DNA from: Microcoleus sp.
Lineage (GTDB): Bacteria > Cyanobacteriota > Cyanobacteriia > Cyanobacteriales > Microcoleaceae
DNA length: 64,000 nt
NCBI GenBank assembly: GCA_042408215.1
Contig: JAYFMW010000008.1
Span: forward strand, 64,001-128,000
Reading direction: 5' to 3'
The position numbers and the translations under genes were made by a program. Each line of letters begins with the position of its first letter. Positions within the stretch are counted from its first letter, which is position 1. Positions 1 through 64,000 of the stretch are shown one piece after another. The notes under the pieces were generated by a model that worked only from the letters and a program-made list of their open reading frames with translations, ran no database searches and was not told the origin of the DNA.

Positions 1-7
1 TCATGGT

Positions 8-115
8 AATTCGTAATTTAAAAAACTTCGCAATTCGCAATTCAAAATTCGTAATTCGCAATTCAAAATTCGTAATTCAAAATTCGTAATTCGTAATTCA
101 AAATTCGTAATTCGT
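8..115. repeat. Heptamer short tandem repeats (STRR-like; AATTCGT/AATTCGC/AATTCAA)
   Basis: Visible run of 7-nt units downstream of atpG; typical of filamentous cyanobacteria. Confidence 0.85.
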
Positions 116-182
116 ACCTCTGAGATACTATACCGATTAATTTTACATCCGATTTTGGCGATCGCAGAACGTTTGAGAAGTC

Positions 183-1085
183 CTACCTTTGCATCAACTC
201 AAAGCCTGAAATAATTTCTAGCAATTCACCTGTAATTGCAGATTGGCGTTCTTGTTGAAAACGACCATTAAATTCTGTGAGCCGATCTTCAATGTTTTTT
301 TCAGCAACTTGCATAGAAGCAAGACGGCTAGCATTTTCGCTCGCAAGAGACTCACCAAACGCCCGATAGAGCGAAATAAAGAAATATTGTCGCAATAGAG
401 ACGCAACCAAAGCATCGCTCGGCATCGTAAAAGTCGGTAGAGTCCGCGATTGCCATGTTTGGCTTTCGATATATTGCAGCCAAGCGCGATCGAGCGGCAA
501 TAATTGCAGCTTGTACGGCTCATAAAACGTATTGGAATGTAAGTGGTTGTAGAACAAGAGGATGCGCGCAACTTGCTGGCGATCGCGCCACGTAGCAATA
601 TGCAACAAAATTTCTTGCACCATTGACGTGATCCCCGCTAGGGAACTTGGCATGGCGAAAGTCTGCTCGATCCCATAGCCTGCGGTTTCTAAATGGGTGA
701 TCGGTCTTGAGCCGATCGCGAAAATCGCAAGTTGTTCTTGTGCGATGTTCAACTTCTCTAATTCGGCGATCGCATAGCGGCTAATCTGTTCATTAAATTG
801 ACCACACATTCCTTGCTCAGAGCCAAAGATCATCACGCCGCAACGACCAACACAGCAGGTCAAAAGGGCGCGTGGGTAACAGGCGGGGCGATCGCCATTA
901 GTATGTGTGGGCGCCATTGCAACGTGCAGAGCCATTTCGATGGTACGGTTATATTCAGCAAGGGAAGCCACCGCCTGTTCGTATTGATGGATATTTACCG
1001 CCGCTAATACTTTCATCATTTTCACTACGGCTCGCAGCTCTTCGGCAGTGTGGATTTGGCGTTGGAGAAACTCAAGAGATGACAT
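183..1085 (-). CDS. atpG: N-ATPase (alternate F1F0) gamma subunit
   Basis: GSEQGMCGQFN and SENASRLASMQ...RQSAITGELLEI motifs; position after atpA. Confidence 0.95.
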   Translation of the reverse strand: MSSLEFLQRQIHTAEELRAVVKMMKVLAAVNIHQYEQAVASLAEYNRTIEMALHVAMAPTHTNGDRPACYPRALLTCCVGRCGVMIFGSEQGMCGQFNEQISRYAIAELEKLNIAQEQLAIFAIGSRPITHLETAGYGIEQTFAMPSSLAGITSMVQEILLHIATWRDRQQVARILLFYNHLHSNTFYEPYKLQLLPLDRAWLQYIESQTWQSRTLPTFTMPSDALVASLLRQYFFISLYRAFGESLASENASRLASMQVAEKNIEDRLTEFNGRFQQERQSAITGELLEIISGFELMQR

Positions 1086-1087
1086 AG

Positions 1088-2653
1088 TTAAGCCCCTTCT
1101 TTTAGAACTATGGCGATCGCAGTTTCGGCAATCTTGAGTAGAGCCTCTCGATCGGCATCAGTCAATACAGATCCGCTTTCGATTTGCAGGCTCATATCGG
1201 GTAACTGAGTGGTCACTGAGCTCCGTCGAAGTGCGGATATGGCTTGGGCGATCGCTTGCTCGGCAATGGCAATTTTGGCGATCGGGACGCGATCGAATAA
1301 ACCTGCTGTCACCGAAAGCAACACCGCGATTTGCACAGCCGCCGCCATTGGTACATATTGCTTTTGTTTGAGAATTTCACGCACCCTTCGCCCACGTTCT
1401 AACGTGAGACGAGTCGATTCTTCTAAGCGCGTACCAAAGCGAGAGAAAGCCTCCAGTTCTTCAAATTGAGAATAGGAAAGACGCAAATCTCCAGAAACAG
1501 AACGATAGGCTGGGAGTTGAGTTTTGCCACCAACTCGTGAAACCGATTTACCGATTTCGATCGCCGGTAATACTCCCTTTTGAAAGAGAACTGGCGAAAG
1601 ATAAATCTGTCCATCGGTAATCGAAATTAGATTAGTTGGAATATAAGCAGCCATGTTTTGCGCTTCTGTTTCGAGGATCGGCAATGAAGTTAAGGAACCA
1701 CCACCACGTTCAGCATTGAGATGGGTAGAACGTTCGAGTAAGCGCGAGTGAATGTAAAAAATATCCCCAGGGTAAGCTTCGCGTCCGGGAGGGCGGCGCA
1801 TTAAGAGCGATAGTTCTCGATAGGCGCGAGCATGATTAGTCAGGTCATCGTAAACAATTAGTACATCGCGCCCTTGATCTGTAAAATATTCTGCCATTGC
1901 AGTCGCGGCATAGGGCGCGACAAACTGTAATCCTGGTGGTTCTTCTCCTGCTGCCATTACGACCGTTGTATAGGCCATTGCGCCCTGTTCATAGAGGTCG
2001 GCAATCAGCTTGGCAACAGCGGCACTGCGCTGTCCGATCGCACAATAGATACAGAGAATATTTTTGCCTTTTTGATTGATGATTGTATCGAGGGCGAGAG
2101 CGCTTTTACCTGTTTGGCGATCGCCTAAAATCAATTCTCTCTGTCCGCGTCCAATCGGAATCAGGGCATCGATCGCTTTGATCCCCGTTTGCAAAGGCAC
2201 ATTCACGGGCGATCGATCCATGATTGGAGGAGCATCACGTTCAGCGGGACGGCGCCCTGAAGTTCGCACCGCGCCTTTACCGTCGAGGGGACGACCGAGG
2301 GGATCGATCACTCTTCCTAATAGGGTTTCACCCACGGGGACATCGAGAACTTTGCCAGTGCGCCGCACTTCCGTACCTGACTGAAGTTTATCGCTAGAAT
2401 CGAGCAGAATTACCCCAACTTCGTCGGGATCGAGGTTAAACACCATCCCCAGACTGCCGCCAGCAAAACGGACAATTTCTTCTGACTGCACATGAGGCAA
2501 ACCAACGATTCTAGCAATTCCTTGCCCAATTGATTGCACAATCCCGATCTCTTGCGATCGCAATTTCGCTTGATGGCGATCGAGAACGCGATCGTAGAGT
2601 GCAAAAGTATCTTGTAAAACTGTCTGTAAAGCTTCTTCTGTTTGGTGCATCAT
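1088..2653 (-). CDS. atpA: N-ATPase alpha subunit
   Basis: Walker [28 protein letters not shown]. Confidence 0.97.
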
Positions 2654-2665
2654 GCTTCCTCATAA

Positions 2666-2810
2666 TATCAATTCCGGTTGCACCGGAATGATTGTTTACG
2701 GTTTACCGTTGACTGTTAACTGTTAACTGTTTACGGTTGACTGTTAACAGTTAACAGTTAACAGTTAACTGTTAACTCAAATTTACTATTCCGATGCTAA
2801 CGGATTTGAT
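2666..2810. mobile_element. MITE-like repeat (ATATCAA..CCG / CGGATTTGAT ends) carrying GTTAAC(T/A) heptamers, between atpF and atpA
   Basis: Same ends as copies at 12380, 40190, 40478, 55121 and 58401. Confidence 0.7.
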
Positions 2811-2836
2811 CTAATTTGTCGAAGTCAACATTAGTT

Positions 2837-3628
2837 CTAAACCGTGACCGATTCTTCTGCAAAAACCGTAACTAAATTCTCGGTAATTGTATCTAAGTAA
2901 GCATCCATACTCCACGCTAGTTTATAGCCAGTGCCGCGCAATTCAATTCCACAAATTAGATTGGATTGGATTTCACAAGTCAGCGCGATTTTACCTGAAC
3001 CCACCGCGCTGAAGTAATCTTGCAAAACCCTAGCGATCGCTTCACAAATATCCGTCGGTAGCGTGAACGTACTCACCAACGTCAACGGAATGCTATCTGT
3101 TGTCGAAGCAGTTAACGTCGTCACCAATTCAGCACGCTCTGCTTCAGTTAGAGCGCGTAACCTCTGCAAAAATATCCTTGCAATCTGCGTTTCTAATTCC
3201 GACTCTGCCAAGTCAGTCAACACTCGCCGCACAGTTGTCTGTAATTGCTGGATGGTGCGATAGGATACCTCCCGCAAAAAAGCATCTCTCTGACGTTGGA
3301 GAATGGATTGCCATTGCGATCGCTCTGTCGCCACAGACTCCTGTATTTCTTTTAATAAGCGTTGGCGAGTTTGCTCCGCTTCTAGTTTAGCTTGGGTGAG
3401 CAATTCTGTCTGTTGATCTGCCAAATTCTGCTGCATTTCCTGATAACGCTCGACCTCCTCTTGTGCTTCTTTTTTTTGTTGAGATGCTGACAACAACCGA
3501 TCGCCGATCGTCTTTTCGCGGCGTTCCATTGCCTGGGTAATCGGTTTATAGAGCAGGCGTTGCAGCACAAAAATCAACACAAAAAAGTTGACTATTTGCG
3601 CGAAGAAAGTAAACCAGTTAATCTCCAC
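2837..3628 (-). CDS. atpF: N-ATPase subunit b with delta-like C-terminal domain
   Basis: INWFTFFAQIVNFFVL TM, coiled coil, LICGIEL C-terminus. Confidence 0.93.
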   Translation of the reverse strand: MEINWFTFFAQIVNFFVLIFVLQRLLYKPITQAMERREKTIGDRLLSASQQKKEAQEEVERYQEMQQNLADQQTELLTQAKLEAEQTRQRLLKEIQESVATERSQWQSILQRQRDAFLREVSYRTIQQLQTTVRRVLTDLAESELETQIARIFLQRLRALTEAERAELVTTLTASTTDSIPLTLVSTFTLPTDICEAIARVLQDYFSAVGSGKIALTCEIQSNLICGIELRGTGYKLAWSMDAYLDTITENLVTVFAEESVTV

Positions 3629-3632
3629 CTCA

Positions 3633-3941
3633 TCAGCCTCCTACTTTGGCGACTGCACCGATCGCATAGTTCCAAAATGGATTAGCAAATAGCAGAATTA
3701 GCGAGATCACAAAGCAATAAATTGCCACGGATTCGATAAAGGCTAAGCCCACAAATAAGGTGCGGGTAATCGTATTTGCTTCGTCGGGCTGTTGGGCGAT
3801 CGCGCTGAGAGCTTGAGCAACGGCTTTACCTTCACCGAGAGATGGGGCGATCGAGCCGATCGCCATTGTCAGACCCGCCGTTAAGATTGACACAGTGCCA
3901 ATAATTCCAATTAAAAGTGATAGAGATTCATTCTGAGCCAT
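3633..3941 (-). CDS. atpE: N-ATPase subunit c
   Basis: GEGKA..AIAQQPD..LAFIESVAIY..ANPFW; start taken at MAQNES (3941). Confidence 0.95.
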   Translation of the reverse strand: MAQNESLSLLIGIIGTVSILTAGLTMAIGSIAPSLGEGKAVAQALSAIAQQPDEANTITRTLFVGLAFIESVAIYCFVISLILLFANPFWNYAIGAVAKVGG

Positions 3942-4605
3942 GATGTTCGTTACTCGCAGAACCAATATAAACAACTGCTAAAATTGCGAAAATATATGCC
4001 TGAATTAAGCCGGTCAACAAGCCTAAAGCCTGCATAATGATGGGAAAAAAGAAGGGCGCGATCGAGATTAAAATTGCACCGATCATTCCTTCACTCATCA
4101 CATTACCAAACAATCGCACTGCTAGAGCTAAAGTCCGCGAGAGTTCGCTGATTATATGAAAGGGTAATAAGATCGGACTTGGTTCTAGGTAATGGCGGAG
4201 GTATTTCCAGATTCCTTGCTGACGAATACCAAAAACGGGAACAGCAAAAAATACGGATACCGCGAGGGCGGCAGTGGTGGAAAGTGAGCCAGTGGGCGGG
4301 TGATAGCCAGGGACGATCGCTAAGAGATTGGAGGTAGCAATAAAAATAAACAGGGTTCCCACAAAGGGCAAATAGCGATCGGGATTTTGTCCACTGGTTT
4401 GCTGAATCTGCTCGCGTAAACTGACAACCAAAACTTCCAGCAGGTTTTGCCAATGGGATAACTGCGGGTCAGTCGAGAGTTGGCGCGTCACCAGCCAAGC
4501 GCCCACCCCTAATAGTAGCACGATCATCCATGTGAAGACCAAAGTGGCGTTAATCGTCACGAATTCCCACTGCCAATAGACGATCGCATCTGAACTAATA
4601 TGCAT
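3928..4605 (-). CDS. atpB: N-ATPase subunit a
   Basis: SRTLALAVRLFGN, IQAYIF. Confidence 0.95.
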   Translation of the reverse strand: MHISSDAIVYWQWEFVTINATLVFTWMIVLLLGVGAWLVTRQLSTDPQLSHWQNLLEVLVVSLREQIQQTSGQNPDRYLPFVGTLFIFIATSNLLAIVPGYHPPTGSLSTTAALAVSVFFAVPVFGIRQQGIWKYLRHYLEPSPILLPFHIISELSRTLALAVRLFGNVMSEGMIGAILISIAPFFFPIIMQALGLLTGLIQAYIFAILAVVYIGSASNEHHGSE

Positions 4606-4900
4606 TGAGTCTCCTGGGTAATTTCTGCTGCAACTTGTTAATCATGCGATTGCGTACCCAAATGAAGGCGCCTACGCCAACGAGCAGATGCCAAATTGCG
4701 TATTCTTGGGCGATCGCTAGCACCAAGGCAAATCCGGCGATCGCGATCGCTAGTCGCCCAAAAAAGCTGCCAAACGTTAACAGAATCGGGTTTTGGGCTG
4801 TAGGCAATTTTTGCACCGTCATCCACAAGCCACGAAAGTAGAGATTTCCCAGCAAAATTCCTAATATGAAAGTGACAGGTAAAAAGAAGAGGCTGTTCAT
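4595..4900 (-). CDS. atpR: N-ATPase AtpR/AtpI-like membrane subunit
   Basis: GILLGNLYFRGLWMTVQKL..SFFGRL; directly upstream of atpB; start MNSLFF. Confidence 0.85.
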   Translation of the reverse strand: MNSLFFLPVTFILGILLGNLYFRGLWMTVQKLPTAQNPILLTFGSFFGRLAIAIAGFALVLAIAQEYAIWHLLVGVGAFIWVRNRMINKLQQKLPRRLNAY

Positions 4901-4974
4901 GCTAAATCTCCTAATATTAAGCTCCATTTTAGTATTGATTCCTGAAAAAGCCACACTTCGACTACACTCAGTAC

Positions 4975-5345
4975 ACCGCTTTTTAAACACAAGAGAAACA
5001 TTAACCAAACTAATCAGCACAGGAACTTCTACTAAAGGGCTAATCACGGCTGCAAACCCTGGGAAGCGAGTTAATGCCAAATAAGGCGATCGCCACAGCA
5101 ATTCCTAACTCAAAGTTATTATTGGCAGTCAAAGCTAGAGTGGCGGTTTTTGCATAGCCTGCTTTAGCACGCCATCCCATGTAAAAGCTGACAAAAAACA
5201 TCACCACAAAGTAGATAGTCAAGGGCATTGCAATCCTCACCACATCCCTAGGAATTTGGACGCTCAGATAGCCCTTCCAACTAAACATGACAAGGATCGT
5301 AAACACCCAGGCGATCGGCGTGATTGGGCTGATTTTAGCGGTAAG
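4975..5345 (-). pseudogene. acr3: ACR3 arsenite efflux pump, C-terminal fragment with frameshift
   Basis: [15 protein letters not shown] in one frame, [22 protein letters not shown] in another; N-terminal part absent. Confidence 0.88.
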
Positions 5346-5379
5346 AGGGGCGCTTTTTGCGCCGCCCCTCCTACCCTCT

Positions 5380-6378
5380 TTACAGCAGCAGCGTATTGAA
5401 TATATAGCCAACGCTGATAATGCCAACGGTCATTAACCCAACAAATACGGCTAATAGTTGAGGTTTCAAAACTTTTTTAAGAATCACTATTTCAGGCAGA
5501 GATAGTGCTGTTACTGCCATTGTGAAGGCTAAAACTGTACCCATTGGCATTCCTTTATTTACTAAAGCTTCGGTAATCGGCATTACACCCGCAATGTTCG
5601 CATAGAGTGGCACGCCCAAGATTACGGCGATCGGGACAGCAAAAGGATTATTCGCGCCTGCATATTTGATAATGAAATCTGTCGGCACATAACCATGAAT
5701 AAGAGCCCCGATCGCAATACCACCCACGACATAGAGCCACACCGATCGCACAATGGAGCTCGATTGGAACCTTCCTTGCTCAAATCTTTGACTCCAAGTC
5801 AGTGCCACAGGTTCTAGGTTGTCTTCATCTTCTAGAGGCATTGCTTGACGAGATTTTTGCAGTTCCCAAACAAATGGTTCTACCCATTTTTCTAGTTTTA
5901 GTAATCCGATGATGTATCCAGAGGCGATCGCCAAACCCACACCAAAACCGATATAGATCAGCGTCACTTTCAACCCAAACAATCCCCACAAAAGGATAAC
6001 AGCAACTTCATTTACCATTGGCGCTGCCATCAGATAGGAAAAGGTCACGCCTAAAGGCACACCTGCTTCTAAAAATCCGATGAATAAAGGAACCGCAGAG
6101 CAAGAACAGAATGGCGTGACGATTCCTACCATTGCAGCCAAAATATTTCCCGCAAAAGTGCGTTTTCCTTCTAGCAAAGAGCGAACGCGCTCTGGTTCTA
6201 AAAAGCTCTGAAATGTCCCAACAATAAAGCTAATTACAATTAGTAATGTTAAGACTTTTGGCACATCGTAAAGAAAGAAGTGCAGACTCGATCCTAAATG
6301 CGATGAAATCGACAAGCCCAAGAGTTGGGTGACAATCTGGGTTGCCAACCAATCAAAAGGATAAAATGGATCGAACAT
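5380..6378 (-). CDS. arsP: ArsP/DUF318 permease
   Basis: [23 protein letters not shown] motifs; multiple TM segments. Confidence 0.85.
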
Positions 6379-6390
6379 AACTTTGCCTCT

Positions 6391-6633
6391 TTAACGCTGC
6401 AATAAGGGCTGAATTTGTTCTGGACTGAGCACTTGACCTTTGCTGACGACTTTGCCATTGATTGTCATGGCGGGAGTAGACATCACACCTCGTTTAGCGA
6501 TTTCGATGGGGTCGGTAATGTGCAGAATTTCAGCATTTAAATTGAGATTAGTTACAGCTTGTTTGGCATTTGCTTCTAGCTGTTGGCACTTTTTGCAGCC
6601 TGTACCCAAAATTTCAATCTCGATCGCATTCAT
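6391..6633 (-). CDS. Small thioredoxin-like redox protein (MTH895/Thioredoxin_3 type)
   Basis: LGTGCKKC CxxC, GVMSTPA; usual partner of ArsP. Confidence 0.9.
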   Translation of the reverse strand: MNAIEIEILGTGCKKCQQLEANAKQAVTNLNLNAEILHITDPIEIAKRGVMSTPAMTINGKVVSKGQVLSPEQIQPLLQR

Positions 6634-6687
6634 GGCATAACTCCTTTTTTGTATTCTCTAATTCAGTTCAGCTAATGTCTAGATTCT

Positions 6688-7116
6688 CTAGACCTTTTTC
6701 TCAAAGTAAGTATGAGCAAAACTTCCAAGAGGACAGTTAGGCTTCTGGTCAATTCCCAAAGTCTGAAATTGCTCAAGATATTGCGCCTCTGTCCAGCCTT
6801 CTTGTTCGGCCAATACCAATAAGATAAATACGCCCGCCCGCAATCCAGAGGCACAGCGAGTATAAATCGGCTGGGGGGATGCTTTCACCGCTTGCTTGAA
6901 GGCTTCTAGTGTTTCGACGGTCAAGTTTTTGGGTGAAACGGGAACACTGACATATTCCAAAGCCTGTTCTTTCACCATTGACGCATCAAGCTGATTTCCC
7001 TCAGCAGCAGGACACAAATCAATGACAGTCTTATAGCCTTTTTGGGCAATTTCTTGCAAGGCTTCAGAATCAGCAAGAGAACCAATGGCGGGGGTATTGG
7101 TGATGGTTTTGAACAT
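6688..7116 (-). CDS. DUF442 phosphatase/sulfurtransferase-like protein
   Basis: GYKTVIDL and CASGLRA (Cx5R-like loop); start taken at MFKTIT. Confidence 0.8.
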   Translation of the reverse strand: MFKTITNTPAIGSLADSEALQEIAQKGYKTVIDLCPAAEGNQLDASMVKEQALEYVSVPVSPKNLTVETLEAFKQAVKASPQPIYTRCASGLRAGVFILLVLAEQEGWTEAQYLEQFQTLGIDQKPNCPLGSFAHTYFEKKV

Positions 7117-7154
7117 AATGACGCACTCAATAGATGATAATCTTGGTTGATTCA

Positions 7155-7186
7155 AATATAAACCCTATACCCATGTATAATGTCAA
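7155..7186 (-). promoter_or_regulatory. MerR-type promoter/operator
   Basis: Minus strand TTGACA-20 nt-TATATT with TATAC-N4-GTATA dyad in the spacer; adjacent to a MerR remnant. Confidence 0.65.
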
Positions 7187-7240
7187 GGGGTTTTTCAAAA
7201 TATCTGGTTTTTGATTTTGACGATCTTTAAGTAGGGTTTT

Positions 7241-7423
7241 TTATTGTTCTGTGTCAAGGACGAGGCATTGATAAGCTGGATCGGGATGGTCAAAGTTGGT
7301 TTTGCATTGCTCGACTAAAGGTACTAGCTCATCATGGAGCGATCGCAATTGGTCGATATTTTCCTCAATTGCCTTAACTTTTTTGCTGAGTCTTTCATAA
7401 ACAGCTTTACAGGTGAGTAGTTT
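7241..7423 (-). pseudogene. MerR-family metal regulator, C-terminal fragment cut by IS607
   Basis: CKAVYERLSKKVKAIEENIDQLRSLHDEL..C..C coiled coil with Cys residues; HTH missing. Confidence 0.7.
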
Positions 7424-7447
7424 CCGACACTTTTTTGCTAACAAACG

Positions 7448-8580
7448 CTAACAAACGTATAAGTTAAGAGAATCTCTAAACAAAGGCGTGTCAACCAATG
7501 CCTCGCCCGTGAAAATCCCGCGAGCACCATTTAGATCCCGATCCATCTTCAACCCGGTGGCTGCGGACTTAATAGTTCTAGCGCCACCTAGATTTTTAAC
7601 GATTTCGCCCGTCCACGACACAGTTTTCGATGTGTAAGCTTCGTTGCAGTCAATCACGAGTTTTGAATTTTCCCAAGCTTTCCACTTAAGAAAAATCTTA
7701 AATTCGTAATGGCTTAGAGTCAACATTTGTCTCACCGTTTTGTTTCTCAACTTACGGCGTGACTTCGACACCATTTGAGAACTCTCGAATGTAGGCAACA
7801 GGATTACATCAAAATTATCAACTAAAAACTTAGCTACTTTGTGATGTAACTCCTTGACCAGGCTCTTGATTTTGCAACGAAGCCTACTGACTGCTTTCTT
7901 GAATCTTTTTTTCTGCCGGCTGGGGGCTTTAGAGATTTTCGATACCAATTTGTCCAACCGGAAACACAATTTCTGGATGTGCAAATTAGAATCATTTCCG
8001 AGCCAACCATAGGAGCCTTCAGAAAAAAACGTCAGGAACGTGCGGACACCGGGATCTAGGGCAACTAGACGACCTTGGTTATCGGTCTTAACTTGTTGCA
8101 CTTCTTCAGAAACAACTAGGTAATATTCGCCGTAAGTGAGAGTCAATCTACCGTCACTAAAATTTGCAGGCAAGGCTTCTGTTAACTGAAATTTACCTAA
8201 AATCGAATGATAGACACCGCAGTCTTTTATAGCCGACTTTGGCACATAAATAGATTGTTTGGTGTCTTTTTTGCTGCGAAATTTGCATTTACGAAGTTGA
8301 CTATCTTTCTTGAAGCCTTGCTTAGCTGCTTTGACTGCTGAGCAAGCATCTTTGATGGCAATCGACTTGATTTGGAAAGGTACAGGTTTTGCCCATTCTG
8401 GCAAACTGTTGAGTATTCCAGTTTTGAGCGTCATCCAGTTAGCTTTTGTGCCTAGTTCTTGGAGGTATTTGATGGTCGCGTTGTAGACAAAACGACTCAC
8501 TCCAAACTACTGCTTGATTAAAGCTTTTTGTTGAGGATTTAGGAATAGACGGATCTTCCTTGATTTTCTTGCTGTAACTT
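7448..8580 (-). pseudogene. tnpB: IS607 TnpB with early in-frame stop
   Basis: KSRKIRLFLNPQQKALIKQ*FGVSRFVYN (TAG at 8507-8509); ALDPG and DRDLNGARGI RuvC motifs. Confidence 0.88.
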
Positions 8581-9106
8581 CTGAGCCCGTGCATTCTGCA
8601 ACGGTCGCCGTGAAGGATGGCAAGAAGATCGCTTGTGAGTTCGGTTTCCGGGCAGTGAACAGTTCGGTCGAGAACCATGATTTGTCCACCGTTTTGCCAG
8701 GCCATGAACTCGAATAGTTCAAATCCGAATCGACACAATCTGTCGCGACAACAACAACAACCGTGAGCTGTTCGCCGCGCATAAATCTGACCAGTAAGGC
8801 TTGCAATCCTTTTCGCTTAAAGTTGAGTCCCGACCCGATATCTTGGGTGATTTCGGCGTCGGGGTATTGCTGTCGCATGAAGTCAACTTGTCTAGCAAGG
8901 TCGTCTCGCTGCTTGGGAGAACTGACGCGACAGTAGCAAACAATGGTAGTTCCAATTGCACCGCGCTGGTAGGACTCGACATCGTAGAGTCGTTGCCCTG
9001 CTTCGTTTTTGATGCTTTTGATCTTCCCTTCGTCTGCATATTTTCTCAAGGTATGTGGATGCAATCCCAGAAATTCGACTGCTTTTCTGAGTGGGACGTA
9101 TGCCAT
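8535..9106 (-). pseudogene. tnpA: IS607 TnpA serine recombinase, frameshifted near 8745
   Basis: HTH start LGLHPHTLRKYAD, YCRVSS, DIGSGLNFKRKG; continues CRFGFEL..RMHGLRSY in another frame. Confidence 0.9.
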
Positions 9107-9204
9107 GCAGCCAATAGTAGCATATGTTAGTAAAAATTAGCAAATACTTTACTGTGCGTCAACCTCAAACCTAGCGAAGTTTATCGCTTTGTGTTGAGTC
9201 AAGA

Positions 9205-9284
9205 TTCACGGTGGTTAAAACCACCCGCGTCGTTTCCCTCTCAGGTCTAAAGACTCGCTCGTTTCCCACTTACCGAACTTTTTT
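9205..9284 (+). mobile_element. Right-end remnant of an IscB-type (IS200/IS605) element
   Basis: GTCGTTTCCCTCTCAGG..TTTCCCACTTACCGA..TTTTT closely matches 20245-20299; followed by ATGA. Confidence 0.75.
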
Positions 9285-9465
9285 ATGAAGACTTCCTTGG
9301 ATTGTATTCCCTGTCTTTTGCGTCAATCCCTAGATGCCGCTAGGTTAGTTTCGCCCGATCCCTCTGTCCATGAGCGGGTTATTCGAGATGTTCTGCATTG
9401 GACAGGGGAAATGGACTTAAACCAATCACCGCCTGCGATCGCCCAACGCATCCATCGGCGGTTAC
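9285..9465 (+). pseudogene. DUF89/ARMT1-like protein N-terminus, truncated by IS605 insertion
   Basis: MKTSLDCIPCLLRQ...SPPAIAQRIHRRL; does not resume after the element. Confidence 0.75.
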
Positions 9466-10824
9466 CAAAAGTTTGGGTCTAAAGCCCCGTCCTTCTAGGA
9501 CGGCTTTAATTTCTATAAAGTGTAAATAATTATTAAACCTACGCACTTTTTAAACACAGTGATTTGTAAAAATGATAGAATAATGGCATGATTGTACTAG
9601 AGTTTAAGTGAAAGAGCAAAGCGCAGCAAGATCGGATTATCGACGAAATGATCCGCACAGCTCAATTTGTCCGAAACAAAACTCTTAGATATTGGATTGA
9701 TCATCAAGGAGTTAAGTTGGTCGATCTATACAAACAATGCGCCATCATGGCTAAAGAGTTTGAATGGGCAGGAAAACTTAACTCGATGGCACGTCAAGCT
9801 TCGGCGGAACGTGCCATTTTTGCTATCCAACGTTTTTTCTCGAATTGCAAAGCTAAGAAGCCAGGAAAAAAGGGATATCCACAATTTAAAAAGCAAACTC
9901 GTTCCGTAGAATATAAGACATCAGGATGGTCGCTTTCTACAGACAAAAGATGTCTCACTTTCACAGATGGCTTTGCCGCTGGAACCTTTAGGCTACTTGG
10001 TAGTCGAGATTTGCACTTCTATGCACCTGGTGAAATCAAACGAATCAGAGTAATCCGTCGTGCCGATGGCTACTACGCTCAGTTTTGTATCGACGTGGAA
10101 CGGACAGAGGAAACAATTCCTACTGGCAAAGCCGTAGGGTTGGATGTAGGTTTAAACCATTTCTACACTGATAGCACCGGAGAAACAGTTTCTAATCCTC
10201 GACATCTCCGTCAAAGTGAAAAAGCTTTAAAGCGGTTACAGAAACGAGTTTCTCGGAAAAAAAAAGGTTCCAGTAACCGTAAAAAAGCAATCAATAAGTT
10301 AGGAAGGAAACACCTGAAAGTCAGTAGGCAACGCAAAGACTTCGCCATCAAGGCGGCGTTGTGCGTGGTGAAATCTAGCGATTTCGTAGCCTACGAAAAC
10401 CTTCAGATGAGGAATATGGTGAAAAACCATAAGCTTGCAAAATCAATTAGCGATGCAGCTTGGTCACAGACTCGATCATTATTTGCAATACTTTGGAAAA
10501 GTGTACGGTAAAACAGTAGTTGCTATTGCTCCTCAGTATACTTCCCAAGATTGTTCAAGTTGTGGGAATCTAGTTAAGAAATCGCTTTCAGTTAGGACTC
10601 ATGTTTGCAGTTGTGGCACTGTTCTAGATCGTGACCATAACGCAGCTCTGAATATTTTGGCGAAAGGATTGAAAGCCCGTGCAGGAATCAATTTAAATAC
10701 GGTGGGGCACACCGAAATTAACGCTTGGGGACAGACCGACCTCTACTCGTTGGTGGTAGCATCAACGAGCAAATCGACTGACTGAACCAAGAATCAAGAG
10801 TGCCTTCAGGCCGAGGAGTGTCAA
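9466..10824 (+). mobile_element. IS200/IS605 tnpB-only element
   Basis: TTAC target, left hairpin CCCCGTCCTTCTAGGACGG, right end GAGGAGTGTCAA. Confidence 0.9.
9588..10785 (+). pseudogene. tnpB: TnpB with early stop and frameshift (~10480)
   Basis: GLDVG, YENL, CSSCG..CSCG zinc finger, DRDHNAALNI split over frames. Confidence 0.9.
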
Positions 10825-11222
10825 GCTTCCTCAATATCGAGGTTGCCCAGGAAATCCCAGTTAGAGTTAGAATAATAACCGTGTCTAGCAGTTATTATTC
10901 CAGATTGCTTGATTTGTTTATTTAGTTGATTCCACAGGCTCCAAACGTGCTTAGTTGACTTCACATCAACAAAGGCGGTTAAGGAGCCTGGTATCTTTTC
11001 GCTTAATCTCATCCCTCGACGGGCAATTACTAATGCCGGCGCCTCGTCACTAGCCAAGCCATAGATCCTCAGATATTTGACTAAACCAATAATACTAGAA
11101 TAGGCGGGATTGACTGTTATTAATTCAATCCCTCTATTAGAAAGTATTGAATTTAACTGTTTATCAAACTCAGAATAAGCCCAACTTGATAACATCCTAG
11201 CATATTTTCGCTCGCGCTCTCT
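10821..11222 (-). pseudogene. TnpB-related protein, C-terminal fragment
   Basis: VNPAYSSIIGLVKY..SDEAPALVIARRG. Confidence 0.8.
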
Positions 11223-11409
11223 CAACGGCTCCAGCTTTGGCTGTATCTTTCCAGGTTAGAAATCCGCGCACATTTTCAGTGGTGTGGTAGTCTTGGCCAA
11301 TGATCGAGAGCTTTTGCAGATCGAAGCCTTCTTTTGGCAGCTCCAATACAACCCTTTCTGCTTCTGCATGGGAGGGGAAATGACCAACAATCCTATGTGT
11401 ATATGCCAT
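11222..11409 (-). pseudogene. General stress protein (YflT/17M-like), N-terminal fragment
   Basis: VGHFPSHAEAERVVLEL..GFD..LSIIGQDYHT; truncated by junction with the TnpB fragment. Confidence 0.65.
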
Positions 11410-11455
11410 GAGTTTGTTTCCTTTGTTGCAATTTATCCGCTGTCAACTAATGCCC

Positions 11456-11905
11456 CTACAAGCTTGGTTTAATCGTGTCTTGCTTCTCTGTAGTTACCGC
11501 AGCAGTTTCAGCATCTCGTCTAGCAGCGATCGCTTCCAAGGTTGCTTTTTCGGCTTCTTCCATCGCCGCCATTGCTAATAAAATCGCTGTATTTGCATAT
11601 TCTTCAGCTTGCTCTGCCCGATGTTCGAGTTTCGTGAGTTCGCGACTCGCTTTCCATTCCTCGACATTCGACTTCACCTCAGATTCTTTGGCCTCGAATT
11701 GAGTTTTGAGCTTGGCTCGGTACTCATCGAATTCTTGTTTCTTAGCGTCTAGCTTTGTCTTCATTTCGTCGAGTTTCGATTGAATCTCAGCTTGAGTTTT
11801 TTTCGGCGCTGATTGAATGCTTTCCTTGAGAGATTTTGCTCGCTCTTCAACGGCTTCTAAATTGTCATGAAGTTGTTTGGTAAAGTTATCAATTGCAGTA
11901 CCCAT
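11456..11905 (-). CDS. Hypothetical coiled-coil protein
   Basis: 149-aa K/E/A-rich ORF with RBS-like GAGGAAG. Confidence 0.75.
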   Translation of the reverse strand: MGTAIDNFTKQLHDNLEAVEERAKSLKESIQSAPKKTQAEIQSKLDEMKTKLDAKKQEFDEYRAKLKTQFEAKESEVKSNVEEWKASRELTKLEHRAEQAEEYANTAILLAMAAMEEAEKATLEAIAARRDAETAAVTTEKQDTIKPSL

Positions 11906-12379
11906 GATGCTTCCTCTAGTATGTTGAGTTTCTAAGACTTGTCGAGAGTGTTATTAAATTGCCAGCCAGCTATAAAAGTCGTTGTTGTCAATGACCTCAT
12001 ATACTCTACTGGTGAAAAACTGAAATAACTCTTTCATGATTTGATGATTTCATGATGCGGAGTTATTGCCATCTATCTTAGGTTTAAGATGTGAATATCT
12101 TGAGAGGTAGCTAGATCCCTGATTTGTCACTCCCTCCCATGCTGACGGGGTGACAACCCAGTCAAAACCCTTCTGGCCTTGGAAGAGAGATGATTTATGG
12201 TAAAAGATTTATGGTAGAGCCGAAGTCAGGATTCAGGAGTCAGGAGTCAGGAGTCAGGAGCGTTGCTCGATCGCCGGTCGTTGGGTTAGGAGTAGGATGC
12301 TTCACTATTAAGGGTGGAATCAATCATTCATCTCCTGACAGCCCTCTTCTACTGCTATAAACAGGACTTATATTGTTTA

Positions 12380-12468
12380 CGGTTGCATCGGAATGATTTA
12401 ACCGCAGAGACCACAGAGGACACAGAGGAAGAGAGAGATGAATAATTTCGATACCAACGGATTTGATA
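12380..12468 (+). mobile_element. MITE-like repeat copy
   Basis: CGGTTGCATCGGAATGATTTAACCGCAGAG...CGGATTTGATAT shared with 40190 and 55121. Confidence 0.75.
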
Positions 12469-12648
12469 TTACGCAAGTACGCTATATGTTGGGTACTTGG
12501 GTCAGGTTGCTCGAAGCATCTAGCTACTGTGCGATCGTCCTGACTACGAACTGGTGTAGATAGACTCTGGCAAGTTTAATGTAGGGTGCGCCGCAGCGCA
12601 CTTGACCCTATACATAGCAGAAAAAACGATTTATTGCGTCAGTCATAT

Positions 12649-13662
12649 TTATGATTTGCTAAGGGCTACATTTTGCCCTGTTTCGCTCGATCGCCTTCCA
12701 GCATCTGCAACTTTCAAAGCGTACAAACTACTGGTATTATTCACGTATAAAGGCGTATTTTTAAACAAATATTCTAACACCATGTCCGTATCTTTTGCAA
12801 ACAAACCGCGCCGCGTTCCCACTGGGATATTTTGCCTATTTGCTCCCTGAATTAATTGACCTGATTCGGGAGTAAAAATCAGAGTTCCCTCTGATCCGTA
12901 AATTGTAAAAACGTTTTCCGACTGCGAAAAAGTTTCGCCTTTTCCATAAACAACTTCAGCAATAATTCCATCAGCAAAGCGTAACTGCGCGTTGCACAAA
13001 CAAGCTTTATAAAAGTCTGGCTGAGTGTTCCAAAATTGAGCTTGACAGTTAACGCTTGTCACTTCCCCAAACAAATCTGTAAATCGGTGGAGTCGCGAAA
13101 TTGCACCAACTAACGGAAACCCAAAGAGCGAATGTTGATAAGTCCACCGCTGCGGCGCTGGATGTTGAGGAGTAATCGTAACGTAGCGGGTGTAAAAAAC
13201 TTGGCCAACTAAGGGTAAAGATGCTTTGATGGCTTGGTGTAAGCCGCCTAAGAGTTCGATGTGTTCGATGTGGAGGAGTTTTTGCTTTTGTTTGGCAAGG
13301 GCGATCGCCCGATCGCCCTCTGATACGTCTAAAGATAGAGGATATTCGACCACAACGTGCTTGTCGTTTTCCAATGCCGCGATCGCGATCGCCCCGTGCT
13401 CCCGATTCACCGTACAGACAATTACCAAATCCAAATCGTCCCTTTCCACCAACTTGCGCCAAGAAACCGCAGCCTCGGCCCCGAATGCTTGACAAAACGC
13501 TTCCGTCTTGTGCGGAGTTTGGCCGGCAACTGTCACCAAGTGGGCTCTCGCGTCAGTTTGCAGCATCTCGGCCCTCAACTTAGCGGCAAAACCAGTACCC
13601 ACAATCCCCACCCTAATTGGAGAATTGACCGAAAAACCAGAGCGAGTATCAATATTAGTCAT
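12649..13662 (-). CDS. bvdR: Gfo/Idh/MocA oxidoreductase, cyanobacterial biliverdin reductase type
   Basis: GIVGTG, VEYPL, HIEHIELLGG, RWTY. Confidence 0.8.
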   Translation of the reverse strand: MTNIDTRSGFSVNSPIRVGIVGTGFAAKLRAEMLQTDARAHLVTVAGQTPHKTEAFCQAFGAEAAVSWRKLVERDDLDLVIVCTVNREHGAIAIAALENDKHVVVEYPLSLDVSEGDRAIALAKQKQKLLHIEHIELLGGLHQAIKASLPLVGQVFYTRYVTITPQHPAPQRWTYQHSLFGFPLVGAISRLHRFTDLFGEVTSVNCQAQFWNTQPDFYKACLCNAQLRFADGIIAEVVYGKGETFSQSENVFTIYGSEGTLIFTPESGQLIQGANRQNIPVGTRRGLFAKDTDMVLEYLFKNTPLYVNNTSSLYALKVADAGRRSSETGQNVALSKS

Positions 13663-14180
13663 AGAATTTGAGATTTGAGAGTGGTGTCGTCAGGCTTTAC
13701 GGCTCGATCGCCCAAATCCTGAATTGGTGCAAAAATGCGATCGCCCGGTTCAATACCCAAGTCTTGATGCCATCTAACTATACATTCCACAGGGTTTGGA
13801 GACCAACTAGAGCCTCGCGAGTGCAAACACTACCGCACCGATGACCGAAACCAATTGGGTGCGGGGCCCCCGATTCATTCCTGGGCCCGATCGGGACGGA
13901 GACACAGAAAAGCTCCGCATTCTCACAAGCCCCCGGATTTATTCCTTCCCACGCTGACTGACTGGAGTAAATCTCAAGATAGATATAAGCAATCAGGATG
14001 AAATTAGAAAAATTTATAACTAATCCCATTCCAATTTTTTGTACATAAGTGTGTCAACCTCCCTTATTTCCCCTACTATCATAAAGGGAACGAACCTAAG
14101 ACCAAACCTCAAAGCTAATAAAGCATTGAAGTTTTGATTAGGAAAACTTATAAATCTTGTTGAATTTTTGAGAGGATTAG

Positions 14181-14483
<303 letters not shown>

Positions 14484-14664
14484 AAACAGCCTCAGCCATC
14501 GGCTGTCACTCTCAGCTATAAATTAATAGCTGTTTGAGCCGATGGCGGGTCTCAAATCTGGTCAAACGGACGCGAAGCAAGCTAGGGACACGTCACTGTG
14601 GTGTCCCTAAATATACAGCAGATTCCACGTTTATCATAAACCTGGAATACGCTGTATGTGGATT

Positions 14665-16320
14665 CTATTCCCGCCAAAATGTAATCGCATCATTAAGCGG
14701 CACAACTTGAGCGCCGGGAAAATAAAAGCTGAGAATGCGATCGCCATTCCAGCCCAAATTAGCCAAATTGTAAGAACCAGTTTGACTCATTCCCACCCCA
14801 TGTCCGAAACCGCCTCCCACAAAAGCATAACCATTGAGAGTTTGATCTGGGTTATAAATAGGATCTAGGTAAAACAGCGTGCTGATGGGAGGGTAAAAAG
14901 CATTGCGAATCTCGTCTTTGTCAATATCGATCGCCCCCAAGTCAGTTTGTACCTTCATTTGCAAAACTCGACCACCGGGAGACCTTTCGACCACTAGCAC
15001 CTGACTAATAGTTTTAAAATTAGCCAGCGGGTGCTGTTTTTTCTGAAGATACTGTTTGAGAAACCCAGCAATCGCCGTCAAAGAAGCTTCTTCCCGCCAC
15101 CGAAAAGTATCTTGTTTTTCCTCATTAAACCCATTTTTCAAACTGATAAAGCGACGGAAATTGTTTTCATCCGACAAACTCTGCTTCGACAAATCCCAAA
15201 CCTTAGACGGCGCATCAATGATCGATCGCAAATAAGGGCGTTCCGGGCCGTGCCAAACATCCCCAAAAAGTGCAGTAACGCCGCCACTAGAGGCCGAATA
15301 AAGGGCATCAACCAACTCATTTTGATAAGTTAGAACCAAACCGCTAGTTTGGGCGATCGCCTTATCAGTTTGCGGGTAAACCTCCGTCAAACCCTGATAA
15401 ACTTGGCAATTAACATCAGCGCACAACTCATAATTATCGATCGCAAAACGGCGCAAATTTCTCAGCGCATAAGTTCTCGCCAAAATAGCCTGTGCTTCCT
15501 GAGAAGCATAGGGCGAAAAAGCTCCAATTTCGTGCGGCACAACTCCCCGCAAATAAGTTTCTGTCGGCACTTCATTCACCAAAGTATAAGTGCCGTAAGC
15601 ATTTTTCTGAAGGTGCAAACTGCCACCATAACGGCGAGTTTGTTGAATAGCTTTCTCAGGCTCAGTAGCTGTCACCTCTTGAGTAGTCTGTTCCGTTACC
15701 TCAATCACATTTTTACCCGCCGCCACATCTAACTCATTGCGGTTAAAACGAAAGCCGTTCAATACCCAAAATGCCTGGGGGATTTGTTTCAAAACTTTGG
15801 TATCTAAAAAAGCAGTTTTATTGCCTTGAGCTTGCAAACTTTGCAACAGCCAGCGTCGCACTAAAGGAGAGTTGTAATTATCTCTTTTTGCCCAAACTTG
15901 CCAGCGCAAAGGTTGAGCAATTTCTACTTCAATTCCCTTAGCACGCCACTGATTAGCACTATCTTCTGCACTCTCAAAACTGCGATGAGAACTCAGTACC
16001 ACTCGTTCTTCTACTGATGGCGTTTCCAGCGGTTTCGCGGCGATTTCTAACTTGATACTAGGAACCTTTGCGGTTTCTATGCCTTGAGGAGTTTTGTAAC
16101 TTACAGTTAAGCTGTCACCCGGTATGGCTTTCAGTGTCAACTTATCCGTTGCTTTGGTGCCAAACCGCTGCACTACGCCGATTTTGATTTCTCGATTTTG
16201 GGGACTTTGGGCGGTAGCGGCAGCACTGGCGAGGGGTAACAGGCAAAATGCTGTCACAGCAGCGCTAGAAATGCAGCTAAACCATTTGTAATTGGGAGTT
16301 TGAGGTGCTTGAGCCAACAC
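14665..16320 (-). CDS. SpoIID/LytB domain protein
   Basis: YLRGVVPHE, AQAILARTYA, CQVYQG, GHGVGMSQ. Confidence 0.92.
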   Translation of the reverse strand: MLAQAPQTPNYKWFSCISSAAVTAFCLLPLASAAATAQSPQNREIKIGVVQRFGTKATDKLTLKAIPGDSLTVSYKTPQGIETAKVPSIKLEIAAKPLETPSVEERVVLSSHRSFESAEDSANQWRAKGIEVEIAQPLRWQVWAKRDNYNSPLVRRWLLQSLQAQGNKTAFLDTKVLKQIPQAFWVLNGFRFNRNELDVAAGKNVIEVTEQTTQEVTATEPEKAIQQTRRYGGSLHLQKNAYGTYTLVNEVPTETYLRGVVPHEIGAFSPYASQEAQAILARTYALRNLRRFAIDNYELCADVNCQVYQGLTEVYPQTDKAIAQTSGLVLTYQNELVDALYSASSGGVTALFGDVWHGPERPYLRSIIDAPSKVWDLSKQSLSDENNFRRFISLKNGFNEEKQDTFRWREEASLTAIAGFLKQYLQKKQHPLANFKTISQVLVVERSPGGRVLQMKVQTDLGAIDIDKDEIRNAFYPPISTLFYLDPIYNPDQTLNGYAFVGGGFGHGVGMSQTGSYNLANLGWNGDRILSFYFPGAQVVPLNDAITFWRE

Positions 16321-16430
16321 AGTTTTTTGTATCCCGATAGTGGAAAATTAGGAGTTTTGATTGTAGGTTAGCATATCTGCGAGTCGCGCTTCCTTTCCAT
16401 CCAACCGCCCCCGCTTTCCCGTTATGCACC

Positions 16431-16610
16431 CTACAACACCTGCGAGTCGCCATAGACAAAGCAGCCGAACTCGGCGACGCCGACACCGCTGACTTGTATA
16501 CCGAAATTTCGCGGACAATTGACCAGCGTTTGTGGTTCCTAGAAGCGCACTTGCAAGGTTCTGCGACAACTGCAACCGCAGCCGCCCCAGCAAAAGTAGC
16601 TGTCAAATAG
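16431..16610 (+). pseudogene. dps: Dps C-terminal fragment (not in ORF track)
   Basis: Translates HLRVAIDKAAELGDADTADLYTEISRTIDQRLWFLEAHLQ...*; no start or N-terminus. Confidence 0.82.
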
Positions 16611-16648
16611 TCAGCTATCAATGATAGGACTCTTGTGGAGCGGGCATC

Positions 16649-17374
16649 TTGCCTGCTCTTGCCCGCTCTAAAGATGCAGTTGCGGCACCTGACAGCTTAC
16701 GATACAGAAGATATCCAGTTATTCATTTGGATGGCTTTTTCGTGGTAGCTAATATTCCAGATTACGCTCCTCAACTCCAACGTCTGATGCAACAAGCAGG
16801 ACTTGGGGGCGATCGAGAACTCAGCCAAAAAGCAGGAGTTTCCGAACTTCAGCTCAGCCGTTTGCGTCGCGGCTTAGCCTTGCAAACGCGAGCAGATATC
16901 CTGCTCAAAATCAGCCAAGCCTTGGAAATTTCCTTAAACGAACTGCTCGCAACTTTTGCCCCTGGTTCTGTAGAGTTAGAACAGCCAACACCGACAGCAA
17001 TAGAGCAAGAATATCAGCGCCTGCAAGCTACACTCGATGCTCAGCGAGCATCTTTGATGGAGGAATTCCAGCTTGCGAGCTTACAAATTTTAGAATCCTG
17101 GATGTTGCAGTGGCCGACAGCCGCCCGCAAAGTCCAGGAAAATCAGCAGTTACCAGCAGTGAAATTGCTGCCTTTGCTGCGGCCAGTCGAGAAATTATTG
17201 GAAGAATGGGGGGTAGAGGCGATCGCCCCTGTGGGAGCCTCCATCCCCTACAACCCGCAACAGCATCAACTCCTCGAAGGAACAGCCGAACCCGGAGCGA
17301 CCGTCAAAGTACGCTACACGGGCTACAGACAAGGCGACAAACTCCTCTACCGCGCCAAAGTAATACCGGTTTGA
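16649..17374 (+). CDS. XRE-HTH protein with GrpE-like C-terminus (true start probably ~16742)
   Basis: LSQKAGVSELQLSRLRRG; VGASIPYNPQQH..VRYTGY..LLYRAKV. Confidence 0.8.
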   Translation: MPALARSKDAVAAPDSLRYRRYPVIHLDGFFVVANIPDYAPQLQRLMQQAGLGGDRELSQKAGVSELQLSRLRRGLALQTRADILLKISQALEISLNELLATFAPGSVELEQPTPTAIEQEYQRLQATLDAQRASLMEEFQLASLQILESWMLQWPTAARKVQENQQLPAVKLLPLLRPVEKLLEEWGVEAIAPVGASIPYNPQQHQLLEGTAEPGATVKVRYTGYRQGDKLLYRAKVIPV

Positions 17375-17426
17375 ATTTATAGTCAATAGTCAGTTAGTTG
17401 TCATTCTAAAGAACAAGGAAAACCTA

Positions 17427-18242
17427 ATGTCTCAATTAATTATAGCCAATGTAGCCGCCCCTTTCGTTTTGTCAAAGACGGGTAATATCTTTATTTTTCT
17501 CAGCATCATTCCCGTCGAGATGCTAGTTATTTGGGTATGCTTTAAACGCTCAAAAATCACCATTAGTTTTTCCAGATTGTTCATCGCAGTTTTAGTGGCA
17601 AATACAGCCACTTCTATTTTAGGAATTCCTCTTGTATTTAATAGTGTTTCTTCCAGTCCCATCGTCGGCTACGCTATATTCCCGACCAGCTTCATACTTT
17701 CTTTTGTGATTGAATCTGCAATTTATGGCATTTTTTTTACGACAAGACAGATTCCAATATGTAAGACAATACTAGCTTCTTTTCTCAGTAACTTGGCTAG
17801 TTATACATTTTTTTTCTTTGCTCTTACTGGCTTTTACTATCATGGTGAAAGTCCGTTTTTTACACCGAATATTCAAGCATACCCCGGGTTACAGAAACAC
17901 GTCTCACGACGTTATATTTATATGCAGAAAGACTTCTACTCTGAACACAACCGCTTTGCTTCTAATTGGGAAGAATTAAATTTTCCTGGCCAAAAAGAAG
18001 ATTATTTTTATCGATTTGATAGTCAGGGCGATGCCACGAAAGCTAGTATCACAGCTAGGAGCAAAAGAGAGGAACTCCGAAGTTACCGAGCCACAATATT
18101 TGTTATTAAAGACAAAGGCAAATTTATTCAAGGCGCTTGTGAAACTGACAAGCCATCTATGATACCTCCTGAAATGCCGCAACTGGTTAATGGTAAATTT
18201 CAATGTCCTTCTGGTTCTGTAGATAAAAGCGATGAATTTTGA
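17427..18242 (+). CDS. Membrane protein with C-terminal type IV pilin-like G/H domain
   Basis: Several TM segments, then QKDFYSEHNRFA..LRSY..ACET..CPSGS. Confidence 0.7.
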   Translation: MSQLIIANVAAPFVLSKTGNIFIFLSIIPVEMLVIWVCFKRSKITISFSRLFIAVLVANTATSILGIPLVFNSVSSSPIVGYAIFPTSFILSFVIESAIYGIFFTTRQIPICKTILASFLSNLASYTFFFFALTGFYYHGESPFFTPNIQAYPGLQKHVSRRYIYMQKDFYSEHNRFASNWEELNFPGQKEDYFYRFDSQGDATKASITARSKREELRSYRATIFVIKDKGKFIQGACETDKPSMIPPEMPQLVNGKFQCPSGSVDKSDEF

Positions 18243-18372
18243 TTGTTTCGTTAACCATAAAAAATAGACTACGCAAAGAAACCCTGTTTCTGACCAAAGT
18301 TGTACTTTAATCACTTCAAGTTGAATTGAGAAACCGGGTTTCTGACTCCTAAATCAACAACTATCTAAGCCA

Positions 18373-19473
18373 ATGCAAAACTATCAGCTTAACTTCCGGT
18401 TTTACCGACCAACTATTTACTCTTCTGCTCTTTCTCTCTCCTTAATTCTTGGTATTGCTCACGGTTTCGCTGATGCAGCCGCGGGTTTTTTGCTAGGAAG
18501 ATTACCTCATACCATGTCCTTAGAGCAAGCAAGTGGGCTAATTATCCTCTACAACATTCTGGGTTTTGGGTATCAGCCATTAGTGGGGATGTTAACCGAT
18601 AAATTCAAACGTCCGCATCTAGCAGTTTTGGTGGGTTTGTCCTCACTTTTATTGGCGTTATTGGTGACAGATGGGCATTCACAAATGGCGGTAATTTTAG
18701 CAGGAATTGGTTCGGCGGCATTTCATGTCGGCGGCGGTGCTTTAGCGTTAACCGCGACTCCTAATCGTACTACTGGCCCTGGTTTTTTTGCCGCACCAGG
18801 AATAATTGGTTTAGCTGTCGGTGGTGTTTTAGGATGGACAGGTTATAACGTTACCTTACCAATAGTCTTACTGCTAGGTTTAATTATAGGGATCATTGCT
18901 ATAATTAACTTGTCAAAATATGATTTACTATCCCACGATCACGCTCAGTCAGGGAGTGAACCGATCGAAAATGCCAATTTTGATGATGGGGTGTTATTGT
19001 TACTGCTGATCGCGATCGCGCTTACTTCCACAGTCTGGACTAGCTTTCAATTCCTCTTACAAACCCATCTCGACTTGATCGTTGTCATAGCCTTTGCTGC
19101 TGCAATTGCTAAAGTATGTGGTGGTGTTTTTGCACAACTTTGGGGATGGCGGCGCTACACAATTTTTTCCCTGACAATTGCCGCATTTTTATTATTATTT
19201 GATCGACAAAATTACCTAACTTTAATTCTAGGTTTAGCATTACTCCAATCGACTATTCCTATCACTCTGGCTGCTACAGCCAAAATTATGCCCCAACAAC
19301 CAGCTACAGCTACAGGTTTTGCCCTCGGACTTTCTATCCTGATTGGCGGTATTCCGGTAATTGGCGGTTTGGGTGAGATCACAAGCATACCGACTGTTTC
19401 TGCTTTGATTGTCCTGATAACTACTCTGTCCCTGTGGTGGGTGTTGAAATCGAAAATTATGCTAAGTCGATGA
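18373..19473 (+). CDS. MFS-like transporter
   Basis: ~12 hydrophobic segments, GMLTDKF, AAFHVGGG. Confidence 0.8.
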   Translation: MQNYQLNFRFYRPTIYSSALSLSLILGIAHGFADAAAGFLLGRLPHTMSLEQASGLIILYNILGFGYQPLVGMLTDKFKRPHLAVLVGLSSLLLALLVTDGHSQMAVILAGIGSAAFHVGGGALALTATPNRTTGPGFFAAPGIIGLAVGGVLGWTGYNVTLPIVLLLGLIIGIIAIINLSKYDLLSHDHAQSGSEPIENANFDDGVLLLLLIAIALTSTVWTSFQFLLQTHLDLIVVIAFAAAIAKVCGGVFAQLWGWRRYTIFSLTIAAFLLLFDRQNYLTLILGLALLQSTIPITLAATAKIMPQQPATATGFALGLSILIGGIPVIGGLGEITSIPTVSALIVLITTLSLWWVLKSKIMLSR

Positions 19474-19619
19474 GAAAAGGAAGTTGTTGACCTATAGTAA
19501 ATGAATTTTTGTAAATTCCGAGCACTTCGACTTCGCGAGCGTGACCAGCGGTAGAAATTGGTAGTATGTCATAGGGACGCTACCGTTTAAAATGACCGCG
19601 TTGAAGCATCGGGCTTTTA

Positions 19620-19820
19620 ATCAAGTTTCTTCGTCAAGTGCAACGGCTGTGCCCCCAACACTTCGACTTCGTTCTGTTACCGTTTTTATATAGCGCTTTC
19701 AGTATTTTGTTGAAAGCTTTGAGAGATACCTCCTGATCCGTCAGGCTAAAAGCTTGATAGATCTGCCATACACAGTAGATTTAGGCGCAATCCTGGATTT
19801 ACCGGGTTAAATGTATCTGA
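19620..19820 (+). pseudogene. Highly degraded IS607-type TnpB 3' end
   Basis: KCNGC and SAFSILLKALRDTS* remnants. Confidence 0.5.
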
Positions 19821-19875
19821 ATGAGTTTCTCGGACTGTTTAGAGGCTGCTGGGCGCAGCCTTTAAAAGTGAAAAT

Positions 19876-19915
19876 CTCTTAGCATCCCCGTCTCTTGATT
19901 GGCGGGGAGTGTCAA
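19876..19915 (+). mobile_element. IS200/IS605 right-end remnant
   Basis: ATCCCCGTC..GGCGGGGAGTGTCAA like ends at 10824, 22539 and 33756. Confidence 0.75.
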
Positions 19916-19950
19916 CTCGCAGCTATACTAGCCTTGTCTGGCTAGAAACT

Positions 19951-20299
19951 GTCAGTAACTCAGGTCTAAAGACGCGCTCGCTTGTCAGAGTAATCAAAGC
20001 AAGCTGTACTGACCAGACCCCTCGTTCATAGGAGACGTTATTTGGGTCACGACACCTCGAAATACGAAGCTAGTTTCCCGCTCTGTCGTTTGCCATTAAA
20101 CAGTCTTAAAGTCACTGAGACAGTGTTGCAAGCCGGAAAAAGCCCTTATAACCAGGTCGAAGCTAACATCACTCGTTCATAGTCGGGAGGGCAACCATAC
20201 CCTCCTCCCCTGCAAGGGGATTGTAGGCGGTTTTAACCGCCCGTGTCGTTTCCCTCTCAGGGCATTAGCCACTGAGTTTCCCACTTACCGAGCCTTTTT
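19951..20299 (+). ncRNA. IscB omega-RNA (HEARO-like) in a non-autonomous element lacking the iscB ORF
   Basis: GTCAGTAACTC start, TGACCAGAC, CGTTA..GACACC, GCTAG..CTCTG, TTAAACAG..CAGTG, GTCGAAGCTAACAT, GGAGG, then the right-end hairpin. Confidence 0.75.
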
Positions 20300-20626
20300 A
20301 TGAGTTCTGTAGTTAAGATTATTCAACCCTCTGGTATTTTAGACACCACGAAGGCAAGTCAATTCCGTCAAGAGATTAGCGACCTAGTTCTAGCGGGAGC
20401 CGATGTGGTATTAATAGACTTCCAAGATGTGACTTTTATGGATAGTTCTGGTTTAGGCGCTTTAGTCTTAGCACTTAAAACAGTCCGGGCCGCTGGGAGT
20501 CAATTAGTCGTCTGTTCGATCAACGAGCAAATCCGTATCTTGTTTGAACTCACCAGCATGGATCGAGTTTTCGAGATCTTTGCCACCCGTGATGCTTTTA
20601 ACAGCAAGATGCTGTTAAATAACTAA
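20300..20626 (+). CDS. STAS anti-sigma factor antagonist (RsbV-like)
   Basis: DVTFMDSSGLGALV. Confidence 0.93.
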   Translation: MSSVVKIIQPSGILDTTKASQFRQEISDLVLAGADVVLIDFQDVTFMDSSGLGALVLALKTVRAAGSQLVVCSINEQIRILFELTSMDRVFEIFATRDAFNSKMLLNN

Positions 20627-20684
20627 TCTTTTGGCTGCATCCTCCCTACCCCGCAAGCGTCGCAGATGTGCAGCCAGAGGTCAG

Positions 20685-21827
20685 TTAGCCAAAGTTGACC
20701 TTTAGTAAAGACCAATCATCATCAAAAACAGGTTTAGCGTTTAACTTTTGAATGTAGCTCAAAACCAGCTCTAACGGGTCGGCAGTTGCACCGTTGTAAG
20801 CTGCTAGCAAGTCAATGAAAGAATCGAGCCCCCAGATATTGCCGTCAGGTTGGTGAATCTCGTAAACCCCGTCGCTAAAGATGTAGAGAGTGCTCAAATC
20901 CTCGACATCGCAGCAATTATCGACATAGCGGGCATCGGGGAACATCCCGACAGGCATTCCGGGGGTTTTTAGTTGCTTGACTTTAGCATTGCTGGTGGGA
21001 GACTGGGAAATCAACACTGCCGGGGGATGACCGGCGCTGGCGTAAACTAACTGGCGCTTGCTCCGGTTGTAAACGCCGTACCAGATGGTGAAATATTTGT
21101 CATTTTGGTAACTCATCTGGAAAGTGGTGTTCAGGGCGCGCAAAACGTCGCTGGGTTTGTAGTAGTCAACGTTCGGTAGCGTGCGCGATCGCAACAAACT
21201 CAACACAGCCACAGAAGGCAGCGCCGCCCGCAAACCGTGTCCGGCTACGTCGAGCAAGTAAATCGCCAAATAATCTGAGTCCAGCCAGTTGTAGTCAAAG
21301 CAATCTCCCCCCAACTGTCGGGAAGGAATGAATTTTGACTCGATGCTGACAGGTTCCGTCATCGGATCTGGCAGTAGCGATTGCACGTACTCCGCCGCCT
21401 CTGCTAGTTCTGCTTCCAGACTTTGCTTGGCAATTTTCAAGTCTCGGCTGAGTTGGTGCAGCCGCAGTCCGGCGCGCACTCTCGCCTGTAACTCGTTGAG
21501 TTCAATGGGTTTGGAGATAAAATCATCGGCACCGGCGTCAAGTCCTTTGACTCGATCGGCGATCGACCCCAAAGAAGTCAACAAAAAGAATTGTGTAGTT
21601 GACAGATCCGGATCTGCCTTAACTCGACGACACACATCAATGCCGGTCAAGCGTGGCATGATCCAATCGCAGATGATCAAAGCAGGACGCAATTTTTGCG
21701 CCTGTGCTACACCCTCTTCGCCATTGCTTGCTACCGTTACTTCGTAACCCTGTTTTTTGAGGGTTCTTCTCAGCAGTTCTTGAACAGCAGTATCATCGTC
21801 TATAACCAGAATTTGAAACATGGGCAC
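20685..21827 (-). CDS. Response regulator receiver + SpoIIE/PP2C phosphatase (RsbU-like)
   Basis: IDDD/CDW/KP receiver; GGDCF, DVAGHG, AGHPP, SDG, DDWS. Confidence 0.93.
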   Translation of the reverse strand: MPMFQILVIDDDTAVQELLRRTLKKQGYEVTVASNGEEGVAQAQKLRPALIICDWIMPRLTGIDVCRRVKADPDLSTTQFFLLTSLGSIADRVKGLDAGADDFISKPIELNELQARVRAGLRLHQLSRDLKIAKQSLEAELAEAAEYVQSLLPDPMTEPVSIESKFIPSRQLGGDCFDYNWLDSDYLAIYLLDVAGHGLRAALPSVAVLSLLRSRTLPNVDYYKPSDVLRALNTTFQMSYQNDKYFTIWYGVYNRSKRQLVYASAGHPPAVLISQSPTSNAKVKQLKTPGMPVGMFPDARYVDNCCDVEDLSTLYIFSDGVYEIHQPDGNIWGLDSFIDLLAAYNGATADPLELVLSYIQKLNAKPVFDDDWSLLKVNFG

Positions 21828-21971
21828 TCAGGTACTACAAGTCTTTCAACGTCTGGGAGTCATTAAAAATATATCCTGTCAGCGCGCTGACCTGAGATTG
21901 AGTATACTCTAATAACATACTCACCGCCCTAAAAACTGCGGTGGTTGCTGAGCGTAGTCGAAGTATGATTC

Positions 21972-22118
21972 TTGACACTTCCGAAAGGCGAAGCTACCGA
22001 AAGTAGTCTGACTCTCCTGAAATGTCCATTTAGAGTCGTGGCGATGCCCCATCCCGACTTTTCTCAATTTTAGCTGAAAGCCGTCCTAGAAGGACGGGGT
22101 TTTAGACCCATTTTCTAG
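21972..22118 (-). mobile_element. Non-autonomous IS605-type MITE
   Basis: Reverse-complement left hairpin CCCCGTCCTTCTAGGACGG and right end GTGTCAA. Confidence 0.75.
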
Positions 22119-22228
22119 ATCGCATCGCCTTCGACGAGGTAAATGCTTTTGCCTCCGCACCGTCGAGTTCAATTTACCTCTAAAATTTGATGGAAAGAGA
22201 GGGCGCGATCGAACTTCACTCAGTTTAT

Positions 22229-22539
22229 CAGAAAAATTGGGTTGAAAACCCCGTCCTTATAGGACGGCTTTTTCTACGACTCGTGCTCCGTCAGAAATCC
22301 CCATGGAGTTGGGTAGACATATCCACGCACCCACCCCTGTGTGGTATAGTAAAGGCATCAGACAAGATTTAAAAACCTACCCCTGGACTGGGGGAAAGTA
22401 TACGCCCAAAACACTTTTGAGGAGATCTGACTACACACATTTTTGTGCAAACGTGGTCAGCGAAAGGAACCCTAGAAATAGGGATATTAAGACTGAAATG
22501 TCTTAAGAATCCTCGGGCCTGTATGCCGAGGAGTGTCAA
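22229..22539 (+). mobile_element. Non-autonomous IS605-type MITE
   Basis: TTAT target, CCCCGTCCTTATAGGACGG, right end AGAATCCTCGG..GAGGAGTGTCAA; no tnpB. Confidence 0.8.
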
Positions 22540-22629
22540 GGTATCATGTTTGACCGATTAGTGAATTAAATATCTATACAACAGCCCACCAAAGCTAGTA
22601 TCCTCAAACTACCATTCAATTTTGCCGCC

Positions 22630-22700
22630 GTTGTATTTTGTCTCGTCGTATTTTGTCTGGTTGTATTTTGTCTGGTTGTATTTTGTCTCGTTGTATTTTG
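22630..22700. repeat. 15-bp tandem repeat, ~5 copies (TTGTATTTTGTCTSG)
   Basis: Directly visible. Confidence 0.85.
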
Positions 22701-23066
22701 CCCATCGGCCGATGAAGAACTTCAATGGCTGAGCGTGATTGAAGTGAACTACCAGACTAGAAATGCTCCGCATACAGCACTGGCTTCCTGATTCATCGGG
22801 ATGTGCTTTTATCTCCGAAAAGATAAGTAGTCTTACCGTCCCGACCCAGGCTGGAGTCCTAGTTCCTAAGACCCATATTTTTTCTTGCAACACGTCCCGT
22901 TCAGCTTGTTTTTCGCATTGGGAGATTATGGTCAAGATACACTTATCATATCATTGATTCGCTATCACTCAATTTATTTTCTGGCTCACTTTCATCCCGT
23001 CACTCATCCTGTAAACGGATAGAGTGCGGGACTTCCCGTTCGCATTAGTTAAAAGGTTCCGAAAAG

Positions 23067-23510
23067 TTGCCGATGCTAAAAAAAGCGGATCTTCAAGTCA
23101 ATACAGGTCTGAGTGGATTAGGCTGGGTTTTGTCGTGGTTTTCACAATTGTACGACTCGCGAATTCCCACAAGTGTGTGGATACGGTGTCAGTTGGTTTT
23201 GGCTGAGGGCTTTACGAATGCGGTGCGTCACGCCCACAAGGGCAAACCAGCGGATTTGGCTGTTGACATTCAGGTGGCGGTGTTCGCTGAATTTGTAGAG
23301 ATTAAAATTTGGGATTGGGGCGATCCGTTTGATTTAGAGCAAAAAATCAAAGATATTTCGGAAAAAGTCGATTTTGACTCTCCGGGCGGGCGGGGTCTAA
23401 AATTGATCAAAGATATCGCAGATAGTATTAGTTATGTGAGAACGGCTGATGGACGGAACTGTTTGTCGATCGTCAAAAATTATTCGCCCTGTCTCAACGA
23501 TCGAAAATAA
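23067..23510 (+). CDS. Anti-sigma factor / Ser kinase (RsbW-like HATPase)
   Basis: EGFTNAVRHA, IWDWGDPFD, GGRGLKLI. Confidence 0.9.
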   Translation: MPMLKKADLQVNTGLSGLGWVLSWFSQLYDSRIPTSVWIRCQLVLAEGFTNAVRHAHKGKPADLAVDIQVAVFAEFVEIKIWDWGDPFDLEQKIKDISEKVDFDSPGGRGLKLIKDIADSISYVRTADGRNCLSIVKNYSPCLNDRK

Positions 23511-23523
23511 CACGAATATTTTT

Positions 23524-23597
23524 AGCGGGTAAGGGTTGACGGTAGCCGTTCTTCCCACCCCTAAGAACCGTGCGCGAATGTTACAGCAATTCCCGCT
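23524..23597 (-). other. Group II intron domain V/VI-like remnant
   Basis: Minus strand ..CGCACGGTTCTTAGGGG..TTACCCGCT resembles a D5-D6 3' end; no RT ORF. Confidence 0.55.
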
Positions 23598-23733
23598 GTT
23601 ATGAAACACGGTAGGGACACGGCTCTTGGAGTGTCCCTAGGAGGATTGAACGATAAGTGAGTGTACCTCATAACAGCGGTTTCCGCTGTAAGCTGCGTAG
23701 CAGTTTATTATATTTTGATATGACTGCACTGCC

Positions 23734-25491
23734 CTAGATACTGGGAATTCCCATAGCATCGGTATTTCCCCCATTAACTTGTTGCCAAAGGGTGCCATAG
23801 ACTCCTCCTTGTTCCAGCAAATCTGTATGGCTACCAGATGCCACAATACTGCCATTTTCTAGGACAAAAATTTTATCCGCACGCAAGGCATGAGCAATGC
23901 GGTGGGTAATCATAATTACTGTGCGTTGTTTAGAAATGCGATCGATTGTAGCGAGAATACCCGCTTCCGTTACCAGGTCAAGGGCGGATGTCGCTTCGTC
24001 TAAAATCAAAATAGCCGGATTTCTGACTAATGCTCTAGCGAGGGCGATTCTTTGGCGTTGTCCGCCCGATAACTGTCCGCCTCTGTCACCGACGGGGGTA
24101 TCATAACCTTGGGGTAAGGTGAGGATAAATTCGTGAATTTCTGCATCTTTGGCGGCGATTTCGACTTCCTCATCGGTGGCTTCTAAATATCCCATTCTGA
24201 TATTTTCACGGATGGAAGTGTTAAATAAAATTACCTCTTGAGAAACCAGCCCAATTTGCTCGCGCAGGGATTTTTGAGTGCAGGAACGCAAATCAATGCC
24301 ATCAAAAAGAATGCTACCTTTATCTGGGTCATAAAGTCGGGTTAATAGGTTAACGATGGTACTTTTACCCGCACCGGAATGTCCAACAAAGACAACAAAA
24401 TCGCCTTGGTGGATGGTTAGGGATAGGTTATTAACTCCTTTTCGCTCTGAAGAATAGTTAAAGGTAACGTTATCAAAGCGAATTTCACGGGAAAAATGGG
24501 GTAATTCAATGGCATCCGGTGCGTCTTGGACTTGTGGAACTTCAGCCAACAGAACGGAGATGCGCTGCATCGCGGCTATTCCTTCTATTAGGTAAGGCAA
24601 GGAAAACGTAAAGCTGAGGATGTTTAGATTTAACCCGACTAATAAAACCTGAAAAGAGACGAGTGTACCTACTGTAATTATGTTTTTGTAGGTCATTACT
24701 GCGCCGATACTGATGATGGCAAGCTGGACAAATACAAAGACTAGAGTGGGAATCCTTTGGACTAAATAAGAGGAAAACTTGGCTTTAACATAAACTTTTT
24801 TTAGAGCCTGCAAATCCTTGGAAAAATTGTTAATGGTTCGGGGTTGTAAGCCAAATAATTTAACAACGGATTGAGATAGGATATTTTCTTGAATGACATT
24901 AGCAATTTCTCCTTGCTGGTTTCTCAATTGATAGTTTTGCACTGTAGCTTTTTGACCAATTTTTGCGGGTGCAATGACACAGAAGGTTAAACCAATACAA
25001 CTAATCAGCCCTAACTGCCAGTTGAGGGAAAACATAAAAATAGCAGAAAATAGAATGCTACCTAATTCTAAAATTATTATTAATCCGTAAGCCAAGCTAT
25101 TTTCTATTTTTTCGATATCGCCTGAAAAACAGTTGACAATATCTCCGGCTGAACGTCGCCCAAAAAACTCCATAGATAGGTTTTGCAGGCGAACGAACAT
25201 AGAATGGCGGATATTGTTGATGACTGAAATGTTAAACCGCGTCGCCCAATAATCTCCTAATAAACCGACGAAGACAAATAAAACTGCTGCTCCACCCAGC
25301 AATAGGATAATTAAAACCAGAAGACGGTAATTTTGGGGAATAATGGCTGCGTCGATAATAAATTTTAAGCTGATTCTAATTGAGGATTCAAAGACTGCCT
25401 CAAAAAGTCCACGAGCGATGAGAATAATTGCTAACCATCTGTAGGGAGCGATGTATTTATTCAGTTCTTTGAGAAACCAATTTAGATTCAT
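23734..25491 (-). CDS. ABC exporter, fused permease + ATPase
   Basis: GHSGAGKST, LSGGQRQR, LILDEATSALD. Confidence 0.96.
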   Translation of the reverse strand: MNLNWFLKELNKYIAPYRWLAIILIARGLFEAVFESSIRISLKFIIDAAIIPQNYRLLVLIILLLGGAAVLFVFVGLLGDYWATRFNISVINNIRHSMFVRLQNLSMEFFGRRSAGDIVNCFSGDIEKIENSLAYGLIIILELGSILFSAIFMFSLNWQLGLISCIGLTFCVIAPAKIGQKATVQNYQLRNQQGEIANVIQENILSQSVVKLFGLQPRTINNFSKDLQALKKVYVKAKFSSYLVQRIPTLVFVFVQLAIISIGAVMTYKNIITVGTLVSFQVLLVGLNLNILSFTFSLPYLIEGIAAMQRISVLLAEVPQVQDAPDAIELPHFSREIRFDNVTFNYSSERKGVNNLSLTIHQGDFVVFVGHSGAGKSTIVNLLTRLYDPDKGSILFDGIDLRSCTQKSLREQIGLVSQEVILFNTSIRENIRMGYLEATDEEVEIAAKDAEIHEFILTLPQGYDTPVGDRGGQLSGGQRQRIALARALVRNPAILILDEATSALDLVTEAGILATIDRISKQRTVIMITHRIAHALRADKIFVLENGSIVASGSHTDLLEQGGVYGTLWQQVNGGNTDAMGIPSI

Positions 25492-26638
25492 TTTTATTCA
25501 AGGGGGAAGACTTTATATAACATCTAGCAAAAGCCTCAGTAATAATTTCTGACATCAATTGTGCAAAGGGAACGCCAGCTAGGTGTAATATAGTACCAAC
25601 TGGTGTTTCTAATGGGTCGGAGAACGTCGAGAAAGGTTTGGAAGAAATGGCACAGTTTGCATTTACTTCTAGGACAAATAGTTCTTTAGATAGTTTATCC
25701 ATTCGTATATCTACCCGTCCATAACCATTCCCACTTACTGCACAGTAAGCACCTTTAGCTAAATCGCAAAGTCTTTCACGCAACTCAGGATTAACGATTT
25801 TGTGGCGAATAAATGGTTTCTCTCTTTTCCAAGAGGTTTTTCCTTCATCTTTTCCCCAGTAGCGATCGTGTGATAAAAACTGTTCGGTTTCAGGTAAATC
25901 AGTGTTAAATATAATTTCTAGAGGTGGGTAGATTTTAATCTTCTCTGGTTGCTGATAAGAACCGATTACAAAGACTGTAAACTCAGAACCATTAATAAAA
26001 CTTTCTACAAAGATACTGTCGGACGATAATAGCATCCCCCCATGATTTTTTTCTATTAAACATTTAACCTGTGCGCCGATCTGTTCATCGCTGTACACAA
26101 CCGAGTTTAAAGAAAGCCCATAGCTACCGCCAGACAGCACTGCTGGTTTTACAATTAGGGGTGTACCGAGGCGATCACACACTCCTTCAACATTATTAAA
26201 ATCGTATATTACTTCATAGGGAGCAGTAGCTATTCTTGCTTCTGATAAAGCGTGTTTTAGGGAAATTTTATTGGTATTGAAACTGTCAAAAATTGAATCT
26301 GCACCGACAAAAATGATGCCTTTGGCTTCTAATAGCTTGATGAGAGAAACACCGGGACACTCATCAATTTCATCCAAACCATCACAATAATTCAGCACCA
26401 CAGGAATAAGCTCAGGGGTAGAAACTGCGATTTTTTCTACAACATCGTGCATATTTTCTAAGCTAACTGACTGACGTTTCCAGGGCACACCAAGCTCGGA
26501 AAAGACATCAATCATTTCCTGTTCAAAAGACTGTGTATGAAAGGCTTCCATCCATTCTTGTTTGATTTTGGAGGATGGGGTTAATACCCAAACAAAGAGC
26601 CTGCTACTGGGTACAGGGAATTTGTGAAAAATTGTCAT
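25457..26638 (-). CDS. D-Ala-D-Ala-ligase-like ATP-grasp enzyme
   Basis: PLIVKP, ESFINGSEFTV, GYGRVDIR, VLEVN. Confidence 0.88.
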   Translation of the reverse strand: MTIFHKFPVPSSRLFVWVLTPSSKIKQEWMEAFHTQSFEQEMIDVFSELGVPWKRQSVSLENMHDVVEKIAVSTPELIPVVLNYCDGLDEIDECPGVSLIKLLEAKGIIFVGADSIFDSFNTNKISLKHALSEARIATAPYEVIYDFNNVEGVCDRLGTPLIVKPAVLSGGSYGLSLNSVVYSDEQIGAQVKCLIEKNHGGMLLSSDSIFVESFINGSEFTVFVIGSYQQPEKIKIYPPLEIIFNTDLPETEQFLSHDRYWGKDEGKTSWKREKPFIRHKIVNPELRERLCDLAKGAYCAVSGNGYGRVDIRMDKLSKELFVLEVNANCAISSKPFSTFSDPLETPVGTILHLAGVPFAQLMSEIITEAFARCYIKSSPLNKNESKLVSQRTE

Positions 26639-26681
26639 TGATTTTATTTTTTATAGACTAAAAGTAAATAGCGATATACTT

Positions 26682-27845
26682 TCATACTGATTGGTAAACC
26701 AATCCTGATTTAGAATAATACCTACTCAAAGCCTCAGCAATTATTTCTGACATCAGTTGTGCAAAAGGAATCTGACCGAGGTGTAAAATAGTACCAACTC
26801 TGGACGTATTTGGCTCTTCCACACCCATTGTAAGAGACCTAGAAGTGACAGCGGGACAGGGATTTACCTCTAAAACAAACATCTCTTGAGTTATATTGTC
26901 CATGCGGATGTCTACTCGTCCATATCCAGTACCACCCACTGCACAGTAAGCACGTTTAGCTAAATCACCGAGCCGCTTATGCAATTCAATTGGTGCTAAT
27001 TGATAACCAAATAATGGTTCCTGATTGGGCGGGAGAGTTCGCTCTTCTACTTCTGTTATCCGTAATTCACGGGTATAAAATTGCTCGGTTTCAGGTACAC
27101 CAGAGTGAAAAACGGTTTCTACAGGTGGATAAACTTCAATTCGCTCTGACTGTTGAGCATTTCCTACGAGTAAAACCGTAAATTCTCGACCTTTAATAAA
27201 TCCTTCGACAAAGATACTGTCTGCCGGAATCTGCATCCCATGTTGTCCTTGCTGTAGCTCCTCAAATCGATTGATCGCATCTTCATCACTGTGAACAACA
27301 GATTTCAAACAAATGCCTCTAGTGCCAAACGAAGCTGAAGGTTTGACAATCAGTGGAGGTACAAGGCGATCGCACAATCCCCGAATACTAATGACATCCT
27401 TAATCACCTCATAAGGTGCAGTTGAAACTCCCGACTCAACAAAAGCCTCTTTCATCAATATCTTGGAGTCCCCCATTTTAAAAAATTGAGAATCTGCCCC
27501 CGCAAAAGGAATACCCTTAGCTTCCAATAATTTGACAACGGAAGCGCCCGGATATCCATCAACTTCATCTAGTCCCGCACAGTAGTTCAGTACAAGTGAG
27601 AAATATTGGGCTTGGGAAGCAGCAACTTCTTCGATCGCTGCCTTCATATTCTCTAAGGTGATTAGCTTAAACTTCCATGCCACCTCCAGTTCCGCAAAAA
27701 CATCGGCTAGTTCTTGCTGAAAATATAAAGGATTAAATTCTTCGTTAGAAAAATCTTGCTCTACGGATAGACAGGGAATGAATGCCCAGACAAGTATCTC
27801 TTTATCGGAAAGCGGGGGATTTTGGATTTGTTGAATTGATTTCAT
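26682..27845 (-). CDS. D-Ala-D-Ala-ligase-like ATP-grasp enzyme (paralog)
   Basis: PLIVKP, EGFIKGREFTV, GYGRVDIR, VLEVNP. Confidence 0.88.
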   Translation of the reverse strand: MKSIQQIQNPPLSDKEILVWAFIPCLSVEQDFSNEEFNPLYFQQELADVFAELEVAWKFKLITLENMKAAIEEVAASQAQYFSLVLNYCAGLDEVDGYPGASVVKLLEAKGIPFAGADSQFFKMGDSKILMKEAFVESGVSTAPYEVIKDVISIRGLCDRLVPPLIVKPSASFGTRGICLKSVVHSDEDAINRFEELQQGQHGMQIPADSIFVEGFIKGREFTVLLVGNAQQSERIEVYPPVETVFHSGVPETEQFYTRELRITEVEERTLPPNQEPLFGYQLAPIELHKRLGDLAKRAYCAVGGTGYGRVDIRMDNITQEMFVLEVNPCPAVTSRSLTMGVEEPNTSRVGTILHLGQIPFAQLMSEIIAEALSRYYSKSGLVYQSV

Positions 27846-27921
27846 TTTTTAGATAGGGTTAACAGGATTGCTGAGGTGGACAAAAACAATACCTTAGTGT
27901 TAGGTAAAGCCTATTGGCAAT

Positions 27922-28530
27922 TTATGAAAAACTATACTGGCACTCTTTGGATTCCAAAAAGTTTCTATATAGGCGTTGAAAAGGTGATTTAACTCGCTGT
28001 AAATGTTCAAAATTAAATACATCTAGCATCAGAGCAAGACCACTGCCATATTCGGGGTGATTTATCATATCAATCGTTTGATAGCCTATTTTTTGAAAGA
28101 AAGGAATCATGTGGGGTTCGCAGTCTATAAAATCAAACTTTATTCCATCTAGCAGTAATTGATGGTAATTTGCTTGCACTATTCTCAAAGCCATTGTACT
28201 TCCTCTAAAATGTGGTTCGATCATAAGTTTTGTGCTGATTGATGTACTCAATGGATGTGCATCTCCGGCAATATCACTGATTTGATAAAGCTCTGCATAG
28301 TACCCTAAATCTGAATTTATAGCATAGTTGCTTCTAACCGTACCCACCAAATTACCATTTTGAAAAGCCACAAATATGTTGCCGAATTTATCTAGCGGTT
28401 CTTCTATTTTGTAGTGTTGTTTCTCTGCATAGTGTTGGCTATATCCCAGTTCTTCTACATAGATTTGATAGCGCAATTTGAAAACCTGTTCTTTTTCTTC
28501 GGGGGTTTTAGCTAATCTTATTTCCAGCAT
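27922..28530 (-). CDS. GNAT-fold acyltransferase, FeeM/LuxI-like
   Basis: VFKLRYQIYVEELGY, LVGTVR, KLMI..FRG, FFQKIGY. Confidence 0.8.
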   Translation of the reverse strand: MLEIRLAKTPEEKEQVFKLRYQIYVEELGYSQHYAEKQHYKIEEPLDKFGNIFVAFQNGNLVGTVRSNYAINSDLGYYAELYQISDIAGDAHPLSTSISTKLMIEPHFRGSTMALRIVQANYHQLLLDGIKFDFIDCEPHMIPFFQKIGYQTIDMINHPEYGSGLALMLDVFNFEHLQRVKSPFQRLYRNFLESKECQYSFS

Positions 28531-28571
28531 GGTATTTCTATATCCGTAAATTCAGAGTTTGTTTTTAGTTA

Positions 28572-28831
28572 GGGCGATCGCCCTTCGGATGTGGAAATTT
28601 AATCGGGGGGCGATCGCCTTTCAGGTGGCGGGACTGCTAGAAAATAGTGCAGTCCTACCTGTTGCGGCAATGCGAGTCTGTGGAAGTTGGTTAGAGGGGC
28701 GATCGCCCTTCGGATGTGGAAATTTAATCGGGGGGCGATCGCCTTTCAGGTGGCGGGACTGCTAGAAAATAGTGCAGTCCCTACCTGTTGCGGCAACGCG
28801 AGTCTGTGGAAGTTGGTTAGAGGGGCGATCG
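28572..28831. repeat. Tandem duplication of a ~125-bp unit bounded by HIP1 sites
   Basis: Units start at 28572 and 28697, third start at 28823; near-identical. Confidence 0.9.
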
Positions 28832-28944
28832 TGCTTAATGAATGATGGCAAGAGTAAAGTCAAGATTGATTTAAGAGCGCTCTGTTGAAAGCCGTTAATT
28901 TTGAGCTTGCTGTCAAAAAAAAAATGCTCTTAATTCCGGCAAAC

Positions 28945-29322
28945 TTATTGTATTGATTGCTTGATTATGAAACGTATTGAAAAATATGGTGGTAGACTTT
29001 CCGTTTCCTTGGTTTTGCCGTTGTAATTTACTTTTACTGGCGCATTTGTATCGATCACAGGCCAATCGTTTCCACCAGCTTTTCGTGTCTGATAAGACAC
29101 TGTTGCATTCACCTCGAAATCATGTGTATGGGTCTTGTTACCTCCAACTTTACCAACTGGGTTGTTATCGTCCACACCTCGTGGGAATAATCCAGATAAG
29201 TTCGGCGTGCCATTTTTCCCATCGCATATTTCCCAACCGGCCGGTACATTCTTATCACTTCCAGACCACATAATTATTGCTCCCACTGGGAAATCAAGGT
29301 TTGAGATTTGTGTGATTGTCAT
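28945..29322 (-). CDS. Stand-alone phage tail-collar-like domain protein
   Basis: PVGAIIMWSG..PAGWEICDG..TPNL..FPRG; C-terminal LPPYFSIRFIIK. Confidence 0.8.
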   Translation of the reverse strand: MTITQISNLDFPVGAIIMWSGSDKNVPAGWEICDGKNGTPNLSGLFPRGVDDNNPVGKVGGNKTHTHDFEVNATVSYQTRKAGGNDWPVIDTNAPVKVNYNGKTKETESLPPYFSIRFIIKQSIQ

Positions 29323-29574
29323 ATTTTTGTGTGTCTCCTCATTAAAGAGTTTCGATACTGTCTAGCTAATAATAAGACGATTCCCGAAGCCAAATTGTGA
29401 ACTCTTCAACTGCATAACTTTCCGAAACTCGTCGCACCCGATAAAACCAACCCAAAAATGCGCCCCTCTTCCTCTTCAGGGCAAGCAGAAACGAGTCAAT
29501 ATCACACCAGTCTTCTCTTGTCAAGGAAATCACGATATAATTTTCACTACTATTCCGGCTAGGTGTAAAGTTAC

Positions 29575-30027
29575 AAGTCCCTTGACATTAAACCTAGAAC
29601 CGTTCACCTGACAGACAAACAGTTCTATCAGTTATGTCAAAATAACCGCGAGTTACAGTTTGAACGAACTGCCAAAAGAGAATTAATTATTATGTCACCC
29701 GTTGGCGCGAAACCGAATTAATTGCCGCTTGGATTCAGCGCGAACGCTGGGAAGCACTCACGCCCGAACAACGCCATAAAATTTCCCCCCATTGCACCCG
29801 ATTTTGCGATCGAATTAAGGTCAGCAACAGATGATTTGGAAATGTTGCGTTCCCAAATGCAGGAATATATGGGCGCAGGAGTGCAATTGGGATGGTTAAT
29901 TAACCCCCAACAGCAACAAGTAGAAATTTATCGCGCACGACAAGACGTGGAAGTGCGAAATCTCCCCACAGAATTATCAGGTGAAAATATATTGTCTGGA
30001 TTTAGCTTGAGTCTATCCCCCGCATAA
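29575..30027 (+). pseudogene. Uma2/DUF820 endonuclease-fold pseudogene
   Basis: FYQLCQNNRELQFERTA..LIIMSPVG and APDFAIELRS..LGWLINP, with frameshift and internal deletion. Confidence 0.85.
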
Positions 30028-31102
30028 ACCGGGTTTCTTTCGGGGTAAAGGCTAAGATTTTATCGATCAAAACTAGAGAAACCCGGTTTCTCATTTCCCC
30101 AGAAACCGACTTCCTTTCAGCATTAAAACTAACATTTATTCGCTTAAAGCTAAAGAAACCCGGTTTCTCGCCCTTCATCCTTTCCTCTAGTTCCAGCTTT
30201 TCTCTATGCGCTACAGACAGCGCCGCCGACTGGGGTTCCCCATCAGCAACAATCTCTATTTCCTCTAACTTCTCATCAGGTTGAGCCTCCACCAAAACAG
30301 GCTCAATCTGCGTAACAGACAGCGCCACCTCTGGTAATTCTATAGCAGCAACAATTTGTACTTCTTCTAACTCCCCAGATAAGATTATCTCGCCCGCAAC
30401 GGGTTCTTTTTGAGCAGTCTTCTTCGACTTCCTTGGTTTTGCAGACTGAGGAGAAACCCTCGACTTAGGATTAGACAAATCAGAGTCAGTCCCATCTTCA
30501 GAGAAATTTTCATTGAACCGCTGACGCAAAATTGCCCGCGCCTGGGAAATCCGCTTGCGGACGTTATCGTAGGAAATATTAAGCTGTTCGGCAATATCTG
30601 GATAAGATAGCCCTGACTCAAAATGGAGAATAAAAGTCTCGCGTAATCTATCTGGCAACTCATCTATTGTGCCACGAAAAAATAATTCGAGTTCGCGCTG
30701 CATAGCAGCGCGAACTGGTGTTTCTTCTTGGCTAATTAATTCGGTTTCGTTTCCTATAGCAATGGTGTCTAAACTGTCAACTCCTAGTGCACCCCTGTTG
30801 CGCTCTCGATGGATATCGGCGCACAGGTTATAAGTCAGTTTGGTTAACCAAGCCTTAAAGTTTTTGATCTCATCGGTACAATCTCTTGCTTTCTCCCAAG
30901 CTTTGAGCATCGCCCGACTGAGGGCATCTTCAGCATCGGTTGGATTGCTCATCCACTTGCGACAGCAACGGTAAAGATAATCTTGATTATCCTGCCATAA
31001 TTTCCAAAAAGCTGAATCTATATCTTGAGTGCCTGAGCAAGGGATTGATGCAGAACTACAACTTAACATCTCTGGAGCCTGAAACTCTAGGTGGACAAAC
31101 AA
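30002..31102 (-). CDS. ECF sigma-70 factor with acidic C-terminal extension
   Basis: DAEDALSRAMLKAW, FKAWL, LPDRLRETF..LSYPDIAEQLNIS..VRKRISQAR. Confidence 0.88.
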   Translation of the reverse strand: MFVHLEFQAPEMLSCSSASIPCSGTQDIDSAFWKLWQDNQDYLYRCCRKWMSNPTDAEDALSRAMLKAWEKARDCTDEIKNFKAWLTKLTYNLCADIHRERNRGALGVDSLDTIAIGNETELISQEETPVRAAMQRELELFFRGTIDELPDRLRETFILHFESGLSYPDIAEQLNISYDNVRKRISQARAILRQRFNENFSEDGTDSDLSNPKSRVSPQSAKPRKSKKTAQKEPVAGEIILSGELEEVQIVAAIELPEVALSVTQIEPVLVEAQPDEKLEEIEIVADGEPQSAALSVAHREKLELEERMKGEKPGFFSFKRINVSFNAERKSVSGEMRNRVSLVLIDKILAFTPKETRFMRGIDSS

Positions 31103-31397
31103 CTTGCGATTAATTGAGGCGGTAATTTACCTAGCCTCGGATGCACCTATCGCCATGTTGACTCACTACTCAGGCTAAAGTAAAGTCGGAAAAGTCGGAT
31201 CTTTAAAGTCGGAAAAGTCGGAAAAGTAGGATCATCGCCGCTAGGAGTGCATAGCTTAGACATCCCTTTGGCAGTTTTAGGACTTACGCCAACGGCTTTT
31301 AAACACTATTGGTAGCGTAAGGTGCACAGTGTGCACCCTACAGATAGAGTTTATGCGTAATTTCTCAATTTAATGTCACCAAGCTAAAATCTGAACT

Positions 31398-32174
31398 TTA
31401 AGATTTAAAATCCTTTGACAGAGGATTTAGCCACAGCAAAATTGTCTGTTTTAATTGATTTAATTCCCGATACACTTCTTGTTTTACCCACTGCCCGATC
31501 GCATCGAAGGGCGTAAAAATTTGACCGACTGGCCAGCCAAAATCTTGACCCAAGGGCGTTTGATGGTTTCCTACCAATGTCTGAACTGTAATCATGTCAG
31601 GAAATTGTGCTTTTAGCAGTTTGGTCAACAGCAGGGTTTGGTCGATGTTGTCGTCCTTAAATTTAATTAAAAGATTGCGCCGAATTGCATAGCTATCTTG
31701 TATGAGGCGATTGGTGTCTTGGGGGGAAGGCGTAAACTCGACGTTAAAGACGGGGGAAATTTGCTCGACGATCGGGATTGCCTCGGATGCCGCATAATTG
31801 TTGAAAGAGATCAGAATATTGCCGGCTCGTTCTACGTCAAATACAGAACCGATCAGGAGGTGCAGTTTACATCCCATGCTATGCCCGATGCCGTAGATGG
31901 GGAGATAGCGATTTCGCAGCACTTTGTTAGCCTGCAAGCGGGAGAGGGCATTTTCAAATTTGTTGAGGACATCGCGGGCGATCGCAATATGATCCAAAGT
32001 ATTGACAAACGGCGTCGCTACAACAACATATCCTTGATTTCCCAAAGCCTCTAATAGCCAGCGATAGGTCAAGTGTGGTGCTGTCGCCACAAATGCACCG
32101 CCGAGAAAATGTACGATCGCGATCGGTCTAGAGGGAATTAATACCCAGTTACCAGAAATTTCTTGCCAGTCCAT
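31398..32174 (-). CDS. DUF1350 alpha/beta hydrolase-like protein
   Basis: HFLGGAFV, GHSMG, FNNY, EFTPSP. Confidence 0.85.
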   Translation of the reverse strand: MDWQEISGNWVLIPSRPIAIVHFLGGAFVATAPHLTYRWLLEALGNQGYVVVATPFVNTLDHIAIARDVLNKFENALSRLQANKVLRNRYLPIYGIGHSMGCKLHLLIGSVFDVERAGNILISFNNYAASEAIPIVEQISPVFNVEFTPSPQDTNRLIQDSYAIRRNLLIKFKDDNIDQTLLLTKLLKAQFPDMITVQTLVGNHQTPLGQDFGWPVGQIFTPFDAIGQWVKQEVYRELNQLKQTILLWLNPLSKDFKS

Positions 32175-32207
32175 GAATTCAATCAACTACGGAGTGTCAA
32201 ACCTTAT

Positions 32208-33756
32208 AAGAAATACCCTGAAAACCCTGTGACTTTAGTCCAGGGATGAAAGGGCGTGGCAGGATTTATCCTGCCTGTTCGTAAGTTTCAATATAACATA
32301 ATGTTTAACCGTCCCCGGACAAATACTTCTAGCAATTGAGATCAAGGTAAAGATTTGTTGAGGATTAATTAACTTGTTAATTCACGATATATACTAAACC
32401 TAGTGTCACAACAACAAAAGCAAATTAATGTACGCAGTGCAAAAAGATGTTTGGCATTTAAAAGGACTCGACAAAACCATTGTCGAACAACTACTAAGAT
32501 GGTCAAATAATCTGTTTAATGTCGGAACTTACGAAAGTCGGCAACGATACTTTAAGAACCAAATCGCAGTTAAATATCCAGATTTGTATAAAATAGCCAA
32601 AACCAACGAAAATTATGGGTTACTATACTCTCAAGTTGCCCAACAATCTCTTAAATCTGTCGCAGAATCTTTTACTTCTTTCCGAGCCTTAGAGAAGTTG
32701 GCAAATCAAGGAGAAATCCATCAAAAACCGAGACTACCAAGGTACAGAACAAAAGGGGGAATGTACCCCGTTTCATATCCCGGTCAAGCCTTAAAGGTGA
32801 TTGGAAATAAAGTCAGATTACCCCTGGGGAAAAAAGGAAAAGAATACTTTGGGAAAGATGCGATTTGGGTTCCACTACCTGAACGTATCAAGAATTGCCA
32901 GATCAAAGAACTCAGGTTAATCCCTAGAAATGGTGAGGTCTGGGTCGAATATGTCCACGAATCTCTGACTGAGCAAGCTCCTAGTTGTAGCCTGGAAGTA
33001 ACAGGGGTTTTGGGAATAGATCATGGCATCAATAACTGGTTAACTTGTGTCTCTAGCAATGGTAAACCTTTCATCATTGATGGACATAGACTCAAGTCTT
33101 GGAACCAATGGTTTAACAAAGAAAAAGCGAGAGTTCAATCAGAACACGCAATACATAAATTACCCAAAGGTTTTTCGTCAAAAAGATTACAACAGTTGTC
33201 GGAAATTCGCACTAGAAGGATGAGAGATGCTGTCAACAAAGCAGTTAGAACCATCGTAGATTATTGCGAAAATCACCAAATCAATGTCTTAGTCTTTGGC
33301 TGGAACAAGGCACAGAAGCAAGAGGTTAATATGGGGGTCGTAACTAATCAGAATTTTGTCCAAATACCCACAGCTAAAGTCAAAGATAGACTCCAGCAAG
33401 AATGCGACTTAAGAGGGTGGCGATTTGTTGAACAAGATGAATCTTACACATCAAAAGCAAGTTTTTTAGACCGAGACATTTTGCCAGTAAAAGTCGGTGA
33501 AAAACCTGACAATTGGCAACCATCGGGTAAAAGAATCAAAAGAGGATTGTACTGTTCTAGCGCTGGGTTGTTAATCAATGCAGACGTTAACGGTGCAGCT
33601 AATATCATTAGAAAGTCAAAAGTAGCCATAGACTCAATTCTTGAGCGAGTGGGTAGTGGGTTGCTGACTAATCCTTTAAGAATTAAACTTTGGGCGGATT
33701 CATCCCCCAAAGTTTGTCCTTAAGAATCCCCGTGTCTTTAGACCGGGGAGTGTCAA
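32208..33756 (+). mobile_element. IS200/IS605 tnpB-only element
   Basis: TTAT before left hairpin CCCTGTGACTTTAGTCCAGGG; right end ATCCCCG..CGGGGAGTGTCAA. Confidence 0.88.
32428..33723 (+). CDS. tnpB: TnpB RNA-guided nuclease family, uninterrupted ORF
   Basis: GIDHG, QNFVQIP, ESYTSKAS, NADVNGAANI. Confidence 0.93.
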   Translation: MYAVQKDVWHLKGLDKTIVEQLLRWSNNLFNVGTYESRQRYFKNQIAVKYPDLYKIAKTNENYGLLYSQVAQQSLKSVAESFTSFRALEKLANQGEIHQKPRLPRYRTKGGMYPVSYPGQALKVIGNKVRLPLGKKGKEYFGKDAIWVPLPERIKNCQIKELRLIPRNGEVWVEYVHESLTEQAPSCSLEVTGVLGIDHGINNWLTCVSSNGKPFIIDGHRLKSWNQWFNKEKARVQSEHAIHKLPKGFSSKRLQQLSEIRTRRMRDAVNKAVRTIVDYCENHQINVLVFGWNKAQKQEVNMGVVTNQNFVQIPTAKVKDRLQQECDLRGWRFVEQDESYTSKASFLDRDILPVKVGEKPDNWQPSGKRIKRGLYCSSAGLLINADVNGAANIIRKSKVAIDSILERVGSGLLTNPLRIKLWADSSPKVCP

Positions 33757-33843
33757 TACTGTAACTGTTTTAGCAACAAATAGTACAACCAGCGCGCTCT
33801 GCTGTTTTGGTTTTCTAGAGTTGAAGGTGGAACGGTTTTCAAT

Positions 33844-34818
33844 TCAGCCTTCAGCCTTCGGATCACTCAACTGCTCATGATACTTGATCCATTTGAACTT
33901 ATTCAAAGTAGCTTGAGGATCGAGCACTGTAGTAGCAATCCCGTAAACAATAGTCGGCAAAAACTCCCGGTTTAACCAACTTTGTCCAACCTTTCTCATG
34001 TAGTGCTGTGACAAAACTTCTCGGAGTTTGTTAAGCCTTTTCAAAAGAGGCAAATTATTAAAGCATACCTGCTCGTACTCATTCAAAGATAACTCTGGTT
34101 CTCCCCGCAAGCGCCGCCGTTGATTTTCCTTGACACAATCGGAAGCTATGCGTTTTTTCAGCCAGTGCTGATCTGTGAGAGAGTTCCCCCTAATCCGATA
34201 ATTTCCCAAGGGCTGTGTCGCCGCCAGCAAACCGTACTTTTGAGCGATTCTGGTAAATAACTCTGTATCTTCCCCTACCAGCCAATCTTCAGCAAAGCCA
34301 CCTTCTTTGACGAGAATTGTGCGATCGACTACAACAGAAGACGGGAACACCCAAGGACTTTCCCCTGTCACCTTAATCGCCTGCATTTGGGCTTTAGTTG
34401 TAGGATATGTGGGAATATAACTCAACTTTTTCCCCTGCTTGTCCAAATAGCGCAAAGCGTGAGCAACAGCTTTGACTTCGGGATTTTCTGCGAGCATCTG
34501 CAAACAAAATTCCAGCTTGTTTGGTTCCCAAGTATCGTCACTGTCGAGAAACGCTACATACTCACCTGTTGCCCGATCGATCGTTAAATTTCTAGACTTA
34601 GAAACCCCATAATTTTGGGGATTTCTAAAGAATTGAATTCGCGGATCTGACTCGGCAAGTTTAGCAGCAACTTTGCTAGTATCATCAGTAGAGCAGTCAT
34701 CAACAATTAAGATTTCTAGATGCTGGTAGCTGCCATTGACTACGGAGGAAACTGCCTCAGCCAGGGTTTTGGCTGCATTGAATGCAGGAATGATGACACT
34801 GACTTTTTCGCTGTTCAT
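33844..34818 (-). CDS. Glycosyltransferase family 2
   Basis: SVIIPAFN, VDDCSTD, FLDSDD, GED. Confidence 0.93.
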   Translation of the reverse strand: MNSEKVSVIIPAFNAAKTLAEAVSSVVNGSYQHLEILIVDDCSTDDTSKVAAKLAESDPRIQFFRNPQNYGVSKSRNLTIDRATGEYVAFLDSDDTWEPNKLEFCLQMLAENPEVKAVAHALRYLDKQGKKLSYIPTYPTTKAQMQAIKVTGESPWVFPSSVVVDRTILVKEGGFAEDWLVGEDTELFTRIAQKYGLLAATQPLGNYRIRGNSLTDQHWLKKRIASDCVKENQRRRLRGEPELSLNEYEQVCFNNLPLLKRLNKLREVLSQHYMRKVGQSWLNREFLPTIVYGIATTVLDPQATLNKFKWIKYHEQLSDPKAEG

Positions 34819-34982
34819 AAATTGACTCTAGGTAGGATTTGGTAATTGTTTACAGAAGTATGAGCTTCGACAAATAAGCTGTTGTGGCGATCGATATTTT
34901 TGGGAATCAAAATTATATTTCTATCTTTAGGAAGATGTCATTCAATTTATACTGTAACAATCCCTCGACTATTCTGTAAACA

Positions 34983-36736
34983 ATGTTTTCAAGATTATCT
35001 AAAAAAGTACCAATTTATACTTTATTTCTAACATTCATGCTATTTGGTTGCCAGCAGCGGCTACAGCTACAGCTACAGCAACAACCAAACTTGCAGCAAC
35101 AGCGCAGCAAACAGGGCATGGCAGTGTCCGCTCACCCGCTGGCGAGCGATGCGGGGCTAAGAGTGCTGCAACAGGGAGGTAATGCAGTGGATGCCGCTGT
35201 GGCTACGGCTTTGGCGATTTCGGTGGTGGAGCCTTTTTCGGCGGGTATTGGCGGTGGGGGTTTTTTGCTGTTGCGGCGGGCCCAAACGGGTACTGTGCAA
35301 GCGCTGGATTTCCGGGAACGGGCACCCAAACGGGCGACGCGGGATATGTATCTGGACAAGCAAGGTAAAGTGCGCCAGAGGGCAAGTCTAGACGGGCATT
35401 TGGCCGCTGGTATTCCGGGTACTGTGGCGGGACTTTATACGGTGCACCGGGAGTATGGCAAGTTGCCTTGGGCTACTGTGGTGGCTCCGGCGATCGCCCT
35501 GGCTGAATTGTTTTTTTTTGGGGCTTTCCGGTGAGTTCGCGGTTTACCAAGGCTGTTGAGGGGCGACTGGATGTGATTAAAAAGAATCCGGCGGCGCGGG
35601 CAGTTTTTACCCGCAGTGGCGTTTTGTACAAACCAGGGGAACTGCTGGTGCAGCGGGATTTGGGGCGGACTTTACGTAAGATTGCCGTTGACCCGCAAAG
35701 TTTTTATACCGGGGATCTTGCTAGGGCGATCGCCTCTGACATGGCTAAAAACGGCGGCCTGATTACTCTCGAAGACCTCAAACACTATACACCGATTTGG
35801 CGAAATCCGGTTTGCGACAACTTCCGCACTTACCAAATTTGCGCGATGTCGCCTCCTTCTTCCGGTGGCGTTCATTTGCTGCAAATCTTAAATCTGATTG
35901 GCGATACGGATTTAAAGATGTTGGGCCCTAAAAGTCCAGACACCTTGCATTTACTGGCAGAAAGTATGCGGATTGCTTATGCCGATCGATCTGAGCATTT
36001 GGGCGATCCAGATTTTGTCAATGTGCCCGTCAAAGCTCTGACTAGCCGTAGCTATGCCAAATTGAGGCGATCGCAAATCCAGATGTCGAAAGCCAAACCT
36101 TCCAGCGAGGTAAAGGCTGTTGACGCTCAAACTTTGAGTCGATTTGTGCACGAGTCGCCTGAAACTACGCATCTGACGGTAGTTGACAAAGAGCGCAATG
36201 TTGTGAGTTTGACGTTTACGGTGAATGGCGTTTTTGGGGCTGGGGCTGTGGCGGCGGGTACGGGAATTTTGCTCAACAATGAGATGGACGATTTCGCGGC
36301 GGCTGCGGGAGTGCCGAATTTGTTTGGTTTAGTGGGCGACGAAGCAAATTCGATCGCCCCTGGGAAGACTCCTTTATCCAGCATGACGCCGGTAATTGTG
36401 ACGGAAAATGGCAAATTTCGCCTCGCTGCGGGCTCTCCCGGAGGCAGTAGGATTATTACGACGGTGCTGCAAATTGTGTTGAATGTGTTGGTTGACGACA
36501 TGAATGTCGGTGAGGCTGTATCCGCACCCCGGATTCACCATCAGTGGCTGCCCGATCGCCTGATGGTGGAACGGGGAGGTTTTGAGGCTGCGACGCTTTC
36601 GGAGTTGCGGCGGCGGGGACACCAGATTCAGGAAGGCGAGGGTTGGGGAAATGCGAATGCGATCGTCCTCACCTCTGATGGTTGGTTGGAGGGGGCAGCC
36701 GATCGGCGCGGGGAAGGGGCGGCCAGGGGGTTTTAG
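34983..36736 (+). pseudogene. ggt: Gamma-glutamyltransferase split by a frameshift at a T9 tract (35511-35519)
   Basis: GGNAVDAA..GIGGGGF in 5' ORF; ETTH, LNNEMDDF, PLSSM, GSPGG in 3' ORF. Confidence 0.9.
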
Positions 36737-36880
36737 GAAGAGGGAAGAAGGAAGAAGGAAGAGGGAAGAAGGAAGAGGGAATATTAACGCCCAAGGCCCA
36801 AGGCCCAAGGCCCAAGGCCCAAGGCCCAAGGCCCAATTACCAATTACCAATTACCAATTACTAACTACCAAGAATTACTG
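36736..36880. repeat. Heptamer tandem repeats (GGAAGAG/A, GCCCAAG x6, CAATTAC)
   Basis: Directly visible. Confidence 0.9.
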
Positions 36881-36974
36881 AACACAAATTAATATTAATC
36901 TCCGTATAAACACGGAGTTATAAATTCTTGGTAAAGGACTATACTTTACCAGTATATAATGTAATCATAATAGT

Positions 36975-37886
36975 ATGGATTTAATTCAAAGCTATGATTT
37001 TAGCAATAAAAATATGCTCATACCTCATAGAATTGCTGCCTTAACTGCTACATTCACCGCTGCTGCTTTCAGCTTGTTGACCGCACCCGCAATGGCATTT
37101 TCTGTAGGTGCAACCAATAACACTGAGACTTTAAAAAACCAGTTGTTGGGAACTAATACAGTGGGATTGAGTAATTTTTCGGTTTCAGTTACTGGAAATA
37201 GTGCTGCTTTTGGTACTTTTACTAATGACCCCTTCGGTTTGCAGTCAGGTGTTGTTCTCAGCACTGGCAGAGTCACCGATATACCGGGCAGGAATCTCAA
37301 AGATAACTTAATGATCGACGGCACTGATTTAAACACTGACTTGGGGGCCAGGGGCGAAGCTGGCGATTTGACTCAGCTAGACCTCAGATTTTTTGTTGAC
37401 TCTAGGGCTGACAAGTTGTTCTTTGAATATGTATTTGGTTCCGAGGAGTTTCCTGAGTTCGGCGGTTCTGAATTTAATGACAGTTTTGAACTGTTGCTGA
37501 ATGGCAAGAATTTGGCCAAGTTGAGCGACGGCCAAGCAGTTACGATTAATAATCTTGTTCCCGATCCAAATAATCGCTCTACAGATAACCCGGACTATAT
37601 CAACAACCCAAGCCTGACTGGTCTTGCTGCTAATATTATTAAGCTGGACGGTTTTACTAAAGTTTTAGGTTTTGAGGGTTTGCTCAAGCAAAATCAGACG
37701 AATGTTCTCAGCATCCGCATTAAAGATGTGGGGGATGGCAATTTAGATTCTGCTGTGTTTATTAAAGGCGGTTCTCTGGGAACCAAAAAAGCCGAGGCGG
37801 TTCCCGAACCGATGACTTTGGGGGGTTTGATGGCGGGGGGTGCTATGCTGGCCGCAGCGCGAAAATTGCGAGGCGCAAGGAATTAA
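36975..37886 (+). CDS. PEP-CTERM exported protein with choice-of-anchor L-like domain
   Basis: Signal peptide, GVVLSTG, YVFGSEE, DSAVFI, VPEP + TM + basic tail. Confidence 0.85.
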   Translation: MDLIQSYDFSNKNMLIPHRIAALTATFTAAAFSLLTAPAMAFSVGATNNTETLKNQLLGTNTVGLSNFSVSVTGNSAAFGTFTNDPFGLQSGVVLSTGRVTDIPGRNLKDNLMIDGTDLNTDLGARGEAGDLTQLDLRFFVDSRADKLFFEYVFGSEEFPEFGGSEFNDSFELLLNGKNLAKLSDGQAVTINNLVPDPNNRSTDNPDYINNPSLTGLAANIIKLDGFTKVLGFEGLLKQNQTNVLSIRIKDVGDGNLDSAVFIKGGSLGTKKAEAVPEPMTLGGLMAGGAMLAAARKLRGARN

Positions 37887-38143
37887 AATAGGACTGACGC
37901 ATTAATCATATAATTCTGTCCTTTGATTGCAGCAAATGTTCTTGGTAAAACCCGCTCCTACAGCAACTGACTTATGACCGAAAGCAATTTAGTCTCTTGC
38001 CCCCGGAGGTCAGCCGTGGAGACACATAAAAGCTCCGCATCCTGACTACCAGCGAACGGATTCATCTTTGGGCTAAATCTAAAATCTAACATCTAACATC
38101 TAAAATTTAAAATTTAAAATTGAAAATCGGATGACTAAATCGT

Positions 38144-39175
38144 TTAGCTGTGAACAGTACCATCGGGTAAGATTGTTCCCGATAATCTAGCTCCCGTCAA
38201 TTTTACCATCACCCGATCGCCATAACCGATTTTCGCTCCTGTTAAATCCGCACCACTCAAGTCCGTGCCGCTCAAATCGGCTCCGATTAAGTTAGTTTCT
38301 CTCAAGTTGGCATTGATCAAACAAGCTCCTAACAGGTTAGCTCTGAATAAGTTTGCTTTGTGCAAATTCGCCCCTGTGAGGTTCACGTTGTGCAGAAAAG
38401 TATCACTTAAGTCAGCTTGACTCAGGTTCGCATTGCTCAAGTTTCTGCCAGAAAAATCCTTTTCTTTTAAGGAAGCTCCTTGGAAGTTGGAACCGCTCAA
38501 ATCGGGATTTTGTTGGGGGCCTGGGCGGTAAGATGAGGATGGCGTTGACGATTGGTAGCGGGACGCATCTGAATAGGGCCCCGCAGGATTAGCAGATTTT
38601 CCCCCATAATTTCCTGAATGGGGCTCAGAAGAGTAGCGCGGTTCTTTTGGGGTTGCCGGCGGCTGAGTATTTCTGTACTGAGTATTTCTGTACTGAGTGT
38701 TTTGGTGCTGAGTATTTTGGTGCTGAGTATTTTGATACTGAGTATTTTGGTGCTGAGTGTTTTGGTGCTGAGTGTTTTGATACTGAGTATTTTGGTGCTG
38801 AGTATTTTGATACTGAGTATTTTGATACTGAGTATTTTGATACTGAGTGTTTTGGTGCTGAGTATTTTGATACTGAGTATTTTGATACTGAGTGTTTTGG
38901 TGCTGGGTGTTTTGGTGCTGGGTGTTTTTGCGATCGGTGTTTTTGCGATCGGTGTTTTGGTGCTGAGCTCTCGGCTGAATCGATCGCAATTGTTCGCGGG
39001 CTTGATTAATTTCCTTAATCTTTTCTTCAGCTTTTTGGTGCAGTCTGGGCCTGTCTTTGGGGATGCGATCGGGGTGCCAAATGAACGCTAAATCTTTGTA
39101 GGCTTGGCTAATTTCTTCTGGGGAAGCTCCAGGCAGCAGTCCCAGCACCTTATAGTATTGGTCGAGGTCGTTCAT
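38144..39175 (-). CDS. DnaJ domain + Q/N-rich repeat + pentapeptide repeat protein
   Basis: WHPD J-domain; A(N/D)L pentapeptides at the C-terminus. Confidence 0.9.
   Translation of the reverse strand: MNDLDQYYKVLGLLPGASPEEISQAYKDLAFIWHPDRIPKDRPRLHQKAEEKIKEINQAREQLRSIQPRAQHQNTDRKNTDRKNTQHQNTQHQNTQYQNTQYQNTQHQNTQYQNTQYQNTQYQNTQHQNTQYQNTQHQNTQHQNTQYQNTQHQNTQHQNTQYRNTQYRNTQPPATPKEPRYSSEPHSGNYGGKSANPAGPYSDASRYQSSTPSSSYRPGPQQNPDLSGSNFQGASLKEKDFSGRNLSNANLSQADLSDTFLHNVNLTGANLHKANLFRANLLGACLINANLRETNLIGADLSGTDLSGADLTGAKIGYGDRVMVKLTGARLSGTILPDGTVHS
38666..38965 (-). repeat. 20 x 15-bp coding repeat (QHQNT/QYQNT)
   Basis: Counted from the translation. Confidence 0.92.
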
Positions 39176-39296
39176 ATTACCACCTTTCGCTTTCAGAAAT
39201 TAGGGATTAAAAATTAAGATCGGAGTGAAGGCAGCTCTAAAAGCTAGCTTCCCCGATCGTACATTGATTAAACAAAAAGATTGAACATTAACTCAG

Positions 39297-40145
39297 TTAT
39301 GCCGCTGCTGGCAAAAAATCCCGGATTCGCTGCAAATACGTTGCGGCATCCTCCAGCATCGGAAAATGAGATGTATTTGGGATTATAACAAATTCTACTT
39401 TGTTGCTGAGGGATGCCGCCTGTTTACCCATGATTGCGGGGATAATTTGATCGAATTCTCCGGCGACGAGCAGCGTGGGAACACTCAGTCGGGCAAATTC
39501 TTGGGGCATTTCCTCCGCAGCTTTTTTGCTGACTGCTGTCACCATTGTACCTATAGCCGCAGCCTCGTCTGCCATTAAGAAATCCTTTAGAAATGCCAAA
39601 CTGACCTCTGTGGGCAGAGATCGGTGCAAAAACCGTGCCATAAATATGCGATCGGCAAAAGGAATAGAAGCCAACCAAGGCGGCCGAAATTTGACCACAT
39701 AGCCGCCGAATTTGTGAAAAGTTGTAAAGGCTTTTTCATCATATTCAAAAATGCCGCTGCAAGTGAGAATTGCTTTTTCTACTTTTTCGGGATAAAGATT
39801 GAGAAATAAAGTAGCAATTGATGCACCTGTGGAGTGAGCATTAATGTAGACACGACTTAAATTCAAAGCTGCCAATAATTCCGCTAAGTCGTGGGCGTAG
39901 GTTTCGAGTTCGTAGCTTGACTCAGGAGGCTGTTTTGGCAGTGGAGAACGTCCAAAACCTCTCATGTCGTAAAGCAAGCAGTCAAAGTCACCAGCGATCG
40001 CCTGTGCGGTGCTTTCCCAGTAGCGGGCTGAGCCAGCCCATCCGTGCAGGAATACCATCACAGGTTTGCCGGTGGGTTGGGCGCTTGCGTCTGCTGTTAT
40101 CCACTCGTAATAATGTTCTACACCGTGAATTGAAATGAAAGACAT
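39297..40145 (-). CDS. Alpha/beta hydrolase
   Basis: FLHGW, DMRGFGRS, AHSTG, HFPMLE. Confidence 0.92.
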   Translation of the reverse strand: MSFISIHGVEHYYEWITADASAQPTGKPVMVFLHGWAGSARYWESTAQAIAGDFDCLLYDMRGFGRSPLPKQPPESSYELETYAHDLAELLAALNLSRVYINAHSTGASIATLFLNLYPEKVEKAILTCSGIFEYDEKAFTTFHKFGGYVVKFRPPWLASIPFADRIFMARFLHRSLPTEVSLAFLKDFLMADEAAAIGTMVTAVSKKAAEEMPQEFARLSVPTLLVAGEFDQIIPAIMGKQAASLSNKVEFVIIPNTSHFPMLEDAATYLQRIRDFLPAAA

Positions 40146-40189
40146 AGTTAAGTAGTTTTGAGTTTTGAATTATGATTTTACATCATATG

Positions 40190-40279
40190 TTTCGGAATGA
40201 TTTAACCGCAGAGGGCGCAGAGGGCGCAGAGAAAGAGAAAAGAGAGATGAATACAGGACGATACCAACGGATTTGATAT
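40190..40279 (+). mobile_element. MITE-like repeat copy
   Basis: Matches the 12380 copy. Confidence 0.75.
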
Positions 40280-40304
40280 CATATGTAGTCCAGGACGCAT
40301 TAAC

Positions 40305-40472
40305 ATTGAAATTGAGGGACGTAGGACTACCGAGGATGCTCTGGTGACAGGTGATGAGGTATTAATTGGTCAGGTGGTTTTGGAGAAGTTAGATTTGCTT
40401 GTGGACTGTAGAAATCAGCGCTTAATCGGGAATCCCACTAATCCTAATTATCCTGTGACTTATATCAAGTAG
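40305..40472 (+). pseudogene. Clan AA aspartic protease C-terminal fragment
   Basis: IEGRRTTEDALVTGDEVLIGQVVLEKLDLLVDCRNQRLIGNP. Confidence 0.65.
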
Positions 40473-40477
40473 GACTT

Positions 40478-40573
40478 ATATCAAATCCGTTGACATCCGA
40501 ATTATTCATCTCTCTCTTCTCGAACTCTGCGTCCTCTGTGTCCTCTGTGGTTTAATCATTCCGATCCAACCGG
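40478..40573 (-). mobile_element. MITE-like repeat copy, inverted
   Basis: Approximate reverse complement of the 12380/40190 copies. Confidence 0.75.
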
Positions 40574-40673
40574 ACTACAGAATAAAAACTATATCTATCA
40601 AAAAATCTGCGTTAATCTGCGTCAATCCACATCTGCGGTCAAAAATCACCAACATAGAAACCAACGAGAAACC

Positions 40674-41399
40674 TTAAGCAGCCGAAGCAGCTAGCCAAAA
40701 TAAACCATCTACTAAAAGCGTGCTCAAAACTGCTCCGCTGAAGGCCCGCCAGTGCAATTGCGTGCCGCGCAAACTCAGCAAACCTACCGTTAGCAGTACA
40801 GCGATTAAAACTAAAGCGCAGCCTATTCCCCAAGGTGTCTCGATTTGTCCGATCGCACTTTGAAAAATCGGCATTGCTAATTCCGGTTCCGCGTGCATCA
40901 CTTGGCGCCAGTAGGGCATCAAGCCTGTCAAGTAGAAATATAAGTCAGTAATAGCAGTGCCCAATAGGGAACCTAAATAAAAATAGCCGCCCACTTTTCC
41001 CCAAGATTTACCCAAGCACCAAATCGCAAATGGTAAGCCAATTGATTCGATCGGTAAATGCAAAATAGGTTCCCATCTAAACCAGCCCCAATAGATCGAA
41101 CCTGCCAGCCAACATCCGGCAAATCCTAATAATAAGTCTCCCCAAAGTTGGGTTTTCTGGCGAAAAATTAGGATTAAACTAAGTGCTATCCAGGCGATAG
41201 TTGAGAGCAAACTGATGGCTGGATATAAACGCACTAAAGGTGCTTGGACGAAAACTGGAATTGATACTAAAAAGGCTGAAGCGCTAAATATCAACCACTG
41301 CTGAATGCTATTGTTTCTGCCTGAAGATACAGGATTTTCGAGGCTGGTGAGAGTAAGAATAGGTGCGATCGCTGAGGATAATAAATTAAAATTAAACAA
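40674..41399 (-). CDS. DUF3120 membrane protein
   Basis: PVFVQAPLVR, YWGWFRWEP..HLPIE, GTAITDLY. Confidence 0.85.
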   Translation of the reverse strand: MFNFNLLSSAIAPILTLTSLENPVSSGRNNSIQQWLIFSASAFLVSIPVFVQAPLVRLYPAISLLSTIAWIALSLILIFRQKTQLWGDLLLGFAGCWLAGSIYWGWFRWEPILHLPIESIGLPFAIWCLGKSWGKVGGYFYLGSLLGTAITDLYFYLTGLMPYWRQVMHAEPELAMPIFQSAIGQIETPWGIGCALVLIAVLLTVGLLSLRGTQLHWRAFSGAVLSTLLVDGLFWLAASAA

Positions 41400-41976
41400 C
41401 TGATTGGACTCCGTAACGTTTCAATAAGTGGACTAAAAAGGTTGCTGCGGTGGCGGGTGTAGCCGTCTCTGTACCGTCGGCTGTTTGAGTGATTTGCCAA
41501 CCTTGGGCGGTTTGGGGTTTGCGCCACAAGTCTAAATGTGCGATCGAGGGCGAAGCATAAAAACTGTCTCCACCGCCACCGAGAATAGCCGAACTCCAGT
41601 GCGTAAAGCGATCGTGGCTGAGTCGGTGGATGGGAAAATTGCCCCCCAGGGGTACTCCCCAACCGTCTAGGGCAAAAAATGCCGCGACTTTGCCGCCGAT
41701 TTGCTCCCACATCCAAGCCGCCCCGATCGCCCCGGCTACCCCAGCCGAAAAGCTTGCAAATACTAGACTTTCTCCAGCCAACTCTTGACAGCACAAAAAG
41801 TGCAATATGTCAATAGCTGAAAAAGCTGGATATTTATGAGCGGGAAAAATCTTGACATGAGAGACTGTTTGGGTATTTTGCCGAGTTTCTGCGTCTCCCC
41901 AAACCTCTGAAAGTCCCGCCAGGAAACAATCGGTTAGTTTTGGGTCGTGGATTCCGGGGCAAATTACCAGTCTCAT
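41392..41976 (-). CDS. Conserved cyanobacterial hypothetical protein (hydrolase-like)
   Basis: CPGIHD, FSAGVAG, DGWGVPL, SHDRFTH. Confidence 0.75.
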   Translation of the reverse strand: MRLVICPGIHDPKLTDCFLAGLSEVWGDAETRQNTQTVSHVKIFPAHKYPAFSAIDILHFLCCQELAGESLVFASFSAGVAGAIGAAWMWEQIGGKVAAFFALDGWGVPLGGNFPIHRLSHDRFTHWSSAILGGGGDSFYASPSIAHLDLWRKPQTAQGWQITQTADGTETATPATAATFLVHLLKRYGVQSVV

Positions 41977-42434
41977 CGCTCTTCCATAAAATTAATTACG
42001 AGCTTAACATAACTTTACTTTATTGTACACCCTAATTAATTATATGCTATCCAGGGGGATAGGATGTTAAACTAATAACAGAGTCGTGTTTGAAGGGTAT
42101 CCCCCAGATAAAAGCCCTGGGAATGCTCCGAGACACCGCAACCAGAGGCAAGGTGAGGAAGTCTTAAGAAAACATAAAACTTAACGATCCTTCAGACCCT
42201 GCGGCGTATTCTATTGCCTTTCCCATCAGATTCAGATCCCCCCCTGCGGGCGGGCACGGGGGCACCGCCCCTACAAAGGCAGGGCTGTTTCATTCTTTGT
42301 AGGGGCAAACCCCCCGTGGTTGCCCTGATGGCCCAAACACGCATTCGATGGTTGGTGGTGGGGTAGGCACGGGGGCACTACCCCTACAAAACCCTCGTTC
42401 GACTCTGAAAATCATTCTAATTGAGGAATACAAA

Positions 42435-43634
42435 GTGGTTGCTTCTCCCGAAAAAATTGAGTTTAAAACATCTGCGACACCGGCAAACAGCGATCGCGTA
42501 GCTGTCTTGTTGATGGGTTACGGCGAAGTTGAAAGCTACGATGATTTTGCCAACTACAACGAACAAGCTTTAAACTTACTGACGGCAAAGTTTGCGCCAG
42601 TACCAACTTGGATTTATCCGCCGCTGGCGAAGATTTTGGCAATTTTTGACTTGCATGAATGGAGTCACCAACACGGTCAATTTGTGTCGCCGCACAATGC
42701 TATTTTTGAACAGCAGCGCGCGGGAATTGAACATAATTTGCAGGAGAAATGGGGCGACAAAGTAAAAGTGTTCAAAGCTTTTAACTTTTGCGCGCCGTTT
42801 TTGCCGGAACAAGTAATCCCGCAAATTAAAGCTGAAGGATTTGACAAAATTCTGATTTATCCGCTGTTGGTTGTTGATTCTGTTTTCACCAGTGGGATTG
42901 CAGTAGAACAGGTGAATAAGGCTTTAGCACAAACCTTTGATGGTAAGGAACATTGGGTAAAAGGACAGCGCTACATTCCTTCTTTTTACGATGAACCTGC
43001 TTACATTGATTTGATGGCGCATTTGGTAGAAGAGGAAATTAAGCATGATTTAGCAGTAGCGCATTTGCCTTCTCAGATTGGGATTGTGCTGATGAATCAC
43101 GGTTGTCCGCACAAGGCGAAGGGCTTTACTTCGGGTATTGTGGAAAGTCAAGCTTTGTACGATCGCGTGCGGGAACGTTTGATGTATCGTTATCCTTTGA
43201 TTTCGGTGGGCTGGCTGAATCACGACACGCCGCTGATTGAATGGACTCAGCCGGATGCGACGTTGGCTGCGAAGAATTTGATTGATTTGGGTGCAACTGC
43301 GATCGTGTTTATGCCGATCGGATTTGCAACAGAAAATCACGAAACTTTGTTAGATGTAGATCATGTGATTGAGGGTTTGCAGAAGCAACGTCAGGGAGTT
43401 ACTTATCGCAAATTGCCTTGCGTGAATGACCATCCTGAGTTCCTGAAAATGGCGGCGGAGTGGGCTAATCCTCAAATTGAAGCGTTGTTGAGTGAAAGTG
43501 CTGTGGCGGTAAATCCGAATTTGGTTGTTCGGGATCACGTACATTCTCATGGGGATCATGGGCATAATCATGGGGATCATGGGCATTCTCACGGGGATCA
43601 TGGGCATTCTCACGGGCACGGGCACAGTCATTAA
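42435..43634 (+). CDS. hemH: Ferrochelatase-family chelatase with His-rich tail
   Basis: VLLMGYG, MNHG, PIGFATENHETL; GTG start after GAGGA; no CAB domain. Confidence 0.8.
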   Translation: MVASPEKIEFKTSATPANSDRVAVLLMGYGEVESYDDFANYNEQALNLLTAKFAPVPTWIYPPLAKILAIFDLHEWSHQHGQFVSPHNAIFEQQRAGIEHNLQEKWGDKVKVFKAFNFCAPFLPEQVIPQIKAEGFDKILIYPLLVVDSVFTSGIAVEQVNKALAQTFDGKEHWVKGQRYIPSFYDEPAYIDLMAHLVEEEIKHDLAVAHLPSQIGIVLMNHGCPHKAKGFTSGIVESQALYDRVRERLMYRYPLISVGWLNHDTPLIEWTQPDATLAAKNLIDLGATAIVFMPIGFATENHETLLDVDHVIEGLQKQRQGVTYRKLPCVNDHPEFLKMAAEWANPQIEALLSESAVAVNPNLVVRDHVHSHGDHGHNHGDHGHSHGDHGHSHGHGHSH

Positions 43635-44104
43635 TTAGGAGCTCAGAAACCGGGTTTTTGCGAAAATACTGCGTTACAGACGACAGATTAAGTAAAAACC
43701 CGGTTTCTTTGTGGGAGTGGGTAATACTTTCTGACTGGGCGGTTGAAACCGCGTCTACACGAACAATGACCATCCTGAGTTCCTGAAAATGGCGGCGGAG
43801 TGGGCTAATCCTCAAATTGAAGCGTTGTTGAGTGAAAGTGCGATCGCGGTGAATCCGAATTTGGTTGTTCGGGATCACGTACATTCTCATGGGGATCATG
43901 GGCATTCTCATGGGGATCATGGGCATTCTCACGGCGATCATGGGCATTCTCATGGGCACGGGCACAGTCATTAATTAGGAGCTCAGAAACCGGGTTTTTG
44001 CGAAAATACTGCGTTACAGACGACAGATTAAGTAAAAACCCGGTTTCTTTGTGGGAGTGGGTAATACTTTCTGACTGGGCGGTTGAAACCGCGTCTACAC
44101 GAAC
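43425..44104 (+). repeat. 340-bp tandem duplication of the chelatase 3' end and downstream repeats
   Basis: 43425-43764 vs 43765-44104; stop codons exactly 340 apart. Confidence 0.93.
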
Positions 44105-44203
44105 GAAGTCCGCCTACGCGGACTAAGAAATTTAACCAGGATTTGGTATAAGTTGAGATTGATTTAGGTGAAAAGGGCGATCGGCTTATCTGCCTGATAA
44201 TTG

Positions 44204-44656
44204 CTATCTGCAATTATTTCGGCTATGGGAGGGAGACGTAGTTACAATCTGACCCTCGCCAATCGAGATACTTTTCAGATTACGAGATTTCAGTGCTGCA
44301 ACCAGTCGATCTGCCTTTGAACGGTTATAGAATGAAGCAACTTGAATCAGGTTAAGCGAGGAATCGTAAAAAGCATTACAACAGAAAGACTGGTGAATTA
44401 TTTTTAATTTTTCTGCACTGTAAGCAATATAAACAGGATACCAAGTATTAGTGCCACCCGCAGTTTTATCTCCGCAATAAGTCAGAGAAGAATTCAAAGA
44501 ATTAGTTTGAGTAGTCTTTTTATGGCTAATACTCTGCTGAGGTGGCTGACCATAATACCAACCTAAATATAATATACAAGCTCCCCCTATTCCTGTCATC
44601 AACCAAAGGAATTGGGGGTAAGACATACCTGATATTGAATTTTTGTGCCTTTTCAT
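44204..44656 (-). CDS. Hypothetical membrane-anchored protein, SPOR-like C-terminal motif
   Basis: One TM; IQVASFYNRSKADRL. Confidence 0.6.
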   Translation of the reverse strand: MKRHKNSISGMSYPQFLWLMTGIGGACILYLGWYYGQPPQQSISHKKTTQTNSLNSSLTYCGDKTAGGTNTWYPVYIAYSAEKLKIIHQSFCCNAFYDSSLNLIQVASFYNRSKADRLVAALKSRNLKSISIGEGQIVTTSPSHSRNNCR

Positions 44657-44820
44657 ATCTATACTTGCTAAACCTAGCTTGATTCTTAGGGTAGGCTATA
44701 CCCCTGTATGCAAAAACCTAAGAGGATTGCAAGATATAGCAATCCTCTTAGGTCTAGTTGAAAAGTCATTGAGGAATGCTATAAATAACTAAAAAAGATG
44801 CAAAAGAGTTGACTTGCAAC

Positions 44821-45039
44821 TTAACGTTGAGATCTGTCATATTCATCCCAAGCTTTAAAGTTAGCACTTATGATACGACTCTCAATCCTTTGATTGGTGA
44901 TGGCAGTTTTCAGAGACTCCTGTAATCCAACTATTTCACCTACAAGTCGAGTAGCAGGATTGCTAGAATTTGGGATTTCGCCTTTGTTATTTTTGGATAA
45001 ATCGCTGCTGGAATTGGGATCGTAGGAGTTGTGTGTCAT
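44821..45039 (-). CDS. Hypothetical small protein
   Basis: 72 aa, RBS-like AGGA upstream. Confidence 0.55.
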   Translation of the reverse strand: MTHNSYDPNSSSDLSKNNKGEIPNSSNPATRLVGEIVGLQESLKTAITNQRIESRIISANFKAWDEYDRSQR

Positions 45040-45117
45040 GGTATTTTTCCTAATTTGGACTAAATTTTTGATTCGCGAATGTCGGAAAATTTAAGTTTAC
45101 AATATGTAAACTTAACA

Positions 45118-45303
45118 TTATTCAAACATTTTCTTCATATCGTCTAGTAGTTTTTGTTTTGCCTGTTGTTTAACTTCTTCGGGATAATTACTATTTACTA
45201 GCTTATCGATTTCCTCTCCAAATTTCTGATACACATATCGCATCCTTTCTGATTTTGCATCATCATCGCTATTAAAACTGGGATCGTAGGAGTTATGTGT
45301 CAT
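45118..45303 (-). CDS. Hypothetical chimeric small protein
   Basis: N-terminus like 44821-45039, C-terminus like 45376-45831. Confidence 0.55.
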   Translation of the reverse strand: MTHNSYDPSFNSDDDAKSERMRYVYQKFGEEIDKLVNSNYPEEVKQQAKQKLLDDMKKMFE

Positions 45304-45375
45304 GGTATTTTTCCTAATTTGGACTAAATTTTTGATTCGCGAATGTCGGAAAATTTAAGTTTACAATATGTAAAC

Positions 45376-45831
45376 TTAACATTCTTTAAACGATTGCTTC
45401 ATGGCATCTAGTAGTTCTTGTTTGGCGGGTTGTTTAACTTCTTCTGGATAATTACTATTTACTAGCCGATCGATCTCACCTCCAAATTTCTGATACACAT
45501 CTCGAATCCTTTCTCTTTTTCCATCAGCACGACGGCTATTCACACCAGTTTTCATATCTTGTGCAAAGTCTGAATAAGCAAAGCGGATATCTCGCATTCC
45601 ACGCCCAATAACAATTACCAATCCTGTAACAGGAACGAATAGTGCGCTGCCAATAAAGCCAAGAGCTATGTCTCTTTCAACATTGCTAGGTATTATTGCC
45701 CTTCCACTGTCATTCTCATAGCGTACAGGAACAGATTTTCCATTTATCCAAACTTGCTCGTTTCCTTGATGATTCATATTGTATATTTCCTCGTATTTCC
45801 TCTGTAACTGCTTTTTAGTTTGAATCCACAA
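45376..45831 (-). CDS. Hypothetical protein with one TM (start possibly ~45777)
   Basis: ORF in a co-directional run. Confidence 0.6.
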   Translation of the reverse strand: MWIQTKKQLQRKYEEIYNMNHQGNEQVWINGKSVPVRYENDSGRAIIPSNVERDIALGFIGSALFVPVTGLVIVIGRGMRDIRFAYSDFAQDMKTGVNSRRADGKRERIRDVYQKFGGEIDRLVNSNYPEEVKQPAKQELLDAMKQSFKEC

Positions 45832-46135
45832 AACTTACTAAAAAAGAAATAGCAAGCACCCACACAATGACAGGAAGCAATAAACGAGGCAAAAAAACTG
45901 ATGTTATAATACCACAAATTATAACAGTCACTCTAACTGCGTGCCGAAGTTCCTGTGGAGTTGCATAGCCAAATTTACTCTTTATATAACCTTCAGATGG
46001 CTTAACAAAGAGCCAAGGTAAAAAGAACGAATCCTTCGTATTTTCGCTGATAAAACGTGCCAAAAATCGCATGAGTGCAATCGTCGGCCCCACTAAAATT
46101 AGAATGCAGATAAAAGCTATGCAAAAATCTAGCAT
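45815..46135 (-). CDS. Hypothetical membrane protein
   Basis: Three hydrophobic segments; abuts the upstream ORF. Confidence 0.65.
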   Translation of the reverse strand: MLDFCIAFICILILVGPTIALMRFLARFISENTKDSFFLPWLFVKPSEGYIKSKFGYATPQELRHAVRVTVIICGIITSVFLPRLLLPVIVWVLAISFLVSFVDSN

Positions 46136-46136
46136 T

Positions 46137-46529
46137 TTAATTTTTCCTGTCTGAGTGTGTTTGTTCGGAATTTTTAGACCATTTTTTAGGCAGTTTTAAC
46201 AAGCCAAAGAAATCAGGTATTATCCATACATTTCGTTTCTCCGATTCTTTTCTTATTTCCGCTATCCTCTTTCCAACAGATTCTTGGTAATTTTCAAACA
46301 AAGCATAAACATAGATTTCCGTTACCTCTTCTACCTGACTCGCTGGCGATTTTAGAGCATTGATAACTTCTTCACCTGTCAGTTTTGCTTCTCTGATAAT
46401 TTCTTCTATCTGTGTACTAGAAATTAGACCTTGAGCCAAAAGTTGATCTAGTTTTTGTGCAAGTTGAGTTTGATACTCATTTAGCTCTTGTCTGATCCGA
46501 GCTGTTAGTTCTCCTAGATTAGTTTCCAT
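46137..46529 (-). CDS. Hypothetical helical protein
   Basis: 130-aa ORF, first gene of the run. Confidence 0.65.
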   Translation of the reverse strand: METNLGELTARIRQELNEYQTQLAQKLDQLLAQGLISSTQIEEIIREAKLTGEEVINALKSPASQVEEVTEIYVYALFENYQESVGKRIAEIRKESEKRNVWIIPDFFGLLKLPKKWSKNSEQTHSDRKN

Positions 46530-46807
46530 TGATTTTGTCCAAGCACTACTTTATAGGCTAACTGCTGATGTTAACTTGGGACTAATGCTATAACCGTAAG
46601 GGTGACGACCGCATCCAGGGTAAAATGTATTATTTGTTACAATTCAGCTAGCGTTTTACACCCACAGCGCTATTTGCCTGTACGATCGCACTCAGCTAAA
46701 CCACATTATAAGCCAGCCACAACCTAGCCGCAATCTAGTAACACCTATCCAAGACTACAAATTAAGCTATAATTCCACTAGGAAAATTTTTATAAAGAAT
46801 CACTGCA

Positions 46808-47296
46808 ATGCCCCCTACCAACGAACAGTTCACCCAAGCTGCAAACCACTGGGACTTGGAAACACTGTACACCGATATAGCCTCCGCTAAAGGAAAGCGT
46901 CTCACACCGGTCGAAAAGCTGCACCTGCGCGGCTTGCTTTCCGGTTACAGTCCCGCTGAAGTAGCAGATAAACTCCATAAAAGCGTCAAAGGCGTTGAAA
47001 GTGAAATGTGTACTACTTTATACCCACACATTAAAAGTCTTGTTGGCAAATCCAATGAAAAAGTAGAAAACTGGAGAAATATTACTGAGTGGCTTGAGGA
47101 AGCTGGATATAAAACTCAGTTATCGGCTGAATCTCAATTCAATAATTGCGTACCTGTTGACATTATGGGAAAGATAGCTCATATAAGTATTAAGAAAAAT
47201 AGAATAACAATTGAAATAGACCTGCAACTATCCGATCAACTACCTTCACAACCTCCAACAGAAGACTCAAATAACAACAATCACACTAATAACTAA
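46808..47296 (+). CDS. HTH-type putative regulator
   Basis: LTPVEKLHLRGLLSGYSPAEVADKL resembles the cyanobacterial N-terminal HTH module. Confidence 0.65.
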   Translation: MPPTNEQFTQAANHWDLETLYTDIASAKGKRLTPVEKLHLRGLLSGYSPAEVADKLHKSVKGVESEMCTTLYPHIKSLVGKSNEKVENWRNITEWLEEAGYKTQLSAESQFNNCVPVDIMGKIAHISIKKNRITIEIDLQLSDQLPSQPPTEDSNNNNHTNN

Positions 47297-47433
47297 GTTC
47301 TCATGAAAAATACGAAATTTGTGACCAAAAGTGCTATAGTATAGCCTTTATATAGTCTTGGGCGCGGGTTTCGTCCATTGTGGGGAGTAGTCAATAACAC
47401 CGATGTTTATTTTATCATGATTGGTGGGTGCCC

Positions 47434-47585
47434 AGAAACCGGGTTTTTGCGAGAATATTTGGTAACAGGCGAAGATTGGGGAAAAAACCCGGTTTCTTTG
47501 ATAGTGCGTGGCTGGCCAGAAACCGGGTTTTTGCGACAAACTTCGTTACAGTGCAAAGGTTTGGGGGAAAACCCGGTTTCTTTGA
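47434..47585. repeat. Two REP-like GAAACCGGGTTT...AAACCCGGTTTC palindromic units
   Basis: Same family at 18278-18342, 30027-30168, 43646, 43986 and 55274. Confidence 0.85.
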
Positions 47586-47642
47586 TTGTGCGCGAGTGGC
47601 CTGAATTTGACAATTGACTATGCAGTTTTTACAATGGACAGC

Positions 47643-47990
47643 TTATTCCCCATCTTCTGGTGGCACAATTATTTCCAGTTCCACAATTAAGGATGGTAAC
47701 TCATTCTGAACAACATCCCAAACAACCGCTAAATCAACCCGATCGTACTCGTGGATAATCCTATTACGCATCCCTATCATACGCCTCCAGGGAATCTGAG
47801 GTAGGGATAAACAAGTTTCTTCCGAAAGTCGTCTAGACGCTTCCCCAATTATCTCAACTCGCCGAATTACAGAATCTTGCAATTGGATATCTGCCAAAAA
47901 TTCTGTCTGAGTTTTGCCTGAAACATAGCTCAAAGCTAGTCTAGATGCAATTAGAATATCCAGCAAAGCATGAAGCTCACGAGGTTGCAT
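47643..47990 (-). CDS. HEPN (DUF86/HepT) toxin
   Basis: EIIGEA, IPW, RNRIIH (RX4H) EY. Confidence 0.92.
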   Translation of the reverse strand: MQPRELHALLDILIASRLALSYVSGKTQTEFLADIQLQDSVIRRVEIIGEASRRLSEETCLSLPQIPWRRMIGMRNRIIHEYDRVDLAVVWDVVQNELPSLIVELEIIVPPEDGE

Positions 47991-48294
47991 AAATCACCTG
48001 AGCTGAATTAAGGATAGCTTGACGGCGGAGATAGTTTAAGCTGTGTTCAATAGCTCCTTTGCTGACGAAATCTACTTTCCGCTCAAAAATAGCTTCTAAT
48101 TCTTCTTCCATTTGCATCAACTTCAATAAAGTCCAATGAAAATCTGGCTCGAAACTTGCGAGAATATCTATGTCGCTGTCTGGACGAAAATCATCCCGCA
48201 GCACCGAACCAAATAAGGCAAATTCAGTGATTTTCCAGCGCTGGCAAAAATCAACTATTTGATCTTTCGGGATTTCGATATTATTGACTAACAT
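47977..48294 (-). CDS. MNT nucleotidyltransferase antitoxin
   Basis: FGSVLRDDFRPDSDID; overlaps the HEPN gene. Confidence 0.92.
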   Translation of the reverse strand: MLVNNIEIPKDQIVDFCQRWKITEFALFGSVLRDDFRPDSDIDILASFEPDFHWTLLKLMQMEEELEAIFERKVDFVSKGAIEHSLNYLRRQAILNSAQVIYATS

Positions 48295-48320
48295 TTAAGT
48301 CGCCTCCAAAATCAACATCT

Positions 48321-48881
48321 CTACGCAAACAATGCGGCCACGGACGCGCTAAAACCCGGTAATAAAGCACTGGTTAAATTATCTTCTTTAAACAAAGTCA
48401 TCGCTAATTTCAAAACCCCATTTTCCCGCAAGTAAACCTCAACTTTTTGCTGTAGTCTGTCAAAAATCCAGTATTCCCGCACGCCCTGAACCGAATATAA
48501 TTTTAACTTAGATTGCCGATCGCGCCTTTCATTTTCCTCACCCGGAGACATTACCTCTACCACCAACTCCGGCGCACCAGCCAAATGTCCAGACTCATCT
48601 AATATTTGTGCTAAACGCTCATAGCTTACCCAAACCACATCAGGAATAACATTGTCACCATTCGTGAAGATCAAACCAGCAGTGGTTGCAGCCTTACCTA
48701 AACCCGTCTCTATCGACCAATTATTTAAGGTTCTGCAAACATTGTCAACAATATTTTGATGTTCCCAGTGGGGTGCTCTTGTCACGACTAATTCTCCTTC
48801 AATTATTTCATAACGGTTGCCATTATCGGGTAATAATTCTAAATCAGCGCTTGTCCAGCGAACTCTTTCTGTAGTTGACAT
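48321..48881 (-). CDS. Uma2/DUF820 protein
   Basis: RYEIIEGEL, PDVVW, APELVVEV, GVREYW. Confidence 0.92.
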   Translation of the reverse strand: MSTTERVRWTSADLELLPDNGNRYEIIEGELVVTRAPHWEHQNIVDNVCRTLNNWSIETGLGKAATTAGLIFTNGDNVIPDVVWVSYERLAQILDESGHLAGAPELVVEVMSPGEENERRDRQSKLKLYSVQGVREYWIFDRLQQKVEVYLRENGVLKLAMTLFKEDNLTSALLPGFSASVAALFA

Positions 48882-48953
48882 AGCTTTGACTCCGCTCAGT
48901 TCTATTTTGATTATATCTGATATCTTGCACCATTCCCAATTAGCCCTTCATGG

Positions 48954-49076
48954 GCGGGCTGGATTCCCGCCCCACAATAACATTAATTAATTCTTTGTGG
49001 AACAGGCATCTTGCGGCGGGCTGGATTCCCGCCCCACAATAACATTAATTAATTCTTTGTGGAACAGGCATCTTGC
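48954..49076. repeat. ~62-bp tandem duplication of a REP-like unit
   Basis: GCGGGCTGGATTCCCGCCCCACAAT..GGCATCTTGC twice. Confidence 0.85.
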
Positions 49077-49175
49077 CTGTTCTTAAGAAAGGCGCAAGAT
49101 GTGAGTTATAGTCTAATTTGGTGCGCCGCTGTGAGATTTTCCAGCTATTTGAAATAGCTCAAGGCGACCCGCACC

Positions 49176-50429
49176 CTACAGTATTGCGATCGCCCCAACC
49201 AACTTATCAATCTCCGCCTCAGTGGTAAAATAGTGAACGCAAGCCCGCACACAATCAGGATTCAGAATTGTCCGCACCATAATCCCCTGTTTCTCCAACA
49301 AATCGACAAGCTTTTTGTGCGGCATCCCATTAGTTACTCGAAAAGAAACTAAACCCGCTTCCGGTGCAGATGTCCGCAAACATTCTACATGACTAATTTC
49401 CGACAAACTCTCCCAGAGATACTTACTCAAACGGCAGATTTCTCCATACCTTTCCTCCATCGTACCCCATTCGTGTTGCAGGGCGATCGCCACCCGCAAA
49501 CCCACATACAAAGGATAAGCCGAAGTGGCTATTTCGTAACGTTGAGCTCCCGGCTTTAAGCCGATCGGTTTAGCATTTGCATCCGTCACAATTCCCCGCC
49601 AACCGATAAACACCGGATGCAAATCTGCCAAAGCTTCAGCACTCACATAAAGTCCGCCCAAACCCTCCGGGCCGCACCACCATTTATGACCAGTAAAAGC
49701 ATAAAAGTCAACCCCCGATTCAATCAAATTCAAAGGCAAAACCCCCACAGATTGAGCCGCATCAACTAACACTCTAACTTTGTGATTCTGCACAGGTAAT
49801 TCCTCTTGTCCCCCCCCTTCATAAGGGGGGGTTAGGGGGGGTTCATTCAATACTTGATCGAGGGGGGTTAGGGGGAGTTCATAACCTTCATGACACACCT
49901 TTACAATCTCAGCCAGAGGCAAAACTTGGCCAGTATTCCACAAAATATGACTGATTACCAACAAACGAGTATTCGGCTGCAAATAACTAGCAATTACCGC
50001 CACCGCATCTCCCTCATTCAAAGTAGCCGCCAACGGACAAACCGAAACCTCAATGTTGAAACGGCGCTGAAGTTCCATTACACTAGCTACAATGCCCGGA
50101 TGTTCGCAGTCAGAGAGCAATAAATGGTCGCCCGATCGCCAATCAATGCCCCACAGAGCAATATTGCAGCCGACGGTGACATCTTCAGTCAGGGCGATCG
50201 TTTCGGGGGGGACGCCTAACTCGTTTGCCATCGCACAGCGCGTCAGCATCGCCTCCTGAGCCACCCAAGCACCGATTTCCCCCGAAAACGGCCCCCCAAG
50301 CTGCACCCGTTTATAGGCCCCATAAATCGCCTCTAAAGCAGGCTCAGGCAACGGCCCTTGTCCGCCGTAGTTAAAATAAGCTTTATTGGCCAAAGCTGGA
50401 AATTGTTGCCGATGTTTGTCCTTTGTCAT
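49176..50429 (-). CDS. Class V PLP enzyme, cystine C-S lyase (C-DES)-like, with in-frame repeat insertion
   Basis: YFNYGGQG, EHPG, SHILWNTG, DAAQS, TGHKW. Confidence 0.88.
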   Translation of the reverse strand: MTKDKHRQQFPALANKAYFNYGGQGPLPEPALEAIYGAYKRVQLGGPFSGEIGAWVAQEAMLTRCAMANELGVPPETIALTEDVTVGCNIALWGIDWRSGDHLLLSDCEHPGIVASVMELQRRFNIEVSVCPLAATLNEGDAVAVIASYLQPNTRLLVISHILWNTGQVLPLAEIVKVCHEGYELPLTPLDQVLNEPPLTPPYEGGGQEELPVQNHKVRVLVDAAQSVGVLPLNLIESGVDFYAFTGHKWWCGPEGLGGLYVSAEALADLHPVFIGWRGIVTDANAKPIGLKPGAQRYEIATSAYPLYVGLRVAIALQHEWGTMEERYGEICRLSKYLWESLSEISHVECLRTSAPEAGLVSFRVTNGMPHKKLVDLLEKQGIMVRTILNPDCVRACVHYFTTEAEIDKLVGAIAIL

Positions 50430-50657
50430 TTTTTTGGGTAATTAATTGATAGCGTTAATATTGATAGGACTTACACAATAATCCTAGAGATGGGCAACCA
50501 CGGGGGGATTGCCCCTACAAAACACTATATATGGACTATGCGCGCCCATGACCGATCGAATAAATATCAATCTCAAAAACATCTCTCAAAAAGCCTGACT
50601 GACATCCGTTACATCCGTTACAAAATCCGTTGCCGAACTTCCTTCTGCGAACACTAA

Positions 50658-52457
50658 ATGTTAATAACTGACAAACTGCTACTTTCCTATCAGCGATGTA
50701 ATCTCCGAGCATTTTTAGACACATGGGGAGATTGGAAACAACAAGATCCACCAAGCGACTTTCTGCTAAAATTGATGCGCGACAGCGCCACATATCAGCA
50801 GCAAGCTTTAGAAAACGAGACTTACCAACAACCATATTATCCTAGAGGGGATTGGGCGGCTGGGGCGGCGGCTACTTTGAGTTTAATGCAGCAAGGAGTC
50901 GATCGCATTTATCGAGGAGTGATTTGTCAAGGTGAATTAGGAAAAACCAATGATAAAACAGCTTCTATCTTAGGAATTGACGGTCAATATTTGCCAGACA
51001 TCGGCGAAATTCCCGAAACTCCAGTCTATCTTTCATCCTCCATTCTACACTCTTCCGAAATCACCCTCGTCAGCCGCCCCCATTTATTAATTAAACAGCC
51101 GGGAGATTCCAAATTTGGCGATTGGAGTTATGCGACTGCCGATATTTGGCTGAGTAAGCGACCAAAACTAGATTATCAAATTATCGCAGCTTTTCACGCG
51201 CAAGTGTTAGCTTCCGTGCAGGGAATAATGCCCGAAACAGCGTGGTTGATGCTGCGAAAAAAAGGACTTTGGGCGGTGAATCTGTACCAGCGAATGCCTC
51301 AGATGTTCGAGATTTTGGATGAGTGCATTGAGATGTTAGAAAATCGGAATAAACCGGAGGTTTTCATTTCCAGGCAAAAGTGCACTCTTTGCGGTTGGTA
51401 TACCGTTTGTCACGCAGAAGCTGAATCTATTAAACACCTGTCGCTGTTACCGGGAGTTACGGCTAAGCGATATGCTATACTAAAAGTTCTAGGATTGACC
51501 GATTTAGCATCTTTGGCTAATGCTAATTCCGATTTATTGGCGAGTTATCCTGAGTTTGTCGCAGGAGTGGCCGTCGATGTGGTGCAGCAAGCGCGATCGA
51601 CTTTGTTGAATCAGCCGTTTGTGCGAGAGGAAGGAAGTTCGGCAGCGGATTTTGTAGCGGATTTAACGGATGTCACGGATAGAGGTTCGGCAGCGGATTT
51701 AATGGATGTCACGGATAGAGGTTCGGCAGAGACAGCGGTTAATCAGTTTATCAGAATACCAGAAGTTGCAGGAAATAGTTTAGTAATAGCTAAAATTGAG
51801 TCTGTAAAGACTACAGAAAATAAATCTGCTAAACTTTCTATACCTGCGCCAATTCTCCGCCCGAAACCAATTCCGTATTCCCAATCAGTGTTTTTGCCGA
51901 TCGCACCCATCGAACTTTACTTTGACATTGAAGCCGAACCAGAATTAAACCTAGATTACCTCCACGGAGTCTTAGTCGTTGATAGGTACAATAAAACGGA
52001 AAAATTCCACGGATTTCTAGCAGAAAGTGCCGCAGAAGAAGGAGCGGCTTGGGAACAATTTTTAGAATTAATGTGGACTTATCCCATTGCTCCTATTTTC
52101 CACTTTTGCGACTACGAAGTCAAGACTTTTAAGCGATTGGCAAAACTTTACAACACTCCAGCATATCTGTGGAAACCTGTGCTCAAACGCTTTGTAGATA
52201 TCCACAAATATGTTACCCAAAAAGCGATTATGCCGGTAGAAAGTTATGCACTTAAACCGATCGCCCGCTGGCTGGGTTTTGAGTGGCGAGATGCTAAGGC
52301 TAATGGTGCTCAGTGTGTCTGCTGGTATGACGATTGGCTCAAAACGGGCGATCGATCGATCTTGGAGGCGATCGTCCGATACAATGAGGATGACTGTCGT
52401 GCTACTTATGTGGTTAAGGATTGGTTGACGAATTTTTTGCTGGATCATCAATCTTGA
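50658..52457 (+). CDS. TM0106-family RecB-like nuclease with RNase H-like C-terminus
   Basis: CTLCGWYTVC, LYFDIE, SYALK, YNEDDCRAT. Confidence 0.9.
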   Translation: MLITDKLLLSYQRCNLRAFLDTWGDWKQQDPPSDFLLKLMRDSATYQQQALENETYQQPYYPRGDWAAGAAATLSLMQQGVDRIYRGVICQGELGKTNDKTASILGIDGQYLPDIGEIPETPVYLSSSILHSSEITLVSRPHLLIKQPGDSKFGDWSYATADIWLSKRPKLDYQIIAAFHAQVLASVQGIMPETAWLMLRKKGLWAVNLYQRMPQMFEILDECIEMLENRNKPEVFISRQKCTLCGWYTVCHAEAESIKHLSLLPGVTAKRYAILKVLGLTDLASLANANSDLLASYPEFVAGVAVDVVQQARSTLLNQPFVREEGSSAADFVADLTDVTDRGSAADLMDVTDRGSAETAVNQFIRIPEVAGNSLVIAKIESVKTTENKSAKLSIPAPILRPKPIPYSQSVFLPIAPIELYFDIEAEPELNLDYLHGVLVVDRYNKTEKFHGFLAESAAEEGAAWEQFLELMWTYPIAPIFHFCDYEVKTFKRLAKLYNTPAYLWKPVLKRFVDIHKYVTQKAIMPVESYALKPIARWLGFEWRDAKANGAQCVCWYDDWLKTGDRSILEAIVRYNEDDCRATYVVKDWLTNFLLDHQS

Positions 52458-52480
52458 ATTTATGATTTAAGAAAAAGACT

Positions 52481-52528
52481 CGGCGGTTGAAACCGCGTCT
52501 ACACAAACGAAGTCCGCCTGCGCGGACT
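52481..52528 (+). repeat. REP-like unit GGCGGTTGAAACCGCG..AGTCCGC..GCGGACT
   Basis: Also at 43738, 44078 and 58241. Confidence 0.8.
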
Positions 52529-52566
52529 GAAGAGAGTTTTAGGATCATAATTTAGTTATTGGTAAA

Positions 52567-53694
52567 ATGCGAAAGTCAGCCAAATTAATTCTATTTGTTT
52601 TCGGCATTTTGATAGCAGCCACTGTTGCTATTTTTGTCGGTATGTCAGCCAAATCTTTCGCTGTTACTCAAATAGATTTTATCGGTAGGGCGATATTTCC
52701 GACTGGTTCTCCGTTTGGGGGGACGGAAATTGGCGGACTTTCTGGCATTACTTATGATGCTGACAAACAAGTTTATTATGCTATATCAGACGATCGCAGC
52801 AGCCAGGCTCCGGCGCGTTTCTATTCTCTCAAAATTAACTGGCAATCTGGTAAGCTGGAACAAGATAAAATTGTTTTTACTGGTGTTACTACTTTATTAG
52901 ATGAGAACGGCAAAAGTTTTCCAGAATTAAGTTTAGATCCTGAAGGGATAGCTTTTAGCGGAAACAGTGTGTTTGTTTCTTCTGAGGGTGATGTCGATCG
53001 CCGAATCAATCCCTTCATCAAAGAATTCTCCCTAGATGGTAAGCTGCTCAAAACTCTGCTAATTCCTGACCTATTTTTGCCGGATGACAAAGGCACTAAA
53101 GGCATTCGTAACAATCTAGCTTTTGAAAGTTTGACTTTGACGCCAGACAAAAAATATCTATTTACAGCCACAGAAAATGCCTTGGTTCAAGATGGCGCAG
53201 TACCTTTGTTGCAAAGTGGCAGTCCGTGCCGGATTTTGCGATATGATGCGGTTAGTGGCAATCCAGGGCGATCGTTTCTGTACATCACCGAACCGCTACC
53301 AGTGGGCGCAAATCCTGCGGGAAAGTTAACTACCAACGGTTTAGTGGATTTATTGGCGATCGACGAAAATCGCTTGTTGAGTTTAGAGCGTGGTTTCTCT
53401 CTGGAAACTGGAACTACTATTAAGCTTTTTGAGATTTCTCTGGAAAAGAGCGATCGCATCGAAGGACTCGAAAGCCTCAAAAGCCGTCTCAGCGAGCTTT
53501 CTCCCGCTCAAAAACGGCTGCTGCTGGATTTTGACACCCTGAAAATTCCCTTAGACAATATTGAGGGCTTGACATTGGGCCCGGTTTTAGGCGACGGTAG
53601 CAGAGGTCTGATTTTGGTGAGTGACAACAACTTCAGCCCGTTGCAGGAGACTCAGATTTTGGGCTTCAAAATAAAAGTTCAAAAAACCTCTTGA
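52567..53694 (+). CDS. Esterase-like activity of phytase family protein
   Basis: GGLSGI, ISDD, DPEGI, NLAFESL, DNIEG, SDNNF. Confidence 0.9.
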   Translation: MRKSAKLILFVFGILIAATVAIFVGMSAKSFAVTQIDFIGRAIFPTGSPFGGTEIGGLSGITYDADKQVYYAISDDRSSQAPARFYSLKINWQSGKLEQDKIVFTGVTTLLDENGKSFPELSLDPEGIAFSGNSVFVSSEGDVDRRINPFIKEFSLDGKLLKTLLIPDLFLPDDKGTKGIRNNLAFESLTLTPDKKYLFTATENALVQDGAVPLLQSGSPCRILRYDAVSGNPGRSFLYITEPLPVGANPAGKLTTNGLVDLLAIDENRLLSLERGFSLETGTTIKLFEISLEKSDRIEGLESLKSRLSELSPAQKRLLLDFDTLKIPLDNIEGLTLGPVLGDGSRGLILVSDNNFSPLQETQILGFKIKVQKTS

Positions 53695-53719
53695 CAAATG
53701 GTGCGGTCATAGGCATAAT
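53691..53719 (+). promoter_or_regulatory. Sigma70-type promoter for tRNA-Asp
   Basis: TTGACA-17 nt-CATAAT. Confidence 0.7.
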
Positions 53720-53751
53720 AGAAATTGTGCCTGAAAAAAAGGCAAAAACGA

Positions 53752-53825
53752 GGGACAGTAGTTCAATTGGTTAGAGCACCGCCCTGTCACGGCGGAAGTT
53801 GCGGGTTCGAGCCCCGTCTGTCCCG
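53752..53825 (+). tRNA. trnD: tRNA-Asp(GTC)
   Basis: GGGACAG/CTGTCCC acceptor stem, anticodon loop CTGTCAC, GGTTCGAG T-loop; CCA not encoded. Confidence 0.97.
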
Positions 53826-53889
53826 TTCTCTCGTAGTAAAGTTTCTACGGTTTTGATAAGTTGTTTTCTGGGTTAAGCAGGACGGAAAT

Positions 53890-54555
53890 ATGACTATTAC
53901 GATCATTCATCCCTCCCCAGAAAAAATTACACAACGGGTGGTATTATCCAATATCAGTTGGCAGACTTACGAAAGCTTATTAGCAGAATCTGGAGACAAG
54001 AGATCCTCGCGATTTTCCTATTCTCAAGGAGTCCTAGAAATTATCATGCCATCAGATCTGCACGAAACTGTTAATTGTTTACTCAGACAGTTTGTAACTA
54101 CTTTAAGCGATGAATTAAAGTTGAAACGTAAGGGATTTGGTTCGACAACTCTCAACCGTGAAGATTTAAAACAAGGTGCAGAACCTGATTCCTGTTTTTA
54201 TATTCAAAATGTCGATCGCATTCTAGGGAAAAGACTTGACATCTCAACAGATCCCCCCCCAGACTTGGTGATTGAAGTTGATATTACCAGTCCCTCTTCT
54301 AATCGATTTGTAGTTTATACACAGCTAGGAATTCCTGAAGTTTGGCGGTATCGATCGCAAACTGTACAAATTTATCAATTGCAAAACCGGGAATATATTA
54401 CCTGCGATCGCAGTCCGACATTTCCGATTCTTTCTGTAGCAATGCTCAATCAACTTTTGCAGATGGCAGAAACTCAAGATGATAATGCCATAATTCGCTC
54501 TTTGCGTCAATGGGTGAGGGCACAGTTGCGATCGCCCGAAAATCAGCAAGAGTAG
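53890..54555 (+). CDS. Uma2/DUF820 protein
   Basis: ISWQTYE, EPDSCFY, PPDLVIEVD, GIPEVW. Confidence 0.92.
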   Translation: MTITIIHPSPEKITQRVVLSNISWQTYESLLAESGDKRSSRFSYSQGVLEIIMPSDLHETVNCLLRQFVTTLSDELKLKRKGFGSTTLNREDLKQGAEPDSCFYIQNVDRILGKRLDISTDPPPDLVIEVDITSPSSNRFVVYTQLGIPEVWRYRSQTVQIYQLQNREYITCDRSPTFPILSVAMLNQLLQMAETQDDNAIIRSLRQWVRAQLRSPENQQE

Positions 54556-54560
54556 TTAAT

Positions 54561-55052
54561 TTAAACCTCATCATTCACCCGACAACGACTCGGATTTTCG
54601 CACTCAATGCGTTTAGCCCGATCGCCCATAACGGTTGCTAAATCCGGCCTTCCTGTCAAAGGTAGTCGCCAATGGGCCCAAATTCCGTACAGCCAATTGG
54701 CGATCGCCCCAACAATCGGTAACTTAGTCACAGCATAGATCCAACCCATCCCTAAAATCTCATAGATGCGCCGGAAAACCTCTACATTTTTAATGGTTGT
54801 ACCGTCGGGTAATACCGCGTGAATCCGCCCCATTGCTGTTTCATAGTCTATTCCGCCGTGGGCTTCGGGGTTGTAGCGATCGTCCGCAATATCCACAAAT
54901 GCCACCAAACCTCGGCCCGCATCCCGTTTCTTCAAAAAATTGACTTCTCGCACGCACAGGGGGCATTGACCGTCGTACAGGAGCTCAATTTGCCAGGATG
55001 GTACAGGCTTAATCTCGACAGATTCGGGAAATTCAGTTTGAGAAGTAGACAT
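54561..55052 (-). CDS. DCC family (DUF393) thiol-disulfide oxidoreductase
   Basis: LLYDGQCPLC (DxxCxxC). Confidence 0.92.
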   Translation of the reverse strand: MSTSQTEFPESVEIKPVPSWQIELLYDGQCPLCVREVNFLKKRDAGRGLVAFVDIADDRYNPEAHGGIDYETAMGRIHAVLPDGTTIKNVEVFRRIYEILGMGWIYAVTKLPIVGAIANWLYGIWAHWRLPLTGRPDLATVMGDRAKRIECENPSRCRVNDEV

Positions 55053-55645
55053 AGGTAAAATGCGATCGCTGGGAGTAGAAACAGACGTGCATAAGTATTT
55101 TACAATAATTAACAGTTATGAATGATTAAACCGCAGAGGACGCAGAGAACGCGGAGGAAGAGAAGAGAGAGATCGATAATTCGGATGCCGATGGATTTAA
55201 TATCATAAGGCGCTCATTGTCGGACTTGCATGGCAGTTGTTTCTGTAGTTATGGACGCACAAACACCTTCATAACCGGGTTTTTCATTCTTAGTTAAAGG
55301 TCGGGATGTAGTATTTTTATCAAAAAAACCAGGTTTCTGTCTACAGGACTATTTAGGATCGATCGCCCTTAATGCTAGTATCATCAGGATGTCGCCTGCT
55401 GCGTTGCCGAAAACTGTAGCTCGATCGCTCGATGCCCTATACTCAAACTCATATCTTGCACCATTCTTGCTTAACAGGCTGTCCGGCCTGTTCCACAACC
55501 TGCACCATTCTTGCTTAACAGGCTCTCCGGCTTGTTCCACAAAGAGTGAATTTGATTAGCGACAAAATATACTAAAATTTGTAGTCTGAGCAACAGCCAA
55601 GTCAAGCGCCAGCAAATTACCCCAAATCTCAAAGCAAAAATCTAC

Positions 55646-58144
55646 ATGAACGTCAGAGTCCGTCTAGCCCCCAGCCCCACCGGAAACCTACACATCGGTA
55701 CAGCCAGAACCGCCGTATTCAACTGGCTATTTGCTCGCAATCAAGGCGGCCAATTCATCCTGCGGGTAGAAGACACAGACTTAGAACGTTCCAAGAGCGA
55801 ATACACTGACAATATCCTCGAAGGACTAACTTGGTTGGGGATGAAGTGGGATGAAGGCCCAATTTTCCAGTCCCAGCGTTTGGAAGCATACCGCCAAACC
55901 GTCCAAACTCTCCTAGACAAAGGACTCGCCTACCGCTGCTACACCACGTCAGCCGAACTTGACGAAATGCGGGAAGCACAAAAAGCCAATAAACAAGCTC
56001 CCCGCTATGATAACCGCCACCGCAATCTGACTCCCGAACAGCGCGAAGCTTTTGAAGCCGAAGGGCGGCAAGCTGTGATTCGGTTTATCATTGAGGACGA
56101 TCGCACTATATCTTGGCACGACATGGTACGCGATACTGTTACCTGGAAAGGTAGCGACCTCGGCGGCGATATGGTAATTGCTAGGGCTTCCATCGGCGGC
56201 GACATTGGCCAGCCTCTCTACAACCTCGCTGTAGTCGTTGATGATATCGACATGGCCATTACCCACGTCATCCGTGGCGAAGATCATATCGGTAATACTC
56301 CCAAACAAATCTTGCTTTACGAAGCTTTGGGGGCGACAATCCCAGAATTTGCTCACACGCCATTGATTTTAAATTCCCAAGGACAAAAACTTTCTAAACG
56401 GGATGGGGTTACCTCGATTTCTGACTTTAAAGATATGGGCTATCTCCCCGAAGCTTTGGTCAATTACATGACTTTGCTGGGTTGGACTCCGCCGGATTCA
56501 ACGCAAGAAATATTTACACTCTCCGAAGCTGCGGCTGTATTTAGTTGCGATCGAGTTAACAAAGCTGGTGCAAAATTTGATTGGGATAAACTTAACTGGC
56601 TAAATAGTCAATACCTGCACAAAATGCCGGTGCCGCAATTGACTGATTTACTGATACCTTATTGGCAGAAAGCCGGTTATGAATTTGACGCTGCGGTCGA
56701 TCGCCCTTGGCTCGAACAAATAGCTGCTTTAATCAGCCAAAGTCTGGTGCGCTTAACCGATGCTGTCGATATGTGCAAGTTGTTCTTCTCTACTACGGTG
56801 GAATACGAAGAAGATGCGATCGCACAATTGCAGCAGCCAAAGGTAGCAGAGGCTTTGCTTGCTGTTCTAGAAGTTGTGGAAAGTCATGCAACGCTGACAT
56901 CAGCCGAAGCTCAGAAAATCACTAAAAAGCTCAGTAAAGAGAAAAATCTTAACAAAGGGCTAATTATGCGATCGCTCCGAGCGGCTTTGACCGGCGCAAT
57001 GCACGGCCCCGACCTGATAGAATCTTGGGTAATCCTTCACCAGCGGGGAACGGCTCAAACCCGCTTACAAGAGGCTATTAGCAACTTGAATTTGCCGCTT
57101 GTTGCTGTCGTGGCCCCAACTTCAACCCCAGAACAAGCAAACGCGGAAACAGCCGCTGAAACTCTGGCCCCTGAACAGCCAGCAGCAGAGGTAACAGCAG
57201 TCGAAAAACAGTCTGTTGAAACCGACCCAGTAGCGGTGACAGCAGTCGAGATCTCGGCTGTTGAAACAGTCGAAAAATCGACTCCAGAAGCCGCAGAAGC
57301 GGAGGTTTCAACAGTCGAAATACCGGCATTTGAAGCAGTCGGAGCCGAGGTTTCAACTGTCGAAATACCGCAGGTTGAAGCAGCAGAAGCTGAGGTTTCA
57401 ACAGTCGAAATACCGCAGGTTGAAGCAGTCGGAGCCGAGGTTTCAACAGTCGAAATACCGCAGGTTGAAGCAGCAGAAGCTGAGGTTTCAACAGTCGAAA
57501 TACCGGCTGTTGAAGCCACAGAAGCTGAGGTTTCAACAGTCGAAATACCGCAAGTTGAAGCTGTCGTAGCTGAGGTTTCAACTGTCGAAATACCGCAAGT
57601 TGAAGCTGTCGTAGCTGAGGTTTCAACTGTCGAAATACCGCAAGTTGAAGCAGCAGAAGCAGTTGAAATAGCTGTCGCCCACCAACCAGAAACTATTGCG
57701 AGTGGAGAAATGACTTCATCAAACGAACCAGAAACAACTGTTACTATCACCGAAGTTTCTTCGGGGACTGATCCAGAAAGTGCGATCGGTACAACAAAAG
57801 TTACCGTCACCGAAGAACCGCCAAGTCAGACTCAGCAGATAAAAGAACAAATTATCTCAATTTTGTCTGAACTTCCCGCTTATATCGGCGGCTTTTACGA
57901 ACAATACAAAAGTCCCTTGACAGTTGTAGGCTTAATTATCGTCTCAATTATCTCTTTGAAAGTGCTTTTGGGCGTAGTAGATGAACTCAACGATATTCCG
58001 CTGCTAGCACCTACATTCGAGCTAATTGGTATCGGATATACTGCGTGGTTTGTCTATCGGTATTTGCTGCGCTCTTCTAACCGTCAACAATTAGGTCAAG
58101 AAATTCAAGCCATAAAAGAACAAATTTTCGGCAAAAATTCCTAG
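55646..58144 (+). CDS. gltX: Glutamyl-tRNA synthetase fused via an acidic repeat linker to a CAAD/CURT1 membrane domain
   Basis: [17 protein letters not shown]-terminal [25 protein letters not shown]. Confidence 0.96.
57299..57658 (+). repeat. 8 x 45-bp coding repeat ([15 protein letters not shown])
   Basis: Counted from translation and DNA. Confidence 0.92.
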
Positions 58145-58400
58145 ATTTTTGCTAGAAATTGCTGAATTTGTGCCCGATACTGACAATTTTAAATGAGTTG
58201 TCAGTGTCGGTTTTTTTAGGGATTTTTTTAATAGATGATTCGGCGATTGAAATCGCTACTACACAAACGAAGTCCGAGCAGAGAGGGACTAAGAAATAAC
58301 CCATAATATCAAGTCCGCTTGAGTAGTTGTCATTCTGAGAGAAGCGAAGCATCTCCGAGATGGTTCGCTACACTGCGTTGCGATTGACTTATGACAAGTA

Positions 58401-58693
58401 ATATCAAATCCTCTCTTCATCGGAATAGTAAATTTGAGTTATACCAATTTAATAGGTCGTTGCATATATTTCTATCCCCCTAAATCCCCCTTAATAAGGG
58501 AGTAGGGTGTGAGTAGGGGGTGACGAAAGACCACCCTCTTGTCCCACCCCCTACTCCCCTTATTAAGGGGGGTTAGGGGGGATCAGATTCTATGCAGCCT
58601 CATAAAAAATTGGTATTAACCGTCAACTGTCAACTGTCAACCGTCAACCGTCAACCGTCAACAATCATCTCTGAGTGCCACCGGAATTGATAT
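58401..58693 (-). mobile_element. MITE-like repeat (inverse of the 2666 copy) interrupted by a second MITE
   Basis: CATCGGAATAGTAAATTTGAGTT matches the reverse complement of 2773-2796. Confidence 0.75.
58442..58615. mobile_element. MITE with TACCAATT/AATTGGTA TIRs and TTA target duplication
   Basis: TTA at 58439-58441 and 58616-58618. Confidence 0.85.
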
Positions 58694-58726
58694 AACAACT
58701 AATAACAACTAACAACTAACTAATGA

Positions 58727-61700
58727 CTAAACTCCAGTAGCAGTAAAAGCAGCCCAGTAATAAGGATTAGCAAAAGGATGAGGTTTGCGGTTGCGAATTA
58801 GTTGCAAAGAAGCTTCAGCACTCAGGCGAGAACTTTGAGGAAGCCGATCGAACATTTGGGAAATTTGAGGTTGAAAATCCGCCAAAAGCAGCTCCAATTC
58901 GTCGCCTGTCAAATCCCGCAACCACCTCTGAGCATCATTGAGAGCGTGAGCCACATCTCCCACCTGCAACCTCGAAAACCGTCCCAGATTTTCATAAAAC
59001 TTGCCGATCAGCAACAGGGTTGAAACATCATTCAGCTTCCAAAGACTGCTGACAACACTAGATGTGCCAGCATACAGCAAACCCGCCGACAAACCAACAA
59101 AATCTCCACCAACTGCGAAAGATCCCGCAGTAATTTCGCAAGCAGATAAAGTTACTAAAAAGTATTGCCTAAAATCCAGATTAAATATTTCCTCTAAGCT
59201 CAAAAAATCCTCTGTCAAACCTAGTCCAGATTTCAGTGGAATCGCCAAATTTAGCAAACTAAAACAAGCAAAGTGAGCGCACTTTCTCTGCGGTAACTCC
59301 CAGGCTTTCCCGGTCAAATTTCCCGGATGATTAGCAGCAATTGCACTGCTAACATTTTGTTTAGTCGCCTGCTTCTGGCGCACAACTTCCGCACCAGGAA
59401 AATACTGGCAAATATTGGCGACTTCAATATTGCTGTAGAGCGAATCTTTAGTAAAATTGGGAACAGCCAAAAGTTGCTGCAACCGTGGTCTTGATTGGTC
59501 TATTGCCCCCCTGCGGGCGATTTGTTTCAACCGCAATAGCTGACAGCTAGGAGCATAGCGAATGCCTCCTGTAAATCGATCGATCAAATAAGCAGCAGGC
59601 GGTTGAATGTCGCCAAAAGACCAACCTTGAAATAAATCTGAACTGCTTGAGGTTGACAAATCCCAACCGCTACGATCGCCCCAAGGAGCTCTAAAACTTC
59701 CTGAACCCCGATCGAACCTCTTTCTGTCCCCTAAAGGCAAAGCATGAAGTGGCAAAGCGTGCAAAGATCGGTGAGGGACAAAAATCAGTCGATCGCAAGA
59801 GTCAGGAATCAGCGAGACTACTCGGTCTATTTCCAGCAGCGAAGCTAAGCGGGTGAGTCGATCGGGGAGATGATTGATCCAGCGACCTTTTTGTTCAGAA
59901 TAAGCGCTGAGATACTCCTGAACCCAACCTTCCAAAGCCAAAGCATTTTTGGGCGAACACAGGTGTACAGCGGGATACTCGGCACCAGCAGTCACCACAA
60001 AAGCGACCAGCAGCTCGCCCAAACTAGCCCACACCACCGCAGCACTATTGCGATCTAACAATTCCCGAATTTGCTGAAATTCGATCGGTTCAACTTTGCG
60101 AGTTAGGCTGAAGAAAGGGTCGATCGGCTCCACCTCACTCTCGATCAAGGCGTCAAACTGCCGCCACAATTGATTCAGGTGCGTCAAGTCTGAGCAAGGA
60201 AGCAGAGAACCGCTGTTGAAACCCTGGCTGTCATCCCCGGAGGAAATCACAACTCTTGGAAAACACCCCGGCCCATCGGGAGTCGAGTGTTGTTGCTGCT
60301 GACGTTCGGCTGCGATTTGCAGTTGCAGGTACTCGAACTCGCCTCGAACGGCTGCGGACATTTCAACTCTAGGAGTCAGGTGGCATTTAATCAGCAATTC
60401 TACCCAATTCAGAGCTTTGTAGCGCTCTGCGTATTCCAGAGCCCTAGCATAATATTGGGGTTCGGTGGCACCTTGTTTCAGACAAACTTGCAGCAAGCAT
60501 TTGTAAAGTTCAGTCCAGGTTTGAGCTCTGTTGAGTTTCCCGATACTTGGTCGATCGCCCAAATTGAGCGAATCGCCGACTGCTTCGCAGCGCAAAAATT
60601 CAACTGTATCGACAGCAGCAGCAAAAACATGGTAAGCCCGGAGTAATTCGCCTTGAGTTTGGTAAACCTGACCCAAATAAAATGAAGTAAGAGCCCAGCG
60701 GTGCGGAGCAGTTTCGCGAGTGTAGACAAGACCTGCACTTTCATAGCAGGCGATCGCGCTTTCCTGGTGAGGGGAGTTGTCGCGCTCCGTCAATGCCGCA
60801 AAAGCTCGACCGAGATAGGTTTGCAGCATCGCCCAGCGTTCGGGAACAATGGAGCGGGTGTAGACTTGCAAGGCATTTTGATAACAGGCGATCGCGCTTT
60901 TGAGGTTACGGTTTCTTTCCCCTTTCAGATGTTCGCTCAAAGCGTGGCCGAGGTAGGCACACAGCATGGCCCAGCGATCGGGAGACTTTTGGCGGTTGTA
61001 AAACAGCAAAGCATTTTGGTAGCAGGCGATCGCCATTTCCAGATTTTCGGCCCGCTCCCCTTTGAGCCTCCGATTGTAAACCCTGCCGAGGGAAGTTTGG
61101 AGCGAAGCCCAGCGTTCGGGAAACCTGATCCGAGTGTACACTTGCAAAGCATTTTGATAGCAGGCCATCGCGCTTTCCAAATTTTCTACGGGATCGCCTT
61201 TAAGGCGATCGATCAACACCCGGCCCAAATTGCCGTGAGTCGTCGCCCACTGCAACGGAAAAGCTTCTGGAGTGCGTATTTGCAAAGCTCTGTGATAACA
61301 GTATATGGCGTATTCCAGATTTTCGGCTCGGTTGCCCAGCAGGCGATCGCAGTAAGCATTTGCCAAATTATTTTCAGTGGTTGCCCAGCGCCGGGGAAAC
61401 GACTGGCGGTTGTAGACTTGCAGGGCATTTTGATAGCAGGCGATCGCCAGTTCCAGATTTTCGGCCCTGTCGCCTCGCAGGCGACGACTGTAAGCACGGC
61501 CGAGATTATTTTGAGTGCTGGCCCACTCTTCCCCGAAAATCTCGCGGGTGCGAACTCGCAACGCATTTTGATAGCAGGCGATTGCCTTTTCCAGGTTTTC
61601 TACTGGCTCTCCTCTCTGGCGATCGCTGTAAGCGCTGCCGAGATTATTTTGTAGCATCGCCCACTGTTCCGGGTACTGTTGGGGAGTACGGAAGGCGAGA

Positions 61701-62368
61701 GCATTTTCAAAGCAAGCGATCGCCTGTTCGATATTTTGAGCCCGATCGCCTTTGGGGCGATCGCTATAAGCATTTCCCAAATTGTTTTGCAACGCCGCCC
61801 ATTCCTGGGGAAAATCTTTGCGGGTAAACACCTGAGCAACAGCTTCGTAACCTGCAATGGCGATTTCTAAATTATTTGCCTTGCTACCGAGAGGAAACCG
61901 CCCAATATTGTGGCTCAAATTGCCGATTTGGGCTGCAATGCGCCGACGCTCGGTCAGATCTGCTGTCGGCAGTACCGTCCTTGCCCACCCACGCAGCAGT
62001 TGCGCGAAGTTCTGGTCTAATTTGTCTACATTCGCGCCCAGGAGCGAATACACCTGTGGCGAATCAGCCGACAGCGCCGCCGCCTGCAATACTTCTGCTA
62101 AAAAAATCAGATATGCTGGCGGGGTTGCTGGTAATTTAGAATTACCCCGAGTGACTTGTAAGGGAGCAATCACTTGACGGAAAAATTTCGCCACCTTGAC
62201 TAAACTTTCTGGTGTCAGTGTCGGCACTTCCAAGTACAGCGTTTGCACCAATTCAGAGTCGATCGACTTTGAGTCTGCACTCAAAATCACATCTGTTCCT
62301 AAGTCCTCTGGATTTTCCAGTAGTGCTCGGAGCATATTAAAATCCATTTCGCGACGCTGTTCGTCCAT
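58727..62368 (-). CDS. TPR-repeat + CHAT domain protein
   Basis: ~40-aa WAxxQNNLGxAY repeats; VPHRSLHALP, LSACE, SLW, PYYWAAF. Confidence 0.93.
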   Translation of the reverse strand: MDEQRREMDFNMLRALLENPEDLGTDVILSADSKSIDSELVQTLYLEVPTLTPESLVKVAKFFRQVIAPLQVTRGNSKLPATPPAYLIFLAEVLQAAALSADSPQVYSLLGANVDKLDQNFAQLLRGWARTVLPTADLTERRRIAAQIGNLSHNIGRFPLGSKANNLEIAIAGYEAVAQVFTRKDFPQEWAALQNNLGNAYSDRPKGDRAQNIEQAIACFENALAFRTPQQYPEQWAMLQNNLGSAYSDRQRGEPVENLEKAIACYQNALRVRTREIFGEEWASTQNNLGRAYSRRLRGDRAENLELAIACYQNALQVYNRQSFPRRWATTENNLANAYCDRLLGNRAENLEYAIYCYHRALQIRTPEAFPLQWATTHGNLGRVLIDRLKGDPVENLESAMACYQNALQVYTRIRFPERWASLQTSLGRVYNRRLKGERAENLEMAIACYQNALLFYNRQKSPDRWAMLCAYLGHALSEHLKGERNRNLKSAIACYQNALQVYTRSIVPERWAMLQTYLGRAFAALTERDNSPHQESAIACYESAGLVYTRETAPHRWALTSFYLGQVYQTQGELLRAYHVFAAAVDTVEFLRCEAVGDSLNLGDRPSIGKLNRAQTWTELYKCLLQVCLKQGATEPQYYARALEYAERYKALNWVELLIKCHLTPRVEMSAAVRGEFEYLQLQIAAERQQQQHSTPDGPGCFPRVVISSGDDSQGFNSGSLLPCSDLTHLNQLWRQFDALIESEVEPIDPFFSLTRKVEPIEFQQIRELLDRNSAAVVWASLGELLVAFVVTAGAEYPAVHLCSPKNALALEGWVQEYLSAYSEQKGRWINHLPDRLTRLASLLEIDRVVSLIPDSCDRLIFVPHRSLHALPLHALPLGDRKRFDRGSGSFRAPWGDRSGWDLSTSSSSDLFQGWSFGDIQPPAAYLIDRFTGGIRYAPSCQLLRLKQIARRGAIDQSRPRLQQLLAVPNFTKDSLYSNIEVANICQYFPGAEVVRQKQATKQNVSSAIAANHPGNLTGKAWELPQRKCAHFACFSLLNLAIPLKSGLGLTEDFLSLEEIFNLDFRQYFLVTLSACEITAGSFAVGGDFVGLSAGLLYAGTSSVVSSLWKLNDVSTLLLIGKFYENLGRFSRLQVGDVAHALNDAQRWLRDLTGDELELLLADFQPQISQMFDRLPQSSRLSAEASLQLIRNRKPHPFANPYYWAAFTATGV

Positions 62369-62610
62369 CGTGATTCCGTTGAACTATTAACCATAGGATT
62401 AGTGCCCCCGTGCAGCCAATTCAATCAATAAATCGGGAAATTTCCATCCCTAATTCTATTTACGCTGCTTTTCGGCCTAAAATCAATGGTAGTTCTGTGT
62501 TGATTTGCGTCCCTCGGCGGTTGAAAATCTACAATAAAGTCGCGATCGAATGACTCAAGTCTGACATTCGATCGCGACTTTTCACAGTGAAGCCAACAAA
62601 AATCCACTGA

Positions 62611-62764
62611 TACCAGTTTTTTATGAGGCCCCGTAGAATCTGATCCCCCCTAACCCCCCTTAATAAGGGGGGAACAAGATTCTGCTCTTTCGTCACACCC
62701 TACTCCCTTATTAAGGGGGATGCGAGGGGGATCGAGATATATGCAACGACCCATTAAATTGGTA
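62611..62764. mobile_element. MITE of the 58442 family, inverted, with TGA target duplication
   Basis: TGA-TACCAGTT...AATTGGTA-TGA. Confidence 0.85.
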
Positions 62765-62773
62765 TGAGTAGAA

Positions 62774-63961
62774 TTACTGGACTGTTTGGGAACGCAGAGC
62801 TTTTTCTACTGCTTCTAAAGCTCGATCTACTTCAGCAGCCGTCACAATCAGGGGCGGAACAAACCTCAGCACTTTCGGCCCGGCGGGGACTAACAGCACT
62901 CCGGCTGCGATCGCCGATTTGACGATATCAGCAGATGTGAGTTCAATGTCAGCTTGCAATTCCAAACCGACAATTAAACCCCAGCCCCGCACATCAGCGA
63001 TTAAATTGGGATATTGTGCCGCCAGCTTATGGAGTCCATCTCTCAACTGTTCGCCACGTTGCTGTACATTTTCTAGAATATTTTCCCGTTCCAAAGTTTG
63101 ACAGACACACAAAGCTACAGCACAAGCAAAGGGATTGCCGCCAAAGGTGCTGGCGTGACTTCCGGGTTCAAAGACATCACAGAAAGACTTGCACAGCATA
63201 GCGCCGATCGGGATTCCGCCACCCAATCCCTTAGCAGAAGTAAAGATATCCGGTTCAATGCCGAGGTTTTCGTAGCCCCAATATTTGCCACTGCGTCCCA
63301 TCCCGACTTGCACTTCATCGAGAATTAACAGGATGCCTTTTTCGTCACAAATTTCACGAATTCGTTGGAAGTAAGCGACATCACCGGGGCGAACTCCGCC
63401 TTCCCCTTGCAGCGCTTCCATCATAATTGCAGCTACTTGGCGATCGTCTTTGTCCAGTTCTGCGATCGCAGATTCTAGGGCAGCAATGTCATTGTAAGGC
63501 ACGTAATGAAATCCCGGCACCAACGGGCTAAAACCCTTTTGGTACTTGGGCTGTCCCGTCGCCGTAATTGTGGCCAGAGTCCGCCCGTGGAAACTAGCGT
63601 GGGCCGTGATGATGGTCGGATTAGCGATCTTTAATTTTTCGTGAGCATACTTGCGGGCGAGTTTAATCGCAGCTTCATTGGCTTCCGCGCCGGAGTTGCA
63701 AAAGAAGACGCGATCGGCACAAGAATGGTCTACAAGCCACTTCGCCAGCTCTCCCTGTACGGGTATATAGTAAAGGTTAGAAACGTGGTGTAGCGTCTGA
63801 ATTTGCTGGGTTACAGCCTCAATTAGAGCCGGATGAGCGTGTCCCAGAGTGCAAGTAGCAATGCCAGCGACAAAATCCAAATATTCGCGGCCTTCCGTAT
63901 CCCAAACGCGGCAGCCTTCCCCACGCTCTAGGGCTATATTAAAGCGCCCGTAGGTTGTCAT
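62774..63961 (-). CDS. argD: Acetylornithine aminotransferase (true start may lie beyond the window edge)
   Basis: NSGAEANE, FHGRT, DEVQ, SAKGLGGG, HASTFGGNP. Confidence 0.93.
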   Translation of the reverse strand: MTTYGRFNIALERGEGCRVWDTEGREYLDFVAGIATCTLGHAHPALIEAVTQQIQTLHHVSNLYYIPVQGELAKWLVDHSCADRVFFCNSGAEANEAAIKLARKYAHEKLKIANPTIITAHASFHGRTLATITATGQPKYQKGFSPLVPGFHYVPYNDIAALESAIAELDKDDRQVAAIMMEALQGEGGVRPGDVAYFQRIREICDEKGILLILDEVQVGMGRSGKYWGYENLGIEPDIFTSAKGLGGGIPIGAMLCKSFCDVFEPGSHASTFGGNPFACAVALCVCQTLERENILENVQQRGEQLRDGLHKLAAQYPNLIADVRGWGLIVGLELQADIELTSADIVKSAIAAGVLLVPAGPKVLRFVPPLIVTAAEVDRALEAVEKALRSQTVQ

Positions 63962-64000
63962 TACATAGTTGTCGAAGCTTTCGGAACTAAACGGGCTGGC

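Follow-up and report, generated by a model that had tools for sequence, protein, structure and literature searches.

What could a cyanobacterium make with one acyltransferase, two ligases and a pump encoded side by side, and in which order would the enzymes act? The window, i.e. the whole 64,000-nucleotide stretch of Microcoleus DNA analysed here, carries at positions 23734–28530 four minus-strand ORFs for an acyltransferase, two ATP-grasp ligases (lig1 and lig2) and an ABC exporter. We favour, with a probability of about 0.6, the reading that the acyltransferase, then lig1 and then lig2 build an exported N-acyl pseudopeptide without a nonribosomal peptide synthetase (NRPS). The features of the island are, in the direction of reading of the genes:

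30002..31102, minus strand: ECF sigma factor at the head of the island (Pfam Sigma70_r2/r4, TIGR02937)
28945..29322, minus strand: 125-aa ORF in a hypervariable slot between the sigma factor and the acyltransferase
28572..28836, no strand: tandem duplication of ~125 bp upstream of the acyltransferase
27922..28530, minus strand: GNAT-superfamily acyltransferase of the FeeM/LuxI-like branch, 202 aa, predicted first step
26682..27845, minus strand: lig1, Ddl-like ATP-grasp ligase of the acyltransferase-linked subfamily, 387 aa (NYCAG, SFGTRG, TREL, EVNPxP)
25457..26638, minus strand: lig2, paralogous ligase of another subfamily in the third (variable) slot, 393 aa (NYCDG, LSGGSYG, SHDRY, EVNANC)
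23734..25491, minus strand: ABC exporter of the fused membrane and ATPase type, 585 aa (Pfam ABC_membrane and ABC_tran)

The cassette and its surroundings

All four genes proved genuine and intact, they are under purifying selection, and the genome that carries them is Microcoleus-like. They are co-directional and tightly packed, as the initial annotation had it, with gaps of 76 and 43 nt and a 35-nt overlap between lig2 and the start of the exporter gene. The AT-richness that it reported holds as well: the cassette has a GC of 40.0%, whereas its 5-kb flanks have 46.4% and 43.1% and the genome as a whole 45.1%, and a GC this low is reached in just 2.1% of the 4.8-kb windows of the genome (1519 in all). 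In an independent study (run X2), one contig carries all four genes in the same order with 14 differing letters over positions 23689–28703, and dN/dS is 0.35–0.36 for the acyltransferase, 0.24–0.27 for lig1 and 0.34 for lig2. No match was found in 72,556 plasmid records at E 1e-15, and scans for promoters (17 vs 15.1) and terminators (9 vs 6.4) did no better than shuffles. In one RNA run (X13), lig2 is represented by two short contigs at a depth below 3 and the acyltransferase and lig1 by zero contigs, such contigs being of a kind that cannot show transcription.

Upstream of the acyltransferase, both copies of the ~125-bp tandem duplication are matched by a single stretch in locus L012. The 125-aa ORF, with a weak phage tail collar match below the cut-off, probably lies outside the pathway; runs X2 and X8 have other DNA in its slot, and L012 has a 309-aa ORF there. 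The ECF sigma gene, 1.5 kb upstream of the cassette and absent from the initial annotation, encodes a possible regulator. Of 20 ligase loci, 13 have a homolog of it no more than 7 kb from the ligase; at the same site it also heads unrelated cargo in 9 of 14 hand-picked relatives, which weakens a dedicated role. At the other end, the exporter belongs to a subfamily that travels with such cassettes, being found within 7 kb of the ligase in 11/20 cyanobacterial loci, and copies 85–93% identical to it terminate cassettes with other cargo.

Two paralogous ligases of the Ddl fold

Lig1 and lig2 are indeed paralogs, with 48% identity and the common motifs LNYC.GLDE.D..PG, GYGRVDIRMD, VLEVN and GTILHL, and both match Pfam Dala_Dala_lig_C (48.5 and 51.5 bits; cut-off 24). 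Their description as Ddl-like rather than RimK- or MdnB-like was borne out by structure, the AF2 model of lig1 (pLDDT 86, pTM 0.87) having a three-domain ATP-grasp fold with Z 28.6 to DdlA (305 residues, rmsd 3.0), against 20.6 to RimK and about 15 to MdnB/C. The ATP/Mg ligands and oxyanion residues by which we judged ATP-grasp catalysis (two Lys, two Glu, R-x-D and E-x-N) are invariant across 82 family rows wherever covered: K128, K168, E214, E221, R310 and D312 are kept in 82/82 rows, and E326 and N328 in 80/82, the other two rows being gapped there.

The subfamilies of lig1 (24 rows, on a long branch of 0.35) and lig2 (7 rows) each have a support of 1.0 in a quick tree built without MysD and with Ddl outgroups on long branches. 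All four predicted substrate loops differ between the two enzymes. The earlier proposal that they join ordinary alpha-amino acids found no support, the D-Ala motifs of Ddl being missing; the wider ligase group is accompanied by beta-amino-acid, polyamine and amidino enzymes. Ala at position 90 was considered as a mark of an acylated substrate and proved a weak one, with Ala, Thr, Ser, Ile, Tyr and Asn also found there in GNAT-free subfamilies. No MAA genes were recognised near the cassette among the window ORFs.

Outside cyanobacteria, the family adjoins a Ddl-SET fusion, and a GNAT lies within 2.5 kb of the ligase at none of 62 loci. Members also occur in a chytrid, a tardigrade and an aphelid, eukaryotes without peptidoglycan, and automatic annotation labels many homologs 'D-alanine-D-alanine ligase'. 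The family is uncharacterised, and in cyanobacteria it has radiated into mix-and-match mini-clusters.

The acyltransferase and its acyl donor

The FeeM/LuxI-like fold assigned to the acyltransferase is supported by Pfam FeeM (28.9 bits vs a cut-off of 27), with which Foldseek and a fold search on the AF2 model (pLDDT 87) agree. The best Foldseek match is BjaI (E 4e-10), with MesI and RpaI also on top, all three being CoA-dependent AHL synthases. The fold search (VIA Z) gave 17.4 for FeeM, 17.0 for a generic GNAT, 16.7 for LasI and 16.4 for RpaI; since FeeM thus ties with ordinary acetyltransferases, a plain acetyl transfer is possible. With FeeM and BjaI/RpaI the window enzyme shares the fold and an N-terminal R-Y/F-x-x-E-x-G motif, yet at 13–17% identity and without the Glu in the beta-4 motif; unlike these enzymes it is coupled to ATP-grasp ligases, and neither an ACP nor a LuxR gene was recognised alongside.

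According to PMC11685415, FeeM-type use of acyl-ACP goes with an altered P-loop and an ACP partner. An acyl-ACP donor, as first proposed, was not established here: close relatives lie behind PAL and a CoA-ligase-type enzyme, and four have the canonical CoA-binding loop. R-x-x-G-x-G has no match in the window enzyme (RGSTMA), whereas R-R/K-x-G-I-G occurs in 4/23 aligned homologs and RKNGIG in one more. A Microcoleus relative with PAL and the CoA-ligase-type enzyme upstream points to an acyl-CoA donor; as a counter-point, an ACP gene adjoins one relative, in L102.

A conserved unit with a variable third slot

The four-gene synteny expected elsewhere was found in one other compared genome (G024), where the ligases are fused and the second ligase is of a different subfamily, but it is not the general conserved unit, which is instead GNAT-lig1-[variable]-ABC. 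The GNAT lies immediately upstream of lig1 in all six lig1 loci with context (the window, L009, L012, L091, L100 and L208), and the exporter follows downstream in five, L091 being a GNAT-lig1 pair without an ABC gene. The exchangeability of the third gene had escaped the initial annotation. This slot is filled by genes of the classic tailoring kinds: the second ligase in the window (fused in L009 and P0312), a SAM methyltransferase in L100, and a 290-aa protein with IDI-2 (TIGR02151, 411.8 bits; cut-off 281.3) in L012 and L208; L012 and run X8 have 2.2 kb of other DNA in place of lig2. The 290-aa protein had no match in Pfam, NCBIfam or the PDB and a single 0.89 lead in the Atlas, to a terpene-synthase cluster; because of the adjacent IDI-2 and a DLxDYxED motif, our guess is a prenyltransferase. 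An 857-aa double ATP-grasp protein, which we take to be 'carnosine-synthase-like', had no PDB match.

The spread is patchy (7/79 in the genus, 9/401 in the order), which we count for an exchangeable cassette. In the genus, the GNAT is present in 4/79 genomes and adjoins a family ligase in all four. The coupling is not obligate: of the five GNAT matches in the 401 genomes of the order, three (G143, G162 and G344) come without a family ligase, and the GNAT often adjoins a SET gene (L098, L105, L177 and L179).

Two loci bear on the chemistry. L208 reads PAL (E 6.5e-277 to Nostoc PAL), AMP-binding ligase, GNAT, a lig1 85% identical to that of the window, 290-aa protein, IDI-2, ABC and methyltransferase, an order that makes cinnamoyl-CoA a plausible acyl donor there. 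L101 carries PAL, AMP-binding ligase, O-methyltransferase, a 71%-identical GNAT and ABC; the intervening ligase is absent, a hint that the GNAT takes a free metabolite and catalyses the first step. L101 stops inside the ABC gene, and a ligase further along is possible.

Proposed pathway and alternative readings

From gene content, folds, intact catalytic residues, linkage patterns and purifying selection, we infer the reactions, their order, the substrates and the role of the product. The four genes would form an exchangeable cassette at a variable site of a Microcoleus-like chromosome. The acyltransferase would acylate the amine of a small amino acid at the expense of a thioester, for which acyl-CoA is a likelier candidate than acyl-ACP; because no donor gene adjoins the cassette, the donor would be drawn from primary metabolism. 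Lig1 would then use ATP to convert the carboxylate of the N-acyl product into an acyl-phosphate and join it to a second amine, lig2 would contribute a third unit, its step being interchangeable with several other kinds of tailoring, and the ABC protein would secrete the product, whose probable role is extracellular, in defence or competition. We keep the small exported acyl-amide first predicted as the likely product.

The order could be reversed, with the ligases joining free amino acids or amines and the acyltransferase capping last, as tailoring or self-protection. Most family ligases operate without a GNAT (14 of 20 cyanobacterial loci), lig2 retains the NYCDG motif of this GNAT-free majority, and the tie of ordinary N-acetyltransferases with FeeM would also fit. 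Yet L101 has a GNAT of the PAL-linked subclade without a ligase, and the long, distinct branch of lig1 together with its constant GNAT company is what is expected of an enzyme adapted to an acylated substrate. We consider the reversed order unlikely.

A macromolecular substrate in place of a free metabolite, be it the peptidoglycan stem, a surface polymer or a protein, is improbable. In its favour, the nearest fold is that of Ddl, the family's usual partners (SET methyltransferases and GNATs) often have protein substrates, and the best-scoring models for the ABC protein are of the MsbA/HepA type, below their cut-offs. The genome, however, already has a canonical Ddl (C6:531954–533024), the family persists in the eukaryotes without peptidoglycan, the partners PAL, IDI-2, amidinotransferase and PanD are small-molecule enzymes, and no conserved substrate ORF was found nearby. 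Gagunashvili and Andresson offer such a modification as one option for the sister 'Ddl3'.

The Foldseek matches to AHL synthases, and N-terminal R, E-D and R positions that align with BjaI, raise the thought that the acyltransferase is a synthase of the LuxI kind and uses SAM to form an acyl- or aroyl-homoserine lactone, the ligases modifying this signal or working independently. PAL and a CoA ligase could indeed feed an aroyl-HSL synthase of the RpaI type. LuxI-type AHL synthases have a conserved E-x-S-R motif on beta-4 and a cognate LuxR; the window enzyme, however, has TSISTK where BjaI has WEWSRY, with the acidic residue missing on that strand, and no LuxR-type gene was recognised among the neighbouring ORFs of the window. 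Moreover, a lactone gives the ligases no free carboxylate or amine, and we regard this explanation as very improbable.

Beyond the stepwise acyl-pseudopeptide pathway that we prefer, we tentatively entertain a wider, combinatorial biosynthetic system of filamentous cyanobacteria, in which the many substrate-specific subfamilies of an old Ddl-derived family might be reshuffled, behind ECF sigma factors, with modules for acyl, aroyl, amidino, prenyl and methyl groups, yielding a range of secreted acyl-pseudopeptides. Lig1 would then be a Ddl-fold ligase activating N-acylated acids, perhaps by a new mechanism of which the invariant active-site cysteine would be the sign. The family considered here extends to Bacteroidota and Gemmatimonadota, where it occurs with SET methyltransferases, and to chytrids and tardigrades.

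If the preferred pathway is right, a widespread ligase family mislabelled in databases as D-Ala-D-Ala ligase would gain a function, and cyanobacteria that form mats and crusts would be expected to secrete a class of small metabolites that NRPS-centred mining likely misses. Ligases taking N-acylated acids would also be useful amide-forming biocatalysts. In the natural swaps, lig1 and the pump stay constant while the acyl donor and third enzyme differ, so that three small soluble proteins suffice for direct tests of the chemistry.

Comparison with known systems

As the initial annotation supposed, no matching described cluster was found in the literature searched; Iyer et al. 2009, beyond that scope, may list the family. 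Two further explanations, a graspetide cluster of the microviridin type whose precursor is encoded at a distance and a pair of spare D-Ala-D-Ala ligases, are largely refuted, despite the similar gene inventory and the automatic labels, by Z of about 15 to MdnB/MdnC vs 28.6 to Ddl, TIGR01205 scores of 60–61 bits (cut-off 245.65) and the absent D-Ala motifs.

Identity with the housekeeping Ddl is ruled out, the true Ddl of the genome being the one at C6:531954–533024. The window ligases share with Ddl the fold (Z 24–28.6, rmsd about 3 Å) and the ATP- and metal-binding residues, but they are 21–25% identical to the genome's own enzyme and have an invariant Cys in NYC. On the whole-protein model TIGR01205 they reach 61.1 and 60.4 bits against 245.65, with no match to Dala_Dala_lig_N, and GGxSxEhEvS, LHG, YxxKY (omega-loop) and PGxT, which we take to be the D-Ala-binding motifs of Ddl, are missing from both when aligned with the genome's Ddl.

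A graspetide cluster is likewise ruled out: MdnB/C stand at ranks 48–49 (Z 15.0 and 14.7, vs 24–28.6 for Ddl), and TIGR00768 (RimK-like) gives 20–30 bits against a cut-off of 143.4. TxKYPSD is the microviridin core motif, and microviridin clusters also carry a GNAT. A precursor of this motif type, the one type sought, was found neither in six frames of the genome nor among the small ORFs at 28400–30100, in line with the earlier remark that no precursor peptide is evident. PMC8939145 describes two paralogous ATP-grasp genes and an ABC transporter, as here; the RimK-like cyclases and ribosomal precursor of such clusters were both not found at the window cassette.

Nearer is the operon of the lichen Nostoc 'D-Ala-D-Ala ligase 3', a MXAN_4097-like amidoligase, with LAM-SET-Ddl3 beside a MATE pump (PMC5987646). 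There too a Ddl-like ligase lacks the N-terminal D-Ala motif of Ddl, is sparse in Nostocales and Oscillatoriales, and is accompanied by amine-modifying enzymes and an exporter, its function being a proposal in that source. The window cassette differs in its NYC(A/D)G motif, acyltransferase and ABC pump and has neither LAM nor SET; LAM gave no match in G000 with the query used, and FNIAEG is absent from the window ligases. LAM-linked cyanobacterial ligases carry FN(I/F/L)AEG and score 47–67 bits (9 proteins) on the window family profile, vs about 600 for members. Identity with the published operon is thus ruled out in favour of a sister type, where equating LAM-linked ligases with that operon rests on gene order.

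Finally, the dapdiamide (DdaF, DdaG) and E-64 (Cp1B, Cp1D) pathways make pseudotripeptides independently of NRPS, and the mfa cluster of Microcoleus is homologous to the E-64 pathway (PMC12568646). As described there, they combine glutathione-synthetase-like ATP-grasp enzymes with adenylating amide synthetases and have no FeeM-type first step, and the window cassette has no epoxidase gene. Yet the use of stand-alone amide-forming enzymes that build an acylated pseudopeptide stepwise is the very logic that we propose for the window cassette.

The four-gene cassette and its chromosomal site

The four cassette genes, on contig C8 of a 7.36 Mb genome, are real and maintained, since their ORFs are intact, an independent study's contig (run X2) carries them in the same order with 14 letters different, and pairwise dN/dS is 0.17-0.36 in all six comparisons.

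28530-27922, minus strand, ORF, acyltransferase (FeeM/LuxI-like GNAT)
27845-26682, minus strand, ORF, lig1 (Ddl-like ligase)
26638-25457, minus strand, ORF, lig2 (Ddl-like ligase)
25491-23734, minus strand, ORF, ABC exporter

The observations of the initial annotation hold: the co-directional genes are tightly packed (gaps 76 and 43 nt; lig2 and the exporter overlap by 35 nt), the cassette is AT-rich (GC 40.0% vs 45.1% genome-wide, equally low in 2.1% of 1519 genome windows), and the ligases are paralogs (48% identity). Its interpretation, an N-acyl di/tripeptide pathway, is supported in part. Named close homologs come mostly from Microcoleus.

Flanked by an RsbW-like gene and DUF1350, the cassette occupies a variable island. 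Of 14 relatives picked by hand, 4 have nothing at this site, 9 carry an ECF sigma gene plus unrelated cargo there, and 1 has other genes. In the nine (L180-L188), a conserved secreted-looking protein of 135-140 aa, DUF4347 proteins and a 900-aa protein that matches no Pfam family come after the sigma gene. Other cargo on related islands includes MACPF, PI-PLC-like, peptidase C58 and lectin genes, which would fit a role in defence or competition. The window also holds a 15-bp tandem repeat (22630-22704), a 107-bp element bounded by inverted ends, which lies right after the ABC gene (23581-23691; missing in run X2), and a multi-copy TnpB-like element (32428-33723) with three further copies in the genome. 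On contig C15, a biosynthetic-looking string (L195:2821-13987) encodes amidinotransferase, aminotransferase, desaturase-like genes, a GNAT-like ORF and a flavin enzyme.

Gene neighbourhoods and proposed pathway

Cyanobacterial loci with family ligases (the uncharacterised Ddl-like family including lig1 and lig2) are mix-and-match mini-clusters of small-molecule enzymes working on amines and acids. Within 7 kb of the ligase in 20 such loci, some cut by contig ends, we found ECF sigma (13), the cassette's ABC subfamily (11), cassette-type GNAT (6), amidinotransferase (5; E 1e-135 to AGAT), Ddl-SET (5), an 857-aa double ATP-grasp protein (4), a 290-aa protein (4), EctC-like (3), PanD (2), IDI-2 (TIGR02151; 2), methyltransferase (2), SET (2) and aminotransferase (1) genes; locus L208 was found later. 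The 857-aa protein adjoins EctC-like or PanD genes in L011/L017, L013, L015 and L093, and possibly serves beta-alanyl dipeptide synthesis in cyanobacteria.

At the six lig1 loci with context, a GNAT lies immediately upstream in all six and an ABC gene downstream in five. The slot between lig1 and the ABC gene is variable: lig2 in the window, a ligase of another subfamily fused to lig1 in L009 (as in protein P0312), a methyltransferase in L100, and the 290-aa protein with IDI-2 in L208 and in L012, the very same chromosomal site as the window. Run X8 has 2241 other letters in place of lig2. The exact four-gene order recurs in one other genome (G024) among those compared. The 290-aa protein (L012:11460-12329; L091:13713-14579; L208:7496-8377) adjoins IDI-2 in L012, L094 and L208, carries a DLxDYxED motif and had no match in Pfam, NCBIfam or PDB; it is possibly a new prenyltransferase of terpene-synthase fold.

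We propose, with a probability of about 0.6, that the acyltransferase would put an acyl group on a small amino acid, lig1 would activate this product and couple an amine to the activated acid, lig2 would attach another unit, and the resulting N-acyl pseudopeptide would leave the cell through the ABC exporter. This order is suggested by a related GNAT without ligase in L101, the fixed GNAT-lig1 pairing and the tailoring enzymes in the third slot; that the ligases act first and acylation comes last is unlikely, and modification of the wall or of a protein is more doubtful still. Beta-amino acids, polyamines or guanidino compounds are plausible amine partners, given that sister modules travel with PanD, lysine 2,3-aminomutase (LAM), amidinotransferase and SAM decarboxylase, but this is only a lead. 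In L205 and L206, a SAM decarboxylase gene immediately next to Ddl-SET and EamA transporter genes hints at polyamine substrates.

The acyltransferase and its acyl donor

The acyltransferase model scores Z 17.4 to FeeM, 17.0 to a generic GNAT, 16.7 to LasI and 16.4 to RpaI, which we count as tied, and Foldseek ranks CoA-dependent BjaI first. An AHL synthase is improbable, as sequence comparison finds no counterpart of the Glu in LuxI's beta-4 motif.

Neighbouring genes tell most about the acyl donor. L208 encodes, in order, phenylalanine ammonia-lyase (PAL), AMP-binding ligase, GNAT, lig1 (85% to window lig1), 290-aa protein, IDI-2, ABC and methyltransferase; this complete-looking cluster (L208:2249-12202, G451:C186) is a candidate source of a prenylated and methylated cinnamoyl amide. 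L101 has PAL, AMP-binding ligase, O-methyltransferase, GNAT and ABC, and L102 an ACP, a chorismatase-like gene and AMP-binding ligase near the GNAT. These three GNATs, 47-50% identical to ours, belong to a neighbouring subclade. The window lacks an acyl-donor gene, so the donor would be a thioester drawn from primary metabolism.

Three observations speak against tight GNAT-ligase coupling: no family ligase accompanies three of the five GNAT matches in the order, several homologs adjoin SET genes, and distant homologs (L103, L111, L114, L115) sit next to, or are fused with, iron-containing redox enzymes (heme-oxygenase-like).

The ligase family

The lig1 AlphaFold model (pLDDT 86) matches Ddl best (Z 28.6 over 305 residues, rmsd 3.0 A); LysX/RimK (20-22), an L-amino acid ligase (20.2) and, at about 15, MdnB/MdnC come behind, so the ligases were rightly called Ddl-like rather than RimK-like. 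In the alignment, all 82 family rows keep K128, K168, E214, E221, R310 and D312, and 80 of the 82 keep E326 and N328; these match Ddl's ATP, metal and oxyanion residues. The D-Ala-binding motifs GGxSxEhEvS, LHG, YxxKY and PGxT are absent from the aligned family ligases, the LHG position reading NYC(A/D)G with Cys in every row. Given this fold, the kept catalytic residues, the missing motifs and a canonical Ddl on contig C6, lig1 and lig2 are probably active carboxylate-amine ligases with substrates other than those of Ddl. A graspetide cluster, given the MdnB/MdnC scores, or a spare Ddl, given also TIGR01205 scores at one quarter of the cut-off, is hardly credible.

A profile search of 1.84 billion sequences (E up to 1e-30) found 247 family representatives; among ten clusters looked up, four bear eukaryotic names (tardigrade, aphelid, chytrid, euglenid; P0189, P0212, P0223, P0261). 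Distribution is patchy (7/79 genomes of the genus, 9/401 of the order). In a quick tree (91 rows, MysD left out), the family forms one clade (SH-aLRT 95) beside Ddl-SET proteins, with Ddl and the LAM-linked type outside on long branches. Its cyanobacterial members form one clade (SH-aLRT 100) of many subfamilies with differing substrate-loop motifs (lig1 24 rows, lig2 7). A further Ddl-like ATP-grasp protein of the genome (C10:85603-86784, 394 aa, LNTGG motif) falls outside all tree groups.

We examined 63 non-cyanobacterial loci (Bacteroidota, Gemmatimonadota, others). A Ddl-SET fusion lies within 800 nt of the ligase in 54 of the 55 with downstream room, and a cassette-type GNAT within 2.5 kb in none of the 62 above the ligase threshold. 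Across Bacteroidota and Gemmatimonadota (L021-L083), the operon reads SET, ligase, Ddl-SET, often plus an ATPase-less ABC membrane protein.

Relation to known systems

The searchable literature, which mostly excludes subscription papers, yielded no description of this cluster. Among described systems, the Nostoc LAM-SET-'Ddl3' operon comes nearest; it is a sister type, and its function, too, is only proposed (PMC5987646). The dapdiamide and E-64 pathways (PMC12568646) resemble the proposed cassette logic in being NRPS-independent, but their enzyme families differ. We regard the cassette as a variant of NRPS-independent amide synthesis built on an uncharacterised ligase family.
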